Shown: piece after piece, positions 1-64,000 of the stretch | Layout: each line of letters begins with the position of its first letter | Position numbering within the stretch: the first letter of the stretch is position 1 | From: PVC group bacterium | Lineage (GTDB): Bacteria; Verrucomicrobiota; Kiritimatiellia; CAIKKV01; CAITUY01 | NCBI GenBank assembly: GCA_945890715.1 | Contig: CAMDCX010000005.1 | Location: forward strand, 2,478 to 66,477 | Direction of reading: 5' to 3' | DNA: 64,000 nucleotides | Translations under genes and position numbers: made by a program | Notes under the pieces: model-generated | What the model was told of the DNA's origin: nothing | What the model saw: the letters and a program-made list of their open reading frames with translations, nothing else | The model's database searches: none

Positions 1-830
1 CCCAAAACAACAAAGTCATGTCGGTTGAGGGTGATTGGGATACCGTTGCCGGCTCATTAAGGTTGTTGCATCCCCTGACCCAAGACAGGCGGCATGCGGT
101 TTTTGCCGGGGTCTCCCAGGGCTTTCGCGCGCCGAATCTGTCCGACCTGACACGGTTGGACACGGCCAGGAGCAATGAAATCGAAACCCCAGTTTCCAGT
201 TTGGATCCCGAGCATTTCCTGTCGTATGAGGCGGGGGTGAAATCCCGGTTCGACTGTGTTTCATCGGCGTTGACCTACTATTATACCGATATTGAAAGCA
301 TGATTGTCCGGGCGCCGACCGGGCGAACGATTGACGGGTTGAATGAAGTAACCAAGAAAAATTCAGGCAATGGTTACATACAGGGTGTTGAATGGTTCAA
401 TACGGTGACGGTCTCGGAGAGTTGGTCCGGCTGGTTGAGTGCCAGTTGGATGGACGGTGAAGTGGACTCCTATCCGACCTCAGCCCCCGCCAAGCAGCGT
501 GACACCATGACGCGCCTGATGCCGCCCACCGCTCAGGTGGGGGTGCGCGCCCAGACGGGGAATGCCAAATATTGGGCTGAGGGGGTGTGTGATGCGGCGG
601 AGAAGGCGGACAAATTGTCGGCGGATGACAAGCGTGATACGCAGCGCATTCCGCCGGGAGGAACCCCGGGGTATGCGGTGTTTGGGATTCGGGTCGGCTC
701 CCAGGTAACCTCTTCCCTGGCCCTGTCGCTCGCGGTGGAAAACCTGCTGAATGAGGACTATCGCATTCATGGCTCGGGTTGCAATGAGCCGGGGCGTAAT
801 TTTATTCTGACAGGCCGTTATACGTTTTGA
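1..830 (+). CDS. TonB-dependent outer-membrane receptor, C-terminal part (5' end lies outside the window)
   Basis: The reading frame is open from the window edge (same frame as ORF 18..830). It contains ...VSQGFRAPNLSDLTRLD... and ends ...NFILTGRYTF, with the terminal aromatic residue typical of TBDR beta-barrels. Confidence 0.8.
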   Translation, partial: QNNKVMSVEGDWDTVAGSLRLLHPLTQDRRHAVFAGVSQGFRAPNLSDLTRLDTARSNEIETPVSSLDPEHFLSYEAGVKSRFDCVSSALTYYYTDIESMIVRAPTGRTIDGLNEVTKKNSGNGYIQGVEWFNTVTVSESWSGWLSASWMDGEVDSYPTSAPAKQRDTMTRLMPPTAQVGVRAQTGNAKYWAEGVCDAAEKADKLSADDKRDTQRIPPGGTPGYAVFGIRVGSQVTSSLALSLAVENLLNEDYRIHGSGCNEPGRNFILTGRYTF

Positions 831-891
831 TTCCGAACGGTTCACGAAACAGAGCCTTGCGCGACTTCAGGGAGTACTCTATAATGAGCGT

Positions 892-1164
892 ATGAAAACT
901 CTAACCATTACAGAAGGGCGGGGACGGCTTGGCTACTGGCTCAAGAAAGCCACTCAAGGGGATGACATCGGATTCGTGTTTGAAGGGAAGATTATCGCGT
1001 TACGCCCGGTGGAAGTTTATTCCAGTGACTACGCGCTCCAGGAATACGGATTAAGCCAATCCGATATGATGGTAGTGGAAAAGAAGGTTGGCGCGACCCT
1101 TGAGAAGGCGCGCTCCCGCGGTGAGATTACGAAATTTACCGGGGGCAAGAATGATTTCTGTTGA
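892..1164 (+). CDS. Phd/YefM-like antitoxin (putative)
   Basis: A 90-aa ORF with N-terminus MKTLTITEGRGRLGYWLKKA..GDDIGFVFEGKIIALRPV, the pattern typical of Phd/YefM antitoxins. It overlaps the next small ORF by 14 nt. Confidence 0.5.
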   Translation: MKTLTITEGRGRLGYWLKKATQGDDIGFVFEGKIIALRPVEVYSSDYALQEYGLSQSDMMVVEKKVGATLEKARSRGEITKFTGGKNDFC

Positions 1165-1426
1165 ACTCACCAAGCGATTCAAAAAACTGGTGAGGGAGTC
1201 GGGGCGGGAGGAGGAAGTTTCCGCTACCCTCAAATGCGTGCTGGAGGGATTTGGTGATCCGCATGCGCACGCAGGTCTTTCCATCCGGAAGCTGGGGAAA
1301 GGGCTTTACGAATGCCGGACGGGCTTGGCATTGAGGTTGATATTTCTGGCTCAAAAGGGAGTATTAACTTTTGATTTTGCCGGAACTCACGACGAGGTGC
1401 GAGCCTATCTTCGCGATCACCGTTGA
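1151..1426 (+). CDS. RelE/ParE-superfamily-like toxin (putative)
   Basis: An internal ATG at 1151 gives a 91-aa product containing ...GLSIRKLGKGLYECRTGLALRLIFLAQKGVLTFDFAGTHDEV..., which resembles RelE/HigB-type toxins. It is coupled to the upstream antitoxin-like ORF. Confidence 0.45.
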   Translation: MISVELTKRFKKLVRESGREEEVSATLKCVLEGFGDPHAHAGLSIRKLGKGLYECRTGLALRLIFLAQKGVLTFDFAGTHDEVRAYLRDHR

Positions 1427-1536
1427 AATGGGCATCCGAGAGTTCAGTAAGGGGTTGTCAAACTCGTGAATCCGAGCGATGTCCCTGTCGGCATCATGAA
1501 ATGCGTCTGGCATGTTTTAAGGTGATTTGCTAAATC

Positions 1537-1731
1537 ATGAGCATGATTTCTAAGTCCACCCTTAAATCACAACAACGCATACGGCAGCAGAAGCTTGGAC
1601 AGTTTTTGACTGCGACGCCTACTGCCGATTTCATGTCGGCAATGTTCGGGCCGCTTCCGAGCAAGGTTCGTTTGCTTGATGCGGGGGCTGGTTCTGGCGC
1701 ACTCACTTACGCATTTGTCTCTCGCGTGTGT
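1537..1731 (+). pseudogene. N6-adenine DNA methyltransferase (PstI/Eco57I-like), N-terminal fragment only
   Basis: Contains KLGQFLTATPTADFMSAMF and the SAM motif-I-like VRLLDAGAGSGALTYAF. Homology stops abruptly where the GGGAACAAGGTGAC repeat block begins at 1732. Confidence 0.6.
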
Positions 1732-1897
1732 GGGAACAAGGTGACAGGCTAGAATGGCACTTTGGGAACAAGGTGACTGGGAACAAGGTTGGGAACAAGG
1801 TGACAGCCTGTCACCTTGTTCCGATGAAAGATAGCTCGGAAATTCACGGCTTACAGTCTATTAGCCTGTCACCAGCCTGTCACCTTGTTCCGGTCTT
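1732..1897. mobile_element. MITE/REPIN-like miniature element made only of the end sequences of the 9.5-10.7 kb element
   Basis: Four direct GGGAACAAGG(TGAC) copies start at 1732, 1764, 1779 and 1791. A 31-nt perfect palindrome lies at 1792-1822. Segment 1823-1866 is identical over 44 nt to 10632-10675, and GTCACCTTGTTCCGGTCTTG is also shared with 10677-10696. Confidence 0.6.
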
Positions 1898-1972
1898 GAC
1901 TTCGCTTCTCATGGGTGTCCCTGGTCCCCCTCAGAAAAGCGATTTCTTATCCATTCAGCTGCGGACGGAGGG

Positions 1973-3079
1973 TTAGTCGATCAAGGCGCCGGCGCACCAG
2001 ATGACGGCAAGCTGTCCGTGGAGGTCGCCTTTCACGCGGGGACGTTCCAGATAAGTTTTTTCCACTTTGTTCGGATTTGTGCCCACGCAGACGTCGCTGA
2101 CGTTCCCTTCATCGTCCACCCGTTCGGCCAAGGCCAGCCAGCCTCTGCGGATTGCGGTTTTGTACTGGTCACCCACGAGGAATCCATTTTTGACCCCGAG
2201 CACCATGGCATAGACGAACATCCCAGTCCCGGAGGTCTCCTCCCAGTAGTCCGGCTTGTCCAGCAACTGACGCCAGAGTCCTGTTTTGCTCTGGCATGCG
2301 AGCAGCGCATCCATCATCATGGTGAAGCGTGCCCGGATAAAGGCGTAGTGCGGATGGTCCTTGGGCAGGACCGTGAGCAACTCGGCCATGCCCGCCGCAA
2401 ACCAGCCGTTTCCTCGCGACCAATAGTAGGGGGCGAAGGGCGCATGTATGAAGAGCCCATTGTCCTTCTGAAGCTTGGCCAAGTAGTCGGCCGTCAGATC
2501 CGCAGTGCGGTCCAGATAAATTCTATTGCCGCTGACGCGGTAGGCGGAGACCTGAAGCGCATTGATCACGTACATGTCATCGACCCAGTAACGCGCCTCC
2601 CGCGTGAATCCGTTTGTCGAAGGATCCTGCCATTGGCGGTCGGCGAAGGAGAGTCCGAGGCTCATGTATTTGGGATCCGGCATGGTCTTGTAGATTTCCA
2701 GTGGGAGGACGCCGGTCACGCGAAAGTCCCCATGCGCGTTGGTACTGAGATACCCGGCACCCTGTTGCCCTAGGAAGAAGTCAAACCGCTTCGTGGCCTT
2801 ATCCAAGATTGCTTCTTCCTCCGCCCGGTTGGCGACGATCAGCGCGCCACGCCAAGCCAGCACTTCAGGATAGATCAACGATTTCCGACGCTTGTTGACC
2901 TGGAAGTCAAAGGGACGGTTTAATATATTCTCCGACATGAGAAGTCCGATTTTCTTCGGCGAGGCTTCAGAAGGCCAGTCGGTGATGTTCGCGCTGTCCT
3001 TCTGGGACCACTCCTCAAAGGCCTGGCACGCTGATAGCGCGATCAAGGCGAAACATACAAACAACGTACTTTTAGTCAT
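1973..3079 (-). CDS. Unsaturated rhamnogalacturonyl hydrolase (GH105, Pfam Glyco_hydro_88 type, YteR-like), secreted
   Basis: A 368-aa ORF with a signal/lipobox-like N-terminus (ALIALSAC). It contains WVDDMYVINAL and ...WSRGNGWFAAGMAELL... motifs typical of GH105/GH88. It lies directly downstream of a rhamnogalacturonan lyase. Confidence 0.8.
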   Translation of the reverse strand: MTKSTLFVCFALIALSACQAFEEWSQKDSANITDWPSEASPKKIGLLMSENILNRPFDFQVNKRRKSLIYPEVLAWRGALIVANRAEEEAILDKATKRFDFFLGQQGAGYLSTNAHGDFRVTGVLPLEIYKTMPDPKYMSLGLSFADRQWQDPSTNGFTREARYWVDDMYVINALQVSAYRVSGNRIYLDRTADLTADYLAKLQKDNGLFIHAPFAPYYWSRGNGWFAAGMAELLTVLPKDHPHYAFIRARFTMMMDALLACQSKTGLWRQLLDKPDYWEETSGTGMFVYAMVLGVKNGFLVGDQYKTAIRRGWLALAERVDDEGNVSDVCVGTNPNKVEKTYLERPRVKGDLHGQLAVIWCAGALID

Positions 3080-3182
3080 CCTATTCTTCCTTCGTTAATC
3101 CGTCAGAAAACAGCAAATCACCCGGTCATCTTCGTAAAACCCTCAGAGCTTTTTGCAGTGTGCACGCCCCTGAAACTACCAG

Positions 3183-6100
3183 CTAATTACGCCGCGCGTT
3201 GATCCGAAAAAAATACTGCTGACCGGCGGGCACAGCGCTGGTTACAGAACAGGGGGAATCCTGCCCCTGTATTCCTCCATCCAGAAGCTGCCACGAACCC
3301 TCCAGCAAATTCGACCGGTAGAAAACATCGTAGCTCGCATTCGTCACACTCTGCCAACGAAGGGCCACTTCATTCATTCCCGGCTGCTCAATGGAGAGTA
3401 TGGAAAACTGTAGAGCATCGCCTCCGGCCTCAAGCTGGACGAAGTCATACATCAACCCCCTCACCGGCTGCACCGGCTTGGCGCCCGTCCAGGAGGCATT
3501 CTTGCTGACGGTGAACGCGATGACGTTGGTGCCCGGGTGCAGCCATGCCGGATCGAACGACCATTCCACCTGGCGAAACATGCCCGATTGTGTGGCGCTG
3601 CGGTAGATACTCGCGTCGTTGGTGAGGGACACGTCGGGCAGACTTGTGCCATTGACGGAGGTGAACAGAGTGCCACCCACACTGCCGGCCATGCCCAGCG
3701 TCAACACTACCGGCGCCGGCGGCAGGTCCGTCAACGTGAACTCGATCTTCCACACCGGGCTGAAATAGGTTCCATCGTCCATCGCCACGACGGACTGTGC
3801 GTAATACCAGTCGGCGGCCGAGCTACTGCCTACACGATAGACGAGGTCATTGGTGCCTTGCTCTTCCAGGTAGCGCCACCACAGGCCGAATTGTCGCATG
3901 CGATCACCAAAGCGGAACTCCCCCGCGCTCAGATCCGGCGTGCCGATCCGCCACAAGCGGCGTTCACGTCGTGGGGGTTGCCATTCCAGGAGGCCGAGAT
4001 CATGGGTGGCTCCCGGCGACACGGTCAGGTCGTCCAATCGAAACTCGCCCACCATCCCGGGCACGCGTGCAAACAACGTGTAGTTCCCGGGCCGCACCTT
4101 GGGAATCACGAAACTCCCATCCTCCGAAGCGCGCGTCCAGAACTGGTATCCCTCACTTTGCTGTTGCCAGTAGGAGCCCGGTTGGGCAAGCACCACCAGG
4201 GCATGGTTGGCCGACTCCCCCGGGATGCGCAACCGACCCGCGACAGTCCCCCGCGCGAGCGGATAGAGGGTCTCGTTCATCCACGCGTAAGGCCAGGCAT
4301 CCTTTTCCGCAGCGGCCTTGTTTTGGGCATCGTCCCACAGTTGCGCGGCGTTGGCGCCCGAGTTGATGTAAATGAAAAACGGCCCCATGATCTTGTCCCA
4401 CACCTGGTCCGCCGCCATCACGATGGGAGCGCTGCCAAAATGCTGGCCGTGGGGTATCCAGAGCAGCGTTGGGGTCGTGTCCGTCCCGTGAACGGTCTGG
4501 TTCGCCTTGGTGGGGCCCCCGTTGTAATACTCGACGCTGCCCATGACCATCCATAACCCGATCCTGTCGCTGGAAACCCCGTGCACGAGGTGAGCTTCTA
4601 TCGCGTTCGCCCAATCGTACTTAGTGTAAACCGGGTAATGATCCTCCGTGTAACCGGTTTCATTCGTATAGCTGCTCACCATCGGCAACCGGTGCGTGGC
4701 GTCCATGATCATCGGGCTGACCGTGGTATTCAGCAGAGCCGGCGCGATCATCTGTCCGGTCTTGCCTGGAGAGGCATAGGCGCGCGTGAAGACATTCCCG
4801 TCACAGCGAACCTTCATGAGTGTCTGGGTCAGGGATGCCTGGGGATTGCCCGGGCGGTGACGCCAGATGGCGTGCACACACAGCCCGCTGTCTCCGGCGC
4901 GAAGTGTGTAATGCAATTGCACTTTGAACCCTATGAGGTCGCTGTCGGTCAAGGCAATCTCTACGCGGGAGGGTGTGTTGGTCACCACACGGTAGCTGGC
5001 GCCGTCGAAGGCGACGTTTTCGCTTGCGCCTCCATCCTTGGAGCCGAAGGCGTCATAGTAGATGAGTCCGCCGTTCGCGAGCAGGTTGGCGCCGCCCGCC
5101 AGCCGCAGATCCGTGCACTCCCCGTTGCTCTTGGTGATGACGGCGGAGACAATGCCGTTGGCCAGTGTGAAGGTTGCGCCATTATCCGTGAGTGTGACGG
5201 GTTGAGCCGGTCCATCCAGGGCGCCCTGCAGGGCGAACGTGTAAGGATCGCGTTGCGGATCGGTGTTGCCGATGGAGACCGTGGCCGTCCGCGTGCCCGC
5301 TCCCTGGGGGAGAAATCGCGCCGTGAACGTCGCGGAACCGCCCGCCGCGACGGATGCGGACGGCTGCGAAATGACGCTGAAATCCGCCGCGTGTGCGCCG
5401 GTCACCGTCACTGGCGTCGCATTGGTCAATTCCAGCGCATAGGTCCCCGAATTGGTGATGGTGAACGTCCGCTCGATGGGAGCAACAATCGTCGTCGCGC
5501 CGAAGTCCGTTCCGGCCGCGGCGCTGACGCTGGTCATGCCGTTGGTCACGTCGCTGCCGTCAACGCCGAGAACACGCATCACCGGAAACGGACCCGAACC
5601 CTGCACCGCGAAAGTGTAGGGATGATGACCGAGATCCGTACTGCCGATGGAGACCGTCGCCACGCACGTTCCAGCGCCCAATGGTTCGAACTTCAGGTCG
5701 AAAGTCACCGCTTGGCCGGCGGGAATGTTCGTCGGTGACGGTTGCCGGGTTACCGTGAAGTCGGCGGCGTGATCGCCGAGCACCGCCACGGCGGGCGAAT
5801 TCGTCAGAAACAGTTCGGCCAGTCCGCTGTTGGTAATGGTGAACGTGTGAGTGAGCGGGTCGCCAAAGGAACGGTATCCGAAATCCGTCCCCGCGGCCGC
5901 CGTCGGCGCCGGTTCGCCGCAGGCGATCTCGGCGCCGTTCGTGCCGAGCACCGCCATCTCCGGCACATCGGAATTGAGACTGACCACCAGTCGCACTTCT
6001 CCAGCCCCGGCCTGCAAGGAATACAGTTTGCCGAACGGCATGTCGCCCAGTTCCAACCCGTTGTCCGTCAGGTTCCCGCCGTAGGTCATCAGGACGTAGG

Positions 6101-7340
6101 TCCCGTTAGTGAAGCCGGTCAGCCTCGTCACGTTCAGCACGCCGTCGAGCGTCAGGTCGCCCGCAATCACGATCTTGTCGCTCGCGTTCGTCTCCGCCAG
6201 CTCAAAACTGCACACGGACGAGGCGTTGAGCGCGAGCGACCCTACGTTCAGCGCGCCCGCGCTGCCCCCCGGCGCGACGATCCCGCCATTCTCCGCGGTC
6301 ACGGCGCCATGGACCGTCCCGGTACCGGCCAGGGTGGCGTTGCTGTTGACCGTCACGGCGGAATCGGCGGCCAGCGAGCCCGATACCCGCAGCGTCCCGC
6401 CGCCAACCGCGGTCGCGCCCGAATAGGTATTCGTCGCGCTCAGCGTAAGCGTGCCGACGCCCGTCTTGGTGAGGCTGCCCGATCCCGCGATCAAATTGCT
6501 GACGGTCAGCGTTGTGCCGGAATCGACCGAAAACGTGCCCCCGCCACTCCCGAGCGTGATCCCGCGATTGCTGTCGTTAATGGCAAACGAGTTCGTCGTC
6601 CGCAGCGTTCCGCCGTCGAGTTTCAGGTGATCCGCCGCGAAGGCGGCGGGATTCTTGCCAATCCAATTCTCGCCGCCGATCGCCACGGTCCCGCCGTTGA
6701 TGGTGGTCTTTCCGCCAATATCCGTGTATCCGCTTTGAGGTCCCTTGAGGGTGAGCGTTCCGGCGCCGCTCTTCACCAGATTCGCGTCGGCCATGTACGA
6801 CCCCGCGGAATTGCGGAACGCGAGGAACTCGATCGTGATGTTGCCACCCGTGAAATGCACGTCCCGGATAAGGGCGGTGGCATTGCCATAGGAAACCACC
6901 CTGGGCAGCGTGAGCAGTCCGCTGCTATCATTCCGTATCAGGATCGCACTGGCGCTAAAAATCTGAAAAACGATTGTCGAAGCCGCGAACGTGATATTCC
7001 CGCTTCCTCCCGTCACCGAAACGTTCGTTCCGTACATGCCGAACGTGGCGCCGCCGGAAGTCAGCGAGAAATCCTGACCTCCTGAGTAGGTCATATTCCA
7101 AAATGCGGGATACGTGGTATGCGATACGGCCGTGCCGCCGCTCCAGGTGGTGAAGAAAACGTCGTCAGCGCTACCCGGCGCCGCGTTTTCCACCCAGTTT
7201 CCTGCTGTCCCCCATGCGCCGCTCGCGGCATCGGCTTTCCATGTGCGGTTCGCCCCCATGGCTTGCGGCGCCGTTCCTGCCATTCCCATCGCCAGTAGAA
7301 TTCCGGGCAACAACATCTCGATGAATCTATAATGCTTCAT
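3183..7340 (-). CDS. Large secreted modular rhamnogalacturonan lyase (PL4-like) with autotransporter-associated beta-strand repeats and two Ig-like repeats
   Basis: 1385 aa with a signal peptide. Residues ~190-460 carry repeated G(A/V)GTLTL...NTYSG.T.V.GGTL units (autotransporter-associated beta strand repeat). Residues 461-706 are two tandem ~120-aa copies (TFTITNSG...AADF.V...VSIG.TD..PYTFA.QG). Residues ~715-1300 resemble rhamnogalacturonate lyase (VTLTDNGATFTLANGIVSAVITK...LIYYDAFG...). A ~75-aa C-terminal domain follows. Confidence 0.75.
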   Translation of the reverse strand: MKHYRFIEMLLPGILLAMGMAGTAPQAMGANRTWKADAASGAWGTAGNWVENAAPGSADDVFFTTWSGGTAVSHTTYPAFWNMTYSGGQDFSLTSGGATFGMYGTNVSVTGGSGNITFAASTIVFQIFSASAILIRNDSSGLLTLPRVVSYGNATALIRDVHFTGGNITIEFLAFRNSAGSYMADANLVKSGAGTLTLKGPQSGYTDIGGKTTINGGTVAIGGENWIGKNPAAFAADHLKLDGGTLRTTNSFAINDSNRGITLGSGGGTFSVDSGTTLTVSNLIAGSGSLTKTGVGTLTLSATNTYSGATAVGGGTLRVSGSLAADSAVTVNSNATLAGTGTVHGAVTAENGGIVAPGGSAGALNVGSLALNASSVCSFELAETNASDKIVIAGDLTLDGVLNVTRLTGFTNGTYVLMTYGGNLTDNGLELGDMPFGKLYSLQAGAGEVRLVVSLNSDVPEMAVLGTNGAEIACGEPAPTAAAGTDFGYRSFGDPLTHTFTITNSGLAELFLTNSPAVAVLGDHAADFTVTRQPSPTNIPAGQAVTFDLKFEPLGAGTCVATVSIGSTDLGHHPYTFAVQGSGPFPVMRVLGVDGSDVTNGMTSVSAAAGTDFGATTIVAPIERTFTITNSGTYALELTNATPVTVTGAHAADFSVISQPSASVAAGGSATFTARFLPQGAGTRTATVSIGNTDPQRDPYTFALQGALDGPAQPVTLTDNGATFTLANGIVSAVITKSNGECTDLRLAGGANLLANGGLIYYDAFGSKDGGASENVAFDGASYRVVTNTPSRVEIALTDSDLIGFKVQLHYTLRAGDSGLCVHAIWRHRPGNPQASLTQTLMKVRCDGNVFTRAYASPGKTGQMIAPALLNTTVSPMIMDATHRLPMVSSYTNETGYTEDHYPVYTKYDWANAIEAHLVHGVSSDRIGLWMVMGSVEYYNGGPTKANQTVHGTDTTPTLLWIPHGQHFGSAPIVMAADQVWDKIMGPFFIYINSGANAAQLWDDAQNKAAAEKDAWPYAWMNETLYPLARGTVAGRLRIPGESANHALVVLAQPGSYWQQQSEGYQFWTRASEDGSFVIPKVRPGNYTLFARVPGMVGEFRLDDLTVSPGATHDLGLLEWQPPRRERRLWRIGTPDLSAGEFRFGDRMRQFGLWWRYLEEQGTNDLVYRVGSSSAADWYYAQSVVAMDDGTYFSPVWKIEFTLTDLPPAPVVLTLGMAGSVGGTLFTSVNGTSLPDVSLTNDASIYRSATQSGMFRQVEWSFDPAWLHPGTNVIAFTVSKNASWTGAKPVQPVRGLMYDFVQLEAGGDALQFSILSIEQPGMNEVALRWQSVTNASYDVFYRSNLLEGSWQLLDGGIQGQDSPCSVTSAVPAGQQYFFRINARRN
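5223..5960 (-). repeat. Intragenic tandem duplication encoding two choice-of-anchor-D/HYDIN-like Ig domains
   Basis: Residues 461-582 and 587-706 of the lyase align along their full length (AAAGTDFG...TFTITNSG...AADF.V..QPS...AG...F...F.P.GAGT..ATVSIG.TD...PYTFA.QG). Confidence 0.7.
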
Positions 7341-7487
7341 TTGTATGTAGCCTTTACTTGTCCTGCATGGGGAGCCCTTGCCTGGAACTTTGGGGAAGAA
7401 CCCCGGCTATAAACGGAGTCTTCTTGATAGCCAGGTCAGAGTGTGTCGGCGCCCAGAGACGTGAAAATTCGACCGTTTACAAGGCGA

Positions 7488-8465
7488 TTACCGTATCGAG
7501 ATCACGGTGCCCTGGATCTGCACGCGGTACCGCACGATCACGATGCCCGAGCCGCCGTTGCCGCCTCCGCCTCCGCCGCCTGTATTTGGTAATCCTGATT
7601 CAGCCGCGATGGCTGTATCACCTGTGCTCACGCGGCCTTTACCTCCGCCACCTAACCCGCCACTGGCAGCCGCGGGGGCAGGCGTACCTCCCCCTCGAGC
7701 GCCGCCACCGCCGCCGCCGGCGTATGGGGTTGGTGTACCTGTAATAGACGACTCTTTGCCATCACCGCCCTTGCCGCCTGCGGGACCAAATGTGTCTGCC
7801 CCGGCGGCCAAAGCTCCGCCACCGCCACCGCCGGCCCGCAGGGTATAAGGTGAAGATTGGCCTCTTCCCTTTCCGCCGCTTGAGCCTTGCGACGGCGTGG
7901 TAGGGGGCATATTCCCGCCGCCGCCGGCGCCATGGTTGCCATCGTTGTTTCCGCCGCCCCCGCCGCCAGAGCCGCCAGCAGCCCCGGGCCAAAGAGTACT
8001 GGTAGTCGTCGAGTGATTCCCGCCGCCCCCGCCACCGGCCGATATGATGCCGGCAAATGAGGATTGACCGCCGTTCTCCCCTATTGCTGTAGCTGTTCCC
8101 TTATTTCCTCCAACTCCGACTTCAATCGGATAATCTTGTATGCTGACAGTCAAACTGCCTTCTCTAAACCCACCACCGCCTCCTCCGCCGCCATAGGCAT
8201 TACCACCGCCGCCGCCGCCGCCGACCACCAGGTATTCGACCTCGCCGCCTGCTGTAACTTCTAATGGGCCGGACCCGGTGTTCGTGAAGCTATGGACTCT
8301 CCAGCGCGTACCCGTGTCGTCCGGATACTCTTGCTCAATTCCGCCTTTGGCTTGCACCCAGGAAGCCTGCGCCGTCCCCATCATCCCCATCGCCAAGGCG
8401 AACACCGCGGCGATCATCCGCACGGATTTGAACTTTCGTGTCTTCTTGAACTTTCGTGTCTTCAT
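7488..8465 (-). CDS. Secreted glycine-rich domain protein
   Basis: 325 aa with signal peptide ...AMGMMGTAQA. It has long GGGGGG runs interspersed with short beta segments and ends ...GGSGIVIVRYRV..., as in glycine-rich-domain proteins. The strand choice is supported by the signal peptide; the overlapping ORFs are Pro/Ala-rich mirror artefacts. Confidence 0.7.
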   Translation of the reverse strand: MKTRKFKKTRKFKSVRMIAAVFALAMGMMGTAQASWVQAKGGIEQEYPDDTGTRWRVHSFTNTGSGPLEVTAGGEVEYLVVGGGGGGGNAYGGGGGGGGFREGSLTVSIQDYPIEVGVGGNKGTATAIGENGGQSSFAGIISAGGGGGGNHSTTTSTLWPGAAGGSGGGGGGNNDGNHGAGGGGNMPPTTPSQGSSGGKGRGQSSPYTLRAGGGGGGALAAGADTFGPAGGKGGDGKESSITGTPTPYAGGGGGGARGGGTPAPAAASGGLGGGGKGRVSTGDTAIAAESGLPNTGGGGGGGNGGSGIVIVRYRVQIQGTVISIR

Positions 8466-8603
8466 GTCAACGATCCTCCCTTGCCGCTTGTCAGTTGCAT
8501 CACATCCCTATTGTTCAAGCCAGTCTACAAGAAGACGCCCTTGTGGGCAACGGATGGAACAGCGGTCTTTGTGCGTTTTTCGCACATACGGCGGAACTGG
8601 GCG

Positions 8604-9452
8604 TTACGGCTTGCCGCGTGGCGTTTTGCCGAAGGCATCGCGGTAAACGTGGTGGAAGTGCCGTGTGTCGGGCATGCCGACACAAACGGCAATATCGGAG
8701 ACCGATAGGTCGGGTTGGGTTGCAAGCAACGCGCGGGCCTGCGCAAGCCGGACATCCAGGACAAATCTCTTGGGCGACATGCCCGTGCATTCTCGGAAGA
8801 GCTGACGGAAGCGCCCCGTAGAAAGATTGCAAAGTTGAGCCATTCGTGTGACCGTCCATGCGGCGGCACAGTTCTCCCGTACCCTGCCAAGGATACGGGT
8901 AATCCTGATATCCTGTTTCACGGGCATTGCACGCAGCCTGTTGCCATGCGTCAGTTGCTCATAGAGAAGCCAGGTGACCACCTGTTGGAAAAAGGGCTTT
9001 CCCATCGGATGGGAGCAGCCGAGAAGGTGCGTACAAGTGGCCAGCTTCTTGAACCAGAGCGCCTTGTCCGCGAGAACGCCAAAGGGGGTTGCGAGCTTGT
9101 CGAAGAAGCGATGCCCATTTGCGTCGACGGCATGCAGATGCAGGGCGAACACCTCGTAGGAGTCGGTGCCATCAGCCATGGTGACGCCGTGCCGTTGCCC
9201 GGCGGAGACCATGATGAAGTGGCCGGGTCCGACATCGCGGGACACGTCTCCGACCGTGCAGCGCAGGCTCCCCTTGCGCGGCACATAAATAAAATCATCC
9301 GGGATGATACGGCTGTCGGGAATCGTCTTGAACTCATCGCTCTCGTATAGCAGGCAGGAGAGCGGCAGGATCTCAATCGCGCCAAACAAGTCCGTGATCG
9401 CCTCACGGTCTTCCGCTGTAAGAAATTCGGGCAAAGCTGATGCTATTTTCAT
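8604..9452 (-). CDS. AraC-family transcriptional regulator (cupin sensor plus HTH)
   Basis: 282 aa. The C-terminal part (...WTVTRMAQLCNLSTGRFRQLFRECTGMSPKRFVLDVRLAQARALL...SDIAVCVGMPDTRHFHHVYRDAFG) is the AraC HTH signature. Confidence 0.85.
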   Translation of the reverse strand: MKIASALPEFLTAEDREAITDLFGAIEILPLSCLLYESDEFKTIPDSRIIPDDFIYVPRKGSLRCTVGDVSRDVGPGHFIMVSAGQRHGVTMADGTDSYEVFALHLHAVDANGHRFFDKLATPFGVLADKALWFKKLATCTHLLGCSHPMGKPFFQQVVTWLLYEQLTHGNRLRAMPVKQDIRITRILGRVRENCAAAWTVTRMAQLCNLSTGRFRQLFRECTGMSPKRFVLDVRLAQARALLATQPDLSVSDIAVCVGMPDTRHFHHVYRDAFGKTPRGKP

Positions 9453-9606
9453 GCCGATTTTTACAACAATGGCGGGCTGTGGTCAATCGGGGAACAACGG
9501 GAACAACGGGGAACAAGGTGACAGGCTATTAGTATAGAAATACATTTACATACGTATAGATTGTGCTAGTCTTTCCACAGTTGGGGAGGAACCCCGGGAG
9601 GTGACT

Positions 9607-9765
9607 ATGCGTAAGGCTAGGATTGTTGAGGTAATGGCGGCGTACTATCACGTGGTGTCACGAGTGGTGGGGCGGGAACGTCTGTTCGACGCGGCGGAGG
9701 AGCGGGAACGGTTCACCAAGACCATGAGGCAGGTGCAAGGGGGGCGTGATAAGTATGAAGGATGA
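9607..9765 (+). pseudogene. Y1 transposase-like (IS200/REP-associated tyrosine transposase type), N-terminal fragment
   Basis: A 52-codon ORF, MRKARIVEVMAAYYHVVSRVVGRERLFDAAEERERFTKTMRQVQG..., below the ORF-track cutoff. It parallels the second copy at 12222. There is no HUH motif or catalytic Tyr. Confidence 0.6.
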
Positions 9766-9810
9766 ATTATGAAGGATGAATTATGAAGGAGGAATTATGA
9801 GGGATGAAAA
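9755..9810 (+). repeat. Four tandem copies of a 14-bp unit, ATGAAGGATGAATT
   Basis: Read directly: ATGAAGGATGAATT, ATGAAGGATGAATT, ATGAAGGAGGAATT, ATGAGGGATGAAAA. Each unit carries an SD-like AAGGA and an ATG. The last SD (AAGGAGG) precedes the ATG at 9797. Confidence 0.9.
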
Positions 9811-10144
9811 GCCCGAGGATTTAAGACCGCGTACCAAGAGGTTTGCGCTCGACGTGATTCGCCTGTATGCAACATTGCCAAAATCAACAGAAGCGCAGGT
9901 GTTGGGGCGGCAAGTATTGAGGTCTGGTACATCTGTGGGCGCGAATTATCGTGAGGCTTATCGGTCCCGATCCAAAGTCGAATTCATTGCGAAAATTGGA
10001 GATTGTCTCAAGGAACTTGAGGAGTCCGGTTATTGGTTTGAACTACTTGCCGAGAGTGCCATGATGGATGCGTCTAAAATGCTGGGCATTCGAGATGAAT
10101 GTAATCAACTTCTAGCCATTATGACCACAATTTCAAAGAAATAA
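9797..10144 (+). CDS. Four-helix-bundle protein (23S rRNA intervening-sequence protein / Avd family, TIGR02436-like)
   Basis: 115 aa. Contains ...RFALDVIRLYATLPKSTEAQVLGRQVLRSGTSVGANYREAYRSRSKVEFIAKIGDCLKELEESGYWFELL..., the signature of this family. A strong SD (AAGGAGG) lies 4 nt upstream. The gene is visibly AT-richer than its surroundings (GC not computed). Confidence 0.85.
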   Translation: MRDEKPEDLRPRTKRFALDVIRLYATLPKSTEAQVLGRQVLRSGTSVGANYREAYRSRSKVEFIAKIGDCLKELEESGYWFELLAESAMMDASKMLGIRDECNQLLAIMTTISKK

Positions 10145-10162
10145 AAAGCAGGGCTTTCATAA

Positions 10163-10185
10163 TTCATAATTCATCCTTCATCCTT
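10163..10185. repeat. Inverted-repeat partner of 9751-9773, closing the four-helix-bundle cassette
   Basis: The reverse complement of 10163-10185 is AAGGATGAAGGATGAATTATGAA; 9751-9773 reads AAGTATGAAGGATGAATTATGAA (22/23 match). The arms enclose 389 bp. Confidence 0.85.
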
Positions 10186-10438
10186 GCTGAAGGGGGTGAT
10201 GGCGGCGAGAGGGAAGTTATCATTGAACGAGATCCTGCGATGCCGGGTGAGATACTTTACGGATGGGGTGATTCTGGGGAGTCGGGTGTTTGTTGAAGAC
10301 CAGTACCGCAAGCGTCGTGGCCTGTTCAGCGAGAAGCGCGAAACGGGTGCGCGTCCGATGAAAGGTGCGGAGTATGGGGGACTGTGTACGGTTCGTCAGC
10401 TTCGGGTGGATGTCTATGGTCATGGCGCGCCGGCGTAG
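10184..10438 (+). pseudogene. Y1 transposase-like protein, C-terminal fragment
   Basis: Contains ...GKLSLNEILRCRVRYFTDGVILGSRVFVEDQYRKRRGLFSEKRETGARPMKGAEYGGLCTVRQLRVDVYG.... It is homologous to the fragment at 14475-14654. It begins exactly at the end of the inverted repeat. Confidence 0.6.
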
Positions 10439-10700
10439 TGGGTAGGGGTTGGAAAATCCGGCAGGGCAGGGCGGATCTCATGCGGCTGGTAGCCAGAACC
10501 AGTCGCATTGGAGCATTGCGTGTGGCATGCCGATTTGGTGTAATCCTGATAGATTTTAAGCGAGAGTTGGTGGCTGAAGCTGGCCTACTGGTTAATGGAT
10601 CGCTCATAAGGGTGTCCTGATTGAATAACATGATGAAAGATAGCTCGGAAATTCACGGCTTACAGTCTATTAGCCGGTCACCTTGTTCCGGTCTTGTTCC

Positions 10701-10946
10701 ATTATCCAAAGCTTGGATTCGATCTCGACGCAACCCGTGGTCTGGAAGGGCCTGCGTCTTTACGGATGCTGGCATTGGAATCATCTGACCGACACCGAAC
10801 GGATGATGCGCACGATTGCCGGCTCGTCAGAACGGATTGACAAAATGATCACGCATCGCTTTCCGATGGAGAAACTGGGTGATGCGTTCGATCTCCAGGT
10901 ATCCGGTTTATGTGGCAAAGTGATCATCCATCCATGGGAGGCATAA
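10701..10946 (+). pseudogene. Zn-dependent alcohol dehydrogenase paralog, C-terminal fragment
   Basis: ...GLRLYGCWHWNHLTDTERMMRTIAGSSERIDKMITHRFPMEKLGDAFDLQVSGLCGKVIIHP aligns with the C-terminus of the adjacent intact ADH. The N-terminal ~270 codons are missing at the element E1 boundary. Confidence 0.6.
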
Positions 10947-11986
10947 TGAAGACAGTTGCGATTACAGGTAAGCAGAGTTGTAAAATCGTCAAAAAACAGG
11001 TGCCGAAGGCCAAAGATGACTACGTCGTGGTGAAAATTCATACGGCGCCTTTATGCACGGAATACACCGATTACCGCGATGGTTGCACTCGGGCGGAGTT
11101 CAAGCGCGGTGACGAATCGCCGGACTGCCTCGGGCACGAGGCCGCGGGAGAGGTGGTCGAAATTGCCCAACCCGGAAAGGTCAAAGTTGGAGATCGTGTG
11201 GTGGTTATGCCGGGGTTCTGGTGCGGAAAGTGCCGCTTCTGCCTGTCAGGTGAATATATCCATTGCCAGAATCCGCCGAACCCCCTTACCCACTGCGGAT
11301 GCGAGGCGGGAGTTGCCGCGTATGCGGAGTATTGCCTGAAGCAGGACTGGCTGCTGTTGCCGATCCCGGACGGGATGTCTTATGACCATGCGTCCATGGC
11401 TTGCTGTGGCCTCGGGCCCGCGTTCAATTCCATGCAGACCATGGAGGTGTGCGGACACGACACGGTGCTCGTCGCAGGCACGGGACCGGTTGGACTCGGC
11501 GCGGTCATCTGCGCCACCTACCGGGGCGCACGGGTGATCTGCCTGGGACGCAACCCCTATCGCACTAAACTCGCACTGAAACTGGGCGCGGAGGCGGTGC
11601 TGGATCCCCAGGATAAGAACATAAAACAACAGATTTTTGATCTGACAGACGGGGAAGGCGCTTCCAAATCGGTTGAAACCACGGGATACCACCTTTATAT
11701 GGATGTGGTGATGAAGTCCACCCGACGCATGGGACAAGTGGCTATTGTTGGCGAGGGTGGCGAATATCCTCTGCATATCAGTGACGGGCTGATTCGCACC
11801 GGTCTTCAACTCCACGGTATCTGGCATTGGAATCTTGCCGACGCTCCGGACATGATGCGCATGATTGGCCGCGTGGGCGGCAAGCTTGACACGGTGATAA
11901 CTCACCACTTCCCGCTGGATCAGATTGAGAAAGCCTGGCAGTTGCAGATGACCGGGCAGTGCGGCAAAGTCATCATTAACCCCTAA
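10946..11986 (+). CDS. Zinc-dependent medium-chain alcohol/polyol dehydrogenase
   Basis: The ATG at 10946 overlaps the upstream fragment stop (TAATG). Contains GHEAAGEVVE, the structural-Zn Cys cluster CGKCRFCLSGEYIHC and the Rossmann motif VLVAGTGPVGLG. Confidence 0.85.
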   Translation: MKTVAITGKQSCKIVKKQVPKAKDDYVVVKIHTAPLCTEYTDYRDGCTRAEFKRGDESPDCLGHEAAGEVVEIAQPGKVKVGDRVVVMPGFWCGKCRFCLSGEYIHCQNPPNPLTHCGCEAGVAAYAEYCLKQDWLLLPIPDGMSYDHASMACCGLGPAFNSMQTMEVCGHDTVLVAGTGPVGLGAVICATYRGARVICLGRNPYRTKLALKLGAEAVLDPQDKNIKQQIFDLTDGEGASKSVETTGYHLYMDVVMKSTRRMGQVAIVGEGGEYPLHISDGLIRTGLQLHGIWHWNLADAPDMMRMIGRVGGKLDTVITHHFPLDQIEKAWQLQMTGQCGKVIINP

Positions 11987-12010
11987 CGGATAGAACACAG
12001 GAGAGCAGCC

Positions 12011-12136
12011 ATGAGCAAGGAAGAACAATGGGTAACGGTAAAAGGAACGGAAGGGCCGGGCAAAGGCAAGCACATCGTCTTCATCAGCGGTGATGAGGAA
12101 TATCGCTCCGAGGGGCCGCCAGGGACAGGAAAATAG
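12011..12136 (+). pseudogene. ThuA-like domain protein, N-terminal fragment (tentative)
   Basis: A 41-codon ORF, MSKEEQWVTVKGTEGPGKGKHIVFISGDEEYRSEG..., where the ...IVFISGDEEYRSE pattern resembles ThuA-like proteins from memory. It ends where element E2 sequence begins. Confidence 0.35.
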
Positions 12137-12221
12137 TTAAAATAGTTTGAAATATAATAGAGTATAGGTTCGTTATGAGTAGAAGAGGCACCGGGAGGGG
12201 TGCCTGAGGGAGGAGACTCAT

Positions 12222-12386
12222 ATGCGAACAGCGAGAATCGTGGAGGATGGGGCGGCATATTATCATGTGATGTCGCGGGTGGTGGATCGGCGTCGGGTGT
12301 TTGATGAGGGGGAGAAGGAGCTCTTTCGCAAGACGATGCGGGCGGTTGCCGGATGTATAGGCTGGCTGAATTTGGGAAGACGCTGA
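12222..12386 (+). pseudogene. Y1 transposase-like protein, N-terminal fragment (copy 2)
   Basis: MRTARIVEDGAAYYHVMSRVVDRRRVFDEGEKELFRKTMRAVAG... followed by a stop. It shares about 55-60% aa identity with 9607-9765, with many synonymous differences. It is preceded by the hairpin GGCACCgggaggGGTGCC and a GGAGG SD. Confidence 0.6.
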
Positions 12387-12440
12387 AGCAACGGGTAAGT
12401 TTTTCGTATAACGATATGTCACGGGCGAAATACTATCTTC

Positions 12441-12468
12441 CTGGTCTCCCTGGTCTCCTCTGGTCTCC
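12441..12468 (+). repeat. Three tandem copies of a 9-bp unit, CTGGTCTCC
   Basis: Read directly: CTGGTCTCC CTGGTCTCC t CTGGTCTCC. Confidence 0.8.
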
Positions 12469-12561
12469 CTACCCAATTAGGGAATTAAGCAAGGTAGGTT
12501 GAATTCCTGTGATGAAACAGGTAGTGTCCCTGCTTCAACTACTATGTGAAGGAGAACGGCG

Positions 12562-14385
12562 ATGAAAGTGTTACCCCTGTGTGTCATGATGATCGTAATG
12601 GCGACTGTCGGGCTTGGGGCAGTCACACGCTCCGACCTCGCGCCCGCCACGATCAGTGTCCTGCCGGCGCAGGTTTCCATTATCAAGGTGAAGGGAGGGA
12701 ACACCATCGAAGGTGAAATCCTGAAAAACGAAGGATCATCCAACGATGTTGTGATCAAGATCGACACTGGCAAGATCGTCAGCCGCAAGCGTTATCCAAA
12801 ATCAGACATTGTTGAAATCAAGCCTGAAAACCTGGAATTACTTCTGGCCAATGCCATCCGGTCGCTTCACACGCCCCCCAAGACGAACCTCACGGAAAGC
12901 GCCTATGCCGCAACGGTAGCGCTGTGCGATGATTTCCTGGCTCATTGGCCCTCGAGTCAGGAATCCAACTGGATATCGGAGCGACGCAAGGAATTCGCCT
13001 CCGAACAGGAAAAAGGCGTCCGCGGCCTCGAAAAACTGGATGGCGAATGGATGCCGCCGATCAAGGCGTCCGTTAGTCGTTATATTGCAGAAAGCCTTAT
13101 CATCTCCAAGGCCCAGGCCCAATACCCGGGTATTGATAATCCCACCTATACCCAGAATCCTTCGGCAAGGAAATCGTATGAACGGGTTCTGGAGAGACGA
13201 CGAGCCATCGCGCGTCGGCTCCCCTCACTGATGAATGAACGCATCCCGATCCTGCTGGCGGCAAAGGATTTCGATCAGGCCGCCTCTGAAATGGACACCT
13301 TTGTCCGGTTCTGGGTCGAGCGGGTAACCCGCAACCGGATCACTCGCGGCAATGCCGGCAAGGGCGGGGAATCGGAGTTTGCCGAGATGGATTTCTCGGC
13401 CATTATCGCCATGGAAAAGAAAATCATGGCCGCCTATCTGAAAGACCGGAATCCCGCCGAATTGAAACCGCCCGCTAACGTGGATCCTGGCATGGTGTTC
13501 ATTCCTGGAGGCCTGTTCCTGATGGGCCGTGAAAATGCGACCCCGGCGGATTCTGATTTCCCCATGCGGCTGATTCGGGTTAATCCTTTCCTGATTACCC
13601 GCTGTGAGGTTTCTAATGCGGAATACCGCCGGTTTGTCGAGCATGTCAAATCCACCCAGGACTACAGCATGGAGCATCCCGACGCGCCGCCCCTCAAGGA
13701 TCACAAGCCTGACGGCTGGAATACTCCGTCGTTGAGCCGGGATGTCCAGCCGGTAGCCGGGGTCGACTGGTATGACGCCTATGCCTTTGCGAAATGGAAA
13801 GGCATGCGTTTGCCGACCGAGGCGGAATGGGAGCTGGCTGCCCGGGGAACAGATTGCCGGGATTATCCCTGGGGGGCAACTTCCCCCGCGGAATTGGTCG
13901 TAAACAATCCTTCAGGGCGTAGTTATATCGCCGCAGAAATGGATAAACGTGACCCCCCGCCACCCCCTCCGCGTTTTTCCTGCACCCGCCAGGAACCGAG
14001 GCCTCCCCGGGTTCTTCCGGTCGAGACTTGGGATGTCACCCAAGGCGTACCTCAGGAGTTGTTGGGCGGACTCTTCACGATGGACTCGGCGGGCACCCCG
14101 TATGGCTTGCTGCATATGGCCGGAAATGTGGCGGAATGGGTTCAGGACTGGTTCGATCCCGATGCCTATTGTGTCATGAGCCAGGACAACCCGGTTCATG
14201 TCAACAAAGGGCAATGGCATATCTATCGCGGCGGTTCCTACTTGAGCCCGGATGCCGAACTGAGAACCACGGCCAGAGGTAACGGCACCCCTCCCTATTT
14301 CAACAAGGGTTGCCAACCCGGTTCAGGCATCCCGATCATCGGGTTCCGGTGCGTCAAGGATATCCCGTCCGCGCCCGGAAAATAG
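12562..14385 (+). CDS. Secreted protein with a C-terminal formylglycine-generating-enzyme (FGE-sulfatase/SUMF1) domain
   Basis: 607 aa with an N-terminal signal or TM segment. The C-terminal ~290 aa contain ...MVFIPGGLFLMG...RCEVSNAEYRRFV...PVAGVDWYDAYAFAKWKGMRLPTEAEWELAARG...HMAGNVAEWVQDW...YRGGSY...GFRCV. The domain is interrupted by a Pro-rich insert (DPPPPPPRF...). Confidence 0.8.
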   Translation: MKVLPLCVMMIVMATVGLGAVTRSDLAPATISVLPAQVSIIKVKGGNTIEGEILKNEGSSNDVVIKIDTGKIVSRKRYPKSDIVEIKPENLELLLANAIRSLHTPPKTNLTESAYAATVALCDDFLAHWPSSQESNWISERRKEFASEQEKGVRGLEKLDGEWMPPIKASVSRYIAESLIISKAQAQYPGIDNPTYTQNPSARKSYERVLERRRAIARRLPSLMNERIPILLAAKDFDQAASEMDTFVRFWVERVTRNRITRGNAGKGGESEFAEMDFSAIIAMEKKIMAAYLKDRNPAELKPPANVDPGMVFIPGGLFLMGRENATPADSDFPMRLIRVNPFLITRCEVSNAEYRRFVEHVKSTQDYSMEHPDAPPLKDHKPDGWNTPSLSRDVQPVAGVDWYDAYAFAKWKGMRLPTEAEWELAARGTDCRDYPWGATSPAELVVNNPSGRSYIAAEMDKRDPPPPPPRFSCTRQEPRPPRVLPVETWDVTQGVPQELLGGLFTMDSAGTPYGLLHMAGNVAEWVQDWFDPDAYCVMSQDNPVHVNKGQWHIYRGGSYLSPDAELRTTARGNGTPPYFNKGCQPGSGIPIIGFRCVKDIPSAPGK

Positions 14386-14474
14386 CGTCGTCGGGGTTTT
14401 GCATTCACGGGCGCTAGGAAGGCGCAATGAATCACTACTCCTCTTGTTTGCAGGTATAGAGGGCGGAGTGATAG

Positions 14475-14654
14475 CGACCTCGGATCTCCTTGGGGAGCCG
14501 GGCGTTTGTGGAGGAAGCGTTTTTGAGACACCGGGCGCATTTTAGCACGAAACGGGATGAGGGAGCCAAGCCGATGAAGGGTGGGGAATGGGGAGATCTG
14601 TTTACCGCCCGACAGTTGCGAGTGGATATTGTGGGGTTCCCGGCACCTGCGTAA
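14475..14654 (+). pseudogene. Y1 transposase-like protein, C-terminal fragment (copy 2)
   Basis: Hand translation gives ...ISLGSRAFVEEAFLRHRAHFSTKRDEGAKPMKGGEWGDLFTARQLRVDIVGFPAPA*. This aligns with the end of 10184-10438. It is not in the ORF track (an in-frame stop lies immediately upstream, so no long ORF forms). Confidence 0.55.
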
Positions 14655-14769
14655 CGGGGGTGGTGGCGGATATCAGGATGAATCCGGTCGGCACTTCACG
14701 CCCGCCGTCATCCGGTATTGTGTTGGGATGGCTGATTTGGTCTATTTGCATCCAGTCTCCTTCCCTCCT

Positions 14770-14924
14770 TCCTGGTGGTCAGAAATGTACCCAGCGACGA
14801 AATCCGACGGCTTGCCGTGGCCCGGGGAATGGAGACCTTGCGGCATAATGCCTGGCAAGTCGCTATGGAAGGAATTACCACCGTTGAGGAAGTCCTGCGC
14901 GTCACTCCCGGCGAACGAACTTGA
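14770..14924 (+). pseudogene. GspE/PilB-type secretion ATPase, extreme C-terminal fragment
   Basis: Hand translation gives ...VPSDEIRRLAVARGMETLRHNAWQVAMEGITTVEEVLRVTPGERT*, matching the conserved tail (G.TT.EEVLRVT) of type II/IV secretion ATPases. The rest of the gene is absent. Confidence 0.45.
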
Positions 14925-14957
14925 TTTTCCGCGAAATGGGGACTAAGGAGTAGGGAC

Positions 14958-15950
14958 ATGAACCCTTCCAGAATAGTCGACATGGCCAGCCGTTTCTACG
15001 ATTCGTGCGTTCTGTTTACAGCCTCCGATCTGGGTATTTTCGGAAAACTTTCCGAACTTAAACAGGCAGATGCCGAAACACTCGCCTCTGCCTGCGGCAT
15101 CAACATCCGTGGTGCCACACTCATTTTGGACGCCTGCGTCGCACTGGGGTTGCTTGCCAAGGACGATTCACTCTACACCAATACACCGGAATCAGCCCTT
15201 TTTCTGGTGCCCGGCTCCCCCGCCGACCTGTCAAAAGCCATTCGCTACAATCGCGATGTTTATCCCGCATGGGGACAACTGTCCGAACTCATCAAAACGG
15301 GCCGCCCCGTCGAACGCCCCGAAATCCACCTTGGCGAGGACAAGGATCGCACCCGCAATTTCGTTCTTTCAATGCATGGCCGGGCCATGGGTATCGGCCG
15401 GACAGTTGTCCCTCTTCTCGACCTTAAGGGGCGAAAAACACTTTTCGACGTCGGTGGCGGCCCCGGCACTTACTCAACGCTCATCGCAAAGGCAAATCCG
15501 GAAATTCACTGTACCGTTCTCGATCTTCCGGAAGTTGTAAAAATCGCCGATGAACTGATCCAGGCCGCAGGAATTCAGGGCCGGGTGAAAACCTTGCCGG
15601 GCGATTACCACACCACACCCTTCCCAAAGAACAATGACGTTGTGATATTTTTCGGCATGTTGCATCAGGAGTCACCTGATTCCATCTCGGATTTATTCCG
15701 CCACGCCTATGAATCACTGGTCCCCGGTGGAGTTGTCTACATTCTCGATATGATGACCGATGCCACCCACACCCAGCCGAAGTTTTCCGCTCTGTTTGCC
15801 TTAAACATGGCCCTCACCACTCAAAACGGCTGGGTATTCTCCGATCAGGAACTGGCCCGCTGGCTGAGCGATGCCGGATTCACCGATTTTACCTGCAGCC
15901 CCTTGCCGCCGCCGATGCCCCACTGGCTGGCCTCAGGACGAAAAATATGA
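14958..15950 (+). CDS. Family-2 SAM-dependent O-methyltransferase with N-terminal dimerisation domain (BzaC-like candidate)
   Basis: 330 aa with the SAM motif [12 protein letters not shown] and the winged-helix dimerisation N-terminus typical of COMT/BchU/CrtF/BzaC-type OMTs. It overlaps cobT by 4 nt (ATGA). Confidence 0.8.
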
Positions 15951-17005
15951 ATACACTAGAACAGACCCTGAAGCGCATTCACCCCGTGGATGTGTCGTTG
16001 AAGCCCGCTATCCAGGCGCATCTGGACGACCTCACCAAACCCCAGGGAAGCCTGGGACGGCTGGAGGATATTGCCCTGCGCTACTGCCTCGCCACGGGAA
16101 CTGCGACGCCGCACCTGGGGAAAGCCCGCATCTGCTGTTTTGCCGGTGACCACGGAGTGTCCGTTGAGGGGGTGTCCGCCTTTCCCCGCGAGGTCACCCC
16201 GCAAATGGTTTACAACATGCTGGCGGGCGGGGCGGCCATCAATGTGTTTGCCCGGCATGCCGGTGCGGAATTGAAAGTCGTGGACATGGGCGTGGATGCC
16301 GATTTTGCGAATGCCCCCGGCTTGGTTCACCGCAAAGTTGCCCGTGGCACCGCTAATTTGGCTGTGGGCCCCGCGATGACTGTGGCGCAGGCCACACAGG
16401 CGCTTGAAACGGGGATTGCCCTCGCCGACGAAGCGGCGGGTGAGGGGGTCACTCTGCTTGGAACAGGAGAGATGGGCATCGCCAATACCACTCCTGCCAC
16501 AGCGCTTTTTGCCGCCTATCTAGGCCTCAAACCGTCGGACATTACCGGTCGCGGAACGGGCGTGAGTGAGGGGGGGCTTCAGCACAAGATTGCCGTGATT
16601 GAGCGCGGGTTGACCGCCAATCAGGCGGCTTTGGGCGATCCGCTCGCGACGCTGGCGGCGCTTGGCGGTTTCGAGATTGCCGGTATCGCCGGGTTGGTTC
16701 TCGGGGGCGCCGCCCGGCGCATCCCGGTTGTCGTGGATGGATTTATCTCCACTGCAGGAGCTCTGGCCGCCCTTCGGCTTCAGCCTGCCGTGGCGGATTA
16801 TATTTTCTTCAGCCATCTTTCGGATGAGCGCGGACACCGGTTCGTCATGAAGGCTCTCGACTTGAATCCGCTACTTGATTTGAATATGCGACTCGGCGAG
16901 GGGACGGGTGGCGCGCTGGCCATGACCCTGATTGCCGCCGCCGTTAAGATGGTCAATGAGATGGCGACCTTCAGCGGGGCGCACGTGAGCCGGAAGGAAG
17001 GCTGA
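15947..17005 (+). CDS. cobT: Nicotinate-nucleotide--dimethylbenzimidazole phosphoribosyltransferase
   Basis: 352 aa containing ...[18 protein letters not shown]..., GDHGV and [11 protein letters not shown], the hallmark CobT motifs. Confidence 0.9.
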
Positions 17006-17098
17006 GCGCAGCAGGGATATCCAAATAATTGTCTGTATTATTCAAGATATTCCTTTGTATAAAAGACAGGATATCTGCAGATAAACAAAGGAGATGGC

Positions 17099-18118
17099 AT
17101 GAAGACATTGATCGTGGTGGGAGAGAACATTCACTGTACGCGTGTATACAAGGTGGGCGGAAATTTTGTTAAGCCTCACGGTGATGGCCATGCCATTGTC
17201 TATGGAGGCAAAGCCGGATCCCGGTTTCTTCCTATTCCCGGGCGTTTCCTCGAAACGGCCGACTGGGCGGCAGGCAAGGTCAAGCATTGCGCCGTGGCCG
17301 TGTGGCAGGGTCTTTATGGCGATGCGGCAGGCAAGGCAGCTGCGGTGGATTACCTGAGCCATCTCGCGGCGCGCCAGGAGGCGACCGATGCGTCGTTCCT
17401 GGATGTGAATGTGGATGAGTTCAGTACCGATGTGGCCGAGCGCTGCCGGGCAATCAAGTGGGTGGCGGACGTGGTCCAGGCGGCCAGCAAACTTCCCCTG
17501 AGTATTGATTCGTCGAATGAGGCCATTCTCCGGGCCGGGCTGGAAGTTTGCGATCCTAAGCGTGCCCGTCCGATGGTTAATTCCGTGTCGCTAGAACGTC
17601 AATCCTCAATCCGGGTTGCTGCGGAATTCAAGGCGGTGGTCATTGCCTCGGCGGCGGGCGAGAAGGATCTGCCCTGCGATACCGCGCAGCGCCTGGCGAA
17701 CATCAATCGCCTGATGCCGATGCTGGCTGCCGTGGGAATCAAGGGGTGCAGCGTTTATGTGGATCCTTTGGTCTTTCCCGTGGCCACGGATTCCAATAAT
17801 GCCCAGTCCTTCATTGAGGCCGTGGAGGCGATCCGGAAGACCTATGGTCCTGAAATCCATATCAGCGGCGGACTCAGCAACGTCTCGTTTGGCATGCCTG
17901 CCCGCAAGTTGATCAACCAGGTCTTTACCTGGATGGTTGTGGAGGCCGGAGGCGACAGCGGCATCCTGGATCCGTTGCAGATGAATGCCAAAATTTTGGC
18001 CGCCGTGGATACCACGACCGAGCCTTTCAAGTTGGCCAAGGGCTTGCTGACCGGCGAGGATCTGTTTGGCGCGGACTTCATTACCGCCCATCGTGAGGGA
18101 AAACTGGGCGGGGAATAA
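17099..18118 (+). CDS. Pterin-binding (DHPS-like) methyltetrahydrofolate:corrinoid methyltransferase-family protein
   Basis: 339 aa containing GENIHCT, LDVNVDE, LSIDSSN, VNSVSLE, VDPLVFP and GGLSNVSFG, the order and type of motifs seen in MetH pterin-binding/AcsE-like TIM barrels. Confidence 0.75.
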   Translation: MKTLIVVGENIHCTRVYKVGGNFVKPHGDGHAIVYGGKAGSRFLPIPGRFLETADWAAGKVKHCAVAVWQGLYGDAAGKAAAVDYLSHLAARQEATDASFLDVNVDEFSTDVAERCRAIKWVADVVQAASKLPLSIDSSNEAILRAGLEVCDPKRARPMVNSVSLERQSSIRVAAEFKAVVIASAAGEKDLPCDTAQRLANINRLMPMLAAVGIKGCSVYVDPLVFPVATDSNNAQSFIEAVEAIRKTYGPEIHISGGLSNVSFGMPARKLINQVFTWMVVEAGGDSGILDPLQMNAKILAAVDTTTEPFKLAKGLLTGEDLFGADFITAHREGKLGGE

Positions 18119-18119
18119 C

Positions 18120-18479
18120 TCAGGCCTCTTTATGCGGCAAGCGGGCGATGGCGGCGAGGATCAGGGCGTACTGAAAGGTGAATCCGATCACAAACGCCAC
18201 GGCGCCGATGATGGTGCCGTGGGGGCCAAACTGGTTGATGAGCGGGTGGAACAGAAATAGGTTCATCCACCACCCGTTGCAGAATCCTTCAGGTACCCCC
18301 GCATAGCGGAGCAGGCTGGGAACAATGGCCCAAACTCCCAGGCTCCATGACACGACAAGCCAGCGCAGGACGGTGGGAGCAACGTCCTTGCCTTGTGTCC
18401 ACGCCTGCTTGAGACGGGGCGCTTGAACTGCCATACCCGCTGTTAGGCCGATTGCAAAATGAAGTGCCGCGTGTGCCAT
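18120..18479 (-). CDS. Small 3-TM membrane protein (paralog B)
   Basis: The start was re-set to MAHAALHFAIG... (ATG at 18479), overlapping the upstream stop as TGATG. It is a paralog of the upstream gene (shared WA[VI]VP....N.FL.H pattern). Confidence 0.5.
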   Translation of the reverse strand: MAHAALHFAIGLTAGMAVQAPRLKQAWTQGKDVAPTVLRWLVVSWSLGVWAIVPSLLRYAGVPEGFCNGWWMNLFLFHPLINQFGPHGTIIGAVAFVIGFTFQYALILAAIARLPHKEA

Positions 18480-18820
18480 CAGGATTTTTCCTCCCTGAAA
18501 AGTTCCCGGAGCGCCACCCCCATCAGGGTTGCCGCCTCGAGGGCGATCCCCACGGCATACCACGATGACTCCGTCTCGATCTGATCCAGGGTGTAGTGCC
18601 ATAGAAAAATGTTGATCCGGGGGTCGGCCGCAAGCCGACTGTAGAGATCCTGATATCCCAGCATGCGCGGGATGTCCGGAACCACAGCCCAGGTTCCCGC
18701 GAAAGCCATGGCGAGGGGAATCAGGATCAGCATGAGAAGGGGCGCACGCCCTTTCCCGAGGAGATAAAGGAGAACTCCGGTCACGAAGGGAATGGAGGCT
18801 CCATAGAGGAAGTGGTTCAT
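18479..18820 (-). CDS. Small 3-TM membrane protein (paralog A)
   Basis: 113 aa, MNHFLYGASIP...GTWAVVPDIPRML...INIFLWHYTLDQ.... Its start codon abuts the stop of the O-antigen-ligase-like gene. Confidence 0.55.
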   Translation of the reverse strand: MNHFLYGASIPFVTGVLLYLLGKGRAPLLMLILIPLAMAFAGTWAVVPDIPRMLGYQDLYSRLAADPRINIFLWHYTLDQIETESSWYAVGIALEAATLMGVALRELFREEKS

Positions 18821-20584
18821 TCAGTTCTTTCCCGGGAGTGGAGGTGGAGTCATCCAGGCGCGCAGGGCTTTTGCCCGCTGAAACGCCTCGGCAGCGCGAG
18901 TGTTATCCCCCAGGGAGAGGCGGACCTGTCCCAATTCAAACCAGAGCCGGTAATTCTGGGGATCGAGTTGGGCGGCATGGGTTATAAGCGTCTCCCCTTG
19001 CGTACAGAGGGCGCGGGCTTCCCGGTTTACGCCTTCCTTGAACAGGGTGCGGCCCAGATACAGCCAGGCCGATGAGGTTGGCGCCCAGACCAGCGCTTGG
19101 TTCAGATCCCTGTATTGTGCGGTGTAAAGATAGGCCGGATTATCCAGATCCCGCAGTCGGTGCGGTTGATTCACGCCTATTACCAAAGAGCCGATCAGTC
19201 CCATGATTGCCGGCAGCCTCCAAACCAAGCGCTTCAGAACAGGGTAGGGAGGGCTCTCCGAGCCCTCCGCAGAATGCGTGGACGGGAGGAGGAGCCCAAC
19301 CAGCGAGCCAAGCACCAGGGCATAAAGGGGCAAATGGGCCGGAAAATCAAACAGGCAGTGAATGCCGGTGACGGTCAGGGCGCCGGTGACGGCAATGCTG
19401 ATGACGCCGGTCGGGGCCCCGGTGTCGCGGATCCGGCGACGTATGGCCCAGATCAGGGCGAGGAGCAGGCCCGCGCCAACGAGTCCGCCCTCCGCGAGAA
19501 GTTGGATATACTCGTTTTCGGAAGCGATCAACCGGGCGCTCACGCTGGTCTGTCGCGTCTGGGGATACACCATGCGCAGGCCATTCATGCCGGCGCCGAG
19601 TAGGGGATAGCAGGGCCAGACCCGGAGTGATTCCCGCCATTCGGCGACGCGGCTCTGAACGCTACTGATTTCGCCGGGATTATGAATTCCCTGGAGCCTT
19701 TCCCGAACGGCGGGAGAGTGGATGAGGAGGGCCGTTCCCCCGGCCAGCATAAGGCCGAGTAGCAGGATTCCCCATACGGCACGATGACGGAAAGCGATGA
19801 CCAGGGCGGTGACCGACAGCCCAACGCCCATAGCCAGCATGGCTCCGCGTGAGAGCGAGTAGAAAACCACCGCCATCATGATGCCGGTCAGAGTGAGCGA
19901 GAGAAGCGCGGTCAACCCGCGGCGGCGGTCAAGGGCATGCGCGGTCAGGGCGAGGGCGACGGGGCTCAGCATCGCCACAAACCCCCCGAAATGATTGCGA
20001 TTCAGAAAACACCCGACCGGTGATTTCGCGGCGTCGGGAAGAGAAATAAACCACCAGATGGTGTCGCCCTGCGGGATGATCCACTGGCCAAGACAGCCTG
20101 CGATTCCAATGACGGTGCCGGTCAGAGCCAGGAAATAAAGAAACCTTGTTTTCCAGGCCGGGGGCAACGAGGCGGCAAGCAGGGCGGCCCCGAATGCCGC
20201 CGCCAGTAACAGGAAGAAGCGCAGGGTTCCAGCGCGGTTGCGAGTGAGGGAAAACCAGGGCTCGCTTTCCGGAACGGGAATTCCGATCTGTCCCGATTCA
20301 TGAAAGGACTTGAGTACGGCCTGATTTTGTCCGTGACGCAGGGAGCCGGCGAGCGGATCCAAGGCGGGGGGAATGGGTAGGGCGGTAAAAAGGACGAAGA
20401 GCAGGATGGCCGCGAGGATTAGTTCAAGCCAAGGCCGGGAAGGTCGGCTCACGGTCGTGATGCAGGCCAAGGCGCAGAGAGCCAGAGCGACGACCATGAC
20501 GGTGATGGGGAAAAGACCGCCGCCCGCCACGGCAAGAAAGAGAATTGAAATCGCCAATACAACAAATGTCGTTGCCGCGATCAT
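18821..20584 (-). CDS. O-antigen ligase/polymerase-family membrane protein with C-terminal TPR region
   Basis: 587 aa with about 10-12 hydrophobic segments and a Wzy_C-like loop (...FLNRNHFGGFVAMLSP...). The C-terminal soluble TPR-like repeat is ...LYLGRTLFKEGVNREARAL...RLWFELGQVRLSLGDNTRAAEAFQRA. Confidence 0.75.
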   Translation of the reverse strand: MIAATTFVVLAISILFLAVAGGGLFPITVMVVALALCALACITTVSRPSRPWLELILAAILLFVLFTALPIPPALDPLAGSLRHGQNQAVLKSFHESGQIGIPVPESEPWFSLTRNRAGTLRFFLLLAAAFGAALLAASLPPAWKTRFLYFLALTGTVIGIAGCLGQWIIPQGDTIWWFISLPDAAKSPVGCFLNRNHFGGFVAMLSPVALALTAHALDRRRGLTALLSLTLTGIMMAVVFYSLSRGAMLAMGVGLSVTALVIAFRHRAVWGILLLGLMLAGGTALLIHSPAVRERLQGIHNPGEISSVQSRVAEWRESLRVWPCYPLLGAGMNGLRMVYPQTRQTSVSARLIASENEYIQLLAEGGLVGAGLLLALIWAIRRRIRDTGAPTGVISIAVTGALTVTGIHCLFDFPAHLPLYALVLGSLVGLLLPSTHSAEGSESPPYPVLKRLVWRLPAIMGLIGSLVIGVNQPHRLRDLDNPAYLYTAQYRDLNQALVWAPTSSAWLYLGRTLFKEGVNREARALCTQGETLITHAAQLDPQNYRLWFELGQVRLSLGDNTRAAEAFQRAKALRAWMTPPPLPGKN

Positions 20585-20599
20585 GATAAAATTCCAGCC

Positions 20600-21610
20600 C
20601 TAGGGTTCATCCTCTTCGCTTTCGGCAGGCTTGTTTCCGGAGCGGTGAAAGAGGAACAGGATGCCGCCCGGAAGCCCCCAGATTACGAGGAATAGGAAGG
20701 GAATAAAAGCCAGGAGGAACGCTTTCTCGTCGGGGACACCCAGAACCGACCAGAGCTTGATGGATGCGCCTTCCCGGATGCCGATGCCCCCGGGTGTGAT
20801 CGGGATGGCACTAATTAATCCCACCAATGGGGAAAGAGAAAGATAAGCCAGAAGGGGCAGGTCGAGTCCCAGTGCCTTGCCCACCAGCGCGCCTGCCCCG
20901 ACAAATAGGAGCTGGATGGTGAGGGAGTAAAGGGCAAGGCTGATCAGCAGGCGCGGATTTTTCCGGCAGACATAGAAGGCATTGTAGGCCCGCTCAAGAG
21001 TATCCATGATTTTCCCGATCATCGCGATGTGATTCCATCGTTTCAGCCAGGGGAAAACCTCAAAGAGATGGACGCTGAACGCCACCACGCTACCGATCAC
21101 GAGGATGCCGCAGGCGATGAGTGCCGGCCAGGCAAAGACACGCGTGGTGGGATGGGTCATGAAGAAATCCCAGCGGACGAGAATAACCATTCCCACCAGA
21201 AGTGCCATGACGAGCAGACCGATGACCCGGTCGATGAAGATGGTGGTCACGGCCTCGGTTTTTTTGTGGTGGGTTTCCCGGGCCGTGTAATAGGCCTTCA
21301 TAAGGTCGCCGCCGGTAGGGCCGATCATGAAGGAGTTGAAAAACAAGCCGATGAAGAAAATGGTGTTCACCCGAATCCAGCCCAGTTTCATGTCCTGCGC
21401 GTCGAGGATTTGTTTCCATCTTGCCATGCAGGCCAGGATGGCCGCTAAACACAGGATCAGTCCGGCCAGGAGCCAGGGCCATTCCCGGACGGTGGCGGTG
21501 AGTGTCGCGCCGAGTTGCGCCAGACCCATTTTGTTTAATAGATACCCCAACACGGCAACGGCAATTCCCAGCTTCAACAGAATGCCCATGATGTGCCGGA
21601 AGGATTTCAT
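20600..21610 (-). CDS. UPF0104 / lysylphosphatidylglycerol-synthase-TM-region (flippase-like) membrane protein
   Basis: 336 aa, polytopic, containing ...PTGGDLMKAYY... and ...ITPGGIGIREG..., motifs characteristic of the UPF0104 family. Confidence 0.7.
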   Translation of the reverse strand: MKSFRHIMGILLKLGIAVAVLGYLLNKMGLAQLGATLTATVREWPWLLAGLILCLAAILACMARWKQILDAQDMKLGWIRVNTIFFIGLFFNSFMIGPTGGDLMKAYYTARETHHKKTEAVTTIFIDRVIGLLVMALLVGMVILVRWDFFMTHPTTRVFAWPALIACGILVIGSVVAFSVHLFEVFPWLKRWNHIAMIGKIMDTLERAYNAFYVCRKNPRLLISLALYSLTIQLLFVGAGALVGKALGLDLPLLAYLSLSPLVGLISAIPITPGGIGIREGASIKLWSVLGVPDEKAFLLAFIPFLFLVIWGLPGGILFLFHRSGNKPAESEEDEP

Positions 21611-22515
21611 GAGTCCTCTAAAATATCACGAAGCGTCTGGTCAATCGCGATTTGGGGCGCCCAGCCGGTGTCCTCCCGGAGGCGTTTGAAATTGAGACCC
21701 GGATTGTGATCGAGGGGACGATACAGGGCGGGATTCCGGACGAGTTCGGGCTTGATTCCCGCCAATTCACAGAGACGATTCAGGAGATCGCCCATTCGCA
21801 TCGCATGGCCGGACGTGATGTTGTAGGCTTTGCCGGGACATCCCTTTTCCAGCAGGAGCCGATAGGCCCGGGCCACATCCCGGACATCGGTGAAGTCCCG
21901 GTGGTTATCCAGGTTCCCGACTTTCATGAGGGCGGGGGCTCCTTTGCGAATCGCTTGGATCTGGCGGACGAAAGACGGAATGGCGAACTGGGGCGACTGG
22001 CCGGGGCCGATATGATTATTGGGGCGGGCCACCATGATGGCGAGGCCGTATTCTTTGGCATAGAGGAGCGCCAATTGATCGGCGGCCGCTTTGGAGACGG
22101 CATAGATGGTCCCGGGATTCAGGGGTTCATCTTCGTTGATCAGGGCGGTGCGTTCTGTCATACCGTAGACTTGGGCGCTTGAAATGCAGAGAATGCGCGC
22201 GGTGGAGCGGATGTTTCTAAACGCATCCAGAAGATTCACGGTTCCCATGAGGTTGACATCGAGGACGGTCCGGGGGTTGCCATTGCCCACAAACGACCAG
22301 CCAGCCAGGTGGAGGCAGGCGTCGGGCGCGAGATTGGCCACGATTCCGGCCACGGCATCGGCATCCGTGATGTTGGCGGAAATGAAATGATGGGGGGCCA
22401 ACTGGGCGGGAGCGGCACCGACATCCATCCCCACGGCCTCATGTCCGGCCGCGGCCAATTCGTTTAGGACATGTTTTCCCACAAACCCGCAGGCTCCGGT
22501 AACCAGTATTTTCAT
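21607..22515 (-). CDS. NAD-dependent sugar-nucleotide epimerase/dehydratase (SDR)
   Basis: MKILVTGACGFVGKHV (GxxGxxG) and the YAVSKAA catalytic YxxxK. The ATG at 22515 overlaps the upstream stop (ATGA). Confidence 0.85.
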   Translation of the reverse strand: MKILVTGACGFVGKHVLNELAAAGHEAVGMDVGAAPAQLAPHHFISANITDADAVAGIVANLAPDACLHLAGWSFVGNGNPRTVLDVNLMGTVNLLDAFRNIRSTARILCISSAQVYGMTERTALINEDEPLNPGTIYAVSKAAADQLALLYAKEYGLAIMVARPNNHIGPGQSPQFAIPSFVRQIQAIRKGAPALMKVGNLDNHRDFTDVRDVARAYRLLLEKGCPGKAYNITSGHAMRMGDLLNRLCELAGIKPELVRNPALYRPLDHNPGLNFKRLREDTGWAPQIAIDQTLRDILEDS

Positions 22516-23423
22516 GACTCCCACGCCTCCCTGATGAGTTTCAGTCCTGCCTGGATTTCCTCGCCCGTGACCGAATGGCTGGGTTCCAGCACCCGGATAA
22601 TATCACCCCGGGCGGTTTCGCGGAACAACTCAAATTTGAGGGTTCCGCCGGGCGGCATGAAGTGATCCCCGGCAGGCGGGCGGACATCATGGATATGCAT
22701 TCCGGCGATCCAGGGTTGCAGGCGTTTAACCCAGCGGGCATGGCTGGTGAGCCCGAGATTTTCCCGGATTTGGCCGTGTCCGAGATCATGCCAGACGCGA
22801 AGCCAGGGGGAATTAAAATGCAGCATCAACCGCTCGATCTCCACCTCGGTTGGAATCGCCTCCCAGGTGGGGAGCAGTTCGAAGGCCAGGATGCGTTGCG
22901 TGCTCTCCAGGAGGGGGAGAAGCCGCTCGACCCCTGCGTAGAGGAGGGGAAGCTGGGTGGAGATTGCCTTTTCGCGGGCCAGCAGGAGTTTCATCCGCGA
23001 TTTCTCGTACTCTTCGTTGTATTGTCGTCCGGTGGCCGTCAACTCGATGAGATGCGGGGTAATGGGTTTCATCTCAACGTTTCCGGCGTGGGCGACGACG
23101 ACGCGGGCATTGACTTCAGCGGCGAAGCGGATTGTATTTTCGAGATAATGCAGGGCATTGGCCCGGGTGGTGGGATCCGTGGCGCACAGGGTGAAGGGTT
23201 CCGGCGAGGGGTACGGCACGGGGGGGAGCGGGCAGTAGGCGTGAAGGCTGTCGGCTTTGATCCGGCCCGCCTGGATCATGGCGCATACGCCGGGAACGAG
23301 ATTGGCGGTGAGGTCGAACCCCAGTTCGACATGATCGAACCCGAGCTCGAGGATTTCCTCGAGCATGGATTCGCCGGTTTCGTGCCGACGCGCATTCCAG
23401 CGGGTTGTTAAGCTGAAGATCAT
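22512..23423 (-). CDS. Sugar phosphate isomerase/epimerase (xylose-isomerase-like TIM barrel)
   Basis: 303 aa containing ...GFDHVELGFDL..., ...VVVAHAGN... and ...LAFELLP.... This is a general AP_endonuc_2-type pattern, assigned by recollection of the family rather than by search. Confidence 0.65.
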   Translation of the reverse strand: MIFSLTTRWNARRHETGESMLEEILELGFDHVELGFDLTANLVPGVCAMIQAGRIKADSLHAYCPLPPVPYPSPEPFTLCATDPTTRANALHYLENTIRFAAEVNARVVVAHAGNVEMKPITPHLIELTATGRQYNEEYEKSRMKLLLAREKAISTQLPLLYAGVERLLPLLESTQRILAFELLPTWEAIPTEVEIERLMLHFNSPWLRVWHDLGHGQIRENLGLTSHARWVKRLQPWIAGMHIHDVRPPAGDHFMPPGGTLKFELFRETARGDIIRVLEPSHSVTGEEIQAGLKLIREAWES

Positions 23424-23434
23424 CGTAAAAAAAG

Positions 23435-23466
23435 AAAGCTCCCTGACTGGATGTCCAGGGAGCTTT
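23435..23466 (-). terminator. Rho-independent terminator of rpsU
   Basis: The minus strand reads AAAGCTCCCTGgacatccagtCAGGGAGCTTT followed by CTTTTTTTAC. The T-tract runs into the ATG (23423) of the next gene. Confidence 0.7.
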
Positions 23467-23485
23467 CAGAGATTCAACGGGTGAA

Positions 23486-23668
23486 TCAAATATTGTACGC
23501 CGCGCGAGCGCGGGCACGGGCTGCCTTGCGGCGGCGTTGCTCACTGGGTTTTTCGAAGTAACGATGGGCACGGATCTCTTTCATGATCCCTTCCTTGTCC
23601 ATGATCTTCTTCAGGCGTCTCATCGCCTTGTCAACCGTTTCGCCGCGTCTGATTTTAACTTGTGCCAC
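23486..23668 (-). CDS. rpsU: 30S ribosomal protein S21
   Basis: 60 aa, MAQVKIRRGETVDKAMRRLKKIMDKEGIMKEIRAHRYFEKPSEQRRRK.... Confidence 0.9.
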   Translation of the reverse strand: MAQVKIRRGETVDKAMRRLKKIMDKEGIMKEIRAHRYFEKPSEQRRRKAARARARAAYNI

Positions 23669-23880
23669 GTGTAAATGTCACCTTCCCTTCGTGATCCGGA
23701 GCCGCGTTAGCGGGTCCTAGGACCAAACAGGTGCAAAGATATAAGGGAGAACCGCTTGCAATTCAAGAAAAAGATCAGCAATTCTTGTTAGGCGCGTGCT
23801 TTTACAAAAAAGGTGGCGTCAGCGGTGTCTTCCTGACATAATCCGTGCCCAATTCATCCTGTCCCACGACACGGAGTTTT

Positions 23881-24588
23881 ATGGATTACGCACAACACAC
23901 AGCGAATGGGGAGATTATTATTCTCCCATCATTATTGGCGGCGGATTTTGGCTATCTGGCGGATGGGGTTCGTCATGCCGACAATGCCGGGGCTGATGGG
24001 ATCCATCTTGACATCATGGACGCGCATTTTGTTCCGAATCTGAGCATGGGGCCGGATGTCGTTACCATGGCCAACAAGACCACGGACATTCCGCTCAGCG
24101 TCCACCTCATGATGTCGAAGCCAGCCACCTATCTGGAGCGCTTCATCAAGGCGGGATCGGATATCCTTCTGATCCACATCGAGAGTGAAGGCGATATTCG
24201 CGGCATGCTGCAGACGATTCGCCAACTGGGCGCGCGGCCCGGCATCACGCTGAATCCCGACACTCCGGCCGAAGCAGTCTATGAGGTTCTGGCGGATGTG
24301 GATGAAGTGCTTTGCATGACGGTTCATCCGGGGTATGGCGGGCAATCGTTCATTGAAAGTGTTCTGCCCAAAATCCGGAAACTACGATCCCGGATCAAAA
24401 CCCTGGGTCTGGATGTGGATATCAATGTGGATGGAGGGATCGACCTCAAAACCATTGGGGCCGCCGCCGCTGCCGGAGCCAATGTTTTTGTGGCGGGAAC
24501 CTCGCTCTACCGCGCCGCCAACATGCAGGAAAGTGTTGCCGCCATGCGCGCCATTGCGGCGCAACAGTATGACTCGATGAAGGATTGA
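23881..24588 (+). CDS. rpe: Ribulose-phosphate 3-epimerase
   Basis: The start was re-set to the ATG at 23881 (MDYAQ...). Contains ...ILPSLLAADFGYL...IHLDIMDAHFVPNLSMG...HLM...VHPGYGGQSF...VDGGI.... Confidence 0.9.
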   Translation: MDYAQHTANGEIIILPSLLAADFGYLADGVRHADNAGADGIHLDIMDAHFVPNLSMGPDVVTMANKTTDIPLSVHLMMSKPATYLERFIKAGSDILLIHIESEGDIRGMLQTIRQLGARPGITLNPDTPAEAVYEVLADVDEVLCMTVHPGYGGQSFIESVLPKIRKLRSRIKTLGLDVDINVDGGIDLKTIGAAAAAGANVFVAGTSLYRAANMQESVAAMRAIAAQQYDSMKD

Positions 24589-24598
24589 AAAAGTAACG

Positions 24599-26425
24599 AT
24601 GCATCTTCAAGACCAGACCAACCTCAGGACGATTCCCCATACCCGGAATTTTTGTATCATTGCCCACATTGATCATGGCAAATCCACGCTGGCCGACCGG
24701 TTGCTTCAGCTGACCGGCACCATCTCGGATCGCATGATGCGCGACCAGATTCTCGACAGCATGGATCTGGAGCAGGAGCGGGGCATTACCATCAAGAGCC
24801 ATCCGGTTACGATGACCTATAAGGCAAAGGATGGGATTGAATACGAGTTGAACCTGATCGACACGCCCGGGCATGTGGATTTCACCTATGAAGTGTCACG
24901 CAGCATGATGGCCTGCGAGGGCGCCATTCTGGTGGTTGATGCCGCGCAGGGCGTTGAAGCCCAGACGGTGGCGAATACCTACCTGGCCATCGAGAACAAT
25001 CTTGAGATCATGCCGGTGCTCAACAAGGTGGATCTGCCCGGTGCCGAACCGGATGTGGTGGAAAAACAAATCGAGGAAATTCTGTCCATACCGGCCCACG
25101 GAGCCAGCCGGATCAGCGCCAAGAGCGGTCTTGGCATCCGGGAGATGCTGGAAGCGGCGATCGAGCATCTTCCGCCTCCCAAGACCTGTGATGACGGGTA
25201 TCTGAGGGCGCTTGTGTTTGATTCAGTCTATGACGCCTTCCGCGGTGTGGTTACCTATGTCCGGGTGGTGGATGGGGAATTGAAGGCCGGGGATCGGACC
25301 CGGTTGCTGGCCAGCGGCATTGAAACCGAAGTGAAGGAAGTCGGTCGATTCCGTCCGAAGATGGAGCCGACGGCCACCCTCAAGGCGGGGCAGGTGGGCT
25401 ATATGATCGGCACGATCAAGAGCGCCTCGGATATCAAGATCGGCGATACCCTCACGATGCACAACCGGCCGGCACTCAAGGCGCTGCCCGGTATGAAGGA
25501 TATTCATCCCATGGTGTTCAGCGGGCTCTATCCGGTGAATACAGCGGACTACGAAAAACTCAAGCAGAGCATGGAGAAACTTCGGCTTAACGATAGTGCG
25601 TTCACCTACCAGTCGGAATCTTCGGTCGCCCTGGGATTTGGATTCCGTTGCGGGTTTCTTGGACTGCTGCATCTGGAAGTGGTGCAGGAGCGGTTGCGCC
25701 GCGAGTTCGACCTCGATGTCATCACAACCTATCCCTCTGTGATCTACCGGGTATTCCTGCGGGATGGATCGATGATTGAGGTGGACAATCCGATCCATCT
25801 TCCGGATCCCACGCGTGTGGACCACATGGAAGAGCCGATGATCAAGGCGTTTGTCATCTGTCACAACGAGAATATCGGGGATGTTCTCCGGATTGTGATG
25901 GACCGGCGGGGAGATGTTGAGAAAACGGAAACCCTGGATACCAAGCGTGTGATGATTTCAGCCACCATGCCGCTCAACGAAATCCTGATTGATTTTCATG
26001 ACTGCCTCAAGAGTGTGAGTAAGGGGTATGCCTCGATGGATTACGAGCACACCGGTTATGCGCCGAGTGATCTGGTCAAGATGGACATTCTGCTGAACGC
26101 GGAGGTTGTGGATGCCTTTTCCTGCATCATTCACCGGGAGAAGGCCGTGTATCGCGGACGGCAGATGTGCGCGGCGCTCAAAGAGGTTATTCCCGCTCAT
26201 CAATTCACGGTGCCGATCCAGGCGGCCATCGGGAAGAACATTGTGGCCCGCGAAACCATCAAGGCCATGCGCAAGGATGTGACGGCGAAGTGCTACGGCG
26301 GGGATATCAGCCGGAAACGGAAACTTCTGGATCGCCAGAAGGAGGGCAAGAAGCGGATGAAGGAGTTTGGATCCGTGAGTGTGCCCCAGGAAGCGTTTAT
26401 TTCAGTTTTGAAGAGCACCGGGTGA
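24599..26425 (+). CDS. lepA: Translation elongation factor 4
   Basis: 608 aa containing IRNFCIIAHIDHGKSTLADRLL, DTPGHVDF and NKVD, plus the C-terminal LepA tail ...KRKLLDRQKEGKKRMK.... Confidence 0.95.
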   Translation: MHLQDQTNLRTIPHTRNFCIIAHIDHGKSTLADRLLQLTGTISDRMMRDQILDSMDLEQERGITIKSHPVTMTYKAKDGIEYELNLIDTPGHVDFTYEVSRSMMACEGAILVVDAAQGVEAQTVANTYLAIENNLEIMPVLNKVDLPGAEPDVVEKQIEEILSIPAHGASRISAKSGLGIREMLEAAIEHLPPPKTCDDGYLRALVFDSVYDAFRGVVTYVRVVDGELKAGDRTRLLASGIETEVKEVGRFRPKMEPTATLKAGQVGYMIGTIKSASDIKIGDTLTMHNRPALKALPGMKDIHPMVFSGLYPVNTADYEKLKQSMEKLRLNDSAFTYQSESSVALGFGFRCGFLGLLHLEVVQERLRREFDLDVITTYPSVIYRVFLRDGSMIEVDNPIHLPDPTRVDHMEEPMIKAFVICHNENIGDVLRIVMDRRGDVEKTETLDTKRVMISATMPLNEILIDFHDCLKSVSKGYASMDYEHTGYAPSDLVKMDILLNAEVVDAFSCIIHREKAVYRGRQMCAALKEVIPAHQFTVPIQAAIGKNIVARETIKAMRKDVTAKCYGGDISRKRKLLDRQKEGKKRMKEFGSVSVPQEAFISVLKSTG

Positions 26426-26436
26426 TCCAGAAAGTG

Positions 26437-27537
26437 ATGCACACCATGGCAGGTTTTTTTAAAACTCGTAGGACGGTGAATTCGGGTCGAGAATGGCTGA
26501 AGCACGCCCGGCATTGTCGTCATTTGAAGGAAGACATCGCCTCCCCGGTGGCGCTACAGCAATTGGATGAAGCGGTGGCAGGCCTCAAGCAGGCGATTCA
26601 GGATCGGGAGATTGATCCCATTGAGAAGCAGGCCGGGCGGGTTCACGCGGCCATTCTCACGCTGATGCCGCCCAAAGCCTTTTCCGGTTTTCGTGAGAAC
26701 TTGGAGGTGATCGTCGTGGCCATCGCCGTGGCCATGGCGTTTCGCTGCTACTTTCTGCAGCCGTTCAAGATCCCCACCGGCTCCATGCAACCGACTCTGT
26801 ATGGAATTCATTATCATCCCCAGGCGGAAAAGGGTGTATTTGACCTGATGCCGCTACGGCTCGCCAAGTGGCTGGTGTTTGGTGAATGGTTTACGGAAAT
26901 CAAAGCCCAGGCCGCCGGTACGGTGCGGGGACCTTATGTCGGACGGAATGACGGCATGGCGTATTATGACATCGGCGGGCTGGCTCATGGGGTGCCGCCG
27001 AATCTGTCCTTGGCTGTCAAGCCCGGCGATGAGGTCGTTACCGGCCAGATCATTGCCTCCGGCAACAAGGTCAGCGGCGATCATCTTTTTGTGAACCGGG
27101 TGAAATGGAATTTCATCAAGCCGGTTCGGGGCGAGGTGATGGTGTTCCGGACGGATGGCATTCCGATTCCGAGGCTGACGGAGCGGACGCACTATATCAA
27201 GAGAATGTGCGGCATGCCGAATGATACGATTTCCATCAAGGCACCGGAATTGCTGGTGAATGGAACGCCGTTGATGCAGCCTGAGATGATCCGCCGGATT
27301 GAGAACCGGGCGCCGGGGTATGCCGGGTATTGTCTGGGCGAAGGGCCCGATGCGCTGTTTCTCAATTCTCCTGATGACTCCCTGACGCTGGAGCCGACCC
27401 AGTATCTTGCCCTCGGGGACAATACCCGCAACAGTCTTGACGGACGCTACTGGGGCCCGGTTCCTGAGAAAAATCTGGTCGGTCCGGCCATGGTGGTGTA
27501 CTGGCCCTTTTCGAACCGGTGGGGGTGGATCCGGTGA
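26437..27537 (+). CDS. lepB: Signal peptidase I
   Basis: The start was re-set to the ATG at 26437 (the ORF-track start 26167 overlaps lepA). Contains the catalytic box PTGSMQPTL, GDHLFVNRV, IKRMCGMPNDTI and GDNTRNSLDGRYWG. Confidence 0.85.
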   Translation: MHTMAGFFKTRRTVNSGREWLKHARHCRHLKEDIASPVALQQLDEAVAGLKQAIQDREIDPIEKQAGRVHAAILTLMPPKAFSGFRENLEVIVVAIAVAMAFRCYFLQPFKIPTGSMQPTLYGIHYHPQAEKGVFDLMPLRLAKWLVFGEWFTEIKAQAAGTVRGPYVGRNDGMAYYDIGGLAHGVPPNLSLAVKPGDEVVTGQIIASGNKVSGDHLFVNRVKWNFIKPVRGEVMVFRTDGIPIPRLTERTHYIKRMCGMPNDTISIKAPELLVNGTPLMQPEMIRRIENRAPGYAGYCLGEGPDALFLNSPDDSLTLEPTQYLALGDNTRNSLDGRYWGPVPEKNLVGPAMVVYWPFSNRWGWIR

Positions 27538-27557
27538 GTTGACGGAATGTTCAGATA

Positions 27558-29438
27558 ATGCCTGCTCCTGTGAAAATCCGATTGGTTCAGATGGAAGTCC
27601 TTCCCGGACGGCCGGTGGAGAATACTGAAAAAATTCTGAACCGGATCAGCGAGGCCAGGGCGGCGGGACGGACGCTGGTTGTTTTCCCTGAAATGGCCAT
27701 TCCGGGTTATCTGCTGGGCGATGAATGGGAACGCCCTGCTTTCCTTCGTGAGTGCGAGGCGTGCGGCGAAGACATTCGTGTCGCCTCAGCCGGGATCACG
27801 GTGATGTTCGGAAATGTGGGGGTAGACTGGCCGCGTCGCAATGAGGATGGCCGGGTGCGAAAGTATAACGCGCTGTTCATTGCGGAGAACGGCTGTTTTC
27901 TGGGGCCTGAAGGCGGGCCGTATCCCTTTGTCATCAAGACCCTGATGCCCAATTACCGGGAATTTGACGATAGCCGTCATTTCTTTGACACCCGGAAACT
28001 GGCTGCCGAACTGGGGCAGGATCCCCGGGATCTGATTGCCCCGGTTCAAACCGCCTGCGGACGGATTGGCGCGGTGTTATGCGAGGATGCCTGGGATCAG
28101 GATTACGCGGTATCGCCGCTAGAGATTTTGGGTGGAAAGAGTGTGGATTTTGTGGTCAATGCCAGTTGTTCCCCGTTCACCTTCAACAAGAACAATAAGC
28201 GAAACCGGGTGTTTTCCGAGGCGGCCAGACGCCTGCAGCGGCCGCTGGTATATGTCAATAATGTTGGCATTCAGAACAACGGAAAGACCGTGTTCACCTT
28301 TGATGGGGCCTCCTGCATCTATGACGGGCAGGGGAATCCCATGGCGACACTGGCCCCATTTGCCGAAGGCGTCATGGATCATGCCCTGAGTGAGGCATTG
28401 CAATTCGAGGTGGATCACGACCTCCGGGCCCGGTCACTGTCAGATGTCAGTTTATTTGACGCCATACTTTACGGTACTGCGACGTTCATGAAGGCCTGCG
28501 GCGTGGAGCGGGTGGTGGTGGGCGTATCCGGCGGGATCGATTCCGCCGTTGTGGCCGCACTCTATCGTCACATTCTGCCTGCCGACCGGCTGCTGCTTGT
28601 GAATATGCCAAGCCGGTTCAATTCCCCGACAACGATTAATCTGGCCCGCGAGTTGGCGAAGAATCTCGGGTGCGGGTATGTCGAAATTCCCATTGAGGAC
28701 AGCGTAAAATTGACCCGCGCCCAGGTGGACGGAGTGGACGTGCGATGGCCGGATGGAGTGAAGCGGCTAGCTCTGGCTGATTTCCAACTCGAGAATGTCC
28801 AAGCGCGTGATCGCTCCTCCCGCGTGCTCGCCGCCGTAGCGGCCTCATTTGGCGGGGTGTTCACCTGTAATGCGAACAAGTCCGAGATGACCGTCGGCTA
28901 CACTACGCTGTATGGGGATTTGGGCGGCTATCTGGCGAACCTTGCCGATCTTTGGAAAGGCGAGGTATATGAGTTGGGGCGTTACCTGAATGAGACGGTT
29001 TTTCGGCGGGACGTCATCCCGGAAGGCAGTTTTTCGGTGATGCCATCCGCAGAGCTCAGTGTCGCCCAAGCCGTGGACGAGGGGAAGGGCGATCCCCTGA
29101 ATTATTCCTATCACGACACGTTATTTCGATCCTGGGTAGAGGACTGGAACCGATCTACGCCTGAGGAGATTCTGGAGTGGTATGGCGAGGGAACCCTAGA
29201 GCAGCACCTTGACTATCCGGGCTGCGTGAAAGATCTTTTCCCGTCGCCGAAACACTTTATCGATGATTTGGAGCGCTGGTGGAATCACTATCAGGGACTG
29301 GGCATTGCCAAACGAATTCAGGCTCCGCCGGTTCTTGCCGTCAAGCGCCGCGCCTTTGGATTCGATCACCGGGAATCCCAGATGGGACCTCGGTATACAC
29401 GGCGCTACAAGGAACTAAAGAAACAGGTAATCGGCTGA
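27558..29438 (+). CDS. nadE: Glutamine-dependent NAD+ synthetase
   Basis: 626 aa. The N-terminal CN-hydrolase domain contains ...LVVFPEMAIPGY...GAVLCEDAW.... The C-terminal synthetase domain has the PP-loop GVSGGIDSAV. Confidence 0.85.
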   Translation: MPAPVKIRLVQMEVLPGRPVENTEKILNRISEARAAGRTLVVFPEMAIPGYLLGDEWERPAFLRECEACGEDIRVASAGITVMFGNVGVDWPRRNEDGRVRKYNALFIAENGCFLGPEGGPYPFVIKTLMPNYREFDDSRHFFDTRKLAAELGQDPRDLIAPVQTACGRIGAVLCEDAWDQDYAVSPLEILGGKSVDFVVNASCSPFTFNKNNKRNRVFSEAARRLQRPLVYVNNVGIQNNGKTVFTFDGASCIYDGQGNPMATLAPFAEGVMDHALSEALQFEVDHDLRARSLSDVSLFDAILYGTATFMKACGVERVVVGVSGGIDSAVVAALYRHILPADRLLLVNMPSRFNSPTTINLARELAKNLGCGYVEIPIEDSVKLTRAQVDGVDVRWPDGVKRLALADFQLENVQARDRSSRVLAAVAASFGGVFTCNANKSEMTVGYTTLYGDLGGYLANLADLWKGEVYELGRYLNETVFRRDVIPEGSFSVMPSAELSVAQAVDEGKGDPLNYSYHDTLFRSWVEDWNRSTPEEILEWYGEGTLEQHLDYPGCVKDLFPSPKHFIDDLERWWNHYQGLGIAKRIQAPPVLAVKRRAFGFDHRESQMGPRYTRRYKELKKQVIG

Positions 29439-29504
29439 CGTATTGGTGCGAGGAAAGCATTCGTTGGTCGAAGACCATCCGTAGCTCGAGCCGAAGGCGA
29501 AGGA

Positions 29505-29589
29505 TGGTGCACCCGGAGGGAGTTGAACCCCCACTCCTTGCGGAATAAGAACCTGAATCTTACGTGTCTGCCAATTCCACCACGGGTGC
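29505..29589 (-). tRNA. tRNA-Leu (anticodon CAG), CCA encoded
   Basis: Hand-folded sequence: GCACCCGTGGTGGAATTGGCAGACACGTAAGATTCAGGTTCTTATTCCGCAAGGAGTGGGGGTTCAACTCCCTCCGGGTGCACCA. It has a perfect 7-bp acceptor stem, an anticodon stem TAAGA/TCTTA with loop TTCAGGT, a long variable arm and a T-loop GGTTCAACTCC. Confidence 0.9.
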
Positions 29590-29605
29590 GCGAAAACGGG
29601 GGCAA

Positions 29606-29634
29606 TATTTATCAGCATGACACACGGGTGTCAA
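29606..29634 (-). promoter_or_regulatory. Candidate sigma70-type promoter of tRNA-Leu
   Basis: The minus strand reads TTGACA, a 17-nt spacer, then TAAATA, ending ~16 nt upstream of the tRNA 5' end. Confidence 0.4.
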
Positions 29635-29654
29635 TAGTTGCTTCACGATTTGTT

Positions 29655-31133
29655 TTATTTTGCCTCAATCAGGTCGGCCGAGATTCTGGCTGATTCATAG
29701 ATCGTGGGGAGTCCGGAGCCGGGATGCGTGCCGCCACCGACCAAGTACACTCGTCCAACTTCCTCAAATTGGTTGTGGGGCCGGAAGTACAGCATTTGAC
29801 TGAGCGTGTGGCCCAGATTGAAAGTGGCTCCGAGAAAAAGGTTGTAATCATCAACCCAATTCCGGGGTGTGATCACCTGCTCCTGAAGAATGTGCGAGGC
29901 CAGATCCTTCATGCCTGTTTTGGCCACGATGCGGGCGATAACCTTGTCTCGATAGGTCCGGGTCAATTCCGGTGTCCAGTGGATTCCGCTGCGGGTATTG
30001 GCCGTTGGCACGAGCACATAAAGGGCTGAATGTCCCTTGGGTGCCAGAGTGGGATCCGTAATGCTGGCGTTTCTGACATAGATGGACATGTCATCAGAAG
30101 GACCGACACCCTGGGCGATGTCTTCGATATTGGCCTTGTAGTTGTCTGCAAAGATCACATTGTGGTGCGCTTCGTCGTAAACTTTGTCTAGTCCCAGATA
30201 AAGCATGAAGGTGGAACAGGAGTATTTTTTGTTTCGCAAGTTTTTCGGGGTGTACTTGCGAATGATGCCGGGTTCGAAAAGGGTTTCCATGGCATGACCG
30301 AAATCGGCGTTGATGACCACGGCATCAGCTTCTACGCTGGAGCCGTCAGCCAGGAGAAGGCTCCGGGCCTCGCCGTTTTTCACTTGAATCTGTTTAACCT
30401 GCGTATTTAGTCGGATGGTAGCGCCATGTTCACGGGCGACCTTGGCCATGGCTTCGGAAATCATGCTGAGTCCGCCTATGACGTGGTCGATGCCGAAGGC
30501 ATGTTCAACGTAGGGGATGAGGCCGAAGGCGCCGGGGCATTGCCAGGGTGACATGCCCAGGTACTTGCTCTGGAACGTGAAGGAGATGCGCAGATCCTCT
30601 GTGGAAAAGTAGTCGCCGAGCACATCATAGAGGCTCCGGCCCAGCGAGAGGTGCGGTAGCGCCCGGAGCAGGGGGCGCGATAGCATGGAGATCGCGGAAG
30701 AGTAGTCCTTCTTCAGGCAGGGATACATCTTGTCATAGCGAACTTTCTCGACAGCGTGGAATCTCTCGAGTCCGGCGCCATTGCCCGGGAACAGTCTCTC
30801 GATCTGCTCCTTCATGAGCTCGCGATTTGTGGTGGGCCGCAGCACTTTGTCCTTGAACGAGAGCTGGTACATGGGGTCGAGTGGCCGGATATCGAGATAG
30901 TCCTCAGCCTTGCGACCGGCGGCTTGAAACACCTCACGCAGGATAAAGGTCATCATCAGGAACGTGGGGCCGATATCGAACGTGTAGGGTCCGAGCCGGA
31001 TGGCGGCGTTTCGTCCGCCGACGGCATCCTTTTGCTCGTAGACAGTGACCTGGTGGCCACGATTGGCCAGGATCATTGCAGCTGTCAATCCACCGGGGCC
31101 GGCACCGATAACGGCAATTCGCTTTGAACTCAT
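29655..31133 (-). CDS. Phytoene-desaturase-family FAD oxidoreductase (CrtI/CrtN/CrtD-like)
   Basis: 492 aa containing the dinucleotide fold RIAVIGAGPGGLTAA....YEQKDAVGGR and the C-terminal ...YLVGGGTHPGSGLP motif typical of CrtI-family enzymes. Confidence 0.75.
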   Translation of the reverse strand: MSSKRIAVIGAGPGGLTAAMILANRGHQVTVYEQKDAVGGRNAAIRLGPYTFDIGPTFLMMTFILREVFQAAGRKAEDYLDIRPLDPMYQLSFKDKVLRPTTNRELMKEQIERLFPGNGAGLERFHAVEKVRYDKMYPCLKKDYSSAISMLSRPLLRALPHLSLGRSLYDVLGDYFSTEDLRISFTFQSKYLGMSPWQCPGAFGLIPYVEHAFGIDHVIGGLSMISEAMAKVAREHGATIRLNTQVKQIQVKNGEARSLLLADGSSVEADAVVINADFGHAMETLFEPGIIRKYTPKNLRNKKYSCSTFMLYLGLDKVYDEAHHNVIFADNYKANIEDIAQGVGPSDDMSIYVRNASITDPTLAPKGHSALYVLVPTANTRSGIHWTPELTRTYRDKVIARIVAKTGMKDLASHILQEQVITPRNWVDDYNLFLGATFNLGHTLSQMLYFRPHNQFEEVGRVYLVGGGTHPGSGLPTIYESARISADLIEAK

Positions 31134-32431
31134 GTCGTGGTTCTCCCGTTTGTTGCTTTCCTGTATCTCAAAAACATACTACACTCTTAAAAATATTACA
31201 TCAGGAAGTTCCTATTATTAACTGGTACGGGTTCATCAAAGTCATCAGGTCCATCTACAGCCGGCAAGGGCCGGATCTGGATTTGATCCAACGGGAGGGA
31301 TTGCTGGCCGTGAAGATCGGCCAGACTTACGCCCTGCGGGTGGATTTTCTTCCGGAAGCGTCGTGTCTGACGCTAACCCGGCTGTATCGACATACCGATT
31401 CTATTCCGCCTGTCCGTTTCAAGGAAATGCTCAAGCAACGGGCTCCGGCTCTTCTTCTCGAGGAGTTGGAGTCGTGCGAGGATGCTCCCCTGGCGTCGGC
31501 TTCTGTGGGGCAGGTGCATCTCGGGCGGTTGCGAAACGGTGAGCGTGTGGTGGTGAAGATGGTCAAGACCGATTATCGGGAGCGCTTCATGGCTGATGTC
31601 CGGTCATTGAGACGATTCATTCGGTTGATCCTGTTGGTCTATCCCAAACTGGAGCGGGTGGCGGATCCTTTGGGCATTCTGGGAACCATCGAGCAGGGGA
31701 CTCTGGACGAGCTGGATTTGCGCCGTGAGGCCGCCGGTCAGCATGTGCTGATGGATCTGAAATCCCGGCATGCCGGGGAGTTCGATTTGAGCGGGATGCG
31801 ATTTCCGAAGATCCACGAGGCGCTTTCCAACGATGTTGTGATGGTCTCCGAATATGTTGAGGGGTGTACGGTGGATGAATTGCTGGAGCGGCGGGAGATC
31901 GGGTATGATGCTTTGCTGGAGCTTTTTCGTCTGCACGGCTTTTTCACATTCTGCGTGGGCACATTTCATGGCGACATTCATCCGGGCAATCTCATATACC
32001 GGGAAGGCGGCTTCACCTTTCTGGACACGGGGGTTATCGGGCATGTCGGAGAGAAGCTTCGAAAGGGCCTTCTGGCGTTCTTTCAGGCGCTGTCGGAGTT
32101 TGACTATCCTGCGTGTGCACGGGCGCTCAATGCCATGGCTGATCAGGGCATTGAGGGCGGGCGTTTTCGGGAGTTCGAGCTTCAGTTGACTGAATTATAC
32201 CGGGACTTCACCGGCAGCACGGTCGCGCAGGTCAGTCTGACCCGGAAGATGATGGAAACGATCCGGTTGGGGGTCAATCATGGCATGGTGTTTGAGAAGG
32301 GTATGTATCCCATCATCAAGAGCCTGATGTACATGGATGGCATGGTGCTGCGGTGCAATCCGCAAGCCGTGCTGATGAAAGATATGCGTCCGTTTCTGGC
32401 GGAGTTTCAGCGCGGCATGAGCGCTCAATAA
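31124..32431 (+). CDS. ABC1/UbiB-family atypical kinase (true start probably downstream of 31200)
   Basis: Contains ...AVKIGQTYALRVDFLP..., ...PLASASVGQVH...VVVKMVK... and ...HGDIHPGNL.... The ORF-track start overlaps the divergent crtI-like start, so the N-terminus is uncertain. Confidence 0.7.
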   Translation: MNSCRGSPVCCFPVSQKHTTLLKILHQEVPIINWYGFIKVIRSIYSRQGPDLDLIQREGLLAVKIGQTYALRVDFLPEASCLTLTRLYRHTDSIPPVRFKEMLKQRAPALLLEELESCEDAPLASASVGQVHLGRLRNGERVVVKMVKTDYRERFMADVRSLRRFIRLILLVYPKLERVADPLGILGTIEQGTLDELDLRREAAGQHVLMDLKSRHAGEFDLSGMRFPKIHEALSNDVVMVSEYVEGCTVDELLERREIGYDALLELFRLHGFFTFCVGTFHGDIHPGNLIYREGGFTFLDTGVIGHVGEKLRKGLLAFFQALSEFDYPACARALNAMADQGIEGGRFREFELQLTELYRDFTGSTVAQVSLTRKMMETIRLGVNHGMVFEKGMYPIIKSLMYMDGMVLRCNPQAVLMKDMRPFLAEFQRGMSAQ

Positions 32432-32925
32432 TTGAGGGTGATGGACAGGGTGAGTGCGGGAGGGGCAACCCTGAACAGGGCCGGCTTGAATGTAGGGGCG
32501 CTGAACTTGTTGCGCGGGTTATTGGAGGCACCGTACCCCTCAAGAGGTCGGCCCAACCAGTCGGTATCCATGCGGCCATTGCCGTTTTCGTCATGGAGCA
32601 CCCCGAGGGCGTAATCCCCGAATGGAGTGTTCACGAAATCCACCACGGCCTGGCCATTGGTCACACCCGAGGAGTGGGTTCGAAAAGCCAGTGCGGCATT
32701 GTCTGGAAATCCCTTTGAATCCCGAAAGAGCGTGACTCGGGCGATCCCTCGTTCGTTACGGAATCCGGATATGCGAACGGTGATCGTGGCGCCATGATTG
32801 TCTGGGCCTTGCGTCGAAGTATCCAGTGCGGCAATGGAGGCGGATCCGGCTGACAGCGTGGACAAGCCAAGGAGGATGAGGAGACCGCCATGGATCGCTA
32901 CCTTGGTCTGAATGCGCACTATCAT
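32425..32925 (-). CDS. DUF2141-domain secreted protein
   Basis: The start was re-set to the ATG at 32925 (MIVRIQTKVAIHGGLLILLGLS...). Contains ...ITVRISGFRNERGIARVTLF...HDENGNGRMDTDWLGRPLEGYGASNN..., matching the DUF2141 pattern. Confidence 0.65.
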   Translation of the reverse strand: MIVRIQTKVAIHGGLLILLGLSTLSAGSASIAALDTSTQGPDNHGATITVRISGFRNERGIARVTLFRDSKGFPDNAALAFRTHSSGVTNGQAVVDFVNTPFGDYALGVLHDENGNGRMDTDWLGRPLEGYGASNNPRNKFSAPTFKPALFRVAPPALTLSITLNY

Positions 32926-33049
32926 GTTGGCCAGTGTGCAAAAACGGGCTGGTGATGTCAAATCCGGCTCCGGCGAATACTCCCTTTCTCGGAAATAATT
33001 CAGGGAAGCCTTGAAAGAAGTGGAAGGTGAAGGTAAAGTCACCGGAATT

Positions 33050-33454
33050 ATGAAAAACGCTCCGGTATCCGTGTTAAAACCCAATCCTGGAATGGTTCTG
33101 CTTCAGGTCGTTATTCCGGCGGCTGTTGGGGCATTTTTCTATTTCAAGGGGAAGCCGGTTGCGGCCGGAATTCTTTGGAGTATTGGCGGCCTGCTGCTTG
33201 TGTCGGGTTTTCTGATTCCCTCCTTGTTTGCCAAGATTGAACAAGGGGGGCGCTGGTTTGGGAAAGGGGTCGGTACGGCCATCACATGGCTGCTTCTTGT
33301 TCCGATGTTTTACCTGGTCTTTGTGCCGGGACGTCTCATCCTGATGATTCAGGGAATTGACCCGATGTGCCGGAAGTTTCCGACGGATGCACCAACCTAT
33401 TGGGTACCCCGGAAACCGGTTGTTAATGTGGACGACTATAAGAGGCAATTCTGA
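33050..33454 (+). CDS. SxtJ-like small membrane protein
   Basis: 134 aa from the ATG at 33050, with 3 hydrophobic segments. Its stop overlaps the carbamoyltransferase start (TGATG). The family assignment rests on recollection of the conserved SxtJ/carbamoyltransferase/DUF5989 neighbourhood. Confidence 0.5.
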   Translation: MKNAPVSVLKPNPGMVLLQVVIPAAVGAFFYFKGKPVAAGILWSIGGLLLVSGFLIPSLFAKIEQGGRWFGKGVGTAITWLLLVPMFYLVFVPGRLILMIQGIDPMCRKFPTDAPTYWVPRKPVVNVDDYKRQF

Positions 33455-35283
33455 TGAACATTCTTGGAATCAGTGCTTTTTATCACGATTCGGCCGCCGC
33501 CCTGGTGTGTGATGGAAAGATTGTTGCCGCCGCTCAGGAAGAGCGGTTTACCCGCAAAAAGCACGATGCGAATTTCCCGGTGAATGCCGCGAAGTACTGT
33601 CTTAGGGAGTTGGAAAAGCGGGGCGGGAAACTGGATGCAGTGGCCTTCTACGATAAGCCGATCCGAAAATTCGAGCGCATCCTGAAGACCTATTTCAGTA
33701 CCGCGCCTGCCGGATTGCAATCCTTCATGATGGCCATTCCTCTGTGGTTGCGCGAGAAGCTTTGGATTCCCATGGAGATTGAGGTGGCCTTGGGAAAATG
33801 TGGGATCAAAACCATGCCACCACTCTATTTTCCCGAGCATCATGAATCTCATGCCGCGAGTGCATTTTTTCCGTCCCCATTCCAACAGGCGGCCATTCTG
33901 ACGCTGGATGGTGTAGGGGAGTGGGCGACCAGCGCAATCGGGAGGGGGGATGGCAACCAGATTCAGATACTGGAAGACCTTCATTTTCCTCACTCGCTCG
34001 GGTTGCTTTATTCGGCGTTCACCTATTTCACGGGCTTCCGGGTGAATTCAGGGGAATATAAGTTGATGGGCTTGGCTCCCTATGGTGAGCCGAAATATGT
34101 GGATATCATCAAGGACAACCTGCTTGATCTTCGCGAAGACGGTTCGTTCCGGTTGAACTTGAAGTACTTCGGGTTTGTGGACGGCCTGACCATGACGAAT
34201 GACGAGTTCGCCAAATTGTTTGGTGGACCGGCTCGTACATCGGAAAGTGAAATTTCGCAGCGGGAAATGGATATTGCACGATCCATCCAGGTAGTGACCG
34301 AGGAAATTGTGATCCGGATGGCGAAGCATGCCCGGAAAATAACCGGGGAAGAGTACCTTGTCATGGCGGGCGGGGTGGCCCTGAACTGCGTGGCCAATGG
34401 GCGGCTGTTGCGGGAAGGGATTTTTAAGGATATCTGGATTCAGCCTGCGGCCGGGGATGCGGGCGGGGCCCTTGGAGCGGCGCTCATGGTGGCGTATCAG
34501 GTCGAAAAGCAGCCTCGTGTGGCCGATAATGTTCACGATGCAATGCAGGGGTCGCTACTGGGGCCGGATATCGAGGATGATGCCGTTGAGGCCTTTCTTA
34601 AAGCCAATGGGTATCCTGCGAAGAAATACGGCCCACAGGATTGGGGAACCGAGATTGCCAAAATCATTGCCGCTGAGAATGTTATCGGATTGGTGCAGGG
34701 ACGAATGGAATTCGGGCCGCGTGCCCTGGGCGGTCGTTCGATTATCGGTGATGCCCGGTCAATAAAAATGCAATCGGTGATGAATCTGAAGATCAAGTAC
34801 CGCGAATCGTTTCGTCCGTTTGCCCCGTCATGCCTGGTGGAGCGGGTAAACGACTATTTTGAGCTGGATCGCCCGTCGCCCTATATGCTGTTGGTGGCGC
34901 AGGTGCAGAAAAGCCGGTGCAGGGGGTTGGAGGATGTTGGGCGGCTTTCCATTCGTGACCGTATCAATCAATTGCGATCAGATATTCCGGCGATTACGCA
35001 TGTGGATTACTCGGCCCGGGTTCAGACCGTGTCGCCCGAAAGCAATCCCCGGTATTACGATTTGATCAAGGCGTTTGATAAACAGACCGGGTATGGGGTG
35101 ATTATCAATACCTCATTCAATGTCCGGGGCGAGCCGATTGTCTGCACGCCCGAAGATGCCTACCGCTGCTTTATGCGTACGGAGATGGATTATCTGGTGC
35201 TCGGCTCGTTTGTGTTGTCAAAGAAAGATCAGCCGCCGTGGCAGGACAAGGCAAATTGGCGAACGGAATACGCGCTAGATTAG
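33454..35283 (+). CDS. Carbamoyltransferase (NodU/CmcH/SxtI family)
   Basis: 609 aa containing MNILGISAFYHDSAAAL...AAAQEERFTRKKHD... (ASKHA-like N-terminus) and the C-terminal ...DGSARVQTV...INTSFNVRGEPIV... pattern typical of the family. Confidence 0.85.
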   Translation: MNILGISAFYHDSAAALVCDGKIVAAAQEERFTRKKHDANFPVNAAKYCLRELEKRGGKLDAVAFYDKPIRKFERILKTYFSTAPAGLQSFMMAIPLWLREKLWIPMEIEVALGKCGIKTMPPLYFPEHHESHAASAFFPSPFQQAAILTLDGVGEWATSAIGRGDGNQIQILEDLHFPHSLGLLYSAFTYFTGFRVNSGEYKLMGLAPYGEPKYVDIIKDNLLDLREDGSFRLNLKYFGFVDGLTMTNDEFAKLFGGPARTSESEISQREMDIARSIQVVTEEIVIRMAKHARKITGEEYLVMAGGVALNCVANGRLLREGIFKDIWIQPAAGDAGGALGAALMVAYQVEKQPRVADNVHDAMQGSLLGPDIEDDAVEAFLKANGYPAKKYGPQDWGTEIAKIIAAENVIGLVQGRMEFGPRALGGRSIIGDARSIKMQSVMNLKIKYRESFRPFAPSCLVERVNDYFELDRPSPYMLLVAQVQKSRCRGLEDVGRLSIRDRINQLRSDIPAITHVDYSARVQTVSPESNPRYYDLIKAFDKQTGYGVIINTSFNVRGEPIVCTPEDAYRCFMRTEMDYLVLGSFVLSKKDQPPWQDKANWRTEYALD

Positions 35284-35291
35284 AGGATACA

Positions 35292-35456
35292 ATGATTTTC
35301 TTTAAGCATCTTGGTCGATTACTGAAGGAATTCTGGAGTTTTGCCTGGCACAACAAGGCATGGTGGATTATTCCCGTTGTGCTGGTACTTCTCTTGCTAG
35401 GGGTCTTTATTGTGGCCGGCCAAACCGTGGCGCCCTTCATCTATACATTATTCTGA
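35292..35456 (+). CDS. DUF5989-like small membrane protein
   Basis: 54 aa from the ATG at 35292, with a GAGGA SD. The sequence is MIFFKHLGRLLKEFWSFAWHNKAWWIIPVVLVLLLLGVFIVAGQTVAPFIYTLF; the ...APFIYTLF ending is characteristic. Confidence 0.55.
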   Translation: MIFFKHLGRLLKEFWSFAWHNKAWWIIPVVLVLLLLGVFIVAGQTVAPFIYTLF

Positions 35457-36161
35457 GACAATCTGGCTGGCGTCGAGTCTGATCAGATACCGTTTTCGAT
35501 ACCAAATGAATCCGAACAGGTCAAAAATCGTCCGGGGCAGGCGTTTCATATTGGTATATTTAGACGTTCCCATGGTTCGTGCCCGATGATCCACAGCCAG
35601 TTCTTTGATGGAGCGTCCATTGAGTTTGAAATAGGCCGGCATGAACCGGTGAACGCCTTCCACATGAGGGAGATCTGCTACGCAGGCCTTCCGGAATACC
35701 TTCAGGCTACATCCGGTGTCGCGGATCCCATCATGAGTGGCCCAGTTTCGAACCCGGTTTGCGAGGCGTGACCCAACGCGTCGAGCCCAAGTGTCTTTGC
35801 GCTTGGCGCGAAATCCGCAGACGGCGTCGGCCTCCTTAAGTTCAGCGAGCATTCGGGGAATATCGGCGGGATTGTTCTGCATATCGCCGTCGATGGTCAC
35901 CAGAATATCTCCTGCAGCAAGTTGCAACCCTACCAGCATGGCGTGGCTTTGGCCGCGATTGGGGGAGTAACGCAGGCCCCTCACGCTCGTGTACCGCGCT
36001 TTCGCTTCCTGGATGCGAGCCCAGGTCTGGTCACGGCTTCCGTCATCGACAAAGAGCACTTCCAATTCCGGGATGACCGTGCTCAGCCGGTGCATTTCCT
36101 CGGCGAGGGGAAGGACATTATCCTGTTCATTATAGACCGGCACCACGATGGAAACTTTCAT
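35448..36161 (-). CDS. GT2 polyprenol-phosphate glycosyltransferase (DPM1/ArnC/GtrB-like)
   Basis: 237 aa containing VSIVVPVYNE, FVDDGSRD and TIDGDMQNNP (DxD), plus a C-terminal amphipathic/TM tail. Confidence 0.8.
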   Translation of the reverse strand: MKVSIVVPVYNEQDNVLPLAEEMHRLSTVIPELEVLFVDDGSRDQTWARIQEAKARYTSVRGLRYSPNRGQSHAMLVGLQLAAGDILVTIDGDMQNNPADIPRMLAELKEADAVCGFRAKRKDTWARRVGSRLANRVRNWATHDGIRDTGCSLKVFRKACVADLPHVEGVHRFMPAYFKLNGRSIKELAVDHRARTMGTSKYTNMKRLPRTIFDLFGFIWYRKRYLIRLDASQIVSE

Positions 36162-36324
36162 AACAGTCCTTTATTTCAGTCGCTTCGGTTTAGTCTTATC
36201 ACGACTGGAGGATGTAATTCCAGTCCTGATTCCCGGCTTTGTCTTATCGTTTTTCTGATCCGAAATTGCTTTTTGCGCCGATGTCCCGCTATAGTCCACT
36301 AACTCAACGAAAGGGCGATGTTTC

Positions 36325-36972
36325 ATGAAGGTATCGGTGCTGATGAATTTGGCTGTTGTGGTGATGATGGGGATGGTGACCGGTTGTGAATTGGGTGGGG
36401 GTGGCGGTGGGAGTGGGGGCGGTGACCTTGGAAATATCGGGGATAACAATCCGAACCTTTATGTCGCGTTGGGGGATAGCACCACCGACGGTAATAACGG
36501 GGGCGGAGATCCGTATCCGCCTCGTTTGGCGGCAATGACCGGGAAAACTGTCAACAATATGGCGGCCCAGGATGAGTCATCCGGTGGCGCTCTTTCGAAA
36601 GTGAGCGGAATTCTAGCCAATCAAAAACCAGCGGCAGTGTTGTTTCAATTGGGTGCCGTGGATTTGATCGGTGGACGGAGTATCGATAGTATCATCGCCA
36701 ACCTGCGCTCCATTATCCAGCAGTGCAAGGCGAATAAGACCGTTCCCGTGGTGGCGACCCTGCAACCCATGATTGGTCTTCACGGCCGGTGGAGTCAGGT
36801 GACTAAGGATTTGAATAACCAGATCCGAAGCTTGGCGTCCTCCGAGGGGGCCCGTCTGGCGGATGTTGAATCCAAATTCGGAGATGGGGCCGGCTTGATC
36901 CTAGGCGACGGGCTTCATCCGAATGAGGAAGGCAATCAACGGATGGCCGAGGCGTTTAACGACGTTCTTTAA
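36325..36972 (+). CDS. SGNH/GDSL-family hydrolase lipoprotein
   Basis: Has a lipobox (MVTGC) followed by a Gly-rich linker. Block I is ALGDSTTDG and block V is GDGLHPNEEG. Confidence 0.7.
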   Translation: MKVSVLMNLAVVVMMGMVTGCELGGGGGGSGGGDLGNIGDNNPNLYVALGDSTTDGNNGGGDPYPPRLAAMTGKTVNNMAAQDESSGGALSKVSGILANQKPAAVLFQLGAVDLIGGRSIDSIIANLRSIIQQCKANKTVPVVATLQPMIGLHGRWSQVTKDLNNQIRSLASSEGARLADVESKFGDGAGLILGDGLHPNEEGNQRMAEAFNDVL

Positions 36973-38078
36973 TGGCTGATGATTCCGCTGCCGAGAACAA
37001 GGTCGTTGTCGTAATATACGACGACCTGTCCCGGGGTGATGGACATCTGAGGTTCATTAAAAATGGTCTCAACGCGACCTGAGTCGGAGCCCACCTGAAT
37101 GATTCCCTGAGCCTCCTTGTGCTGCTGCCTGATCTTGGCTTGAATCCGCATTGGTTCCGGCGGGGGGGCGGCAAGACTGACCCAGTTCATGTCCATGGCG
37201 GACAGCCGGATTGAATAAAGATCCGAGTGGGCCCCGACAACAATGGTGTTGGAGCAGGCATCAAGACGGATTACATAAAGCGGATCTGCAGTGCCGCCAA
37301 TGCCGAGCCCCTTTCGTTGTCCCACCGTGTAATGAACAATTCCCCGATGCTGTCCCAGTACTGTGCCTTTTGTATCCACAATCGGTCCGGGGGGTTGTTC
37401 CTGATCGCTAAAGAGGACCCCATAGTCCTTGCTTTCGATGAAATTCTGGCTTTCCGGCTTGTCGGCCACGTCGTCCCAGCCAATTTCGCGGGCGATGGCT
37501 TTGACTTCCGGCTTGGTCATGCCACCTAACGGAAAAAGGACCTGGCTGAGCTGAATCTGGGATAGCCGGGACAGGAAATACGTCTGATCCTTGGCGGGAT
37601 CCAAAGCGCGGCGCAATTGCCAGCGGCCGGAGACAGATTCCTGATCCACCCGGGCGTAATGCCCGGTGGCAAACTTGTCGAAGGTGATGCCCATGGCGCG
37701 TGCCCGATCCAGGAGAAGTCCGAACTTCATGGTTCGATTGCAGCGGACGCAGGGATTGGGCGTGCGGCCAGCGCGGTATTCTTCGCGGAAGTAATCAAGA
37801 ACCTCCGTTGCGTATTCCGGGGCAAGCGGCACAACATGATGGGGGATATCAAGCCGTGCGGCAAGTTCCCGGGCGGCTTCGATGTCGCGAGGCTCGCCGG
37901 GTCCGTAGCACCCTGAGCGCCCTTCGTCCGCCAAGGGAAGGGAGCCGTCCCATATCTGCATGGTCAGCCCGATGACAGTATGCCCCTGCTGCTTAAGAAG
38001 CCAGGCGGCAACAGAAGAGTCAACTCCTCCGCTCAGCCCGACGGCAATGGTCAATTTTTTGGATTTCTGATGTGACAT
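36969..38078 (-). CDS. mnmA: tRNA 2-thiouridine(34) synthase
   Basis: 369 aa containing the PP-loop GLSGGVDSSVAAWLL, ...NPCVRCN... and ...KDQTYFL.... Confidence 0.9.
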   Translation of the reverse strand: MSHQKSKKLTIAVGLSGGVDSSVAAWLLKQQGHTVIGLTMQIWDGSLPLADEGRSGCYGPGEPRDIEAARELAARLDIPHHVVPLAPEYATEVLDYFREEYRAGRTPNPCVRCNRTMKFGLLLDRARAMGITFDKFATGHYARVDQESVSGRWQLRRALDPAKDQTYFLSRLSQIQLSQVLFPLGGMTKPEVKAIAREIGWDDVADKPESQNFIESKDYGVLFSDQEQPPGPIVDTKGTVLGQHRGIVHYTVGQRKGLGIGGTADPLYVIRLDACSNTIVVGAHSDLYSIRLSAMDMNWVSLAAPPPEPMRIQAKIRQQHKEAQGIIQVGSDSGRVETIFNEPQMSITPGQVVVYYDNDLVLGSGIISH

Positions 38079-38194
38079 CTACCCAGTATAATCGGCTTTC
38101 CCCTTAATTGTCGATTGCCTGTTGAACCCCTGGTGCCGTCTTTGCTAGAGTGACGCCCGTTGATTCTGGAAGCCGTATTGTGAAAGGAAAGTCC

Positions 38195-38716
38195 ATGAGT
38201 ATTCGGAAGTTAAAAGCGGCGGTTCGTGATGTGCCTGATTTTCCAAAACCCGGGATTATGTTCAAGGATATCACTCCGATTCTCAAGGATCCCAAGCTTT
38301 TTCGTGCGGCGGTCGATTTGTTTGCCAAACGCCATCGCGATAAGGGAATCCGGAAAATTGCCGTTATCGATGCCCGGGGATTTCTTTTTGGATCGGCGCT
38401 GGCCTACAAACTCAAGGCCGGCCTTGTGCCCATCCGGAAAAAGGGGAAACTACCCTACCAGTCCTTTGAGGAGAGTTATGACCTGGAGTATGGTTCGGCC
38501 ACGCTGACCCTTCATGTGGATGCCTTTGAGCCAGGGGAGCCTGTGCTGTTGATTGACGACCTTCTTGCAACCGGTGGCACCGCGCTGGCTTCCGCGAAAT
38601 TAATTGAGCGGGCGGGCGGGAAGATTGTGGAGATTGATTTTTTAATCGAGTTGGGATTCCTGAACGGCCGAGCAAAATTGGCCGGATATGATCTCTTCGC
38701 TCCGATTAAGTATTAG
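38195..38716 (+). CDS. apt: Adenine phosphoribosyltransferase
   Basis: The start was re-set to the ATG at 38195. Contains ...VPDFPKPGIMFKDITPIL... and the PRPP loop LLIDDLLATGGTA. Confidence 0.9.
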   Translation: MSIRKLKAAVRDVPDFPKPGIMFKDITPILKDPKLFRAAVDLFAKRHRDKGIRKIAVIDARGFLFGSALAYKLKAGLVPIRKKGKLPYQSFEESYDLEYGSATLTLHVDAFEPGEPVLLIDDLLATGGTALASAKLIERAGGKIVEIDFLIELGFLNGRAKLAGYDLFAPIKY

Positions 38717-39270
38717 CGCCGGGCGATGGCGACTACGAAAACCATGGCGACCATCAGTAGGCAGACGATGGCGCTTTGCCACCCCTGAACCTCGTTTTGT
38801 GACGACGATGCCTTTTGCTCTGCAATCGTTTTGACCACATGTTGCATGATGGCATCCATTTCGTTTGTTTTCGGAGAGACGGGCTGCAAATCATTGAGAA
38901 AAACATCAATTCCTGTATGGAGTTGGGTGTTGTGCCATCGGATCCTCATATCGTTTTTCTGTAATTCAGACTCGAGAATTTCAATATCCAGATTATAAAG
39001 ACGTTCTGAAATCCGGCTTATTATTCCGAATTCATTGGTTTTTTCAAACCATGCTCCTGACATCCCCCTTGAATCGGGGTTCTGTCGAATACTGAACCAG
39101 ACGAAAGGACTGTTCGTGGCGGCGATTCCCTCGAGTTCCCCGGAAGACGCCTGAGCGATGTCAGTCGTTTCAATTTTCAATGGGGCTGATTCTGCCGGAA
39201 AATGAGCCCTCAAGAGTGTGAGCACGACGAGGCTGGCTCCCAGCGACTCTCTCAGTTTTTGCGTGACCAT
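38713..39270 (-). CDS. Hypothetical secreted protein with a C-terminal hydrophobic anchor
   Basis: 185 aa with an N-terminal signal-like segment and a C-terminus ...QGWQSAIVCLLMVAMVFVVAIARR. It overlaps the DJ-1 gene end by 19 nt. No family was recognised. Confidence 0.4.
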   Translation of the reverse strand: MVTQKLRESLGASLVVLTLLRAHFPAESAPLKIETTDIAQASSGELEGIAATNSPFVWFSIRQNPDSRGMSGAWFEKTNEFGIISRISERLYNLDIEILESELQKNDMRIRWHNTQLHTGIDVFLNDLQPVSPKTNEMDAIMQHVVKTIAEQKASSSQNEVQGWQSAIVCLLMVAMVFVVAIARR

Positions 39271-39821
39271 GAATTCTCCCCAAGAACGATGCTGTCGGCG
39301 ATGGCTCGTGCTTTTTTGGGGCCCTCGACCAGTTGAATCATCGTCAGGGCGAATTCAAATGTGGTTCCGGCGCCCTGGCTGGTGACGATTCGCCCATCCA
39401 GAACAGTCGGTTTGTTCAGACGCGGCGTGCTGGTCAGGCGGGCGGCCACGCCGGGATGACAGGTCGCTTTCTTTCCAGTCAGAATGCCGGCGGCTTGAAG
39501 CGTCAAGGGGGCGGCACAGATGGCGCCGATCCATTTTTCGTCATTGTAAAATTGCCGGATTGTTTCAAGGAGCGGCTCGAATTGAAGGAACCTCTCCACG
39601 CCAGGCCCGCCGCCGGGAATCATTAGAATATCGAAATCCGGAGGATTGATCTCGCGCCACGCCTTGTCCGGCATCAGGCGCACCCCGCGTGCGGCGGTGA
39701 TCAGCCCGTCATTCACCCCGGCGACCACGACCGTCCATTGAGCGCGGCGGAGGACATCAATGATGATGATGGCCTCCATTTCCTCGGTGCCGTTGGCGAT
39801 CGGAACCAGAACGTTAGGCAT
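39252..39821 (-). CDS. DJ-1/PfpI-family protein
   Basis: The start was re-set to the ATG at 39821 (MPNVLVPIANGTEEMEA...). Contains the nucleophile-elbow motif ...WIGAICAAP.... Confidence 0.8.
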   Translation of the reverse strand: MPNVLVPIANGTEEMEAIIIIDVLRRAQWTVVVAGVNDGLITAARGVRLMPDKAWREINPPDFDILMIPGGGPGVERFLQFEPLLETIRQFYNDEKWIGAICAAPLTLQAAGILTGKKATCHPGVAARLTSTPRLNKPTVLDGRIVTSQGAGTTFEFALTMIQLVEGPKKARAIADSIVLGENSWSRKN

Positions 39822-39832
39822 GATAGGAGTCC

Positions 39833-40528
39833 TTAATCGTTCCGCCGGCCGCCCAGCAGGCCGGACCGGAAGAGATAGTAGAGAAGGGTGAGCAGGGCGG
39901 TGACCGCGGAAGCCACGTAGGTCAGGAAGGCGGCATTCAGGACACGGGCGGCGTCCTCCTGTTCCTGATAAGTGACGATTCCCGACATGACCATCAGGCG
40001 CTTGGCCCGGGCGCTGGCGTCCCATTCAACCGGAAGGGTGATAATGGAAAAGACGACGGTGATGCTGAATAGGATGATTCCGATCAGATACATCTTGGGA
40101 TTGTTCATGAACATTCCCAGCAGAAAGAAGATATACGAGCCCATGCTGCCGAACTGGGTTGCGGGCACCAGGGCGGAACGCAGCCCGAGCCACATATAGG
40201 CCGATGCGTGTTGAAGGGCATGACCCGCCTCGTGGCAGGCCACACCAATGGCCGACAGGGATGGTGAGTCATAGACACCGGAAGACAGGCGGAGCGTTCG
40301 CGAGGTCGGGTCATAGTGGTCGCTCAGGAACCCGTCGGCCCGTTCAATGGTGACATTGGTTACCCCGTTTTTGGACAGCATGAGGCGCGCGGCCTGAGCT
40401 CCCGTGAGCCCTGAACCAGAGGATATTTTCGAGTAACGGGCAAATGTCGACTTGACCTTGTATGTGGCGATAAGGGCAAAGATCATCCCCGGCGCAACGA
40501 ACAAGAGATAAATTGGATCGAAAAACAT
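39833..40528 (-). CDS. Putative neutral zinc metallopeptidase (Zn_peptidase_2 family), membrane-associated
   Basis: 231 aa containing ...IGVACHEAGHALQH... (HExxH) and flanking TM segments, typical of the PF04298 family. Confidence 0.8.
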   Translation of the reverse strand: MFFDPIYLLFVAPGMIFALIATYKVKSTFARYSKISSGSGLTGAQAARLMLSKNGVTNVTIERADGFLSDHYDPTSRTLRLSSGVYDSPSLSAIGVACHEAGHALQHASAYMWLGLRSALVPATQFGSMGSYIFFLLGMFMNNPKMYLIGIILFSITVVFSIITLPVEWDASARAKRLMVMSGIVTYQEQEDAARVLNAAFLTYVASAVTALLTLLYYLFRSGLLGGRRND

Positions 40529-40634
40529 GGCTAAATCCTTTCAATATTCCTGGAAGAGGTATTTCAAACACTTTTGGCATTAAACCAAAACGGGCGGATT
40601 TTGACAAGCGCATGACCGTACATCCTCCAAGGTG

Positions 40635-40681
40635 GATCGCGACCTCCGGGCGCGATCAGACGCCGCCCGGAGGTCGGCGTC
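40635..40681. repeat. Two adjacent 23-nt hairpins with mutually complementary loops
   Basis: Read directly: GATCGCGacctccgggCGCGATC a GACGCCGcccggaggtCGGCGTC. The second unit is approximately the reverse complement of the first. Confidence 0.6.
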
Positions 40682-40699
40682 CACCCTGTGGATTTGAGG

Positions 40700-42559
40700 T
40701 TAAATCAGGACCATCACAAAATCCGTGGGCAGGGTGGGGGCGGGTACAGGGATGTCAAACCACTCCTGAAGGGCGAAATCCAGACCGACATGATTCATGT
40801 AGTTATAGAGCGCTTTTCGCAAGCCCCTGCCCAGAAAGTCATGGTCACAGGGGATGGAGTCCGTAAAAGGGATTTCGTTGCAGGCGAAGGTCGGTTTTGG
40901 ACGGCGCGGAATCTGGATGCCGTAATGATTGGGATTCTTAAAGATGGGGCTATGGATTGTCAGGGCGAAGCGGTGCCAGTAGGCAGACTGAATGCATCCG
41001 GCTTCGAACAATTGGCGCACAAACTCCAGAGAATCGACGGTGTCCTGCTCCGTTTGGGAGGGACATCCGTACATCAGGTACGCATGTACCAGTATCCCTG
41101 CTTCGGCAAAGTCGTGGGTAACTTTGGCAGCCTGATCCAGGGTGAATCCCTTGTCGAGGAGTGAGAGCAACCGGTTGGTGGCGGCTTCCAGTCCGCCGGT
41201 CACGGCAATGCAGCCGGCCTTCGCCATGAGTTTTGCCAGTTCGGAGGTAAAAGCCTTGTCGAACCGGATATTGCCCCACCAGGTAATCCGGAGTTTCCGT
41301 TTGATCAATTCCGTGCAGAGCGCTCGCAAAAGGGCTGGCGGCATGGCTTCATCAATAAAATGAAATCCGGTTCTCCCCGTTTGGGTAATTACGGTTACAA
41401 TTTGCTGAATCAGCAGACTAACGGAGGTGGGGGAATAACGCTGAATATAGTCGAGTTGTGTGTCGCAAAAGGCACAGCGATGCCAGTAGCAGCCGTGAGC
41501 CAGCATGAGTTTATTCCAGTGCCCGCAGGACCATATCCGGTGCATCGGGTTGGGGGATTCGATCATGGAGATGTAGTTTTTGAGAGGGAGGGGGGAGAAG
41601 CGGGGAATCGTTGATTTTGGAGTGTGGATTATTGATTTTTGGGGAGAGGAGATGTATTGGACGCGCCTTTTGGGGCGGATGAATGTGCGAACGAGATCGG
41701 ATGTGGCGGCCCGTCCTTCGAGATGATCAATAATTCGAAGCAGGGGAAGTTCGCCGTCATCGAGAGTCAGGTAGTCGGTATAATCAAAAATGCGCGGGTC
41801 GGACAGGGAGCGAAGTTCCGTGTTCACATAGCCGCCGCCCATGACAATCGGAATTCCTGGTACGGCGCATTTCATTGCCTGCGCCATGCGCAGGGCTCCG
41901 TATACGTTTCCCGGAAAAGGCAGGGTGAAGCCGACAAGCTGGGGATGGTGTTGGTCTATCAGGTCATGAGCAAGGGTTTCGATAAGAGCATCCACCAGAG
42001 TTGGTTTACGGCGCAAGGCCGCGGCGATCCCCTCAAAGCTGGGGGCACTGGCGGCCAGCTTTTCTCCATAGCGCGCCAACTCGAAACGGGAATCCAGTCC
42101 GTCGCGAATGGCATCAGCAAGGTCATCCAGGTAAAGACTGGCCAGATGGGTGGCGAAGTCGCGTTTTGACAGCGAATTGGCTGTTGCAGATCTGTTCGTC
42201 GCGGCGTTTTGGAGTGGGGCAAAACGGGGGCCTTCGGGGAGGAATTTACGGGAAAGTATCCGGATTTCCAGGGAAGGAGAGTGTCCCTGAAGGAATTGGA
42301 TGACGGGCTCAATGGTGTCGGCAATGGCGCGACTGTGATGCAAGAAATGACGAACGCTGGCGGGGCGGGATCGGGCTTTTAGAGCCTTTCGAATGCTGAT
42401 GACGCCCTGACGTGAAAAGAGGCGAAGGGCGAGCATCAAGGCGGCATCGGCTTGACGGACATCATGACCCTGCGGCTCAAGAAAACCTGCGAGGCAGGGG
42501 GTGGCCGGGTAGGGTGCATTGATTTGCACCATAGGGGGTGTGATAAGCAGAACACGCAT
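40700..42559 (-). CDS. B12-binding-domain radical SAM protein
   Basis: 619 aa. The N-terminal Rossmann-like part is MRVLLITPP.... The Cys cluster is GCYWHRCAFCD (nt 41465-41491). The remainder has radical SAM TIM-barrel features. Confidence 0.8.
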   Translation of the reverse strand: MRVLLITPPMVQINAPYPATPCLAGFLEPQGHDVRQADAALMLALRLFSRQGVISIRKALKARSRPASVRHFLHHSRAIADTIEPVIQFLQGHSPSLEIRILSRKFLPEGPRFAPLQNAATNRSATANSLSKRDFATHLASLYLDDLADAIRDGLDSRFELARYGEKLAASAPSFEGIAAALRRKPTLVDALIETLAHDLIDQHHPQLVGFTLPFPGNVYGALRMAQAMKCAVPGIPIVMGGGYVNTELRSLSDPRIFDYTDYLTLDDGELPLLRIIDHLEGRAATSDLVRTFIRPKRRVQYISSPQKSIIHTPKSTIPRFSPLPLKNYISMIESPNPMHRIWSCGHWNKLMLAHGCYWHRCAFCDTQLDYIQRYSPTSVSLLIQQIVTVITQTGRTGFHFIDEAMPPALLRALCTELIKRKLRITWWGNIRFDKAFTSELAKLMAKAGCIAVTGGLEAATNRLLSLLDKGFTLDQAAKVTHDFAEAGILVHAYLMYGCPSQTEQDTVDSLEFVRQLFEAGCIQSAYWHRFALTIHSPIFKNPNHYGIQIPRRPKPTFACNEIPFTDSIPCDHDFLGRGLRKALYNYMNHVGLDFALQEWFDIPVPAPTLPTDFVMVLI

Positions 42560-42562
42560 AAA

Positions 42563-42598
42563 AACTCCTGTTGTGGACAGTCTGCCACAACAGGAGTT
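42563..42598 (-). terminator. Rho-independent terminator of carB that also contains the SD of the radical SAM gene
   Basis: The minus strand reads AACTCCTGTTGTGGcagactgtCCACAACAGGAGTT followed by TTTATG. It has a 14-bp perfect stem, and the AGGAG within the 3' arm lies 5 nt from the ATG at 42559. Confidence 0.75.
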
Positions 42599-42609
42599 CG
42601 GGAGACCAT

Positions 42610-45600
42610 TTATTTTATGCCGGCGTGATAGCTCTGAAGGGATGTAACGCCAGCCAACCCCTTGCGGGAAGCGGCGATTCCCTTGGCGGCGGCAGAAGCG
42701 GCGGCCAGAGTCGTGAAGTACGGAACCTTGTGCTTGATGGCGGCCTTGCGGATGTATGAGTCGTCGGTGACACTTCGTTTTCCGGCGGGCGTATTGATTA
42801 CGGCCTGAATCTCGCCATTGACAATGCCATCTGAAATGTCGGGGCGCCCCTCCAGTCGCTTATTGATGCGTTCACAGGGAATGCCTTTGTCTTTCAGGAA
42901 TTGCCAGGTTCCCTCGGTGGCCTTGATCGTGAAGCCCAGGGCGTGAAAGGCTTTTCCAACTTCAACGGCGGACTGGTTTTTCTCTACCACGCTGAGGAGT
43001 ACGGTGCCTTCCATGGGGAGCCGGTTATTGGCGGCTTCCTGAGCCTTGAAGAAGGCCATTCCAAAGTTCTCGGCCATGCCGAGAACTTCTCCGGTCGAGC
43101 GCATTTCCGGGCCGAGCAAGGGATCCACCTCCGGGAATTTATCGAATGGAAACACCGATTCCTTGACGCCGTAGTGAGGGATGCAGGAGGCATGTTTTAG
43201 TCCAAGTTCTTCCAGACGGGCTCCCATCATCAATTGGGTGGCGGCGCGTGCCATTTGAAGGGCGCAGACCTTGGACACCAGGGGAACCGTCCGGGAGGCG
43301 CGCGGGTTGGCTTCCAGGACAAAGACCTTTCCGTTTTCAATAGCGTATTGGATATTCATCAATCCGATGACATGCAATTCACGGGCGATTTTCTCCGTGT
43401 ATTCCGTGATGGTCTTGAGTTGCGGTGCCGGAATGCTGACCGGCGGGATCACGCACGCGGAGTCACCGGAGTGAATCCCGGCTTGTTCGATGTGCTCCAT
43501 CACAGCCGGGATGAACACATGAGTGCCGTCGGAGAGTGCATCCGCCTCGCACTCCAGAGCCTCCTGAAGGAAGCGGTCAATGAGGAGGGGGCGTTCGGGG
43601 GTGACTCCGACAGCCTTCGCGACATATTCACGCAGCATATCATCGTCATAGAGCACTTCCATGCCGCGTCCGCCCAGGACGAAGGAGGGACGGACCATGA
43701 CCGGGTATCCTACCCGATGGGCAACTTCGAGTGCCTGGGCGCTATCCACGGCCATGCCGGATTCCGGCATGGGGATGTCCAGCCGTTCCATCATCTGACG
43801 GAAGAGGTCTCGGTCTTCGGCGAGCTCAATCGTCTTGATATCCGAGCCGAGGATACGAACGCCAGCGGCGGCGAGATCGGCCGCAAGATTCAGGGGGGTC
43901 TGACCGCCGAATTGAACAATAACTCCGGCGGGCTTTTCCTTGTTGTAGATCGCCAGGACATCTTCCGTGGTCAGGGGCTCGAAATACAGTTTATCCGAGG
44001 TGTCGTAGTCCGTTGAGACGGTTTCCGGGTTGCAGTTGACCATGATCGTTTCATAGCCGAGATCGCGCAAGGCCAAGGCGGCGTGGACGCAACAGTAATC
44101 GAACTCAATGCCTTGTCCGATGCGATTGGGGCCACCCCCGAGAATCATGACCTTTTTGGGATTCGCGGTCGCCGTGGAGGTATCCTTGCCGTGATAGCTC
44201 GAGTAGTAATAAGCGGCGTTTTCTACTCCGCTGACGGGTACAGTATGCCAGCTTTCGACAACCCCGAGCGCGATACGCCGTTCACGGATCAGTTTTTCAG
44301 AAATGCCGAGGATTTTGGAGAGATGTTTGTCTGCAAACCCATCCATTTTGGCTTTGATTAGGAGCTCATCAGGCGGAAGTTTACCCTTGGACGCGAGGAG
44401 TTTTTCCTCCAATTCGACCAGTTCCTTCATTTGCTCGATGAACCACACCTTGATGTGGGTCAGTTTATGCAATTGCTCCACGGGGGCACCCTTGCGGAGC
44501 GCTTCGTACATAAGCCATTGCCGTTCACTGGAAGGTTCCGCGAGCAGGGCGATCAGTTCATCCAGGGGCTTGGTGTTAAAATCCTTGGCAAATCCGAGGC
44601 CATGGCGTCCGTTCTCGAGGGAGCGGATCGCCTTTTGGAAAGCTTCCTTGTACGTTTTGCCAATACTCATCACTTCGCCGACGGCCTTCATCTGGGTGCC
44701 CAGTTTGTCCTGGACCCCTTTGAATTTCTCAAAGGCCCAGCGTGAAAACTTGACCACGATATAATCCCCCGAGGGGGTATAGCGATCCAGGGAGCCATCG
44801 CGCCAGTAGGGGATTTCATCCATGGTCATGCCGCTGGCCAGTTTGGCGGAAATCAGGGCGATGGGAAATCCGGTTGCTTTGGAGGCCAGCGCGGAGGAGC
44901 GCGACGTGCGGGGATTGATCTCGATGATCACGATGCGGCCGTCCTTCGGGTTATGGGCGAATTGGACATTGGTGCCGCCGATGACTCCGATGGACTCCAC
45001 GATTTTATAGGCATAATCCTGGAGGCGTTTTTGTGTTTCCGGCTTGATGGTCAGCATAGGTGCGGTGCAGTAAGAATCGCCGGTATGTACTCCCATGGCA
45101 TCCACATTTTCGATGTAGCAGACCGTGATCATTTTGTTTTTGGAATCACGGACGACTTCAAGCTCCAGTTCCTCCCAGCCCAACACGGATTCCTCGACCA
45201 GGAGCTGGCCGATCAGGGAGGCCTGGATTCCTCGGGCCGCCACGGTCTGGAGTTCCTCGAGATTGTAGACCAGCCCGCCACCGGCACCACCCATTGTGTA
45301 AGCGGGACGGATGACCACCGGGTAGCCGAGCTTTGCGGCAACTTTTTCCGCTTCCGGAACGGTATAAGCCAGTTCGCTTTGCGGCATTTCGATGCCCAGC
45401 GACTTCATGGTTTCCTTGAAAATCAAACGATCCTCGCCCCGTTCGATGGCATCAAGGTTGACTCCGATGACCTTGACGCCGTATTTATCAAGAATGCCAT
45501 TTTTGTTGAGCTCAGAAGAAAGGTTCAGACCCGTTTGCCCGCCCAGGTTCGGAAGCAGGGCGTCCGGTCGTTCCTTGGCGATGATCTGTTCCATGCGTGC

Positions 45601-45813
45601 GACATTGAGCGGTTCGATGTAGGTGGCGTCGGCCATTCCGGGGTCGGTCATGATAGTGGCGGGATTTGAATTCACCAGGACGATTTTGTAGCCGCACGCC
45701 TTGAGGGCTTTACAGGCCTGGGTTCCTGAATAATCGAATTCACACGCCTGACCGATAACGATGGGACCCGACCCGATGATCATGACTTTCTTGATGTCAT
45801 TGCGACGCGGCAT
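42610..45813 (-). CDS. carB: Carbamoyl-phosphate synthase large subunit
   Basis: 1067 aa with duplicated ATP-grasp halves. The N-terminus is MPRRNDIKKVMIIGSGPIVIGQACEFDYSGTQA.... Confidence 0.95.
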   Translation of the reverse strand: MPRRNDIKKVMIIGSGPIVIGQACEFDYSGTQACKALKACGYKIVLVNSNPATIMTDPGMADATYIEPLNVARMEQIIAKERPDALLPNLGGQTGLNLSSELNKNGILDKYGVKVIGVNLDAIERGEDRLIFKETMKSLGIEMPQSELAYTVPEAEKVAAKLGYPVVIRPAYTMGGAGGGLVYNLEELQTVAARGIQASLIGQLLVEESVLGWEELELEVVRDSKNKMITVCYIENVDAMGVHTGDSYCTAPMLTIKPETQKRLQDYAYKIVESIGVIGGTNVQFAHNPKDGRIVIIEINPRTSRSSALASKATGFPIALISAKLASGMTMDEIPYWRDGSLDRYTPSGDYIVVKFSRWAFEKFKGVQDKLGTQMKAVGEVMSIGKTYKEAFQKAIRSLENGRHGLGFAKDFNTKPLDELIALLAEPSSERQWLMYEALRKGAPVEQLHKLTHIKVWFIEQMKELVELEEKLLASKGKLPPDELLIKAKMDGFADKHLSKILGISEKLIRERRIALGVVESWHTVPVSGVENAAYYYSSYHGKDTSTATANPKKVMILGGGPNRIGQGIEFDYCCVHAALALRDLGYETIMVNCNPETVSTDYDTSDKLYFEPLTTEDVLAIYNKEKPAGVIVQFGGQTPLNLAADLAAAGVRILGSDIKTIELAEDRDLFRQMMERLDIPMPESGMAVDSAQALEVAHRVGYPVMVRPSFVLGGRGMEVLYDDDMLREYVAKAVGVTPERPLLIDRFLQEALECEADALSDGTHVFIPAVMEHIEQAGIHSGDSACVIPPVSIPAPQLKTITEYTEKIARELHVIGLMNIQYAIENGKVFVLEANPRASRTVPLVSKVCALQMARAATQLMMGARLEELGLKHASCIPHYGVKESVFPFDKFPEVDPLLGPEMRSTGEVLGMAENFGMAFFKAQEAANNRLPMEGTVLLSVVEKNQSAVEVGKAFHALGFTIKATEGTWQFLKDKGIPCERINKRLEGRPDISDGIVNGEIQAVINTPAGKRSVTDDSYIRKAAIKHKVPYFTTLAAASAAAKGIAASRKGLAGVTSLQSYHAGIK

Positions 45814-45924
45814 AATACGGTCTCCTGATTACCCTGTGGCGGCCCCGTGTGGATAAAAAACGGGAAAAAACCCCGACAGACCGGGAGAGGATACGGAGAA
45901 TGGGGCAGGACAATCAAGTCCCTA

Positions 45925-45948
45925 TTAAGCGGCAAAATTGCCGCTTAA
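45925..45948. other. Perfect palindromic hairpin between the zinc-ribbon gene and carB
   Basis: TTAAGCGGCAaaatTGCCGCTTAA (10-bp stem). A T-rich run follows on the plus strand only, so its role as a terminator for the minus-strand gene is uncertain. Confidence 0.5.
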
Positions 45949-45978
45949 TGTTATTTTATTGAAGCGATTTCAGATCGA

Positions 45979-47043
45979 TCAGGAGCCGAGCTTTGAGATT
46001 TTTTCGCGCAAAGCTGAGGCTTTTTTTTCCATTACGTCCAGGTCGGCTTTATAGTCAGCCGCGAAGCCCGCAATAGTCTGATGCAGTGCCGCCAGTTTTA
46101 CCTGCAAGTCTGAGATGGTCCGGGTTGCCGTCATATTTTCGACCGCATTTTTACCAGCCAGATCATGAAGTGCTTTTTCGGCCTCCTGAACCCGTAATTC
46201 CGCCATGTGGGCGCGATTTTGAGCCTCGGTCAGGCGTGTCTTGGCCTCGGTCAGAAGGTGAGCGTTATTGGCGGATTCGCGGGACGATATTTCAAGTCTG
46301 GACTTCAGGCTGGCGATTTCGCCGATCAGCACGGTTGTTCCAGGTGACACCGCTGAAACGGATTCCAAAGCGGGGTTTAAGGTGACTTCCTTAACGGGTG
46401 CTGGAGTGATCGTCGGGGCCGGCGGCGGTGGTGGAGGGGGTGGCGGTTCGCTAATAACTGATGGCTGAAGCACTTCGGCTACGGGTTGCACTATTGGAGT
46501 GGGGGGGGGGGCGCCGGGGAGTTCAATCAGGATGATACCCGAGCATTGTTTACAGCGGATTTTCTTGCCGATGAGGCTGGTGGTGACCTTGGTAGACCAC
46601 TTGCAGGCGGGGCATGTGGCGGGAATTGTGGCTGCGGAAGACGTTTCTGCGGCTTGACCCAAAACAATGGGCGCCGCCGCTTTTTTGGGACCTGCGGAAG
46701 GGGTTTTGGGGGAGGGAGTTGCGCCAGCAGGTTTTGGAGGGGCTGTCAATTGAGCTGTTGAGCTGGCCGGTGGAGGTGGTGGTGGGGCAACGGGAGTCGG
46801 CGTCGCCGGAACGGCGGGGGCGGGAGCAATGGGGGCCCCCTTGGCCGTGGAGGCGGCTGCAGGCGGTGGCGTCGCCTGAGTGGCGGCAGGCGAAGGAGTT
46901 ACGCTTTTTCCAACCGGAATCGGTTTTCCGCACTTGGGGCACTTAACTTCAGTTGGCATCCGGCCCGGATGCGCCTTGATTTTTAACTTCGCCTTGCAAC
47001 TTCCACACTCAATGGGGATTAAATCCATACTGCTCTCCTTCAT
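45979..47043 (-). CDS. Double zinc-ribbon, proline-rich, coiled-coil protein
   Basis: 354 aa with two CxxC...CxxC units (CGSCKAK...CPKCGK and CPACKW...CKQCSG), long P/A/T-rich linkers and a C-terminal heptad-like region. Confidence 0.6.
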   Translation of the reverse strand: MKESSMDLIPIECGSCKAKLKIKAHPGRMPTEVKCPKCGKPIPVGKSVTPSPAATQATPPPAAASTAKGAPIAPAPAVPATPTPVAPPPPPPASSTAQLTAPPKPAGATPSPKTPSAGPKKAAAPIVLGQAAETSSAATIPATCPACKWSTKVTTSLIGKKIRCKQCSGIILIELPGAPPPTPIVQPVAEVLQPSVISEPPPPPPPPPAPTITPAPVKEVTLNPALESVSAVSPGTTVLIGEIASLKSRLEISSRESANNAHLLTEAKTRLTEAQNRAHMAELRVQEAEKALHDLAGKNAVENMTATRTISDLQVKLAALHQTIAGFAADYKADLDVMEKKASALREKISKLGS

Positions 47044-47294
47044 GCCTCAACGATGTTCTTTCTTAACACATGAAAGTAGCAACGAAGAGGCGATTAAACA
47101 ATCCTATTTCGAGAGAAAGCATTTTGGAGATTGCCGCCTGAAGAATTGATTTATCTAGGATCATTCCCTATACTTGAACCACATTTTTAAATATTAAGGG
47201 ACTGAGGTGGTTCATAACTCCGGGGCGTGGAGTATAGGATCGGTGGGTATTTGACTCGGATGGAGAGCGCCGCAGGAATCAGGAGGATGCGAGG

Positions 47295-48071
47295 ATGACG
47301 GATCAAAGTTTGAAGGTCACAGTTAAGGTGTCCGAGTCCCGTTGGCGTGAGGCGCAAGATTGGGAGCGTGACGGCTGGATCGCTACTGAAAAGAAGAGGG
47401 CTCGATTCTTTAAGAACTGGATTTGGCCGGTATTTTCTGTGCTAGGGCTTAAGCCCCGATTCCGCGGCAATGATTGGAATGATTGGTGGGCGGATCACTT
47501 CGGGCACTATCACTTCCTTCCCGATCATGTCGGGAATGCTATCGAGTTGGGTTGTGGCCCTTATACTAATTGGAGGCTTATTGGTGAGCGATGTCACGCC
47601 GAACACTTGGTCCTGAGTGATCCCTTAATCCGAACCTATGTTGGGTTTCCGCATACTTTTCTTCGCCATCTTTACCGAAAGGCCGCCTGCATGGTGGATG
47701 ATCATCCTATTGAGGATTGCCCGTTTTCATCGGGACGCTTTGATCTGGTGGTGATGATCAATGTACTGGATCATGTCCGGGATGCAGAGGTGTGCCTGCA
47801 AACGGCGCTTCGATTAGTCCGTCCAGGAGGGTGGTTGATTGTGGGACAGGATCTGACGGATGCGGGGGATCTCGAACGATTGAGGGATGCTCCGGGGCAT
47901 GAAGGGCATCCGATTACGGTGGATGAAGCCTGGATGCGAACTCAGTTGGGAGATGCCTTGGAGCCTGTCGTGGATTGCGTGTTGCCCCGGGAGAAAGGGC
48001 GCTGTCCTGAGCACCACAGCGGCACATTCCTGATTGCCGGTCAACGGCGGGCTGTGCGCCCACTTTACTAA
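47295..48071 (+). CDS. Class I SAM-dependent methyltransferase
   Basis: 258 aa containing motif I AIELGCGPYTN and the post-I/II pattern ...FDLVVMINVLDHV...RPGGWLIV. Confidence 0.7.
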   Translation: MTDQSLKVTVKVSESRWREAQDWERDGWIATEKKRARFFKNWIWPVFSVLGLKPRFRGNDWNDWWADHFGHYHFLPDHVGNAIELGCGPYTNWRLIGERCHAEHLVLSDPLIRTYVGFPHTFLRHLYRKAACMVDDHPIEDCPFSSGRFDLVVMINVLDHVRDAEVCLQTALRLVRPGGWLIVGQDLTDAGDLERLRDAPGHEGHPITVDEAWMRTQLGDALEPVVDCVLPREKGRCPEHHSGTFLIAGQRRAVRPLY

Positions 48072-48100
48072 TCCGTCCCCCAGTCCCTCCCGCAATAGCT

Positions 48101-49642
48101 ATGAGTCGTTTTCATAATTTTCAACGGAATCTGACGCTGAGCTACACCCAGTTGGCCGTCAACGTGGTGTATGTTCTGATTTCAGTGCCATTGGTCTTGT
48201 ACTGGCTGCCAAAAGAAGAGTTTGGCCTCTGGGCCTTGCTGATTCAGTTGATGGGTTTTTTTTCTTTGGTCGATCTCGGGATGACGACGGCGACGGGCCG
48301 GTTATTGGTGGACTATAAAGATCGAAGAAAGGAGGGAGGTTATGGGGCGCTTGTCAAAACCGCCTTTTGGGTCAGTGCGGTACAGGGGATTATCATCCTT
48401 GTCATCATCCTGTTTTCGGCTCCGTTGTTGGCAGCGGTGATTGATATTCCTTCTCTGTATAAGGAGACGTTCATTTCTCTGATGCGGTTGCAGGGGGTGA
48501 TCACCGCACTGCTTTTTTCCATGCGTCCACTCGGCCTCATCTTGTATGCCCATCAACGCCTTGATATATGCACCTACAACGAGATTGGCTCATTGGTATG
48601 CCAGTTGGTGCTGCTCTGGGTGTGTTTGGCCGCAGGGCAAGGGCTTTTCTCGTTTGTCTATGCCGGTGCCTTTTACGCGTTTATTGGGCCGGGATACCTG
48701 TTTTGGAAGTGCAAACGCATGGGCCTGTGGCCTGACGCCGGGGAGTGGGGGAAAGCTTCCTGGAGTGTATTCCTGTCCGTCTTTCGTTTCGGAAAGGACG
48801 TGTTTCTGATGACGCTTGGCCGTCAATTAACCCTGGCCAGCCAAACGGTCATTGTCTCTCGGACGTTGGGATTGGAATCGGCTGCGGTGTGGGCTGTGGG
48901 AACGAAAATGCTTAATCTGGTAATCCCGCTCATCAGTCGACCTTTCGGAACGGCGTTGCCGGGATTGTCTGAGATGCTGGTTCGCGGGGAAGTGGCCCGA
49001 CTGCGTGCCCGGTTTTCAGGGATCGTGGAGTTAACCGCGAGTCTTGGCGTAGTGCTTGGTATTTCGTTGGCGCTCTGTAATAGTTTGTTTGTGCAAGTGT
49101 GGACACAGGGAGCAATCGTATGGTTGCCTTGGAATGATGTCCTGCTGGGAATCTGGGTGGTTCTGCTCTCGCTTCAGGCAACCCACGGCAGTTTCGTTTC
49201 AGTGACAAAGGACATCGGCGGCATGAGATACGTCTTTTTTCTAGAGGGCTGTTGTTTTGTTCTGGTCGCCATTCTTGTGGGACCGGTGATGAACTATTCT
49301 GGAGTGGTTGGGGCTTCTATTGTTTGTGCCGCCTTGTTTTCGTATCAATACAGCCTGTCCCGAAGCATACGCTACTTTAATTGTACCGTGCGGGAGTTGG
49401 CATTTGGGTGGGTGCGACGGAGTTTGAAATTAGCGTTGGTGTATACTCCGCTGGCGGTTCTGGTTTGGTTTGCCACAAGGGGCTTTCCCCCGTTGGTGCG
49501 ATTAGAAGTTCATGTCATGGCCGCGGTTGTTGTCGGAGGACTTCTCTTTTTCAGGCTCGGTTTGTCTCCAGAACTGTTGGATGAAATGCGCAGGCGCTGG
49601 CCGGTGGCCAAGCTGAGATGGTTTCGTCTTGTACTTGGGTAG
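48101..49642 (+). CDS. Polysaccharide flippase (MOP/Wzx-like)
   Basis: 513 aa with about 12-14 TM segments. The N-terminus has the ...NLTLSYTQLAVNVVYVLISVPLVLYWLPKEEFGLW... pattern typical of Wzx/PST-family exporters. Confidence 0.75.
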   Translation: MSRFHNFQRNLTLSYTQLAVNVVYVLISVPLVLYWLPKEEFGLWALLIQLMGFFSLVDLGMTTATGRLLVDYKDRRKEGGYGALVKTAFWVSAVQGIIILVIILFSAPLLAAVIDIPSLYKETFISLMRLQGVITALLFSMRPLGLILYAHQRLDICTYNEIGSLVCQLVLLWVCLAAGQGLFSFVYAGAFYAFIGPGYLFWKCKRMGLWPDAGEWGKASWSVFLSVFRFGKDVFLMTLGRQLTLASQTVIVSRTLGLESAAVWAVGTKMLNLVIPLISRPFGTALPGLSEMLVRGEVARLRARFSGIVELTASLGVVLGISLALCNSLFVQVWTQGAIVWLPWNDVLLGIWVVLLSLQATHGSFVSVTKDIGGMRYVFFLEGCCFVLVAILVGPVMNYSGVVGASIVCAALFSYQYSLSRSIRYFNCTVRELAFGWVRRSLKLALVYTPLAVLVWFATRGFPPLVRLEVHVMAAVVVGGLLFFRLGLSPELLDEMRRRWPVAKLRWFRLVLG

Positions 49643-49657
49643 GTTCGGAAGGGTATT

Positions 49658-50497
49658 ATGGTCATTGCGAATACAATCGTTTTCTTTTATAGATGGTGGC
49701 ATGGAACGTGCAAATTCAAAGGGGCCGGCTGGATCATCAAGGGGCTGGCAAGAGGGCTTCAGGGTTTGCAGCATTATCCCTTGGACGTGCCCGGGAGGGG
49801 GCGCGTGATTCTTGATCTGCGGGATGTGGGGGCCTTCACCTGGCTGAATTATGTCGTCGATGGGAGGCATCCGGAAGAAGCGCTGCTGACCTTGATACGC
49901 GCCCTTGCAAGACCGGGTCAGGTCTTATGGGATGTGGGGGCCAATGTTGGGTTAGTGTCCGCATTGTGTAAATGGGAAGGGGGTGGGTTCCAGCGAATTG
50001 AATCGTTTGAGCCCAATCCCGCCTTGTGTCAGGGCCTGAATGAAGTATTTTCGGGGGACAACGTGGTGCGGGTGCATGCGGTGGCGCTAGGAGAGACGAA
50101 TTCCACGTCCCTGTTGATGAGGAGGCGTGGAGATTCCCTTAGGAGTTCATTGGTTGATGGGGGAGGGGATGAAGTCGAAGTGGTGGTGCGAACGGGAGAC
50201 TCGATGGTTGAGGAAGCCTCCGTGGAGGCTCCGGACATCATCAAGCTGGATACCGAGGGGTTTGAAGTTCAGGTTCTGTCAGGGTTGGAGAAAACAATTA
50301 TCGCGCACAGGCCCGCATTGCTACTCGAGCGTTCGCCTGCGCTGGAGGCGATTGTGCCGCGTTATTCCGCTCTTGGCTATACGGGATGCTATATTACCCG
50401 CGACGGGCGATTGACGATCAATCCGAGGAATCCAGAATGTGGACACAATTGTGCCTTGATTCCGCCGGGTGTCGATATCTCCTCCTTGCTTATTTAA
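49658..50497 (+). CDS. FkbM-family methyltransferase
   Basis: 279 aa containing ...VLWDVGANVGLVS... and ...IIKLDTEGFEVQVL..., the hallmarks of FkbM-family methyltransferases. Confidence 0.75.
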   Translation: MVIANTIVFFYRWWHGTCKFKGAGWIIKGLARGLQGLQHYPLDVPGRGRVILDLRDVGAFTWLNYVVDGRHPEEALLTLIRALARPGQVLWDVGANVGLVSALCKWEGGGFQRIESFEPNPALCQGLNEVFSGDNVVRVHAVALGETNSTSLLMRRRGDSLRSSLVDGGGDEVEVVVRTGDSMVEEASVEAPDIIKLDTEGFEVQVLSGLEKTIIAHRPALLLERSPALEAIVPRYSALGYTGCYITRDGRLTINPRNPECGHNCALIPPGVDISSLLI

Positions 50498-50498
50498 G

Positions 50499-51716
50499 AT
50501 GACTATGCCGCCCTTGATCATGTTTGTAACGCCTCGTCACTACCGTCGTGAGGGTGGATTTTGGGAGCGGGATGGCGGATTGTTGACTGTGGAAGGATGG
50601 CGCCGTGGCATGAACACAGCGCTGGTGACTTGTCTGGGTGATCCTGTGACTCCACACAAGGGGGCTCCTCTCATTGTAGGGACATTGTCGGACATGTCGT
50701 GTCCGCAATGGTGGCGGGATCACGGCCCCGCGTTGGTTGTTCTCTATGCCTGGGGAATGCCGCGTTACACGTCAATAGCCAAGGCTATCCGTGACGCTGG
50801 AATTCGACTCCAAGTCCAGTTTGACTCCGATGGAGTTGTCAGTCCTCGTGTAGACCCTTGGTTGTATTTTTACTCGATTTACTGGACGTATCGAGAACAT
50901 GGATATCGAAATCGGCTGAGGGCGTTTCCGGGAATTCTGGCGGGTCTAAATTGGGCTTGGCATTGGATCAATCCCTTTGCCTATGATCGGCCGATGGTGC
51001 GTCATTTGGAACAGGCGGATTGGATCGCATTGGAGTCCCCTTTGGCGGCAATTCGGGTACGGCAATTTCTTTGTGACATGGCGCGCCCCAGTCTGGCGGA
51101 TCGTGTCATTGTTAATCCCCATCCTGTTGCGGATGATTTTCGCTATCACGGGAAGGCGAAAGGTGACGAAATCATAGCTGTTGGTCGGTGGCAGTCCGCG
51201 CAAAAGGATCCAGCGCTGCTCCTTCGTGTTCTGCAGGAGGTGTTACACCGGCACCCGGGATGGTCTGCGACACTGATTGGTTCTGGCGACGAGTTCCTGA
51301 AGCGGACGATTTCCGTCTGGCCTGAGCCGCTTCGCCGCCGGGTTCGGATTCTTGGAAAAATTCCACATGAGTTGTTGATCCCGGAATTGCAGCATGCTCG
51401 GATCTTGTTGGCGACATCGCGTTATGAAAGTTTTCACATTGCGGCGGCCGAGGCGTTATGTTGCGGTGCCTCTGTAGTGGGGCTTGCCCATCTGGCCTCC
51501 TTTTGCCATTTCGTGTCAGTTCAATCAGGATCCTTGGCGGTGACGCGCCGGTGTGCCGACCTGGTAAGTGCCGTTTCGGCGGAAATTCACGCTTGGCAAA
51601 CGGGCATGCGGGATCCTGAAGCAATTTCAGCTTATTGGCGGGCGAGTGTTGGCGTGGGTGCCTGTATGAATACAATTGCCACGCGGGCGGTGGAGGATCA
51701 TGCGCGTTCTTTATGA
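50499..51716 (+). CDS. Glycosyltransferase (GT4-like C-terminal half, atypical N-terminal half)
   Basis: The ATG at 50499 lies just after the upstream stop. The C-terminal part ...LLATSRYESFHIAAAEALCCGASVVG... resembles the GT-B E-x7-E region. Confidence 0.55.
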   Translation: MTMPPLIMFVTPRHYRREGGFWERDGGLLTVEGWRRGMNTALVTCLGDPVTPHKGAPLIVGTLSDMSCPQWWRDHGPALVVLYAWGMPRYTSIAKAIRDAGIRLQVQFDSDGVVSPRVDPWLYFYSIYWTYREHGYRNRLRAFPGILAGLNWAWHWINPFAYDRPMVRHLEQADWIALESPLAAIRVRQFLCDMARPSLADRVIVNPHPVADDFRYHGKAKGDEIIAVGRWQSAQKDPALLLRVLQEVLHRHPGWSATLIGSGDEFLKRTISVWPEPLRRRVRILGKIPHELLIPELQHARILLATSRYESFHIAAAEALCCGASVVGLAHLASFCHFVSVQSGSLAVTRRCADLVSAVSAEIHAWQTGMRDPEAISAYWRASVGVGACMNTIATRAVEDHARSL

Positions 51717-52800
51717 TTATCAGGCCTTTGGTGCACAACGAGCGGGAGGGGTCTCCCGGTATTTTGTTGAGCTGATGCAGGAGTGGGAGTCTGTTTCTGG
51801 AATCGAGGCCGAACTGATTGCGCCGCTTTCGGTTAATACCCATCTTAAGGAGGCGTATGCGCGGGAAGTGCGAACGCTTCAGGGGATTCATGTTCCAGCG
51901 GGATGGGGGCCTAGCTCTGTTCTCTCCCTTATGAATCGGGCTTTTTTTTCAGTCAATACGCTTGGACAGGCATGGGATATTTATCATCCCACCTACTATA
52001 ATTGCCTTTGGCCAAGCCCCCGTGCGCGGCGAAAGGTGGTGACTGTTTTTGACATGACTCATGAGTTGTTTCCGTCACTTTTTCACAAAACCGATCCCAC
52101 GATTCAGCGAAAACGCACCATGGTTGAGTCTGCGGACGGAGTCATCTGCATCTCGGACTCCACGAGACGGGATCTGTTGGCCTTGACGGAGGTGTCTCCT
52201 TCTAAAACGACCATTATTCCCCTTGCGACCCGAATCCTTCAAATTCCCCCCGCGCCATTTCGGTTCCGGCGTCCCTATTGGCTGTTTGTCGGGGCGCGTG
52301 GTGGGTATAAGGATTTTTCGGTCTTGTTGGAAGCCGTCGCCACCACACCTGAGCTTCGGAACGAAACAGACATTGTGTGTTTCGGAGGCGGTTCTTTCAG
52401 CCCCGCTGAACAGCGTAACCTGGTGCGGTTCGGAATGAGGGATCGCGTTCATCAGGTGGCGGGACAAGATGCGCTTTTGCGTGGCGCATACGAAAATGCC
52501 ATTGCCTTGGTCTATCCCTCCCGACATGAAGGGTTTGGGCTCCCGCCGCTGGAAGCCATGACCGTCGGGTGTCCTACTATCACCGTGAACGGAAGCAGTC
52601 TGCCGGAGGTTGTTGGTGACGGTGGGGTGCAGATTCCTGTGGGCGATATCGGAGCCTTGATTGTCGCCATGGAGCGCCTTCTGTGTGATTCACGACATCG
52701 GTGGGCGGTTCAGGAGGCAGGTCGTACTCGGGCGAGACGTTTTTCATGGGCGGAGACGGCTCTTCAAACACAAGCCTTCTACCAAAAGGTTCTCGCGTGA
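51700..52800 (+). CDS. GT4 glycosyltransferase
   Basis: The ATG at 51700 (MRVLYDYQAF...GGVSRYF) overlaps the upstream gene by 17 nt. Contains ...YPSRHEGFGLPPLEAMTVGCPTI.... Confidence 0.8.
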   Translation: MRVLYDYQAFGAQRAGGVSRYFVELMQEWESVSGIEAELIAPLSVNTHLKEAYAREVRTLQGIHVPAGWGPSSVLSLMNRAFFSVNTLGQAWDIYHPTYYNCLWPSPRARRKVVTVFDMTHELFPSLFHKTDPTIQRKRTMVESADGVICISDSTRRDLLALTEVSPSKTTIIPLATRILQIPPAPFRFRRPYWLFVGARGGYKDFSVLLEAVATTPELRNETDIVCFGGGSFSPAEQRNLVRFGMRDRVHQVAGQDALLRGAYENAIALVYPSRHEGFGLPPLEAMTVGCPTITVNGSSLPEVVGDGGVQIPVGDIGALIVAMERLLCDSRHRWAVQEAGRTRARRFSWAETALQTQAFYQKVLA

Positions 52801-52801
52801 C

Positions 52802-54031
52802 ATGATTCATTTTTTTAATATCAAATTGTCTCAAGCCCGCGCCCTAATTCGCAAGCTGTGGGGCTATCCATTTATTCGCAATGTGTATGGGGTCGATTGC
52901 GGGGAGGGGCGCCCCCGCTGCCTTCTGGTGTATTTGTCCGTCCCTTTTACGAGGTCGTCGAATCATCCTTCATTTCTGACGCATCAAAATCTCAGTCGGG
53001 CTAAGATGATGGCGTCGGTCTTGAATACGTCAGGGTATGTCGTTGATGTTGCCGATGTGCGCAGCGCGCATCTGCCGCGATCGTGTGGGGTTTACGATCT
53101 GATTGTGACGCACCAGTCCTCGCTCCAGTTTCTGGAGGGGCATTTTGACGATCATTCGGTGGTGGTTTATTTAGCCACGGGGCTACCCCATGCCGAGCAG
53201 AATCGCCGGGTCAAGGATCGGCTTGCTGCGCTAGAAAAACGTCGGCACTGTCTTCTGCCGATGGTGGCGGTTGCCGATGAAGTGATGAGTGTGCTTGCGC
53301 GTGCCGATGCAATCACAGGGACTGGCAGCTTTGCAGGAAAGACGGCGTGGGAGAGTGTTTTTTGTGGCCCGGTTCATCTGTTTAATAATCATGGGTTTGG
53401 ATGGATCCGACCCGCTGAGGTCATGGACGATGACTCCGGGCGACATTTTCTTTTTCTGGGAAGTGTCAATCAGGTGTTGAAAGGACTTGATCAACTGTTG
53501 GACACATTCTCCCAATTGCCGGACTTCCATCTGCACATTGCCGGCTACTATGAAAAGGAATATGATTTTTGTGCCTGCTACAAGCAAGAACTTTATCAGA
53601 CACCGAACATTCATGGGCATGGGTACATTGTGATTGGATCACCCCAGTGGGATGCGCTGGTGCGGCGCTGTGCCTTCGTCATCCTCCCCAGTTGCAGTGA
53701 AGGACAGGCTGGGGCTGTTGTTCAAGCCATGCATGCGGGGTTGATTCCCGTGGTGACGCCCGGTGTGGGCATCGATGCAGGGGCGTTCGGGGTGATGCTG
53801 CCGGAGGATCCGTTTCCGGTACTGGGGGAAACCGTGGTTCGTTTGGGGTTGATGCCGCCAGAGGCGTTGCAGAAGCTTCGGAAGGCGACCTTGACGGCGG
53901 CACACGAACAGTATAGTGAAGCCTCTTTTTCGAGGCGGTGGCGAGAAATTGTGGACCTGGTCAAGGACCGCGGACGCGTCGGGGTGTGTGACAGGTCCGG
54001 GAGCCGGACTGGTGCGAGGGGTTCATGCTGA
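52802..54031 (+). CDS. GT-B fold glycosyltransferase-like protein
   Basis: The ATG at 52802 lies one nt after the upstream stop. Contains ...FLFLGSVNQVLKGLDQLL... and ...LPSCSEGQAGAVVQAMHAGLIPVVT.... Confidence 0.55.
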   Translation: MIHFFNIKLSQARALIRKLWGYPFIRNVYGVDCGEGRPRCLLVYLSVPFTRSSNHPSFLTHQNLSRAKMMASVLNTSGYVVDVADVRSAHLPRSCGVYDLIVTHQSSLQFLEGHFDDHSVVVYLATGLPHAEQNRRVKDRLAALEKRRHCLLPMVAVADEVMSVLARADAITGTGSFAGKTAWESVFCGPVHLFNNHGFGWIRPAEVMDDDSGRHFLFLGSVNQVLKGLDQLLDTFSQLPDFHLHIAGYYEKEYDFCACYKQELYQTPNIHGHGYIVIGSPQWDALVRRCAFVILPSCSEGQAGAVVQAMHAGLIPVVTPGVGIDAGAFGVMLPEDPFPVLGETVVRLGLMPPEALQKLRKATLTAAHEQYSEASFSRRWREIVDLVKDRGRVGVCDRSGSRTGARGSC

Positions 54032-55503
54032 ACATTAATCGATATTTACCGTGGATTGGGTTCACGGTTATTGCCGGAACCGTTGTGATCGGGGCGGGTA
54101 TGGGGACGTTTCTAACCCCATTGATCGTGCTGTGTCTGGCGGGCGTGCTCATCATGCTGCTCCCGCATTCGCGATCGCTACTCATGGGGACTCTAATCCT
54201 CTTGGCGAGTGAAGTGACATTACCGTTTCTTTCTGAAAACATGTCCTTCTACATGGTGGCCGGGGCGTTGATGTGGGCGTCTGTGTCATTGCAGGCGGTG
54301 TTGAGTCGCGGTCGGCCGCTCACGGCCGATGAAAAAAAGATTTGCTTCTGGGTGGTGGGTTTTATTGTGGTTTTGGTCATGACGGCTTCATTGCGCGGGT
54401 CGGGGTTCCGGTTTCTGAATAGCGAGAAGTGGGGGGGGCGACCTTACCTCCTCCTTCTGTTCGCTGCGATCACGTTGTTGTTTTCCATGCGGGTCTCGTT
54501 GACGGCGACGCAGTGCCGGCGTACGGTGATGGGGTATTGCCTTGCGGGATTAATCCCGTCCTTCGCCGCCATTGCCATGCATTATGGCGGCGTCGACTTT
54601 TTCGCCAAGTTCGTGGGGCAGGGGGAAGACGCCGCCAAAATGGTGTATGGTCTTGCGGGGACGGGCGATCCCATGTTTCGTTTGCAGGTGGCCAATGTGG
54701 GCGCCACTTATATGTTTTTGATGATGTGGATGGTTGTGTATTCCAAAAATTTCACCAGTCATGTGACCATGGCGATGTGTGGTCTGGCGGGGCTTCTGCT
54801 GACCGGAATTTCAGGGCACCGAATTTCTTTACTCTATGGTGTTGTCTTGAGCGTCGCATTTTGTTTGCTGAACGTGCGGGTTCCTCTCCGGAAGAGGATC
54901 ATCAACTGGTATTCGGCTTCTTTCATGGTCGTGATCGTGTCCCTGATCCTTCTGGCGCCCCACCTCCCTTATACCTATCAGCGCAGTCTGTCCTGGCTTC
55001 CGTATGTTGATCTGGCGTCGCATTCTCAGGCCGATGCGGACGTGACGGCGGCATGGCGAATCGAGGTGTGGAAAAGGGCGTTGGATCATGCCTCGCAGTA
55101 TCTTGTGCTGGGCAAGGGGTTTGCCTTTTCCAGGGAGGAAATGCTCAGCTATGTCCAGTGGACCATGAATGACTATAATTTCGTTTTGACCTCGCATAAT
55201 TATCACAATGGATTGATTCACATTCTGATCGACCTTGGGTTGCCGGGTTTGTTGTTTGCTATCGGGTTTGTTGGAGTTGTTCTGAAACAGCATTATGTCT
55301 TGCTGAAGCACCCTTGGATCCATCCTTTTTTGGGGCATTTGCACAGGGTTATGCTGGCTGGATTTGTAGCACAGATCGTCGTGTATGTGGCCGTGGGCGG
55401 AGGAGCCACGACTTTTGTGCGTCTGTTTTTCTGGACCATCATGCTGGAACAGTTGAGGAAAGCGGATCTTTGCATCGCGCCTGAAGCGAAGGTGGCCTCT
55501 TGA
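54025..55503 (+). CDS. O-antigen polymerase/ligase-like (Wzy-type) membrane protein
   Basis: 492 aa with more than 10 TM segments and a large periplasmic-type loop containing ...SHNYHNGLIHILIDLGLPG..., typical of the Wzy_C family. Confidence 0.65.
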   Translation: MLNINRYLPWIGFTVIAGTVVIGAGMGTFLTPLIVLCLAGVLIMLLPHSRSLLMGTLILLASEVTLPFLSENMSFYMVAGALMWASVSLQAVLSRGRPLTADEKKICFWVVGFIVVLVMTASLRGSGFRFLNSEKWGGRPYLLLLFAAITLLFSMRVSLTATQCRRTVMGYCLAGLIPSFAAIAMHYGGVDFFAKFVGQGEDAAKMVYGLAGTGDPMFRLQVANVGATYMFLMMWMVVYSKNFTSHVTMAMCGLAGLLLTGISGHRISLLYGVVLSVAFCLLNVRVPLRKRIINWYSASFMVVIVSLILLAPHLPYTYQRSLSWLPYVDLASHSQADADVTAAWRIEVWKRALDHASQYLVLGKGFAFSREEMLSYVQWTMNDYNFVLTSHNYHNGLIHILIDLGLPGLLFAIGFVGVVLKQHYVLLKHPWIHPFLGHLHRVMLAGFVAQIVVYVAVGGGATTFVRLFFWTIMLEQLRKADLCIAPEAKVAS

Positions 55504-55519
55504 ACCGGGGCCCGCGAAC

Positions 55520-56365
55520 ATGAGGGTTTCGATCATTACTCCCTGCCTGAATGCTCGTGGCGATTTGCCCCTTGCCGCTGCGTCTTTGACGGATCAGAAG
55601 GGTGTCGTGGTCGAGCATATTGTGGCCGATGGCGGCTCCTCGGACGGGACTCTGGCGTGGTTGGAATCTTACCCCGGAATCCGCTGGTTCAGTGGATCGG
55701 ATCGAGGGATGTATGACGCCCTTAACAAGGGGCTGGCGATGGCGGGTGGGGACATCTTGGGGTACCTTAATTGTGATGAGCAGTATCTTCCGGGCGCCTT
55801 GTCAACCGTCGTTTCTTTTTTTGATGAGCATCCTGATGTGGATTTGGTTTATGGCAATATGCTGGTGGTCGGGCGGGATGGCCGGTTGTTGGCGTTTCGA
55901 AAATCCTATCCTCTTCGGTTGCCTTATGTTCTGGCATCCCATCTTTATGTTCCGAGTTGTGCCCTGTTTTGGCGTCGCAGGATCGTTGATTCGGGACTTC
56001 AGTTTGATCCGAGCTGGCGGGCTCAGGGCGATGCGGATTTTATTGTGAGAGTCATGCAGTCCGGGTTCAGGACCATGCATTTACCCCGTTATCTGGCGGC
56101 GTTCACAATGGGGCATGACAACTTGGGCAACAGACCCGTCGCCCGGAGTGAAATGGTGCGGGCCAGGCGTGCGGCGTCTCGGTGGATACGATGGTTTCGG
56201 TGGGGGTGGAACGGGGCGCGTCTGGTTGAGAAGGCGGTTGCCGGAGCCTACCGCGAGCGGTTCCCCTTGGACTATGCGATCTTTACTCATGAGCGGGCGG
56301 GGGCTAGAACGTCATTTTCAGCGCGTGCGGGGACATCCCGCTGGCCTATGCCGGGAACGGAGTGA
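55520..56365 (+). CDS. GT2 glycosyltransferase
   Basis: Contains MRVSIITPCLN, ...VADGGSSDGT... and ...LNCDEQY... (a DxD-like motif). Confidence 0.8.
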   Translation: MRVSIITPCLNARGDLPLAAASLTDQKGVVVEHIVADGGSSDGTLAWLESYPGIRWFSGSDRGMYDALNKGLAMAGGDILGYLNCDEQYLPGALSTVVSFFDEHPDVDLVYGNMLVVGRDGRLLAFRKSYPLRLPYVLASHLYVPSCALFWRRRIVDSGLQFDPSWRAQGDADFIVRVMQSGFRTMHLPRYLAAFTMGHDNLGNRPVARSEMVRARRAASRWIRWFRWGWNGARLVEKAVAGAYRERFPLDYAIFTHERAGARTSFSARAGTSRWPMPGTE

Positions 56366-56375
56366 ACGGCACGAT

Positions 56376-57566
56376 ATGCGTATCCTTTCGGTTCATAACT
56401 ATTACGCGCAGCCCGGGGGGGAAGACCGGGTCTTTGAGTCGGAGGCCTCCCTTCTGGAGTCGCACGGGCACGAGGTGATCCGCTTTGTTCGTCATAACTC
56501 GAGTCTGGCGGGAGTGTCCCGTGCCGGGGTTTTCATGAATGCGTTGTGGAGCCGGAAGGTCGCCTCCGAGTTGACGCAGGTTGTGGCGGATCGAAAACCG
56601 GATGTGGCCCATGTCCACAATGTCTTCTCGGTCTTATCGCCCGTGGTTTACCACGTTTTTCGGCGGGCGGGCATCCCGGTGGTTCAGACCCTGCATAACT
56701 ATCGCCTGGCATGTCCAGCTGCGCGGTTGAGAAGGGCGGGACGGTTTTGTGACCAGTGCCGGGGACGCATGATGGCCTGGCCCGCCATTCGCCACCGGTG
56801 TTACCAGTCGAGCCTATCCTCGTCTGCCGCCCTTTCTGCGATTCTCGCCTTCCACCGATTGATTGGAACGTGGACTCGGGGTGTGGATCTCTATATTGCA
56901 CCGAGCGAATTCCTGAGAAAGCAAATGATTCCCGCAGGGGTGCCTACCGGGCGGGTTGTGGTTAAACCCCATTATGTTCCCGATCCTGGCGGCGAGGCCG
57001 GGAGGGGTCAAGGGGGGGGGGCTCTGTATTTAGGGAGACTCGAGGCAGAAAAGGGCGTTTTGGAGTTGCTGGATGCTTGGCGGCTGCTTCCGGGATATCC
57101 ACTGGATCTCGTGGGCGAGGGACCGCTGGAATCTGTGATTCGCGGTCGCTTGCGTGATCCCGCCCTGAGTCATGTGTCATTGTCAGGGTGGGCGGCGCGC
57201 GAGGATGTTGACGTGCGTCTGGCCAAGGCTCGGCTGGTCGTGGTGCCCTCGGTGGGGGATGAGAGTTTCGGGTTGCCGGTGATTGAGGCCTTTTCGTACG
57301 GGGTGCCGGCGATTGTATCGCAAGCGGGGGCTTTGCCGGAGCTGGTGACGGATGGTGTCAACGGGGTGGTGGCCGATCCCGGCAATGCCCTGAAGTGGGC
57401 GGCAGCGGTCCGGTGCATTTTCGACGACGCCGGGATCCGGAGCCGGATGTCGCGCGAAGCCCGGTCGACCTATCTTCAACGATACAGTCCCGACATCGGC
57501 TACCGGAATCTGCTCGCGGTCTATGGGCAGGTGCGCCGGATGGGCCGCTTTCCTTCTGAGGAGTGA
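56376..57566 (+). CDS. GT4 glycosyltransferase (WbuB-like)
   Basis: The ATG at 56376 (MRILSVHNYYAQPGGEDRVF...). Contains ...VPSVGDESFGLPVIEAFSYGVPAIVS.... It also carries a G10 tract at 57012-57021. Confidence 0.8.
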   Translation: MRILSVHNYYAQPGGEDRVFESEASLLESHGHEVIRFVRHNSSLAGVSRAGVFMNALWSRKVASELTQVVADRKPDVAHVHNVFSVLSPVVYHVFRRAGIPVVQTLHNYRLACPAARLRRAGRFCDQCRGRMMAWPAIRHRCYQSSLSSSAALSAILAFHRLIGTWTRGVDLYIAPSEFLRKQMIPAGVPTGRVVVKPHYVPDPGGEAGRGQGGGALYLGRLEAEKGVLELLDAWRLLPGYPLDLVGEGPLESVIRGRLRDPALSHVSLSGWAAREDVDVRLAKARLVVVPSVGDESFGLPVIEAFSYGVPAIVSQAGALPELVTDGVNGVVADPGNALKWAAAVRCIFDDAGIRSRMSREARSTYLQRYSPDIGYRNLLAVYGQVRRMGRFPSEE

Positions 57567-58357
57567 GTATGGAAAAGCGAGGTTCACGAGAAAGTCTGTC
57601 TCGTTTCCGTGTGCTGAACACGGGAATCAGCGCGGTAACCCTACGGGGGGCGGTGTCCACGATTAGCGGCTGGACTGCCTCCAGACAGCGCGAGTATGTA
57701 AATGTCTGTAATGCGGATGTGGTGCTTCAGGCGTATGATGATCCCCGGCTTGCGGAGATTATCAACACGTCTGGAATGGCGGTGCCTGATGGCATGCCTT
57801 TGGTTTGGATGGGGCGATGGCGTGGCCTTCCCGTAGGGCGGGTGTATGGGCCTGATCTGATGCTGGCTCTCTGCGAACAGGGACTCCAGGCGGGATGGAC
57901 GCATTATTTCTACGGGGGTACGCCGGAGGTTCTGGAAGCTCTTACCCGGAAACTGACAGGGCGATGTCCGGGGTTGCAGATCGCGGGAAGCTGGGCGCCT
58001 CCGTTCCGACCTCTGACACCTGGGGAAGAGGCCGACGTCGAGGCGAGGATCAATGCCGCCCATCCAGACGTGGTATGGGTCGGCATCGGCACGCCCAAGC
58101 AGGATTTCTGGATGGCCCGTTTCCGTCCGAGGCTCGCGGCTCCCGTGTTGATTGCTGTTGGTGCGGCCTTCAATTTCCATGCGGGTCACATACATCAGGC
58201 TCCGCGGTGGATGATGTGGTGCGGGTTGGAGTGGCTGTTCCGTCTTGCCATGGAACCTGCCCGACTCTGGCGCCGTTACCTGATTGGTATTCCACGGTTT
58301 GTCTGGCTCGTGGCCCGCCAATCTTTCGGGTCTCATGCCCGGGAAAAATCAGCGTGA
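57563..58357 (+). CDS. WecB/TagA/CpsF-family glycosyltransferase (GT26)
   Basis: Contains ...NADVVLQAYDD...MAVPDGMPLVW... and ...GIGTPKQDFWM...LIAVGAAFNFHAG..., the family signatures. The start is either GTG 57563 or ATG 57569. Confidence 0.85.
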   Translation: MSMEKRGSRESLSRFRVLNTGISAVTLRGAVSTISGWTASRQREYVNVCNADVVLQAYDDPRLAEIINTSGMAVPDGMPLVWMGRWRGLPVGRVYGPDLMLALCEQGLQAGWTHYFYGGTPEVLEALTRKLTGRCPGLQIAGSWAPPFRPLTPGEEADVEARINAAHPDVVWVGIGTPKQDFWMARFRPRLAAPVLIAVGAAFNFHAGHIHQAPRWMMWCGLEWLFRLAMEPARLWRRYLIGIPRFVWLVARQSFGSHAREKSA

Positions 58358-60009
58358 TGCGCACACAGAAACCAAGATACATTCGTATTGACCGCGTCAG
58401 CGGAATCCGGCTGGCGTTGCTGGTCATCATCGCCATAACGGTTATTGTAGCCACGGCAAACTCTTCGAGCGTATTTCATGAGTATTTGCCTGGAGCATCA
58501 TTCCGTCAGGTCATGGGAGCGCTTCGGGATTGGCGCTGGCTCCTGCTGATTCCAATTCTGACGTGTTTTAACCTTGCTGCACGCTATCTCAAATGGGCAT
58601 TTTTGTTGCGAACTTTTGGCTTGCTTGCGCCAAGCAGGGAAATTCTAAGGGCTTATCTGGTTTCGTTTACAGGCAACGTCGTCCCGTTCTATGTCGCCTA
58701 TTTAGTGAGATTAGTACCTCTCTCCCGAGGCTTAGGACGAGGTCTCGTTGTTCTTGTGCTGGATCTCGGATTGGATGCTCTGGCCATCATCGTGGTCGGG
58801 CTGTCCGGGTCCTGGCGGGAGCTTTTCATGTTGATCGGCCTCGGTCTGGTTCTGGCGGTCCTGCTTGCGCAGGCTCCCCGCAGCACCCGGGTGTGTGCTG
58901 CTGGACCTGTTTGCATTTTCGGTCGTGTTCTGTTTGCCGCGATTTGCGGGGTTATCATCTGGTGGATCACGGCATTGGTGCTGGGGTGTTCCTTGAAGGC
59001 CTTCGGAGGTGATGTCGACTGGTCGCGGTCCGTTCAGTGTTTTGCGTTAAGCCAGCAGGCCGGAGTGGCCTTGTCTCCTTTTGCCGGCATCACGAGTGTG
59101 GGGCGGGAATTAATTGAATTGTTGATCAGGGACGGTTTCCCGGTGCTGATCGCGGTCGGATCGACAATCGCGCTCAGGGTGTGGACGTTTTGGTTGACAC
59201 TGGGTGTTGCCGTGACGGTTTTGCTGGCATGGCGACGGATGGGAGCCGTCGGACAGGAGGAAGCTGCCCGGTTTGATGCCGTGGCTTCCCGTTATCAGGA
59301 TGATATGCCTGAGCATATGCGCTTGCGTTATCTGGAGAAAAAAATCGGACTGAACAAGCGCTATCTGCCTCTGCCCGGGTTCGCCAAGGGGCTAGATGCG
59401 GGGTGCGGCCAAGGCTGGTACGCGAGTGCGATGACCCGTTCTGGATATGTCATGACGGGGCTGGATTATTCCTCGGAGCAGCTCAAGTTGGCCGTGGCGT
59501 CCGCTCTGCCTGAGATGGATGGACGTTTCGTATTGGGGAATATCACGAATCTCCCGTTTCCCTCTGGCTCCTTTGATTTCGTGTATACTATAAATACCCT
59601 TCATCACCTTTCTTCAGTGAGCGAGCAAAGGGCCGCGTTCATGGAGATTCATCGGGTCCTGAGACCGGGAGGTCGGGCTATCATTCATGAAATGAATATC
59701 CGGAATCCGCTGTTCCGGCTCTATTTGAGTTACGTGTTCCCCTTGATTAAAGCGATTGATGAGGGAACAGAAGTCTGGATGAAAGGTGATGAGCCTTCCT
59801 TGATGCAGGGGTTTCGCGTCCTTAAGAAGGAATACCAGACGCTGTTGCCGGATATTACGCCCCGGTGCCTGCTGTCATGGCTCGCTCCTCTGGAATCCCG
59901 GTTCGAGGTTAATCGTATATGGCGTCACTGGACCGCACACATCACCTACGTTCTTGAAAAAGAACCCAAACTTGAGGAGTCTTGCCCGCCTTGCCAGCAG
60001 GCTCATTGA
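58357..60009 (+). CDS. Fusion protein: UPF0104 flippase-like membrane domain plus class I SAM methyltransferase
   Basis: The start was re-set to the ATG at 58357 (TGATG overlap). The N-terminal ~300 aa are polytopic. The C-terminal part contains GLDAGCGQGWY, ...FDFVYTINTLHHL and LRPGGRAIIHE (Methyltransf_11-like). Confidence 0.7.
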   Translation: MRTQKPRYIRIDRVSGIRLALLVIIAITVIVATANSSSVFHEYLPGASFRQVMGALRDWRWLLLIPILTCFNLAARYLKWAFLLRTFGLLAPSREILRAYLVSFTGNVVPFYVAYLVRLVPLSRGLGRGLVVLVLDLGLDALAIIVVGLSGSWRELFMLIGLGLVLAVLLAQAPRSTRVCAAGPVCIFGRVLFAAICGVIIWWITALVLGCSLKAFGGDVDWSRSVQCFALSQQAGVALSPFAGITSVGRELIELLIRDGFPVLIAVGSTIALRVWTFWLTLGVAVTVLLAWRRMGAVGQEEAARFDAVASRYQDDMPEHMRLRYLEKKIGLNKRYLPLPGFAKGLDAGCGQGWYASAMTRSGYVMTGLDYSSEQLKLAVASALPEMDGRFVLGNITNLPFPSGSFDFVYTINTLHHLSSVSEQRAAFMEIHRVLRPGGRAIIHEMNIRNPLFRLYLSYVFPLIKAIDEGTEVWMKGDEPSLMQGFRVLKKEYQTLLPDITPRCLLSWLAPLESRFEVNRIWRHWTAHITYVLEKEPKLEESCPPCQQAH

Positions 60010-60010
60010 C

Positions 60011-61240
60011 TCAAGGTAATGTTGCGCGAGGCGGGGTCTTCCATTTCTGCAATAGGATGCATATGCCGGCAGATGCCAGGATAACGAGGAGGATGTCCAT
60101 GGGGAGCCGGAATCGAATCCGGGTGAAAAACAAGGCAGAAAAAAAGCCGTTCAGGCAATACAGGTACAAGGTGTATCGCTCGAGCTTGTTAAAAGGATAC
60201 CGCCCCCAGAGTACAATGCGCAGGAGAGCGGCACCCAGCAGGGTGCCATAGGTGATCAGCATGATGAGGTCACGGGTGGGCGATGATTCTGACTGGACGG
60301 CCAATTTGTTTCTGAAATTGTAGTAGTTAGCGGCTTTTGCGAGATAGAGGGTAAATGCCTCGCCGGGGTGTGTCCGGATGAAGTCGAGCGCAGTGTCCCG
60401 GTAATACTTGTCCGCTTCAATTTCGTCTAGGTCCTTTGCTGCCAGAAGGTGCTTGGTGAGACCGACCGTGACGCCCGAGTTAGGGGTGGCTTCTTCGTTG
60501 TTCCCTGTTAGGAGGCTGATGCCGTTGTTGGTCGACACAGGAATAAAGTGACCGAAAACTATGGCGTTCCGGGCAATCCACGGGGATAGGAGCAGGAGGG
60601 CGCCAAGTGTCATGGCGGCCGTATTCAGGATCCATTCTCGGCGTGGAGTGTGCCATGCGAAAAAGAGCGGAGTGAAAAGAAGGGTGAAAGCGAATGTGGG
60701 GACGAGTAAAATAGCGATACTTAGCAGTATGCCGGAATACAGGAATCGTCGAACCCCAGGGGCTGGTACGGAAAAGAGGATCAGGACGACCGCCATGAGC
60801 AAGGCGGCGGCGGGGATCTGGGGATAGAACGTGCTGGCGGTGTAGAGAAGCACGGGGTAGCCCATTACCAGCAGTACGGCTATTTGAGCCTGTGTGACAT
60901 TGGATTTCCGGAGTAGCAGGTAGAGGAACGCCATACAGGCCAGAAGGCTGAGGGCATTGGCCATTCTCAGCGTGGTGACTGGGAGCCCCAGCTTCATCCC
61001 TGCAGCCAGCAGAAGCGGGTAGGCTGGCGGACGGTAAGCGGTTGGGGTAGAGCCATTGAGGGTATAGTGGCCACTGGATGCAAGGTGTTCCGCCAGCCGG
61101 AGATATTCAGCTTCATCGGGATAACGGATCGTATTGCCAACGCTATATGTGTATAGTTGATTGAAAAGCGTAAAAAGGGTCACAAGTATTCCCAAAACAA
61201 GGGAAGATTTATGTTGAAGCAATCCGGTGATCAAATTCAT
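60011..61240 (-). CDS. GT39/ArnT/PMT-like polytopic glycosyltransferase
   Basis: The start was re-set to the ATG at 61240 (MNLITGLL...). Contains the early loop motif ...YPDEAEYLRLAEHLASSGHYT..., followed by about 10 TM segments, as in ArnT/PMT_2-family enzymes. Confidence 0.65.
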   Translation of the reverse strand: MNLITGLLQHKSSLVLGILVTLFTLFNQLYTYSVGNTIRYPDEAEYLRLAEHLASSGHYTLNGSTPTAYRPPAYPLLLAAGMKLGLPVTTLRMANALSLLACMAFLYLLLRKSNVTQAQIAVLLVMGYPVLLYTASTFYPQIPAAALLMAVVLILFSVPAPGVRRFLYSGILLSIAILLVPTFAFTLLFTPLFFAWHTPRREWILNTAAMTLGALLLLSPWIARNAIVFGHFIPVSTNNGISLLTGNNEEATPNSGVTVGLTKHLLAAKDLDEIEADKYYRDTALDFIRTHPGEAFTLYLAKAANYYNFRNKLAVQSESSPTRDLIMLITYGTLLGAALLRIVLWGRYPFNKLERYTLYLYCLNGFFSALFFTRIRFRLPMDILLVILASAGICILLQKWKTPPRATLP

Positions 61241-61300
61241 TATTATTAATAGTTGTCCAATTGCGTGTCGGTTGTCAATAGAGCGTGTATTGTTTGTCGT

Positions 61301-62227
61301 ATGTGCATGAGAAAGCGTGAGGCCATAACGGGTGCGGTCGTGTGGGGACTCGTCATGACGGGGCTCGTCTATCTGTTTGGCGTTCAAGGGAACAACGAGG
61401 AGACGGTGAGCCAGGGACGATCCGCCATCGGATGGATGATCGGGCGGTGGAACTGGGCCGGGGCGGACATGTCTCATGGGTGGTTGATTCCCCTGGTCAG
61501 TCTCTCGATGGTCTGGACAAGCCGTGACGAGCTCAGCCGGGTTCCGAAATGCCTGAGTTGGGGCGGGTTCTGTGTCGTTGTGGCGGCGCTGGTGCTGTAT
61601 CTTGCAGGCTTGCGCGTGCAGCAAACCCGCATTGTTCTGATTGCGCTGATCATCCTGATGTGGGGAATCCCGTTTTTCCTGTATGGGCGGGCGGTCGCGC
61701 GGTGGTTGGCTTTTCCCTGTGCCTATCTTGTGTTCTGCATTCCGATGACCTTTTTGGATTCCCTGACGTTTCCTTTGAGGCTTGTGAGCTCCTCGATGTC
61801 AGAGTCCCTGCTGAATGGGCTGGGCATTGCCGTGACACGGGTTGGGACCGCCATGCATATCCATGCGGGAGGTGGATTTTCTTTGGATGTGGCACATCCT
61901 TGCAGCGGACTACGTTACCTTTTGGCCATGGTTGCGCTGACCACGGCCTATGCTTATTTTACCCAGACATCACCCTTGAAACGGCTGGTATTATCGGTTT
62001 CCGCGGTTCCCTTGGCCATGGCGGGGAACATTTCCCGGATTACGCTGATTGCCATCGTCGGGGTTGTGTTCGGCGAGGATGTTGCGGTTGGTTTTTATCA
62101 TGACTATTCTGGCTATGTCGTGTTTGGCGTGGCAACACTGCTGATGATCGGTGTGGGGACGCTGTTGAGCCGGTTTCATCCGGCTAGGTGTTCGGAGGGG
62201 AAGGATACTGTCGCCAATGAGGAATGA
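61301..62227 (+). CDS. Exosortase (XrtA/EpsH family)
   Basis: Polytopic. Contains ...MSHGWLIPL..., the catalytic-type Cys in ...DVAHPCSGLRYLL... and the Arg in ...AGNISRITLI.... The start is uncertain (TTG 61253, ATG 61301 or 61307). Confidence 0.8.
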   Translation: MCMRKREAITGAVVWGLVMTGLVYLFGVQGNNEETVSQGRSAIGWMIGRWNWAGADMSHGWLIPLVSLSMVWTSRDELSRVPKCLSWGGFCVVVAALVLYLAGLRVQQTRIVLIALIILMWGIPFFLYGRAVARWLAFPCAYLVFCIPMTFLDSLTFPLRLVSSSMSESLLNGLGIAVTRVGTAMHIHAGGGFSLDVAHPCSGLRYLLAMVALTTAYAYFTQTSPLKRLVLSVSAVPLAMAGNISRITLIAIVGVVFGEDVAVGFYHDYSGYVVFGVATLLMIGVGTLLSRFHPARCSEGKDTVANEE

Positions 62228-63014
62228 TGCGCAATCTGATCGGGGACGGCGGCACGCCTTGACATGGGGATTGTTTTTGCTTTTGCTGGTGATGAGCTTG
62301 ACCGCTTGGCTTGCTTCCCGGATACGGGACATTGATGTGGCCTCTGCCAGCACTGCCGATCTGCGGCAGGACTTGCCGGAGCGCGTGGGGGGGTGGGGTT
62401 CGGTTTCTATATTGTATTGTCAAAATGAGCAGTGTATGGGCTCCTTTCTGCAGAGCGAGTTAAATGCAGGGGGGCATTGCCCTCGCTGTGAGGGCCGGTT
62501 GGATCAAGTTTCCCTCGGCGAGCGCAATATCCTTCCGCCTGACACGATTATTTCCAGGCGGCTTTACCATAACGACCGGGAGGAACGGATAACGGTAACG
62601 ATTGTTTTGGCTGGTAGCGAGCAGCGTAGCATTCATCGTCCCCAGCAGTGCCTGCCCGCGCAGGGATTTGCAATTGAACGTACCTCCCGTTTCAGCGTGC
62701 CGCTGGAAGGCCGGGCGCCTCTTCAATTGACTTTGATTCAAGCTCGCAAGGGAGCCTCCACTGAACGTGCAGTGCCGAAAATGTTGATGGCTTATTGGTT
62801 TTCAGGAGGGGGGCATGAAACGCCAGATCATTTTCAGCGGATGGCGTTTATGGCGTGGGATAACCTGATTCATGGGGTTCGGTCGCGATGGGCGTACGTC
62901 TCTTTTCAGGCCTCCTCATCCGATATGGCACAGGATGCGGAACAACGTCTTGCGGAGTTTATTCGTCAGCTCTATCCCCTGTTGAAGCCAACCCCGCTCC
63001 CCGCTCGTCAATAG
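62217..63014 (+). CDS. Exosortase-associated EpsI-family protein with an inserted CxxC...CxxC segment
   Basis: Overlaps the exosortase by 11 nt. Has one N-terminal TM segment. ...IHRPQQCLPAQGFAI... matches the EpsI core. It carries the insert YCQNEQCMGSFLQSELNAGGHCPRCEG. Confidence 0.75.
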   Translation: MRNDAQSDRGRRHALTWGLFLLLLVMSLTAWLASRIRDIDVASASTADLRQDLPERVGGWGSVSILYCQNEQCMGSFLQSELNAGGHCPRCEGRLDQVSLGERNILPPDTIISRRLYHNDREERITVTIVLAGSEQRSIHRPQQCLPAQGFAIERTSRFSVPLEGRAPLQLTLIQARKGASTERAVPKMLMAYWFSGGGHETPDHFQRMAFMAWDNLIHGVRSRWAYVSFQASSSDMAQDAEQRLAEFIRQLYPLLKPTPLPARQ

Positions 63015-64000
63015 GCGCCCTTGGCAAACAGCACCACGCCGATAGTGCGCAGGATGATCTTCAGATCCAGGATGATGTTCTGGTTACGAAGATAATAGTC
63101 GTCCAGGATGCACATGTTGTGGAAGCTGATGTCGCTCCGTCCGGAGACCTGCCACAGGCATGTTAAGCCCGGCAACCCGCTGTGCCGGCTGTAGTGCCAC
63201 TCCTCGTAGTAGTTTTCGAAATCCCGCCTGGGCAAGGGGCGCGGCCCGACCAGGGTCATCTCGCCCTTTACCACATTAATCAACTGCGGTAGCTCGTCCA
63301 GGCTGAATCTCCGCAGAAATCGTCCCACGCCCGTTACCCGAGGGTCACGCTTGATCTTGAAGAGGCCCTCCCCGGATTCATTGAATTCCTCAATCTGTGC
63401 CTGCAGTTCCTCGGCTCGGTCGTGCATGGTTCGGAATTTATACATCCGGAAGGGAGTCCGGTTGACTCCGATCCGATCCTGCATGAAAAATGCCGGGCCA
63501 GGGCCGGAGAGTTTGATCAGGAAGGCGATGAACAGCATAAAGGGGAGGGTAAGCACCAGGCCTGCCGCCGCCAAAGTTCTGAAGAATAACTGGCGGATCC
63601 GGTGCCCCGGCAACCCGGCGGGCGACACGGCGAAATGAACCAGGGGAAGTTCCATGAAAAAGTCGGTGGCCACTCCCGCCTCGTTGATTAAGACGTTGAG
63701 TTTGTCGGATAAGATTTTTACTTCCTGTTCGAGCGTTTCGCCGAGTTCAAGCAATTGCATGATCTGCGACACGCTAAGCTGCTTTTCGGCGCAGAGAATC
63801 ATGTGGGTGTTGTTGCTCGCCACAAGGACTTTGATCTGTTCCAGAAGGAGGGTGATCGTCAGCGGCTGGGTGATGGGTAATCTGGCGACCACTTCCAAAC
63901 CTTCGGGATGCTTCACGGTAATGTAGCGGTCAATGAACTCGGCTTCTGGACCTTCTCCGATTATTAGTACCCTGCAGACGGAAAGTTTAGAGTGGTTGAG
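63008..64000 (-). CDS. Polyprenyl-phosphate glycosylphosphotransferase (bacterial sugar transferase, EpsB/WcaJ-like); N-terminus outside the window
   Basis: The C-terminal domain contains ...MYKFRTM...DPRVTGVGRFLRRFSLDELPQLINVVKGEMTLVGPRP.... The reading frame stays open beyond the M at 63916 (…VLIIGEGPEAEFIDRYITVKHPEG…) to the window end. Confidence 0.8.
   Translation of the reverse strand, partial: LNHSKLSVCRVLIIGEGPEAEFIDRYITVKHPEGLEVVARLPITQPLTITLLLEQIKVLVASNNTHMILCAEKQLSVSQIMQLLELGETLEQEVKILSDKLNVLINEAGVATDFFMELPLVHFAVSPAGLPGHRIRQLFFRTLAAAGLVLTLPFMLFIAFLIKLSGPGPAFFMQDRIGVNRTPFRMYKFRTMHDRAEELQAQIEEFNESGEGLFKIKRDPRVTGVGRFLRRFSLDELPQLINVVKGEMTLVGPRPLPRRDFENYYEEWHYSRHSGLPGLTCLWQVSGRSDISFHNMCILDDYYLRNQNIILDLKIILRTIGVVLFAKGAY

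Follow-up and report, generated by a model that had tools for sequence, protein, structure and literature searches.

The 1.2-kb unit at 9510-10689 of the window (the whole 64,000-nt stretch of DNA analysed here) is probably a decayed transposon that holds a second selfish element nested inside it. The outer element would be a defunct copy of an element 1,356 nt long that is flanked by terminal inverted repeats (TIRs) and encodes a 337-aa Y1 HUH 'RayT-like' protein resembling TnpA-Y1 subclass 2.1. About 636 nt would have been lost between two GCAGGTG direct repeats that are present in the intact gene, either before or after the arrival of a 452-nt cassette of intervening-sequence (IVS) type, which would have been placed exactly at the GCAGGTG deletion junction. 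The cassette carries a four-helix-bundle (4HB) gene. The locus would show, in a specific example, how a Y1 transposase family is disabled again and again by another selfish element.

Whether the IVSs of rRNA are transposition remnants or mobile elements, and whether their S23p/4HB ORF matters, have been open questions since about 1990. The locus offers several sequence handles on them: a cassette of the same design outside rRNA, near-identical copies in unrelated contexts, clear purifying selection on the 4HB protein, and heptamer arms that define the cassette limits. The features are listed in Table 1.

Table 1. Features of the composite unit and of related remnants elsewhere in the window.
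Feature	Position	Strand	Basis or comparison
Miniature (MITE-like) derivative of the element	1730-1898	+	51 nt 98% identical to 10632-10682
Partial repeats next to the left TIR, on its outer side (GGGAACAAC units)	9488-9509	+	Left ends of L051, L053, L054, L056 compared
Left terminal inverted repeat GGAACAAGGTGACAGGCTATTAG	9510-9532	+	Same terminus limits intact copies L140, L142
Conserved 5' leader of transposase gene: AT-rich stretch, then short GC hairpin (GGGGAGGAACCCC)	9533-9606	+	
N fragment, N-terminal 43 codons of Y1 (TIRYT-type) gene (MRKARIVEVMAAYYHVVSRVV...MRQV)	9607-9735	+	Alignment to L024, ORF list
Nested cassette, 452 nt, IVS type, 43% GC	9736-10187	+	Also in L002, L005-L015, L060
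Left arm of cassette, tandem heptamers ATGAAGG/ATGAATT, three 14-nt units	9751-9808	+	Repeat search
4HB gene, 115 aa, PF05635 / TIGR02436	9797-10144	+	Profile search
Right arm of cassette, heptamer complement (TTCATAATTCATAATTCATCCTTCATCCTTGC), pairs with left arm	10155-10187	+	Repeat search, RNA fold
C fragment, C-terminal ~80 codons of Y1 gene (..VMAARGKLSLNEILRCRVRYFTDG...RQLRVDVYGHGAPA)	10188-10438	+	Alignment to L024
Conserved 3' non-coding part of element	10439-10666	+	Aligned with L001, L002, L004, L024, intact L140
Right terminal inverted repeat	10667-10689	-	Repeat search and comparison of copies
Partial repeat GGTCTTGTTCC (10690-10700) plus 3 nt	10690-10703	+	Followed by ADH homology from 10704
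Remnant of a second, paralogous element (N2; N1 and N2 share 67% aa identity)	12112-12470	+	L015 88% identical
Remnant of second paralogue, 5'-truncated: last ~55 codons and 3' region	14484-14782	+	

The outer element and its transposase gene

The unit has 23-nt inverted repeats at both limits, complementary at 21 of 23 positions in the inverted-repeat search. An earlier note, made from the letters of the window, had described these ends with extra subterminal copies, and the GGGAACAAC and GGTCTTGTTCC units are indeed real. Direct repeats of GGGAACAAC-type units span 9488-9521, and the number of units left of the TIR differs among copies (L051, L053, L054, L056). The end motif recurs in the window, where a search that allowed up to 3 mismatches found the 23-mer pattern 4 times (0.00 expected) and one that allowed up to 1 mismatch found the 13-mer GGAACAAGGTGAC 7 times (0.10 expected). 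It recurs in other genomes as well. An 18-mer motif with one two-fold position was scanned against 185,579 genomes (596 Gb; the source genome is not among the representatives) and gave 36 matches against about 35 expected by chance on our own estimate; only L024, L032, L051, L053, L054 and L056 are genuine by extended homology. The leader is 97% identical to that of intact copy L054, is alignable across copies and is presumed to contain the promoter; a promoter/terminator scan returned a single weak match at 9518-9546, no better than the shuffled background. The Rfam search gave no credible match in 9300-10900, and no rRNA was found there.

As the earlier note had proposed, the N and C fragments come from opposite ends of a single Y1 (HUH) transposase-like gene. 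The gene is an intact ORF of 337/339 aa in L024, which has 92-93% DNA identity to the window at 9599-9740 and 10188-10689, on both sides of the cassette. The N-fragment ORF runs from 9601 or 9607 to 9765 (54 or 52 aa); its native sequence stops with GCAGGTG (9729-9735) and its TGA (9763-9765) lies within the cassette. The C-fragment ORF (10184-10438, 84 aa) is open from TTG 10184, GTG 10196 or ATG 10199. It is strongly conserved at the protein level, and its AF2 model is of low confidence (pLDDT 61). The conserved C-terminal module of TIRYT-type proteins persists once severed from the catalytic domain. Pfam and NCBIfam searches with the two stubs alone returned noise only since the stubs are too short for profile scoring; the family was settled via the full-length relatives. 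For annotation, the practical point is that a disrupted gene can appear as short 'hypothetical' ORFs on both sides of a gene labelled 'four helix bundle protein'.

The GNHFHILL (HUH) and YIDLNPVRAG (Tyr) motifs of L024 fall exactly in the part that is absent from the window, about 636 nt corresponding to aa ~46-258 of the L024 protein. The window copy is a pseudogene and cannot be catalytic. Both deletion endpoints lie within the 7-nt direct repeat GCAGGTG, found at nt 131 and 767 of L024 and equivalent to the native edges of the window copy at 9729-9735 and 10188. The loss of the HUH and catalytic Tyr part had been recognized at first reading but was attributed to an exchange of the core; a 636-nt deletion between the direct repeats explains the missing part instead.

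The full-length relatives pass the gathering threshold of PF01797 (Y1_Tnp), with 40.1 bits for L024 and 44.7 bits for the N part of L010 where the cutoff is 23. At E<=1e-20 the protein has more than 7,597 homologues, nearly all of about 337 aa, and a further 215 clusters (50% identity) lie at E<=1e-30. The intact element, known from at least three flank contexts, is bounded by the same TIRs and lacks a target-site duplication. Near-identical intact copies occur on at least 17 contigs, and two lie on one scaffold. Target-site duplications of the outer element are absent from L140, L142, L143 and the window. The term REP-bounded RAYT used in the earlier note is imprecise. The Pfam Y1_Tnp assignment holds, but a full-length relative reaches only 67.4 bits against the 80-bit cutoff of the NCBIfam RAYT equivalog model NF047646. 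No 5' GT[AG]G-tagged REP hairpins were found at the flanks, and the end motif is arranged as TIRs, not as classical REP hairpins.

A REP-flanked RAYT is a poorer fit for the outer unit than a TIR-flanked TIRtron, or TIRYT (TIR-associated tyrosine transposase; Di Nocera et al. 2013, PMC3733652), since the gene is multi-copy and TIR-flanked (PMC3733652, PMC6006769). The counterpart class is TnpA-Y1 subclass 2.1 (Quentin et al. 2018, PMC6006769), or RAYT group 1. As in TIRtrons, a RAYT-like Y1 gene with HUH and Y..NP tyrosine motifs lies between TIRs about 100 nt upstream and 250 nt downstream, the long protein (337 aa) contains an insertion that follows the HUH motif and a conserved C-terminal extension, TIR units are also dispersed as monomers, dimers or clusters, and the paralogues each have different TIRs. 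Unlike in TIRtrons, the fit to the TIR motif GGGGWSAS is only loose (GGGGAACA matches 5 of 8 positions and AGGGACAG of the second paralogue 7 of 8), the C-terminal extension of the full-length protein has no HTH/DnaA_C match in Pfam, and the window copy has an internal deletion and a foreign cassette.

RAYTs are typically single-copy, domesticated genes. The systems of RAYTs, REPtrons and REPINs, reportedly described by Nunvar in 2010 and by Bertels and Rainey in 2011, resemble the present family in having a Y1 HUH enzyme nearer to RAYT than to IS200 (67 bits with NF047646 and 20 bits, against a cutoff of 55, with the IS200/IS605-side model NF033573), dispersed short palindromic units akin to the gene flanks, and miniature non-autonomous derivatives. 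The family differs in falling below the NCBIfam RAYT cutoff, in lacking the tagged hairpins and in being multi-copy. With IS200/IS605 it shares the Y1 HUH domain family PF01797 and the lack of target-site duplications, but its tyrosine motif is of class 2 (Y..NP, not Y...Q), tnpB is absent, and TIRs take the place of distinct subterminal hairpins.

The four-helix-bundle cassette

The cassette has a GC content of 43.4%, compared with 59-60% in both fragments and 56.2% in the whole window. The AT-richer gene had been assigned to the 23S rRNA IVS protein/Avd family at first reading, and the profile searches agree. The 4HB ORF starts at 9776 or 9797 and ends at 10144. Its product matches PF05635 (9.4e-18, 64.8 bits, cutoff 33.8), TIGR02436 (3.7e-24, 85 bits, cutoff 24) and PDB entry 2rld_A (1.1e-17). 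The window gene has a premature TAA relative to its 121-aa relatives. The dN/dS of 0.09-0.18 between cassette classes points clearly to purifying selection on the 4HB protein.

The cassette has 30-nt inverted repeats of its own (9751-9780 and 10156-10185, 90% complementary), and the predicted RNA fold uses the arms as a closing stem. The overall fold energy is only modestly better than that of shuffled sequences (z = -1.77). The left arm contains ATG and TGA in all three frames, with AGGAGG located 5 nt upstream of the 4HB start codon. The number of heptamer units differs in L002 and L015.

These features suggest how the cassette might work. It would depend on read-through transcription from a host gene, in this case from the transposase leader. 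The heptamer arms would provide stop (TGA) and start (ATG) codons in all frames, along with a purine-rich ribosome-binding site, so that upstream translation would stop and that of the 4HB gene would start whatever the landing frame. In the RNA, the arms may pair into a long stem, as in the RNase III-processed stems of 23S rRNA IVSs. The 4HB protein, presumably kept by selection, may bind nucleic acid by analogy with Avd. Expression, RNase III processing and frame-independent coupling are all predicted from the sequence.

The cassette is similar to the 23S rRNA IVSs of Leptospira, Coxiella and Xanthomonas (PMC4990558) in size (~430-450 nt), in the ORF family (PF05635, S23p/23S_rRNA_IVP), in the inverted repeats that surround the ORF and pair into a stem, in the tandem heptamers just upstream of the start codon, which vary in number among copies, and in a GC content below that of the host. 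The Coxiella IVS has a stem cleaved by RNase III and variable-number tandem heptamers before its ORF (PMC4990558). Unlike 23S rRNA IVSs, the cassette lies in a protein-coding (pseudo)gene, not in helix 25 or 45 of 23S rRNA, and its relatives sit between cistrons of operons. The heptamer is ATGAAGG/ATGAATT, compared with GACAGAT in the rRNA case, and the Coxiella ORF is reported to be decaying whereas the cassette ORF has a strong ribosome-binding site and evolves under purifying selection. Avd of diversity-generating retroelements belongs to the same 4HB superfamily, and PF05635 is the Pfam family given for it (cf. PMC10053308). Unlike Avd systems, no reverse transcriptase and no template/variable repeat pair occur in or beside the unit. 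The unit consists of three ORFs only, and the genes around it, out to about 3 kb, encode AraC-family, ADH, ThuA and FGE-domain proteins.

The relatives of the cassette have the same organization. The inverted-repeat score is at least 13 at 31 of 58 distinct metagenomic 4HB loci (none of 290 shuffles), and tandem heptamers are present at 45 of them. In one lineage (L090, L091, L093), the cassettes keep at least 99% identity across three unrelated contexts, and the homology stops at the arms; this suggests that the cassettes move on their own. One cassette is located inside an opp operon, and others lie within cas operons (PMC3936711). Cassettes are co-oriented with neighbouring ORFs in 38 of 51 cases upstream and 34 of 50 downstream (~70-75% by a crude method), which is not clearly above the usual bacterial background. 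The description of the 4HB gene as a passenger swapped for the core gives way to that of an independently mobile, heptamer-bounded IVS-type cassette with its own ends, which also occurs in operons and other genes. A literature search of limited coverage found neither a description of such cassettes as a mobile class in general nor a report of them within genes for Y1 transposases.

Origin of the composite unit

The synonymous differences bear on the relative ages of the two elements. Between the window and L060 they amount to 35 of 79.7 sites in the 4HB gene and 60.3 of 86.2 in the scaffold (p=0.0009); between the window and L002 they are 2 of 79.7 and 11 of 59.5 (p=0.002). The 4HB dS between cassette classes is 0.43-0.66, while that of the scaffolds is saturated (~2.2-2.7) with a dN/dS of about 0.1. 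Therefore, the scaffolds appear to have diverged as working genes long before the cassettes did, and the comparison shows the cassettes as apparently younger than their scaffolds. L002, a short metagenome contig, might be a chimera. A constraint on RNA structure could also account for part of the lower synonymous divergence of the cassettes, instead of a younger age.

The ages make it very unlikely that one ancient insertion into an ancestral TIRYT gene was followed by co-divergence, with later deletions producing the different junctions. The 4HB classes are old relative to each other, and the cassettes have a constant orientation and a central or C-proximal position in the gene, as such an insertion would leave. 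However, the scaffold divergence is saturated under constraint, and cassette-free intact copies are nested among cassette-bearing ones (e.g., L024, 92-93% identical to the window scaffold).

The recurrent association of cassettes with the TIRYT-type transposase family, with the same pairing in related bacteria, is the unexplained part. Cassettes occupy the family at six junction pairs in at least three deeply diverged paralogues, and they include the distant L090 lineage (63% aa identity). All are co-oriented with the gene, and every insertion removes or severs the catalytic region. A GAAGG-like sequence, matching the heptamer unit, adjoins many junctions, and TSD-like repeats stand beside the cassettes of the window (AAGGGGG..TGAT) and L060 (TGGTAAGG). 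Together with the synonymous divergence, which supports independent acquisition, these findings could indicate a specific and functional, not incidental, tie between the 4HB cassettes and TIRYT genes, through homing, mobilization by the Y1 enzyme (at the hairpin arms or GAAGG-like sites) or selection of the cassettes as transposase killers. Such a tie is unlikely, however. Contact with a TIRYT gene is seen at only 3 of the 80 metagenomic 4HB loci, two of which hold close relatives of the window's cassette. The junctions are scattered along the profile (left 17-183, right 183-310), and no consistent target-site duplication was found at the other cassettes. Multi-copy, dispensable and transcribed transposase genes are also safe sites in which insertions survive. 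Against the nested reading preferred here, the position of the cassette exactly at a deletion junction is a notable coincidence, and the junctions of the window-type and L060-type scaffolds are nearly equal (45/258 and 45/261), which purely random nested insertion does not predict.

A broader proposal is that 4HB IVS cassettes form a widespread class of miniature mobile elements that has yet to be formalised. They would be heptamer-bounded and frame-independent, would colonize transcribed DNA (rRNA, operons, defence loci, transposase genes), and would specifically and repeatedly invade TIRYT-type Y1 genes and destroy the core, via Y1 enzyme or DNA intermediates or through a benefit to the host. 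The C stub and in-frame N+C mini-proteins might then persist as regulators. This proposal is speculative and is put forward only tentatively.

The earlier note had favored a cargo-carrying composite. On this reading, the ends and stubs would be the scaffold of an evolved, non-autonomous transposon with the 4HB gene as passenger, and an intact Y1 enzyme would move the whole in trans. The window copy has the make-up of a MITE- or REPIN-like derivative, with both ends kept, no functional transposase and intact autonomous relatives. Both TIRs are retained with about 100 nt (left) and 250 nt (right) of well-conserved subterminal sequence. Miniature end-only derivatives exist; therefore, non-autonomous derivatives belong to the biology of the family. 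Two intact copies bracket an RHS gene, and a 97%-identical 4HB gene adjoins gatC/gatA in GCA_041443025.1, with a right flank unlike that of the window. The cargo transposon is nevertheless quite improbable. A second locus of the window-type composite was not found among the loci with DNA, and L060, L146, L147 and L154 have common flanks. The cassette has arms of its own, 77 of the 80 sampled 4HB loci are without any TIRYT sequence, and the junctions differ between scaffolds. The divergence of cassette and flank between the window and L002 is unequal, which is unexpected for a unit that moves whole.

An assembly artefact, that is, a chimeric join of repeats in the 80.7-kb metagenome-derived contig with its repeat-rich region, is extremely unlikely since the right junction (cassette, C fragment and right end) is reproduced in the independent sample L002, the same kind of composite occurs in many independent assemblies (L005-L015, L060, L146, L147, L154), and the record of this contig contains the identical 115-aa 4HB product along with its neighbours.

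The results that would have refuted the earlier note were not obtained: the two fragments belong to the same protein, the end motif recurs, and the relatives do not show an ordinary deletion history without mobility. A defective Y1/RAYT-like element with both ends and a lost core stands as first described, but no evidence was found that the composite transposes as a unit. The outer copy cannot move by itself; intact paralogues might mobilize it in trans since it keeps both ends.

Remnants and empty sites in the neighbourhood

Comparison with related genomes, as the earlier note had suggested, revealed an uninterrupted gene at the site. Homology to the ADH gene of the relatives starts at window position 10704, and the relatives have intact genes where the window element and the second copy sit. 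L148-L153 have uninterrupted genes for ADH1 (337 aa) and ThuA (314 aa), and their synteny with the window is limited to 10704-12111. A relative with the AraC orthologue has no element beside it. The element copies have scrambled the neighbourhood, with truncated ADH, ThuA and methyltransferase genes.

The miniature copy and the two further remnants were overlooked at first reading, along with the inverted repeats of the 4HB gene and the TIR-style nature of the ends. In the miniature copy, several GGAACAAGGTGAC units, among which a perfect palindrome occurs at 1792-1822, are followed without a gap by the final ~70 nt of the element's right end. A methyltransferase-like ORF with its start at 1537 is interrupted by this copy.

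The remnant at 12112-12470 has internal deletions, ends in three copies of CTGGTCTCC and cuts the ThuA gene after codon ~35. The right boundary of the remnant at 14484-14782 may lie at about 14757-14782, as suggested by a TIR-like CTCCTTCCCTCCTTCCTGGTGGTC. The N2 (12222) and C2 (14484) pieces around the 607-aa FGE-sulfatase-domain gene were considered as a second case of a core replaced by cargo, which was judged unlikely. The N2 piece has the TIR-like CTGGTCTCC copies at its end and a further internal TIRYT piece inside. This end of N2 is a putative one since no inverted repeat to its left end was found at a 7-nt seed. It is more likely that the 607-aa gene is flanked by two separate remnants.

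Structure of the element and its transposase gene

The structure in the window is real. The best reading is that of a decayed TIRtron copy that has undergone an internal deletion mediated by repeats and holds a nested four-helix-bundle (4HB) cassette of the 23S rRNA intervening sequence (IVS) type. TIRtrons, or TIRYTs, carry a RAYT-like Y1 transposase gene between terminal inverted repeats (TIRs). All features described in the earlier note were located where it had placed them, in 9510-10689 and its surroundings. Both ends have partial repeats on their outer side, and the 13-mer core of the end motif occurs seven times in the window versus 0.10 expected. At six other loci the left and right ends have identical end nucleotides followed by unrelated DNA. 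The interior consists of three ORFs; the middle one is the 4HB gene (PF05635, 9.4e-18; TIGR02436, 3.7e-24; PDB 2rld_A, 1.1e-17), and its region has a GC content of 43% versus 59-60% in the stubs on either side.

Scanning genomes for the end motif recovered an intact transposase copy (L024, MAG 'bacterium isolate ELA110'). It has a single unbroken 337/339-aa ORF, and its DNA is 92-93% identical to window 9599-9740 and 10188-10689. Since this uninterrupted ORF matches both stubs, the N and C stubs are parts of one gene, as had been proposed. The HUH motif (GNHFHILL) and the Tyr motif (AVAAYIDLNPVRAG) are present in L024 within the part absent from the window. A fused N+C stub query returned short relatives, among them three natural in-frame N+C fusions (P0004, P0016, P0023), which are mini-proteins without a cassette.

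The full-length protein scores above the Pfam Y1_Tnp cutoff (40.1 vs 23 bits) and is nearer to the RAYT than to the IS200 model, yet below the RAYT cutoff (67.4 vs 80 bits). The family contains more than 7,597 proteins at E<=1e-20, nearly all of ~337 aa, and 215 more 50%-identity clusters at E<=1e-30; the JGI label for the former is 'REP element-mobilizing transposase RayT'. Intact copies (P0298, 98% identical to L024) occur on at least 17 contigs, with a TIR-to-TIR length of 1,356 nt (L140, 1404-2759). Their flanks differ, and no target-site duplication of the intact element was seen. The nearest element copies are in MAGs labelled Verrucomicrobiota (L053, L056), which suggests this phylum for the host. 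The window element resembles TIRtron/TIRYT and TnpA-Y1 subclass 2.1 (PMC3733652, PMC6006769) in being TIR-flanked and multi-copy with a long RAYT-like gene; a REP-flanked single-copy RAYT is a poorer fit.

Loss of the catalytic core and cassette architecture

GCAGGTG occurs in the intact gene at nt 131 and 767. The native sequence of the window ends with this heptamer and restarts at TGAAGGGGG (10188), corresponding to L024 nt 772. The ~636 nt (212 codons) absent from the window gene thus fall between two 7-nt direct repeats, the hallmark of a deletion mediated by repeats; excision by an enzyme acting between pseudo-sites is a purely speculative alternative. The last ~80 transposase codons (window 10188-10438; L001-L004, L002, L024) form an open, near-unchanged protein in every truncated copy, and in several copies they are cut from the catalytic domain at differing points. 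The C stub has a dN/dS of 0-0.03 (window vs L024 and L002), with 11 synonymous changes to 1 non-synonymous change against L002 and a dN of 0 against L024. The severed stub thus remains strongly constrained at the protein level.

Tandem heptamers (ATGAAGG/ATGAATT) make up the left arm of the cassette, and the right arm is complementary to them (90% over 30 nt). The arms form a closing stem in the RNA fold and supply ATG and TGA in all three reading frames. AGGAGG lies 5 nt upstream of the 4HB start, and the N stub ORF stops at a TGA within the second heptamer. The Coxiella 23S rRNA IVS, which has an RNase III-cut stem and a variable number of tandem heptamers before the S23p ORF (PMC4990558), shares this architecture. 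As in Coxiella, repeat number varies in window-type cassettes, with three 14-nt arm units in the window and one each in loci L002 and L015. The window 4HB ORF stops 6 codons before all close relatives (TCA to TAA; 115 vs 121 aa), and the lost tail is part of the right arm. The cassettes are flanked by direct repeats that duplicate native sequence of the right junction: AAGGGGG[GCG]TGAT for the window cassette and, for that of L060 (~2482-2489, ~2902-2909), TGGTAAGG. The window-type left copy accompanies the cassette into another site in another paralogue (L015, 1787-1800).

Features of the window and cassette junctions in TIRYT genes (profile coordinates)
Feature or locus	Position	Junction, left/right edge	Remark
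Element ends (23 nt)	9510-9532; 10667-10689		21/23 complementary
GCAGGTG	9729-9735		end of native sequence
Cassette insert	9736-10187	45/258	452 nt; exactly at deletion joint; own symmetry
Cassette-flanking repeats	9737-9750; 10190-10200		
Early 4HB stop	10142-10144		
L060, L146, L147		45/261	
L002		~17/254	
L005-L014, L061		170/291	left edge = catalytic Tyr codon
L015		22/310	scaffold of the window's second paralogue type
L090		right edge 183	distant cassette
End-only miniature copy	1730-1898		five GGAACAAGGTGAC units plus last ~70 nt of right end
Palindrome in miniature copy	1792-1822		perfect, 31 nt
Second-paralogue remnants	12112-14782		two, degenerate, direct orientation
FGE-sulfatase-domain gene	12562-14385		607 aa, secreted

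Recurrence and relative age of the cassette

Every close relative of the window cassette that was recovered (86-98% aa identity) interrupts a TIRYT gene, at varying positions. Cassettes in TIRYT genes are all co-oriented with the gene, the catalytic part is removed or severed in all, and the junction is almost identical in two deeply diverged paralogues. The 4HB genes of different cassette classes have a dN/dS of 0.09-0.18 and a dS of 0.43-0.66, while synonymous sites of the window and L060 scaffolds are saturated (dS 2.2-2.7; dN/dS ~0.1). For window vs L060, cassette and scaffold have 35/79.7 and 60.3/86.2 synonymous differences, respectively (p=0.0009); the values for window vs L002, which may be chimeric, are 2/79.7 and 11/59.5 (p=0.002). 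These counts show the cassettes to be probably younger than their scaffolds, although RNA-structure constraint could lower cassette dS. Given the greater synonymous divergence of the scaffolds and their dN/dS of ~0.1, divergence of the scaffolds as functional genes preceded that of the cassettes, which argues against a single ancient insertion and for repeated acquisition. Of 80 4HB loci sampled more widely, only three adjoin a TIRYT gene. For the window cassette lineage the association is genuine, but it could simply reflect insertions tolerated in dispensable, transcribed, multi-copy genes.

L154 agrees with L060 in the flank and TIRs on the left, in the N stub and in the cassette, but directly after GTTGGTAAGG (L154 4390-4420, compared with L060 2890-2920) unrelated DNA replaces the C stub and right end. 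This is a further rearrangement at the cassette edge within one sample set.

Relatives of the 4HB protein number 6,949 at E<=1e-10, many ~70% identical, in diverse taxa. Among 58 distinct metagenomic loci with sufficient flank, an inverted-repeat score >=13 between upstream and downstream sequence is reached by 31 (0/290 shuffles), and tandem heptamers of this type are present in 45. One cassette lies between oppC and oppD, and cas operons are a further context (PMC3936711). Three cassettes (L090 1-800, L091 400-1100, L093 990-1500) are at least 99% identical and are flanked by a TIRYT gene, a methyltransferase-like region and an hsdS-hsdM junction; homology of L093 to the other two stops at the arms. 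These copies show recent movement of the lineage. Upstream segments duplicated in tandem and arm remnants without an ORF in L090 and L091 suggest that cassettes accumulate side by side or degenerate where they sit. The element is non-autonomous, as the earlier note had held, but its 4HB gene is not a mere passenger since the cassette is itself a selfish unit. In the loci and relatives compared, nothing pointed to movement of the composite as cargo, as the reading of a cargo-carrying derivative would have it.

Neighbourhood of the element

In the relatives L148-L153, ADH1 (337 aa), ADH2 and ThuA (314 aa) are intact and in a row. The match to the window is limited to 10704-12111 (1,408 nt; L148 1112-2519; 92.8% identity), comprising the last ~62 codons of ADH1, the whole of ADH2 and ThuA up to codon ~35. 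It is bordered by the right end of the studied element and the left end of a second-paralogue remnant; ADH1 and ThuA are truncated in the window and both intact in relatives. No element lies beside the AraC orthologue in one relative, as read from its gene table alone. The elements therefore arrived at sites that relatives have intact, and loss or rearrangement of the outward flanks followed, likely by recombination between copies. The miniature copy ends a methyltransferase-like ORF starting at 1537 (..LDAGAGSGALTYAF..) after ~65 codons.

The second-paralogue remnants, whose end repeats differ from those of the studied element, flank the FGE-sulfatase-domain gene in what could be a composite-transposon-like arrangement. 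This resembles scaffold_5532 (L142/L143/L054), where an RHS-repeat gene lies between two intact element copies. Just past the second remnant, a short ORF (14775-14924) resembles the C terminus of a type II secretion/type IV pilus ATPase (..MEGITTVEEVLRVTPGE) and is probably another truncated gene. On the minus strand, a 325-aa ORF (7488-8465) begins like a signal peptide and contains very long runs of glycine (GGGGGGG..); its predicted product is an unusual low-complexity secreted protein.

Follow-up and report, generated by a model that had tools for sequence, protein, structure and literature searches.

How a gene of a protein family first encountered in ribosomal RNA came to lie, between two complementary repeat arrays, within the remains of a transposase gene is the question raised by this locus, which was found in the 64,000-nucleotide stretch of DNA analyzed here (the window). 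Proteins of the PF05635 type were first found in 23S rRNA intervening sequences (IVSs), which are bounded by complementary arms that form an RNase III-cleaved stem and which usually occupy helix 9, 25 or 45 of the 23S (or 16S) gene. The four-helix-bundle family has thousands of members and, to our knowledge, no known role outside of diversity-generating retroelements. The locus bears on the origin, mobility and function of rRNA IVSs and of the S23p ORF, which have been questions since about 1990. An earlier note on this DNA proposed that the gene and its flanking repeats may form a self-contained, stem-bounded module that enters, or is processed from, different host transcripts. The reading favored here, with a probability of about 60%, is that the locus is one copy of a ~447-bp IVS-type cassette that lies outside of rRNA, nested in a dead RayT-like element.

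The four-helix-bundle protein gene extends from 9797 to 10144 on the forward strand and encodes 115 amino acids from a conserved MRDEK start, while an alternative in-frame ATG at 9776 would give 122. The enclosed ORF (9776/9797-10144) matches PF05635 (9.4e-18, 64.8 bits, cut-off 33.8) and TIGR02436 (3.7e-24, 85 bits, cut-off 24), whose members characteristically form a homopentamer of four-helix bundles, and the protein matches PDB entry 2RLD at 1.1e-17, a sequence match to an uncharacterized protein deposited as five chains. Comparison with a paralogue in the same genome (C39) gave a dN/dS of 0.18 at a dS of 0.46; judged from these sequences, the gene is intact, under purifying selection and, because of this ratio, functional.

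The 23-bp inverted repeat described in the earlier note (9751-9773 and 10163-10185) was confirmed by direct reading, with 22 of 23 positions complementary. An inverted-repeat search lengthened the arms to 9751-9780 and 10156-10185 (30 nt at 90%, 27/30) and revealed four further pairing registers between them. Local alignment of the flanks gave an inverted-repeat score of 22.5, versus a mean of 7.9 (sd 1.1, maximum 11) for shuffled sequences, and the RNA duplex energy of the arms was -36.7 kcal/mol, versus -16.3 +/- 3.4 kcal/mol with a shuffled right arm. The 14-nt tandem unit noted on the left side was recovered by Tandem Repeats Finder (period 14, 3.9 copies, 92% matches, 9754-9808); its copies begin at 9755, 9769, 9783 and 9797 and, as had been claimed, each unit, ATGAAGGATGAATT, contains AAGGA and ATG. 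In the third unit the sequence AAGGAGG makes a better Shine-Dalgarno (SD) sequence and removes an in-frame TGA. Because period 7 was the sole scoring period in the right arm and was also scored in the left array (66% matches), the heptamer is the basic unit of both. The left arm (9751-9810, forward strand) comprises four 14-nt units, or eight heptamers of the ATGAAGG/ATGAATT type, with the start codon of the four-helix-bundle gene inside the fourth unit, and the right arm (10156-10185, forward strand) comprises four heptamers, two TTCATAA and two TTCATCC, which pair with the left arm in several registers. The statement that the right arm ends exactly where a C-terminal ORF begins was accurate to within 3 nt rather than exactly, the arm ending at 10185, the remnant ORF starting at 10184 and transposase homology beginning at 10188.

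The host of the cassette had been described as a protein-coding scaffold, and this description did not hold, as the host gene is a pseudogene. It belongs to an IS-like element of 1.18 kb (9510-10689, forward strand), a non-autonomous derivative of a ~1.36-kb RayT/IS200-like Y1-transposase element, with a left terminal inverted repeat (TIR), GGAACAAGGTGACAGGCTATTAG, at 9510-9532 and its partner at 10667-10689 (both on the forward strand), the left repeat being 23 nt long and 91% complementary to the right one. A tandem 9-10-nt repeat, CGGGGAACAA in three copies (9488-9516; period 9, 3.0 copies, 90% matches in Tandem Repeats Finder), runs into the left end. Copies of the element in five further species of the genus, at 84-97% nucleotide identity, are homologous from 9509/9510 to 10688-10690 where contigs allow, and neighboring DNA and genes outside of 9510-10689 had no match in those five species when 7500-13000 was searched.

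Segments 9509-9741 and 10188-10689 align to full-length copies of the element at 84-97%, and 628 bp of the full-length gene at locus L039 (about 209 codons) are replaced by 446 bp in the window. The N-terminal remnant of the transposase (9607-9765, forward strand), identified by tblastn and by alignment to the 337-aa L039 gene, retains codons 1-45, possibly to 49, and reads as a 52-codon leader ORF, the TGA stop of which (9763-9765) lies within the left arm. The C-terminal remnant (10188-10438, forward strand) equals codons about 255-337 and is in a different frame. The lost codons, ~46-254, include the HUH motif (GNHFHILL in L039) and the catalytic tyrosine (motif GTLWEERYKS); PF01797, with HUH and catalytic tyrosine, is matched above cut-off by the L039 transposase and is missing from the window remnants, while the L039 match to NCBIfam REP_Tyr_transpos (2.6e-18) falls below cut-off. 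Full-length copies in species of the same genus have open frames of 339-360 aa and are 96-99% identical over the C-terminal 79 residues.

Because homology ends at the TIRs and the catalytic codons are gone, the scaffold can be classified by alignment as a non-autonomous IS or MITE-type element that shares 23-nt TIRs with full-length copies, and it is a mobile IS-like element in its own right. Autonomous partner elements exist in the genus, and Y1 frames are present in this genome. The idea that a host function could be regained by processing the cassette out also fails, since the transposase gene is dead and, with ~209 codons and both catalytic motifs lost, removal of the cassette could not restore it. 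The immediate neighbors are transposase remnants, an AraC-type regulator and an alcohol-dehydrogenase-like ORF. Rfam gave no rRNA or other match above noise in 9300-10900, and a promoter and terminator scan at the locus returned nothing above chance. The inverted-repeat ends of the scaffold element contain tandem GGGAACAA motifs, and a palindromic solo-end derivative exists.

The limits of the cassette, set by the sequence common to copies in other scaffolds, are 9747 and 10193 on the forward strand (~447 bp), enclosing the left heptamer array, the gene and the right heptamer array. Near the left end (9747-9749), TGATAAGTATGAAGG is common to C39 and locus L168, and ATAAGTATGAAGG is also present in locus L177. 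At the right end, CATCCTTGCTGAAG is common to loci L171-174, outside of any transposase, and here the cassette overlaps the scaffold by the microhomology TGAAG. The similarity of the left flank (GAAGGGGGGCGTGAT) to the right one (TGAAGGGGGTGAT) raised the possibility of a target-site duplication, which was rejected because the scaffold's own codons suffice: GAAGGG...GGCGTG represents scaffold codons (VEG..GV) with a 6-nt deletion, and L177 reads exactly so. Neither the left junction nor the gene start was found when metagenome contigs were scanned for exact patterns.

A search for the closest copies among 5.8 billion proteins gave 6416 matches at E <= 1e-20, the closest of which lie on short contigs, and it placed nearly the same gene in a variety of surroundings. 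At L177, a gene 99% identical in nucleotides to that of the window has the same left junction, with a C-terminal scaffold that is 66% identical and joined four codons earlier, and at L168 a gene that is also 99% identical lies after codon ~44 of a scaffold belonging to another family (63% identical). Loci L169 and L170 consist of codons 1-46, the cassette and codons 262-337 of a third scaffold; in the P0004 loci the scaffold persists through codon 171 on the left side and resumes at codon 294 on the right; C39 keeps codons 1-22, its cassette running into the 3' untranslated region; and G002 L016 keeps codons 1-8. Phage_integrase fragments adjoin the cassette at L175, L176 and G024 L007, while L171-174 contain no recombinase gene. 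As the earlier note anticipated, repeat number varies, with two left units in near-identical copies (genes 99% identical) versus four here. Dependence of the cassette on the window's Y1 family was examined and rejected, since eight cassette-bearing genomes from other genera of the order gave no match to the window transposase's C-terminal region, and a window-type transposase was found near none of the cross-phylum cassettes at the loci of the best 80 of 268 relatives.

These loci identify the cassette, by comparison, as the conserved and exchangeable part, which in this lineage resides mostly inside recombinase genes of mobile elements. Such residence suggests hitch-hiking on, or recombination between, mobile elements; more broadly, it may reflect hitch-hiking, recombination between composites, site tolerance or targeting.

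Gain and loss could also be followed at defined sites. Four species have no counterpart of the hexamer-armed cassette at C6:7279-7878; at the orthologous intergenic position their empty sites read GTGTCGAG and run straight through as CGAGTGTCGAG|ACGCAAAG; this empty-site sequence rules out a simple target duplication as the explanation for the 13-nt direct repeat at C6. Five species, that of the genome studied here among them, have no insert at the dapB|folK junction, and in this genome the stop and start overlap as TAATG. In two species the junction holds a four-helix-bundle cassette with GATGAAT arms, situated exactly between the stop and the start, with no obvious target duplication, and in three species it holds a ~100-nt gene-less hairpin of AGTTGTT-type heptamers. 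Filled and empty alleles within the genus, together with 99%-identical genes in the diverged scaffolds of L177 and L168, bear out the proposal of a self-contained, stem-bounded module in different hosts, and they show that gene and arms constitute a distinct module at the DNA level, acquired, lost and exchanged in one piece.

Inverted arrays flank four of the five PF05635 matches in this genome, namely the window copy, the C39 paralogue and two copies with arms of TCGTAA hexamers. A flank inverted-repeat score of at least 20, compared to about 8 +/- 1 for shuffles, was reached by about 25 of the 33 homologues found in 41 genomes of the order, and the arms of the armed homologues always consist of tandem 6-8-nt units, the sequence of which varies by copy (GATGAAT, CGGATTT, GAACATC, AGATTGT, GAAAGCT, CCGAGGT and others). 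A cross-phylum scan, conducted with one genome per species, identified 268 relatives, and the best 80 of these 268 were examined; they are 59-75% identical and represent about ten phyla (Acidobacteriota, Desulfobacterota, Chloroflexota, Nitrospirota, Verrucomicrobiota, Planctomycetota, Bacteroidota, Proteobacteria and others). Arms scoring at least 14, of the same heptamer family as in the window, were present in 50 of 79 close homologues from these best 80 of 268, and about a third of the 79 loci have no detectable arms. Two or more occurrences of the motif ATGA[AG] in the left arm were counted at 5 of 10 loci with protein identity of at least 46% and at 0 of 17 below that value, and in fixed windows a locus's own right arm ranked at a median of 4 among 47 when compared with right arms of other loci. 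The pattern indicates that unit sequence follows protein subfamily and not host. According to the earlier note, family copies that lacked flanking complementarity would be part of the case against the module; complementary arrays were instead found on other copies in this genome, in the order and in other phyla, so this survey did not go against the idea.

Other explanations account for portions of these observations. It is very improbable that local tandem duplication, or chance, gave rise to the inverted repeat and that the repeat plays no role: while the left array is slippage-prone and built of a unit similar to the start region of the gene itself, the inverted-repeat score lies ~13 sd above shuffles, complementary arrays accompany most homologues despite their subfamily-specific units, and a locus's own arms match better than do the arms of other loci. 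An intron- or intein-like insertion, the removal of which would restore a working transposase, could be imagined from the position of the cassette between the N- and C-terminal parts of one gene and in the same orientation, but it is practically excluded, being refuted by alignment to full-length transposase genes; the missing 628 bp encode both the HUH motif and the catalytic tyrosine, the frame differs between the two remnants, and there was no Rfam intron match. A DNA-level model treats the arrays as single-stranded DNA hairpins, REPIN-like and bearing cargo, that are cut and pasted by RayT-like Y1/HUH transposases, which act preferentially near their own gene. It is favored by at least six junction configurations of the cassette subfamily inside of Y1-transposase genes, always co-oriented, by a dapB|folK insertion that resembles IS200/IS605-type transposition in having no obvious target duplication, by arms without G·U bias (see below), by the GGGAACAA-bearing ends and palindromic solo-end derivative of the scaffold, and by the Y1 frames of this genome. 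Nevertheless, this model is unlikely in view of the armed cassettes in the eight genomes from other genera that gave no match to the transposase C-terminal region, the lack of this transposase nearby at 0 of 80 cross-phylum loci (best 80 of 268 relatives) and the copies found in tyrosine-recombinase fragments and plain intergenic sites. Furthermore, known Y1 elements have short subterminal hairpins, not a single long enclosing stem.

A possible, if doubtful, alternative is that the cassette is a passenger of a non-autonomous IS, which entered a Y1 element in one old insertion and was mobilized in trans as a composite by means of the intact terminal repeats. The varied junctions would have come later, from hairpin-stimulated deletion and from gene conversion among composites; the tie to the scaffold would be one of descent and not of targeting, and the arms would be irrelevant to movement. 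Both 23-nt TIRs are kept and autonomous partners occur in the genus, in agreement with such a history. In addition, all left junctions keep a codon at or below 171 and all right junctions keep a codon of at least about 247, limits that fit one ancestral insertion between them followed by deletions, and microhomology is found at the junctions (GTGGA on the left, TGAAG and CATCC on the right), the positions of which are nearly equal in four composites. However, descent alone is insufficient for a gene that is 99% identical in nucleotides beside scaffold that is 63-66% identical, a disparity that requires recent transfer or conversion. The same subfamily is also present in integrase fragments and outside of any IS, and cassettes of the family move without any IS at C6 and dapB|folK. 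Finally, a passenger history accounts for the location of the cassette but not for its arms; it is largely compatible with the explanation that the cassette is of the IVS type.

The fold predicted for 9740-10200 pairs both arms in the minimum free energy structure; because the z-score of the whole region is only -1.5, which is not exceptional, the signal lies in the arms and not in the interior. Among 76 arm pairs, G·U and A·C mismatches were nearly equal in number (61 versus 59), which provides no RNA-specific signal and hence no reason to suppose that complementarity is maintained in the sense RNA rather than in DNA. Most arm-pair mismatches (197) were transversions that arose from swaps of unit variants.

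The cassette presumably lacks a promoter of its own and would depend on the host unit for transcription; at this locus the transcript would come from the transposase 5' region, which together with its start codon survives as the 52-codon leader ORF ending in the left arm. The C39 and G002 composites have the same build, in which a leader ORF made from a transposase start ends in the left arm. Within the transcript, the arms are predicted to form a ~20-30 bp stem that, by analogy with 23S rRNA IVSs, may serve as an RNase III substrate, such that the cassette RNA would be cut from the host transcript; the genome does contain an RNase III gene. The putative ribosome-binding site and the start codon sit in the inner units of the left array, and the same stem might also hide the SD and AUG. 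Across phyla, the left arm overlaps the start codon or SD in 28 of 50 armed loci. Folding gave a predicted pairing of the SD-AUG window of 0.94 in a copy with two units versus 0.58 here, and the model predicts that extra left units let the stem form further upstream, partly freeing the ribosome-binding site. Slippage in the left array (two versus four units) could in this way shift the stem register, partly free the SD and AUG and set protein output. Translation of the leader ORF, which stops 31 nt upstream of the four-helix-bundle start codon, into the arm would likewise free the SD and AUG and might set protein output.

The ORF-bearing 23S IVSs of Coxiella burnetii, Leptospira and Xanthomonas are similar to the cassette in their length (~430-450 nt), terminal inverted repeats and 23-30 bp stem, in the PF05635 four-helix-bundle ORF contained in the loop, and in the tandem heptamers, variable in copy number, that separate the start codon from the base of the stem. 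In Coxiella, RNase III cuts the 28-bp stem of the IVS mid-stem, the S23p start codon is preceded by GACAGAT heptamers that number two or three according to strain, and the study found little evidence for translation of S23p there (PMC4990558), for which reason the protein-centered part of the proposed model is not automatically transferable. Unlike these IVSs, the window cassette lies in a transposase pseudogene and its relatives lie between or inside protein genes, not in rRNA; its excision by RNase III is drawn by analogy; and its ORF is under purifying selection, whereas the Coxiella ORF is seemingly decaying. The window cassette is an ORF-bearing IVS by anatomy, not by location, and a literature search found no published description of such cassettes outside of rRNA.

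PF05635 is a Pfam family that resembles Avd (PMC10053308). The Avd protein of diversity-generating retroelements belongs to the same four-helix-bundle superfamily, although neither a reverse transcriptase nor a template/variable repeat stood out here in the ORF list for 7500-13000. Furthermore, we know of no description of Avd genes with bracketing inverted heptamer arrays. REPIN/RAYT systems, which consist of hairpin-forming REP doublets and a domesticated Y1 transposase, are similar in that short repeats form hairpins and gene-less copies are scattered in intergenic sites, and a RayT-like Y1 transposase is physically linked here (REP_Tyr_transpos at 2.6e-18, below cut-off). They differ in that the cassette arms are tandem 7-nt arrays of subfamily-specific sequence that enclose a gene, and in that cassettes occur in genomes lacking a match to the C-terminal region of this transposase. 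MITEs and passenger-carrying non-autonomous ISs likewise have both terminal repeats of an autonomous partner, no working transposase and an unrelated gene aboard, but in the present case the passenger is itself a hairpin-bounded module that is also found without any IS.

The new features of this locus are the nesting in a transposase gene, the 99%-identical cassettes in diverged scaffolds, the difference of two versus four units with its predicted effect on the ribosome-binding site and, within one genus, the three-state dapB|folK site. Outside of rRNA, the IVS anatomy occurs as a separate unit, which within a single genus is acquired and lost at defined sites, moves between diverged host genes at 99% identity and decays to gene-less heptamer hairpins. 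Some of the heptamer repeats abundant in bacteria may have arisen in this way. A broader proposal is that IVS-type cassettes are pan-bacterial mobile gene-hairpin modules in which an Avd-like pentamer recognizes its own heptamer arrays, that in this lineage they preferentially colonize and inactivate Y1 and tyrosine recombinase genes, and that the rRNA IVSs, first described 30 years ago, represent the special case of an element that ended up in rRNA. This proposal is tentative and probably not correct in full, though recognition of its own arrays by an Avd-like protein would account for the covariation of unit type with protein subfamily.

Two smaller observations concern arrays and cassettes elsewhere. 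The cassette at C65 bears a 9-nt direct repeat, GTGGGTGAA, and its downstream flank is not syntenic in relatives. Gene-less arrays of the TTCATCC/TTCATAA family, together with hairpins, are found at other positions in the genome studied here.

Four-helix-bundle cassettes with TCGTAA hexamer arms are present on two contigs of the source genome, at C65:9095-9680 and C6:7279-7878, and an outer inverted repeat of 14-24 nt also accompanies both. Outside this repeat lie direct repeats of 9 nt at C65 (GTGGGTGAA) and 13 nt at C6 (GTGATGGGTGGTG). Because empty C6 sites read GTGTCGAG, the possibility that the 13-mer is a plain target duplication was ruled out. At C11:22539-22745, a weak PF05635 match (30.1 bits, under the cut-off) falls within a 253-aa open frame that extends beyond it; GATCCG-type hexamers recur in the coding sequence of this frame, and no inverted repeat flanks it.

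The Y1 transposase stretch that precedes the window-type cassette differs in length among freshwater metagenome contigs L158-L167, which represent one locus 5' of a PfkB kinase gene and a radical-SAM gene. Contigs beginning within the transposase gene retain at least codons 11-171, and other samples have codons 127-171 only, after an unrelated ORF of 203 or 259 aa. These differences are structural variation within a population.

Repeat structures and gene debris were also observed elsewhere in the source genome. Contig C78 carries, at 5519-5700 and 5856-6035, two tandem copies of a hairpin that contains no gene; its AAGGATGAAGGATGAGTGATGAATTATGAA arms enclose a loop of roughly 150-190 nt, and the copies are interleaved with the REP-like palindromes CCACCGCTTGACAGCGGCGGCTAC and GTAGCCGCGCCGGTCACGGCGTGG. 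The same palindromes adjoin a 54-nt piece of the window four-helix-bundle gene (C22:28799-28852, 98% identical to window 9947-10000), which lies close to a contig end. The heptamer family of the cassette arms also forms one-sided arrays, at C49:9411-9498, C39:1367-1404 and C39:2435-2507; one of the three consists of four copies of a 21-nt unit, and the other two are located directly 5' of prepilin-type genes, each adjoining a second array of another unit (GAATCCA, GAACATC).

Within the window, a MITE-like remnant of the 9510-10689 IS-like element lies at 1730-1900. Besides several GGGAACAAGGTGAC motifs, it contains the near-perfect palindrome GGAACAAGGTGACAGCCTGTCACCTTGTTCC and a duplicate of the element's right end, 84% identical to 10632-10696. 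An ORF reading ...LDAGAGSGALT..., which looks methyltransferase-like, is apparently interrupted by this remnant. A second transposase family is represented by remnants at 12112-12455 and 14484-14760. One piece, comprising codons 1-43 and about 119-140, bears TIR-like ends and three tandem copies of CTGGTCTCC, and the C-terminal piece is separate, 2 kb downstream. Between the two pieces lies a gene for a 607-aa FGE-sulfatase-domain protein (12562-14385; PF03781), and the layout may reflect a single interrupted element or two remnants on either side of a gene. Finally, an ORF of 325 aa on the minus strand at 7488-8465 has an extremely high glycine content, with GGGGG runs, and a signal-peptide-like N-terminus; owing to its composition, several long ORFs on both strands overlap it.

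Follow-up and report, generated by a model that had tools for sequence, protein, structure and literature searches.

Two separate relics of one Y1 transposase family probably flank a resident FGE-sulfatase gene

The locus described here, termed E2, lies in a 64-kb stretch of DNA (the window) and contains fragments of a transposase-like gene on both sides of a complete gene encoding an FGE-sulfatase domain protein. Coordinates of its features and of a related element in the same window, E1, are listed in Table 1. The sequence-only reading of this DNA had taken E2 for a gutted transposase-like scaffold with the FGE gene as its passenger. Rfam, searched at a permissive threshold, showed neither an intron nor a riboswitch or any other RNA across 9300-15000, which rules out a gene split by an intron. 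Scanning 12000-14900 for promoters and terminators yielded no more sites than shuffled sequence. Pfam was uninformative for the short reading frames of the flanks; the one at the left border had no match in Pfam or PDB and is possibly a truncated host gene. Gene debris forms the flanks of both copies, with a PilB-like C-terminal remnant at E2 and an ADH C-terminal fragment beside E1.

Table 1 Features of the E2 locus and of the comparison copy E1.
Feature	Position	Strand	Remark
E1 element	9510..10689	+	23-nt inverted repeats at 9510-9532 and 10667-10689
Left flank, short ORF of 41 aa	12011..12136	+	reads directly into the left end of the element
Left terminal inverted repeat, E2-type (GCCGCCAGGGACAGGAAAATAGT)	12115..12137	+	homology to L020 begins at 12115
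AT-rich 5' leader, left end to ATG	12138..12221	+	12115-12346 is 89% identical to L020
N-terminal fragment, Y1 transposase-like, codons 1-42	12222..12346	+	12115-12346 corresponds to L020 3894-4125
Middle fragment, codons ~119-140 (..MYRLAEFGKTLKQRVSFSYN), other frame	12347..12411	+	matches L020 and L005
Right end, subterminal segment and right terminal repeat	12412..12475	+	matches L005 and L006
FGE-sulfatase (SUMF1/EgtB/PvdO-type) domain protein, 607 aa	12562..14385	+	PF03781; outside the mini-element
Orphan C-terminal fragment, codons ~285-338 and stop, E2-type	14491..14654	+	homology to L005
3' untranslated region remnant (105 nt)	14655..14759	+	ends ~90 nt short of the expected right end
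Right flank, PilB/PilF-type ATPase remnant, last ~45 codons	14760..14924	+	phmmer against PDB

The transposase fragments belong to a family of ~340-aa Y1 (HUH) tyrosine transposases, related to the IS200 and RAYT transposases. As the E1 and E2 fragments alone gave no match in Pfam, their membership rests on homology to intact copies. Intact relatives (P0023, P0024, P0026, P0028 and P0029) matched PF01797 (Y1_Tnp) with 31-48 bits against a cut-off of 23. Scores for the NCBIfam models stayed below threshold, with 16-25 bits against a cut-off of 55 for NF033573 (IS200 transposase equivalog) and 47-57 bits against 80 for NF047646 (REP_Tyr_transpos), where only the C-terminal half of the model aligned. 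The family is multi-copy in lake-metagenome contigs and MAGs labelled Verrucomicrobia/Verrucomicrobiota or 'bacterium'; the same metagenomes contain intact as well as broken copies in large number, 60-100% identical, and the 64-kb window contains two lineages plus mini-derivatives. Intact relatives, which the sequence-only reading had suggested looking for, were found for both types. They retain the HUH and catalytic tyrosine motifs (GNHFHIL and AAYIDLN in the E1-type copy L009, ENHFHIL and AAYIDLN in the E2-type copy L020). In E2, codons 43-118 and 141-284 are absent; with both the HUH motif and the catalytic tyrosine deleted, E2 is a dead relic rather than a working member of the family.

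The family is bounded by inverted terminal repeats of ~20-26 nt with short tandem repeats at their tips. Their core, AGGG(T)GACAGGCTAATAG, was present in at least 12 intact copies as well as in E1 and E2, and in the intact copies it is positioned ~96 nt upstream of the ATG and ~230-280 nt (about 245) after the stop codon. E1 is bracketed by inverted copies of the E1-type core GGAACAAGGTGAC, which recurs five further times at 1733-1891, giving 7 exact copies in the window; with up to 2 mismatches, 9 matches were counted in the 64 kb versus 1.5 expected. Pairs of this core that can form hairpins include the palindrome 1792-1822, and a unit consisting of ends only lies at 1725-1895. Other mini-derivatives are P0020, a 78-aa fusion of N30 and C48 found on 13 contigs, and L031, in which N40 is joined to the 3' region. 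With a long Y1 transposase, genuine terminal inverted repeats, numerous mini-derivatives and nested insertions, the family is apparently uncatalogued.

Judged from the alignments, the left part of E2 (12115-12475) represents a complete, closed and doubly deleted mini-element, built from left end, leader, codons 1-42, codons ~119-140 and right end. The pattern of its left repeat occurs once in the window versus 0.01 expected. This repeat differs by 1 base from CGCCAGGGACAGGAAGATAGT, the 21-nt reverse complement of the right end of L005, a contig with an uninterrupted E2-type gene (24/26 when 5 outer bases are included), and CGCCAGGGACAGGAAGATAGT is identical to the left end of L020. The open reading frame 12222-12386 translates to MRTARIVEDGAAYYHVMSRVVDRRRVFDEGEKELFRKTMRAVAG..., with homology of the N-terminal fragment stopping at 12346. 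The adjoining middle piece, which lies in another frame and had gone unnoticed in the sequence-only reading, corresponds to L020 4352-4416 (91%) and, from 12351 to 12411, to L005 1-61 (92%). Equally overlooked was the right end at 12412-12475, with which the left unit is complete before the FGE gene begins. It holds three tandem CTGGTCTCC units, and 12412-12453 matches L005 845-883 and L006 847-885 (86%). These segments, the inverted complement of the left end, are situated ~195-235 nt past the stop codon of the intact gene. At the tip of the right end, three GGTCTCC units differ from the tip of L005, so the outer boundary is inexact.

Alignment with the intact copy L020 (89-91% identical, HUH motif present) fixed both internal junctions exactly, at 12346/12347 and 12411/12412. 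With the first deletion 226 bp were lost, among them the HUH motif; the second fused codon 140 straight to the right end, thereby closing a mini-element of 361 bp. The junctions read GCGGT/TGCCGGATG and CGTATAA/CGATATG, exhibit 0-1 nt of microhomology without a motif in common, and look like plain illegitimate deletions. A GGAT/CGGAT microhomology that seemed to be shared by the first deletion and the E1 junction was dropped once the L020 alignment had moved the junction to 12346/12347, with at most 1 nt of microhomology. The unit fits the MITE-like definition in that it is short, carries the terminal repeats of its partners (L020, L005) and encodes no functional transposase, and as both ends are kept it could be mobilisable in trans. 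Neither a second copy of the exact 361-bp unit nor a target-site duplication was found, and there was no empty site by which to show that the unit is a discrete insertion. An exact look-up of the N-fragment reading frame returned a single further entry, this locus as present in a second assembly (L100, 99.96% identical). The contig ends of L005, L006 and L026 at the deletion edge hint at further variants.

Beyond the FGE gene, the reading frame 14490-14654 translates to ..GSRAFVEEAFLRHRAHFSTKRDEGAKPMKGGEWGDLFTARQLRVDIVGFPAPA. Here, 14491-14759 corresponds to L005 490-757 (93%), and homology to ~10 intact copies begins at 14489-14491. No right terminal repeat was found after the C-terminal piece, and L005 758-890 has no counterpart there. 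That the fragment lacks the last ~90 nt of the 3' region and the right end was a further point missed by the sequence-only reading. The adjoining 14760-14924 aligned by phmmer against PDB to the last residues of PilF/PilB chains (E 1.5e-4 to 5e-3). From these matches, the second relic appears as an internal 3' piece devoid of both ends that was fused by deletion to the PilB-like remnant. Recombination or deletion at element copies may have produced the surrounding gene debris.

The 607-aa gene product matched PF03781 with an E value of 7e-50 (170.5 bits at a gathering cut-off of 23.3), confirming the complete FGE-domain gene seen earlier, and starts with a hydrophobic, signal-like N-terminus. 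It scored far below the cut-offs of all NCBIfam equivalogs, e.g., GldK, EgtB and SenA, and an exact-sequence look-up gave no match. Its homologues are full-length proteins of ~600 aa that form a conserved family, from 69% down to 35% identity. The composition check that the sequence-only reading had proposed for the passenger gave a GC content of 0.567, a GC3 of 0.655 and a codon score of -1.04 (host: -0.96 to -1.25), all three values being host-like; GC skew in the element arms is +0.35 to +0.46. At three homologue loci the contexts were unrelated and differed from each other, in a comparison that covers relatives of at most 69% protein identity (closest 62-69%), a distance at which gene order is unconserved. 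At the two of these loci with available DNA (L007 and L008), tblastn gave no match to the transposase family. The gene is not enclosed by the two ends of any one element, the right end at 12412-12475 lying upstream of it, and it neither travels with the element at the homologue loci compared nor has a foreign composition. Because the two relics, a 361-base mini-copy and an orphan tail, lie on either side of a normal gene, we regard the FGE gene as a resident neighbor and not as cargo.

When the E2 pieces were searched against the window by tblastn, the only other homologous pair was that of E1, at 9607-9741 (E 6e-13) and 10259-10435 (E 7e-19). This confirms that the N- and C-terminal pieces of the two loci are homologous, both being parts of the Y1/HUH (IS200/RAYT-like) transposase. 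The DNA identity between E1 and E2 was computed as 67.2% in the N arms and 62.5% in the C arms, close to the 60-65% estimated before. In E1, nt 143-771 of the intact-type element are replaced by a 447-bp cassette encoding a four-helix-bundle protein (23S_rRNA_IVP), while its arms are 92-95% identical to L009. As had been claimed, both N fragments break near the same point: homology to intact relatives ends at codon 45 in E1 (L009 nt 142/143) and at codon 42/43 in E2 (12346/12347), 7 nt apart. The data support two diverged lineages of one transposase-like family that have each lost the catalytic core independently. On its own branch E2 has accumulated 10 synonymous versus 3 non-synonymous changes, so that its gutting is recent compared with the divergence of the lineages. 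The E1-type cassette is found in the L106 lineage too, there at codon 171, and a literature search linking the four-helix-bundle/23S_rRNA_IVP family to transposases found nothing relevant. The cassette, which recurs in sister copies, is a more unusual item than the E2 relics and the one feature here that specialists might find worth a closer look.

We read E2 as two distinct remnants of a single mobile-element family, one on each side of an ordinary FGE-sulfatase gene of the chromosome, with a probability of about 0.78. The earlier proposal, a single gutted element whose catalytic core was swapped for an FGE passenger via cassette exchange between conserved end scaffolds, draws on N and C pieces of the same orientation and sub-lineage that bracket a complete gene, and in E1 the arms do enclose a foreign cassette that lies within the terminal repeats. 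It is nevertheless hardly credible for E2, as a right end precedes the FGE gene while none follows the C piece, the gene is host-like in composition, and its homologues are unlinked to the element at three loci. Mapped onto L005, segments 1-61, 845-883 and 490-757 appear in the window at 12351-12411, 12412-12453 and 14491-14759; sequence that lies 3' of the gene in L005 therefore sits before the FGE gene here, and such an order is impossible by simple insertion. The succession of left end, N piece, middle piece, right end, FGE gene and orphan C piece likewise lends no support to cassette exchange. The fragments appear to have arisen separately around a resident FGE gene, an outcome that the sequence-only reading had itself set against its proposal. 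Its idea of non-autonomous derivatives that keep the ends is supported for the left part of E2 (12115-12475).

The FGE gene would not be cargo either if one full-length E2-type copy had been broken by a complex rearrangement, in which a deletion plus relocation or inversion of neighboring DNA moved part of the 3' half by 2 kb and both relics go back to one insertion event. In line with this, the orphan segment (L005 490-757) falls wholly inside the segment missing from the first relic (L005 62-844), both relics are ~92-93% identical to the same relative, and a right end followed by a C fragment is also seen in L022 and L006. By chance, however, about one in two 268-nt pieces would come to lie in the missing segment, and the scenario takes three or more breaks together with a transposition of DNA. 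Furthermore, the downstream C fragment of L006 is clearly of a different lineage, indicating that adjacent independent copies are common. A single rearranged copy is thus quite unlikely in our view, and two independent relics remain the preferred reading.

A position-specific process, as proposed earlier, has weak support: in 13 broken copies of independent origin the left breakpoints cluster (codons 30, ~32, 40, 42, 42, 45, 46, 54, 58, 59, 103, 121 and 182), yet no fixed site emerges and the cassette is also found at codon 171. A mechanistic hotspot near codons 42-46, and perhaps ~120, would imply preferential cutting or joining that repeatedly yields defined gutted derivatives, e.g., if the site served the Y1 transposase as a pseudo-end or was a cassette target. 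Ten of the 13 left junctions lie within codons 30-59 (naive binomial P 1e-8), five independent ones within ~15 nt (L031, L074, E2, E1 and L043/44), and at the right edge of the first E2 deletion L005 and L006 begin and L026 breaks. On the other hand, the junctions are spread, the L106 lineage carries the same cassette elsewhere, those of E2 have 0-1 nt of microhomology and no common motif, and E1 and L074 probably represent one shared event. Short contigs and assembly breaks favor the detection of early junctions, and selection for small derivatives that retain their ends predicts the same clustering. We consider such a hotspot unlikely and the clustering near codons 30-59 a likely reflection of sampling bias. 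Improbable, too, is the more specific version in which independent lineages repeatedly gain, at codons 42-46, either deletions or the stem-loop cassette, resembling a 23S-rRNA intervening sequence, that encodes the four-helix-bundle protein. A pseudo-end had been suggested by the resemblance, by eye, of the E1-type sequence CAGGTGGAAGG to the terminal-repeat core AAGGTGACAGG; it is absent in E2-type and L043-type copies and the idea was abandoned. If the hotspot were true, gutted derivatives would stem from a defined, possibly transposase- or cassette-driven reaction, with the first E2 deletion as one product.

Where more than random decay had been invoked, we read ordinary decay of an insertion sequence. 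As such, the E2 locus is routine and mainly of relevance for annotation: merging the N and C fragments into a single pseudogene would be wrong, as would annotating the FGE gene as mobile cargo.

In comparison with known systems, the complete non-transposon gene bracketed by same-orientation pieces of a HUH transposase resembles the arrangement in cargo transposons and ISCR/IS91 elements. It differs from them in that the FGE gene is not located between one left and one right end, is host-like in composition and does not co-occur with the element at homologue loci. The first relic is MITE-like, as its 361 bp carry partner-type terminal repeats, its catalytic core was lost via two internal deletions and several further minis exist in the same transposase family; in contrast to MITEs, it is known from a single locus and its mobilization is inferred. 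With IS200/IS605 elements and PATEs the family shares the Y1_Tnp (PF01797) superfamily, the HUH and tyrosine motifs of intact copies and internal-deletion derivatives that keep just the ends. IS200/IS605 elements have been described without terminal inverted repeats and use subterminal hairpins, whereas this family has clear inverted terminal repeats of ~20 nt at fixed distances from the gene. The likeness to RAYT/REPIN systems comprises the Y1/HUH fold, matches of intact relatives to NF047646 (below cut-off) and PF01797, and a gene flanked by inverted short repeats whose core is also scattered nearby within the window. Classical RAYTs are single-copy, vertically inherited and domesticated; this family, in contrast, is multi-copy, with many near-identical intact copies plus decayed ones, and its protein is ~2x longer, with an insert of ~50 aa and a C-terminal extension of ~150 aa. 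The family lies between the IS200/IS605 and RAYT/REPIN systems and may for this reason help to show how REP-like repeats arise from element ends.

Two peptide-coding pieces of a Y1/HUH transposase-like gene do flank a complete 607-aa ORF at the E2 locus (12115-14759), and this part of the sequence-only reading is borne out by the ORF list, the raw sequence, tblastn and a match of the ORF product to PF03781 (FGE-sulfatase, E 7e-50). Tblastn of both pieces against the whole window returned E1, the copy of the same family at 9510-10689, as the sole other homologous pair (9607-9741, E 6e-13, and 10259-10435, E 7e-19). At the DNA level, E1 and E2 are 67.2% identical in the N-terminal arm and 62.5% identical in the C-terminal arm. 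The supposed scaffold around the FGE gene is three things lying side by side: a MITE-like mini-element, a resident gene and an orphan 3' fragment. The stretch around them is full of gene debris associated with the element, including an alcohol dehydrogenase (ADH) fragment, the remnant of a PilB gene and, at 1725-1895, an ends-only unit.

Features of E2 and E1 and their counterparts in retrieved metagenome loci (L-numbers).
Feature	Window position	Position in retrieved locus	Basis
E2 N-terminal coding piece	12222-12386		ORF list, raw sequence
E2 C-terminal coding piece	14490-14654		ORF list, raw sequence
Complete 607-aa ORF (FGE gene)	12562-14385		ORF list, raw sequence
E2-lineage left end GCCGCCAGGGACAGGAAAATAGT	12115-12137
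Ribosome-binding site and first ~21 codons	12208-12285		cross-lineage DNA conservation
3' untranslated motif (..GGTATTGTGTTGG..GATTTG..)	14666-14755		cross-lineage DNA conservation
E2 segment	12351-12411	L005 1-61	92% identity
E2 segment	12412-12453	L005 845-883	86% identity
E2 segment	14491-14759	L005 490-757	93% identity
E1 terminal inverted repeats, 23 nt	9510-9532 and 10667-10689		
Four-helix-bundle gene in E1	9776-10144		PF05635 (23S_rRNA_IVP), TIGR02436 (four helix bundle protein)
~450-bp cassette	9741-10187 (E1)	L043 4138-4565; L044; L074 4126-4320; L106 490-906; L006 915-945

The joined E1 fragments, used as database query, returned mostly short gene calls, two of which were informative. 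P0006 (216 aa), similar to E2 in sequence, covers the middle and C-terminus without interruption, and in P0020 (78 aa) the first 30 residues are fused in frame to the C-terminal 48. This fusion is present on 13 contigs from several samples (L001-L003, L076); by analogy with truncated-transposase inhibitors, such a conserved mini-protein could be a candidate transposition regulator. Among 1.84 billion representative proteins, a profile search picked out 2930 clusters at E <= 0.001. Those of the best matches that are complete proteins were mostly about 320-370 aa long and scored above the cut-off for Pfam Y1_Tnp (IS200-like), while the NCBIfam RAYT model was matched below cut-off only. Close intact relatives were retrieved for both lineages: E1-type L009 (337 aa) has both HUH and tyrosine motifs and arms 92-95% identical to E1, and E2-type L020, 89-91% identical to E2, has both motifs on a contig that stops at about codon 240.

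At least 12 intact metagenome copies share with the E1 ends the core AGGG(T)GACAGGCTAATAG, placed about 96 nt before the ATG, with its inverted copy about 230-280 nt past the stop. Within the reverse-complemented L005 right end, a 21-nt stretch, CGCCAGGGACAGGAAGATAGT, equals the L020 left end exactly and is one base off that of E2; with five outer bases added, the L005 right end and the E2 left end match at 24/26 positions. The end-repeat pattern occurs once in the window, versus 0.01 expected.

L005, in which the gene is uninterrupted, served as map reference for E2. The first junction was set by L020, where window 12115-12346 corresponds to 3894-4125 and 12347-12411 to 4352-4416. The left unit starts with left end and leader and continues with codons 1-42. 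A 226-bp deletion, in which the HUH motif was lost, separates these from codons ~119-140, which are in a different frame; a deletion of ~780 bp then leads to the right end. This makes 12115-12475 a closed 361-bp mini-element. Microhomology at both E2 junctions is at most 1-2 nt, and they look like plain illegitimate deletions. The mini-element closes 87 bp before the FGE start codon. For E2, both cassette exchange and the idea of a different passenger are wrong, as the right end precedes the FGE gene, whose composition is host-like.

With a GC content of 0.567, a GC3 of 0.655 and a codon-usage score of -1.04, the FGE gene stays within the range of 18 other long window ORFs on all three measures. 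In contrast, GC skew in the element arms is +0.35 to +0.46, and the GC content of the E1 cassette gene, 0.45, is foreign to the host. Homologues of the FGE protein over its full length (about 600 aa) span identities of 69% to about 35%; the few with a name carry Kiritimatiellae/Kiritimatiellia or Verrucomicrobia MAG labels. Three neighbourhoods examined differ mutually (ABC transporter; Pirin and adenine glycosylase; HAD hydrolase and peptidase genes), and tblastn gave no match to the transposase family at the two with DNA, which speaks against a passenger tied to the element in relatives. L100 is the same locus in another assembly (99.96% identical). Nothing marks the FGE gene as cargo.

The C piece at 14491-14759 is a fragment from inside the element: about ten intact copies align to it from 14489-14491 onwards, and the homology ends at 14759, about 90 nt before the expected right-end position, and a search of the window for the repeat pattern found no right-end repeat after it. 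The proposal of non-autonomous derivatives keeping only their ends is right for the left unit. The truncated 3' region of the C piece is joined directly to 14760-14924, where the C-terminal ~45 codons of a PilB/PilF-type secretion ATPase gene survive. A C-terminal ADH fragment (10683-10946; last ~62 residues, 50% identical), from a paralogue of the neighbouring zinc alcohol dehydrogenase (10910-11986), starts right after the E1 right terminal repeat; the rest of that gene was removed by deletion next to the element. In L022 (4816-5690), the last ~440 bp of the element, from codon 270 to the right end, are duplicated in tandem directly past the right end, and in L006 (847-1075) no more than 30 bp separate the right end from a cassette terminus and a C fragment of another lineage. 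The arrangement seen in the window, with a C fragment after a right end, thus has parallels elsewhere.

Elsewhere in the window, 1725-1895 is an ends-only miniature of an E1-type element, in which GGGAACAAGGTGAC(AG) is present four times in direct and twice in inverted orientation, with a perfect palindrome (1792-1822) among these copies, together with a copy of the E1 right subterminal region (1823-1895, similar to 10632-10700). The preceding ORF stops abruptly after an LDAGAGSG methyltransferase-like motif, and 1908-1932 is a possible remnant of an E2-type right end.

The suggestion of a recurrent, position-specific process is weakly supported. Among 80 loci surveyed with the N-terminal motif as seed, many were intact, and 13 independent copies were broken internally, with left junctions at codons 30, ~32, 40, 42, 42, 45, 46, 54, 58, 59, 103, 121 and 182. 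These are clustered (naive binomial P 1e-8, with short contigs and assembly breaks favouring detection of early junctions), but the cluster is about 90 nt wide, not a single site, and at several junctions, as in L004 and L077, another mini has inserted into the copy. The first ~65 nt of the ORF and the 3' untranslated motif show unusually high DNA conservation across lineages: compared with many loci, 12208-12285 and 14666-14755 are 74-87% identical between lineages whose proteins are only ~60% identical, which suggests cis-acting sequences within and just past the gene. Junction clustering and these conserved regions fit selection for small derivatives retaining cis-acting ends. The branch leading to E2 carries 10 synonymous and 3 non-synonymous changes; the gutting of E2 is therefore recent and, as had been proposed, independent of that of E1. 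At the right edge of the first E2 deletion (codon ~120, ..CGGATGT), the L005 and L006 contigs start at position 1 and L026, a third E2-type copy, breaks (about 345). This shared edge could be an assembly branch point from population deletion variants or a second recurrent junction.

In E1, the cassette gene is flanked by 30-nt inverted repeats and the cassette takes the place of L009 nt 143-771. The closest E1 relative, L018 (a bin-482 contig, 97% identical to the E1 left arm), sits, in the same orientation, 2 kb past the right end of another copy, extends to at least codon 119 and is unbroken at codon 45, so the replacement is recent. Gutted family copies carry the cassette in three or more arrangements, joined at codons 45/253, 46/256 (L043 and L044, at the same left site as E1) and 171/294 (the L106 lineage, with the same right junction again in L006); L074 has a small extra deletion, and the right terminus (..CATCCTTG) does not vary. 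In DNA, the cassette ORFs of E1 and L043 are 85% identical and the element arms 66-70%, which could reflect a cassette moving between element lineages or, equally, arms that drifted or were converted. At L100 1-23, 23 nt of a different N arm (..CGCGGGTGGTGGAAGG) are joined to the cassette at the E1 junction, which implies that the sample has a second cassette-bearing copy with this junction, or else that the contig end is chimeric. A literature search found no link between the four-helix-bundle/23S_rRNA_IVP family and transposons. The E2 relics are a new yet ordinary addition to the Y1/HUH mobile-element world, and the E1-type cassette has the same architecture as rRNA intervening sequences, a four-helix-bundle gene within ~30-nt inverted repeats.
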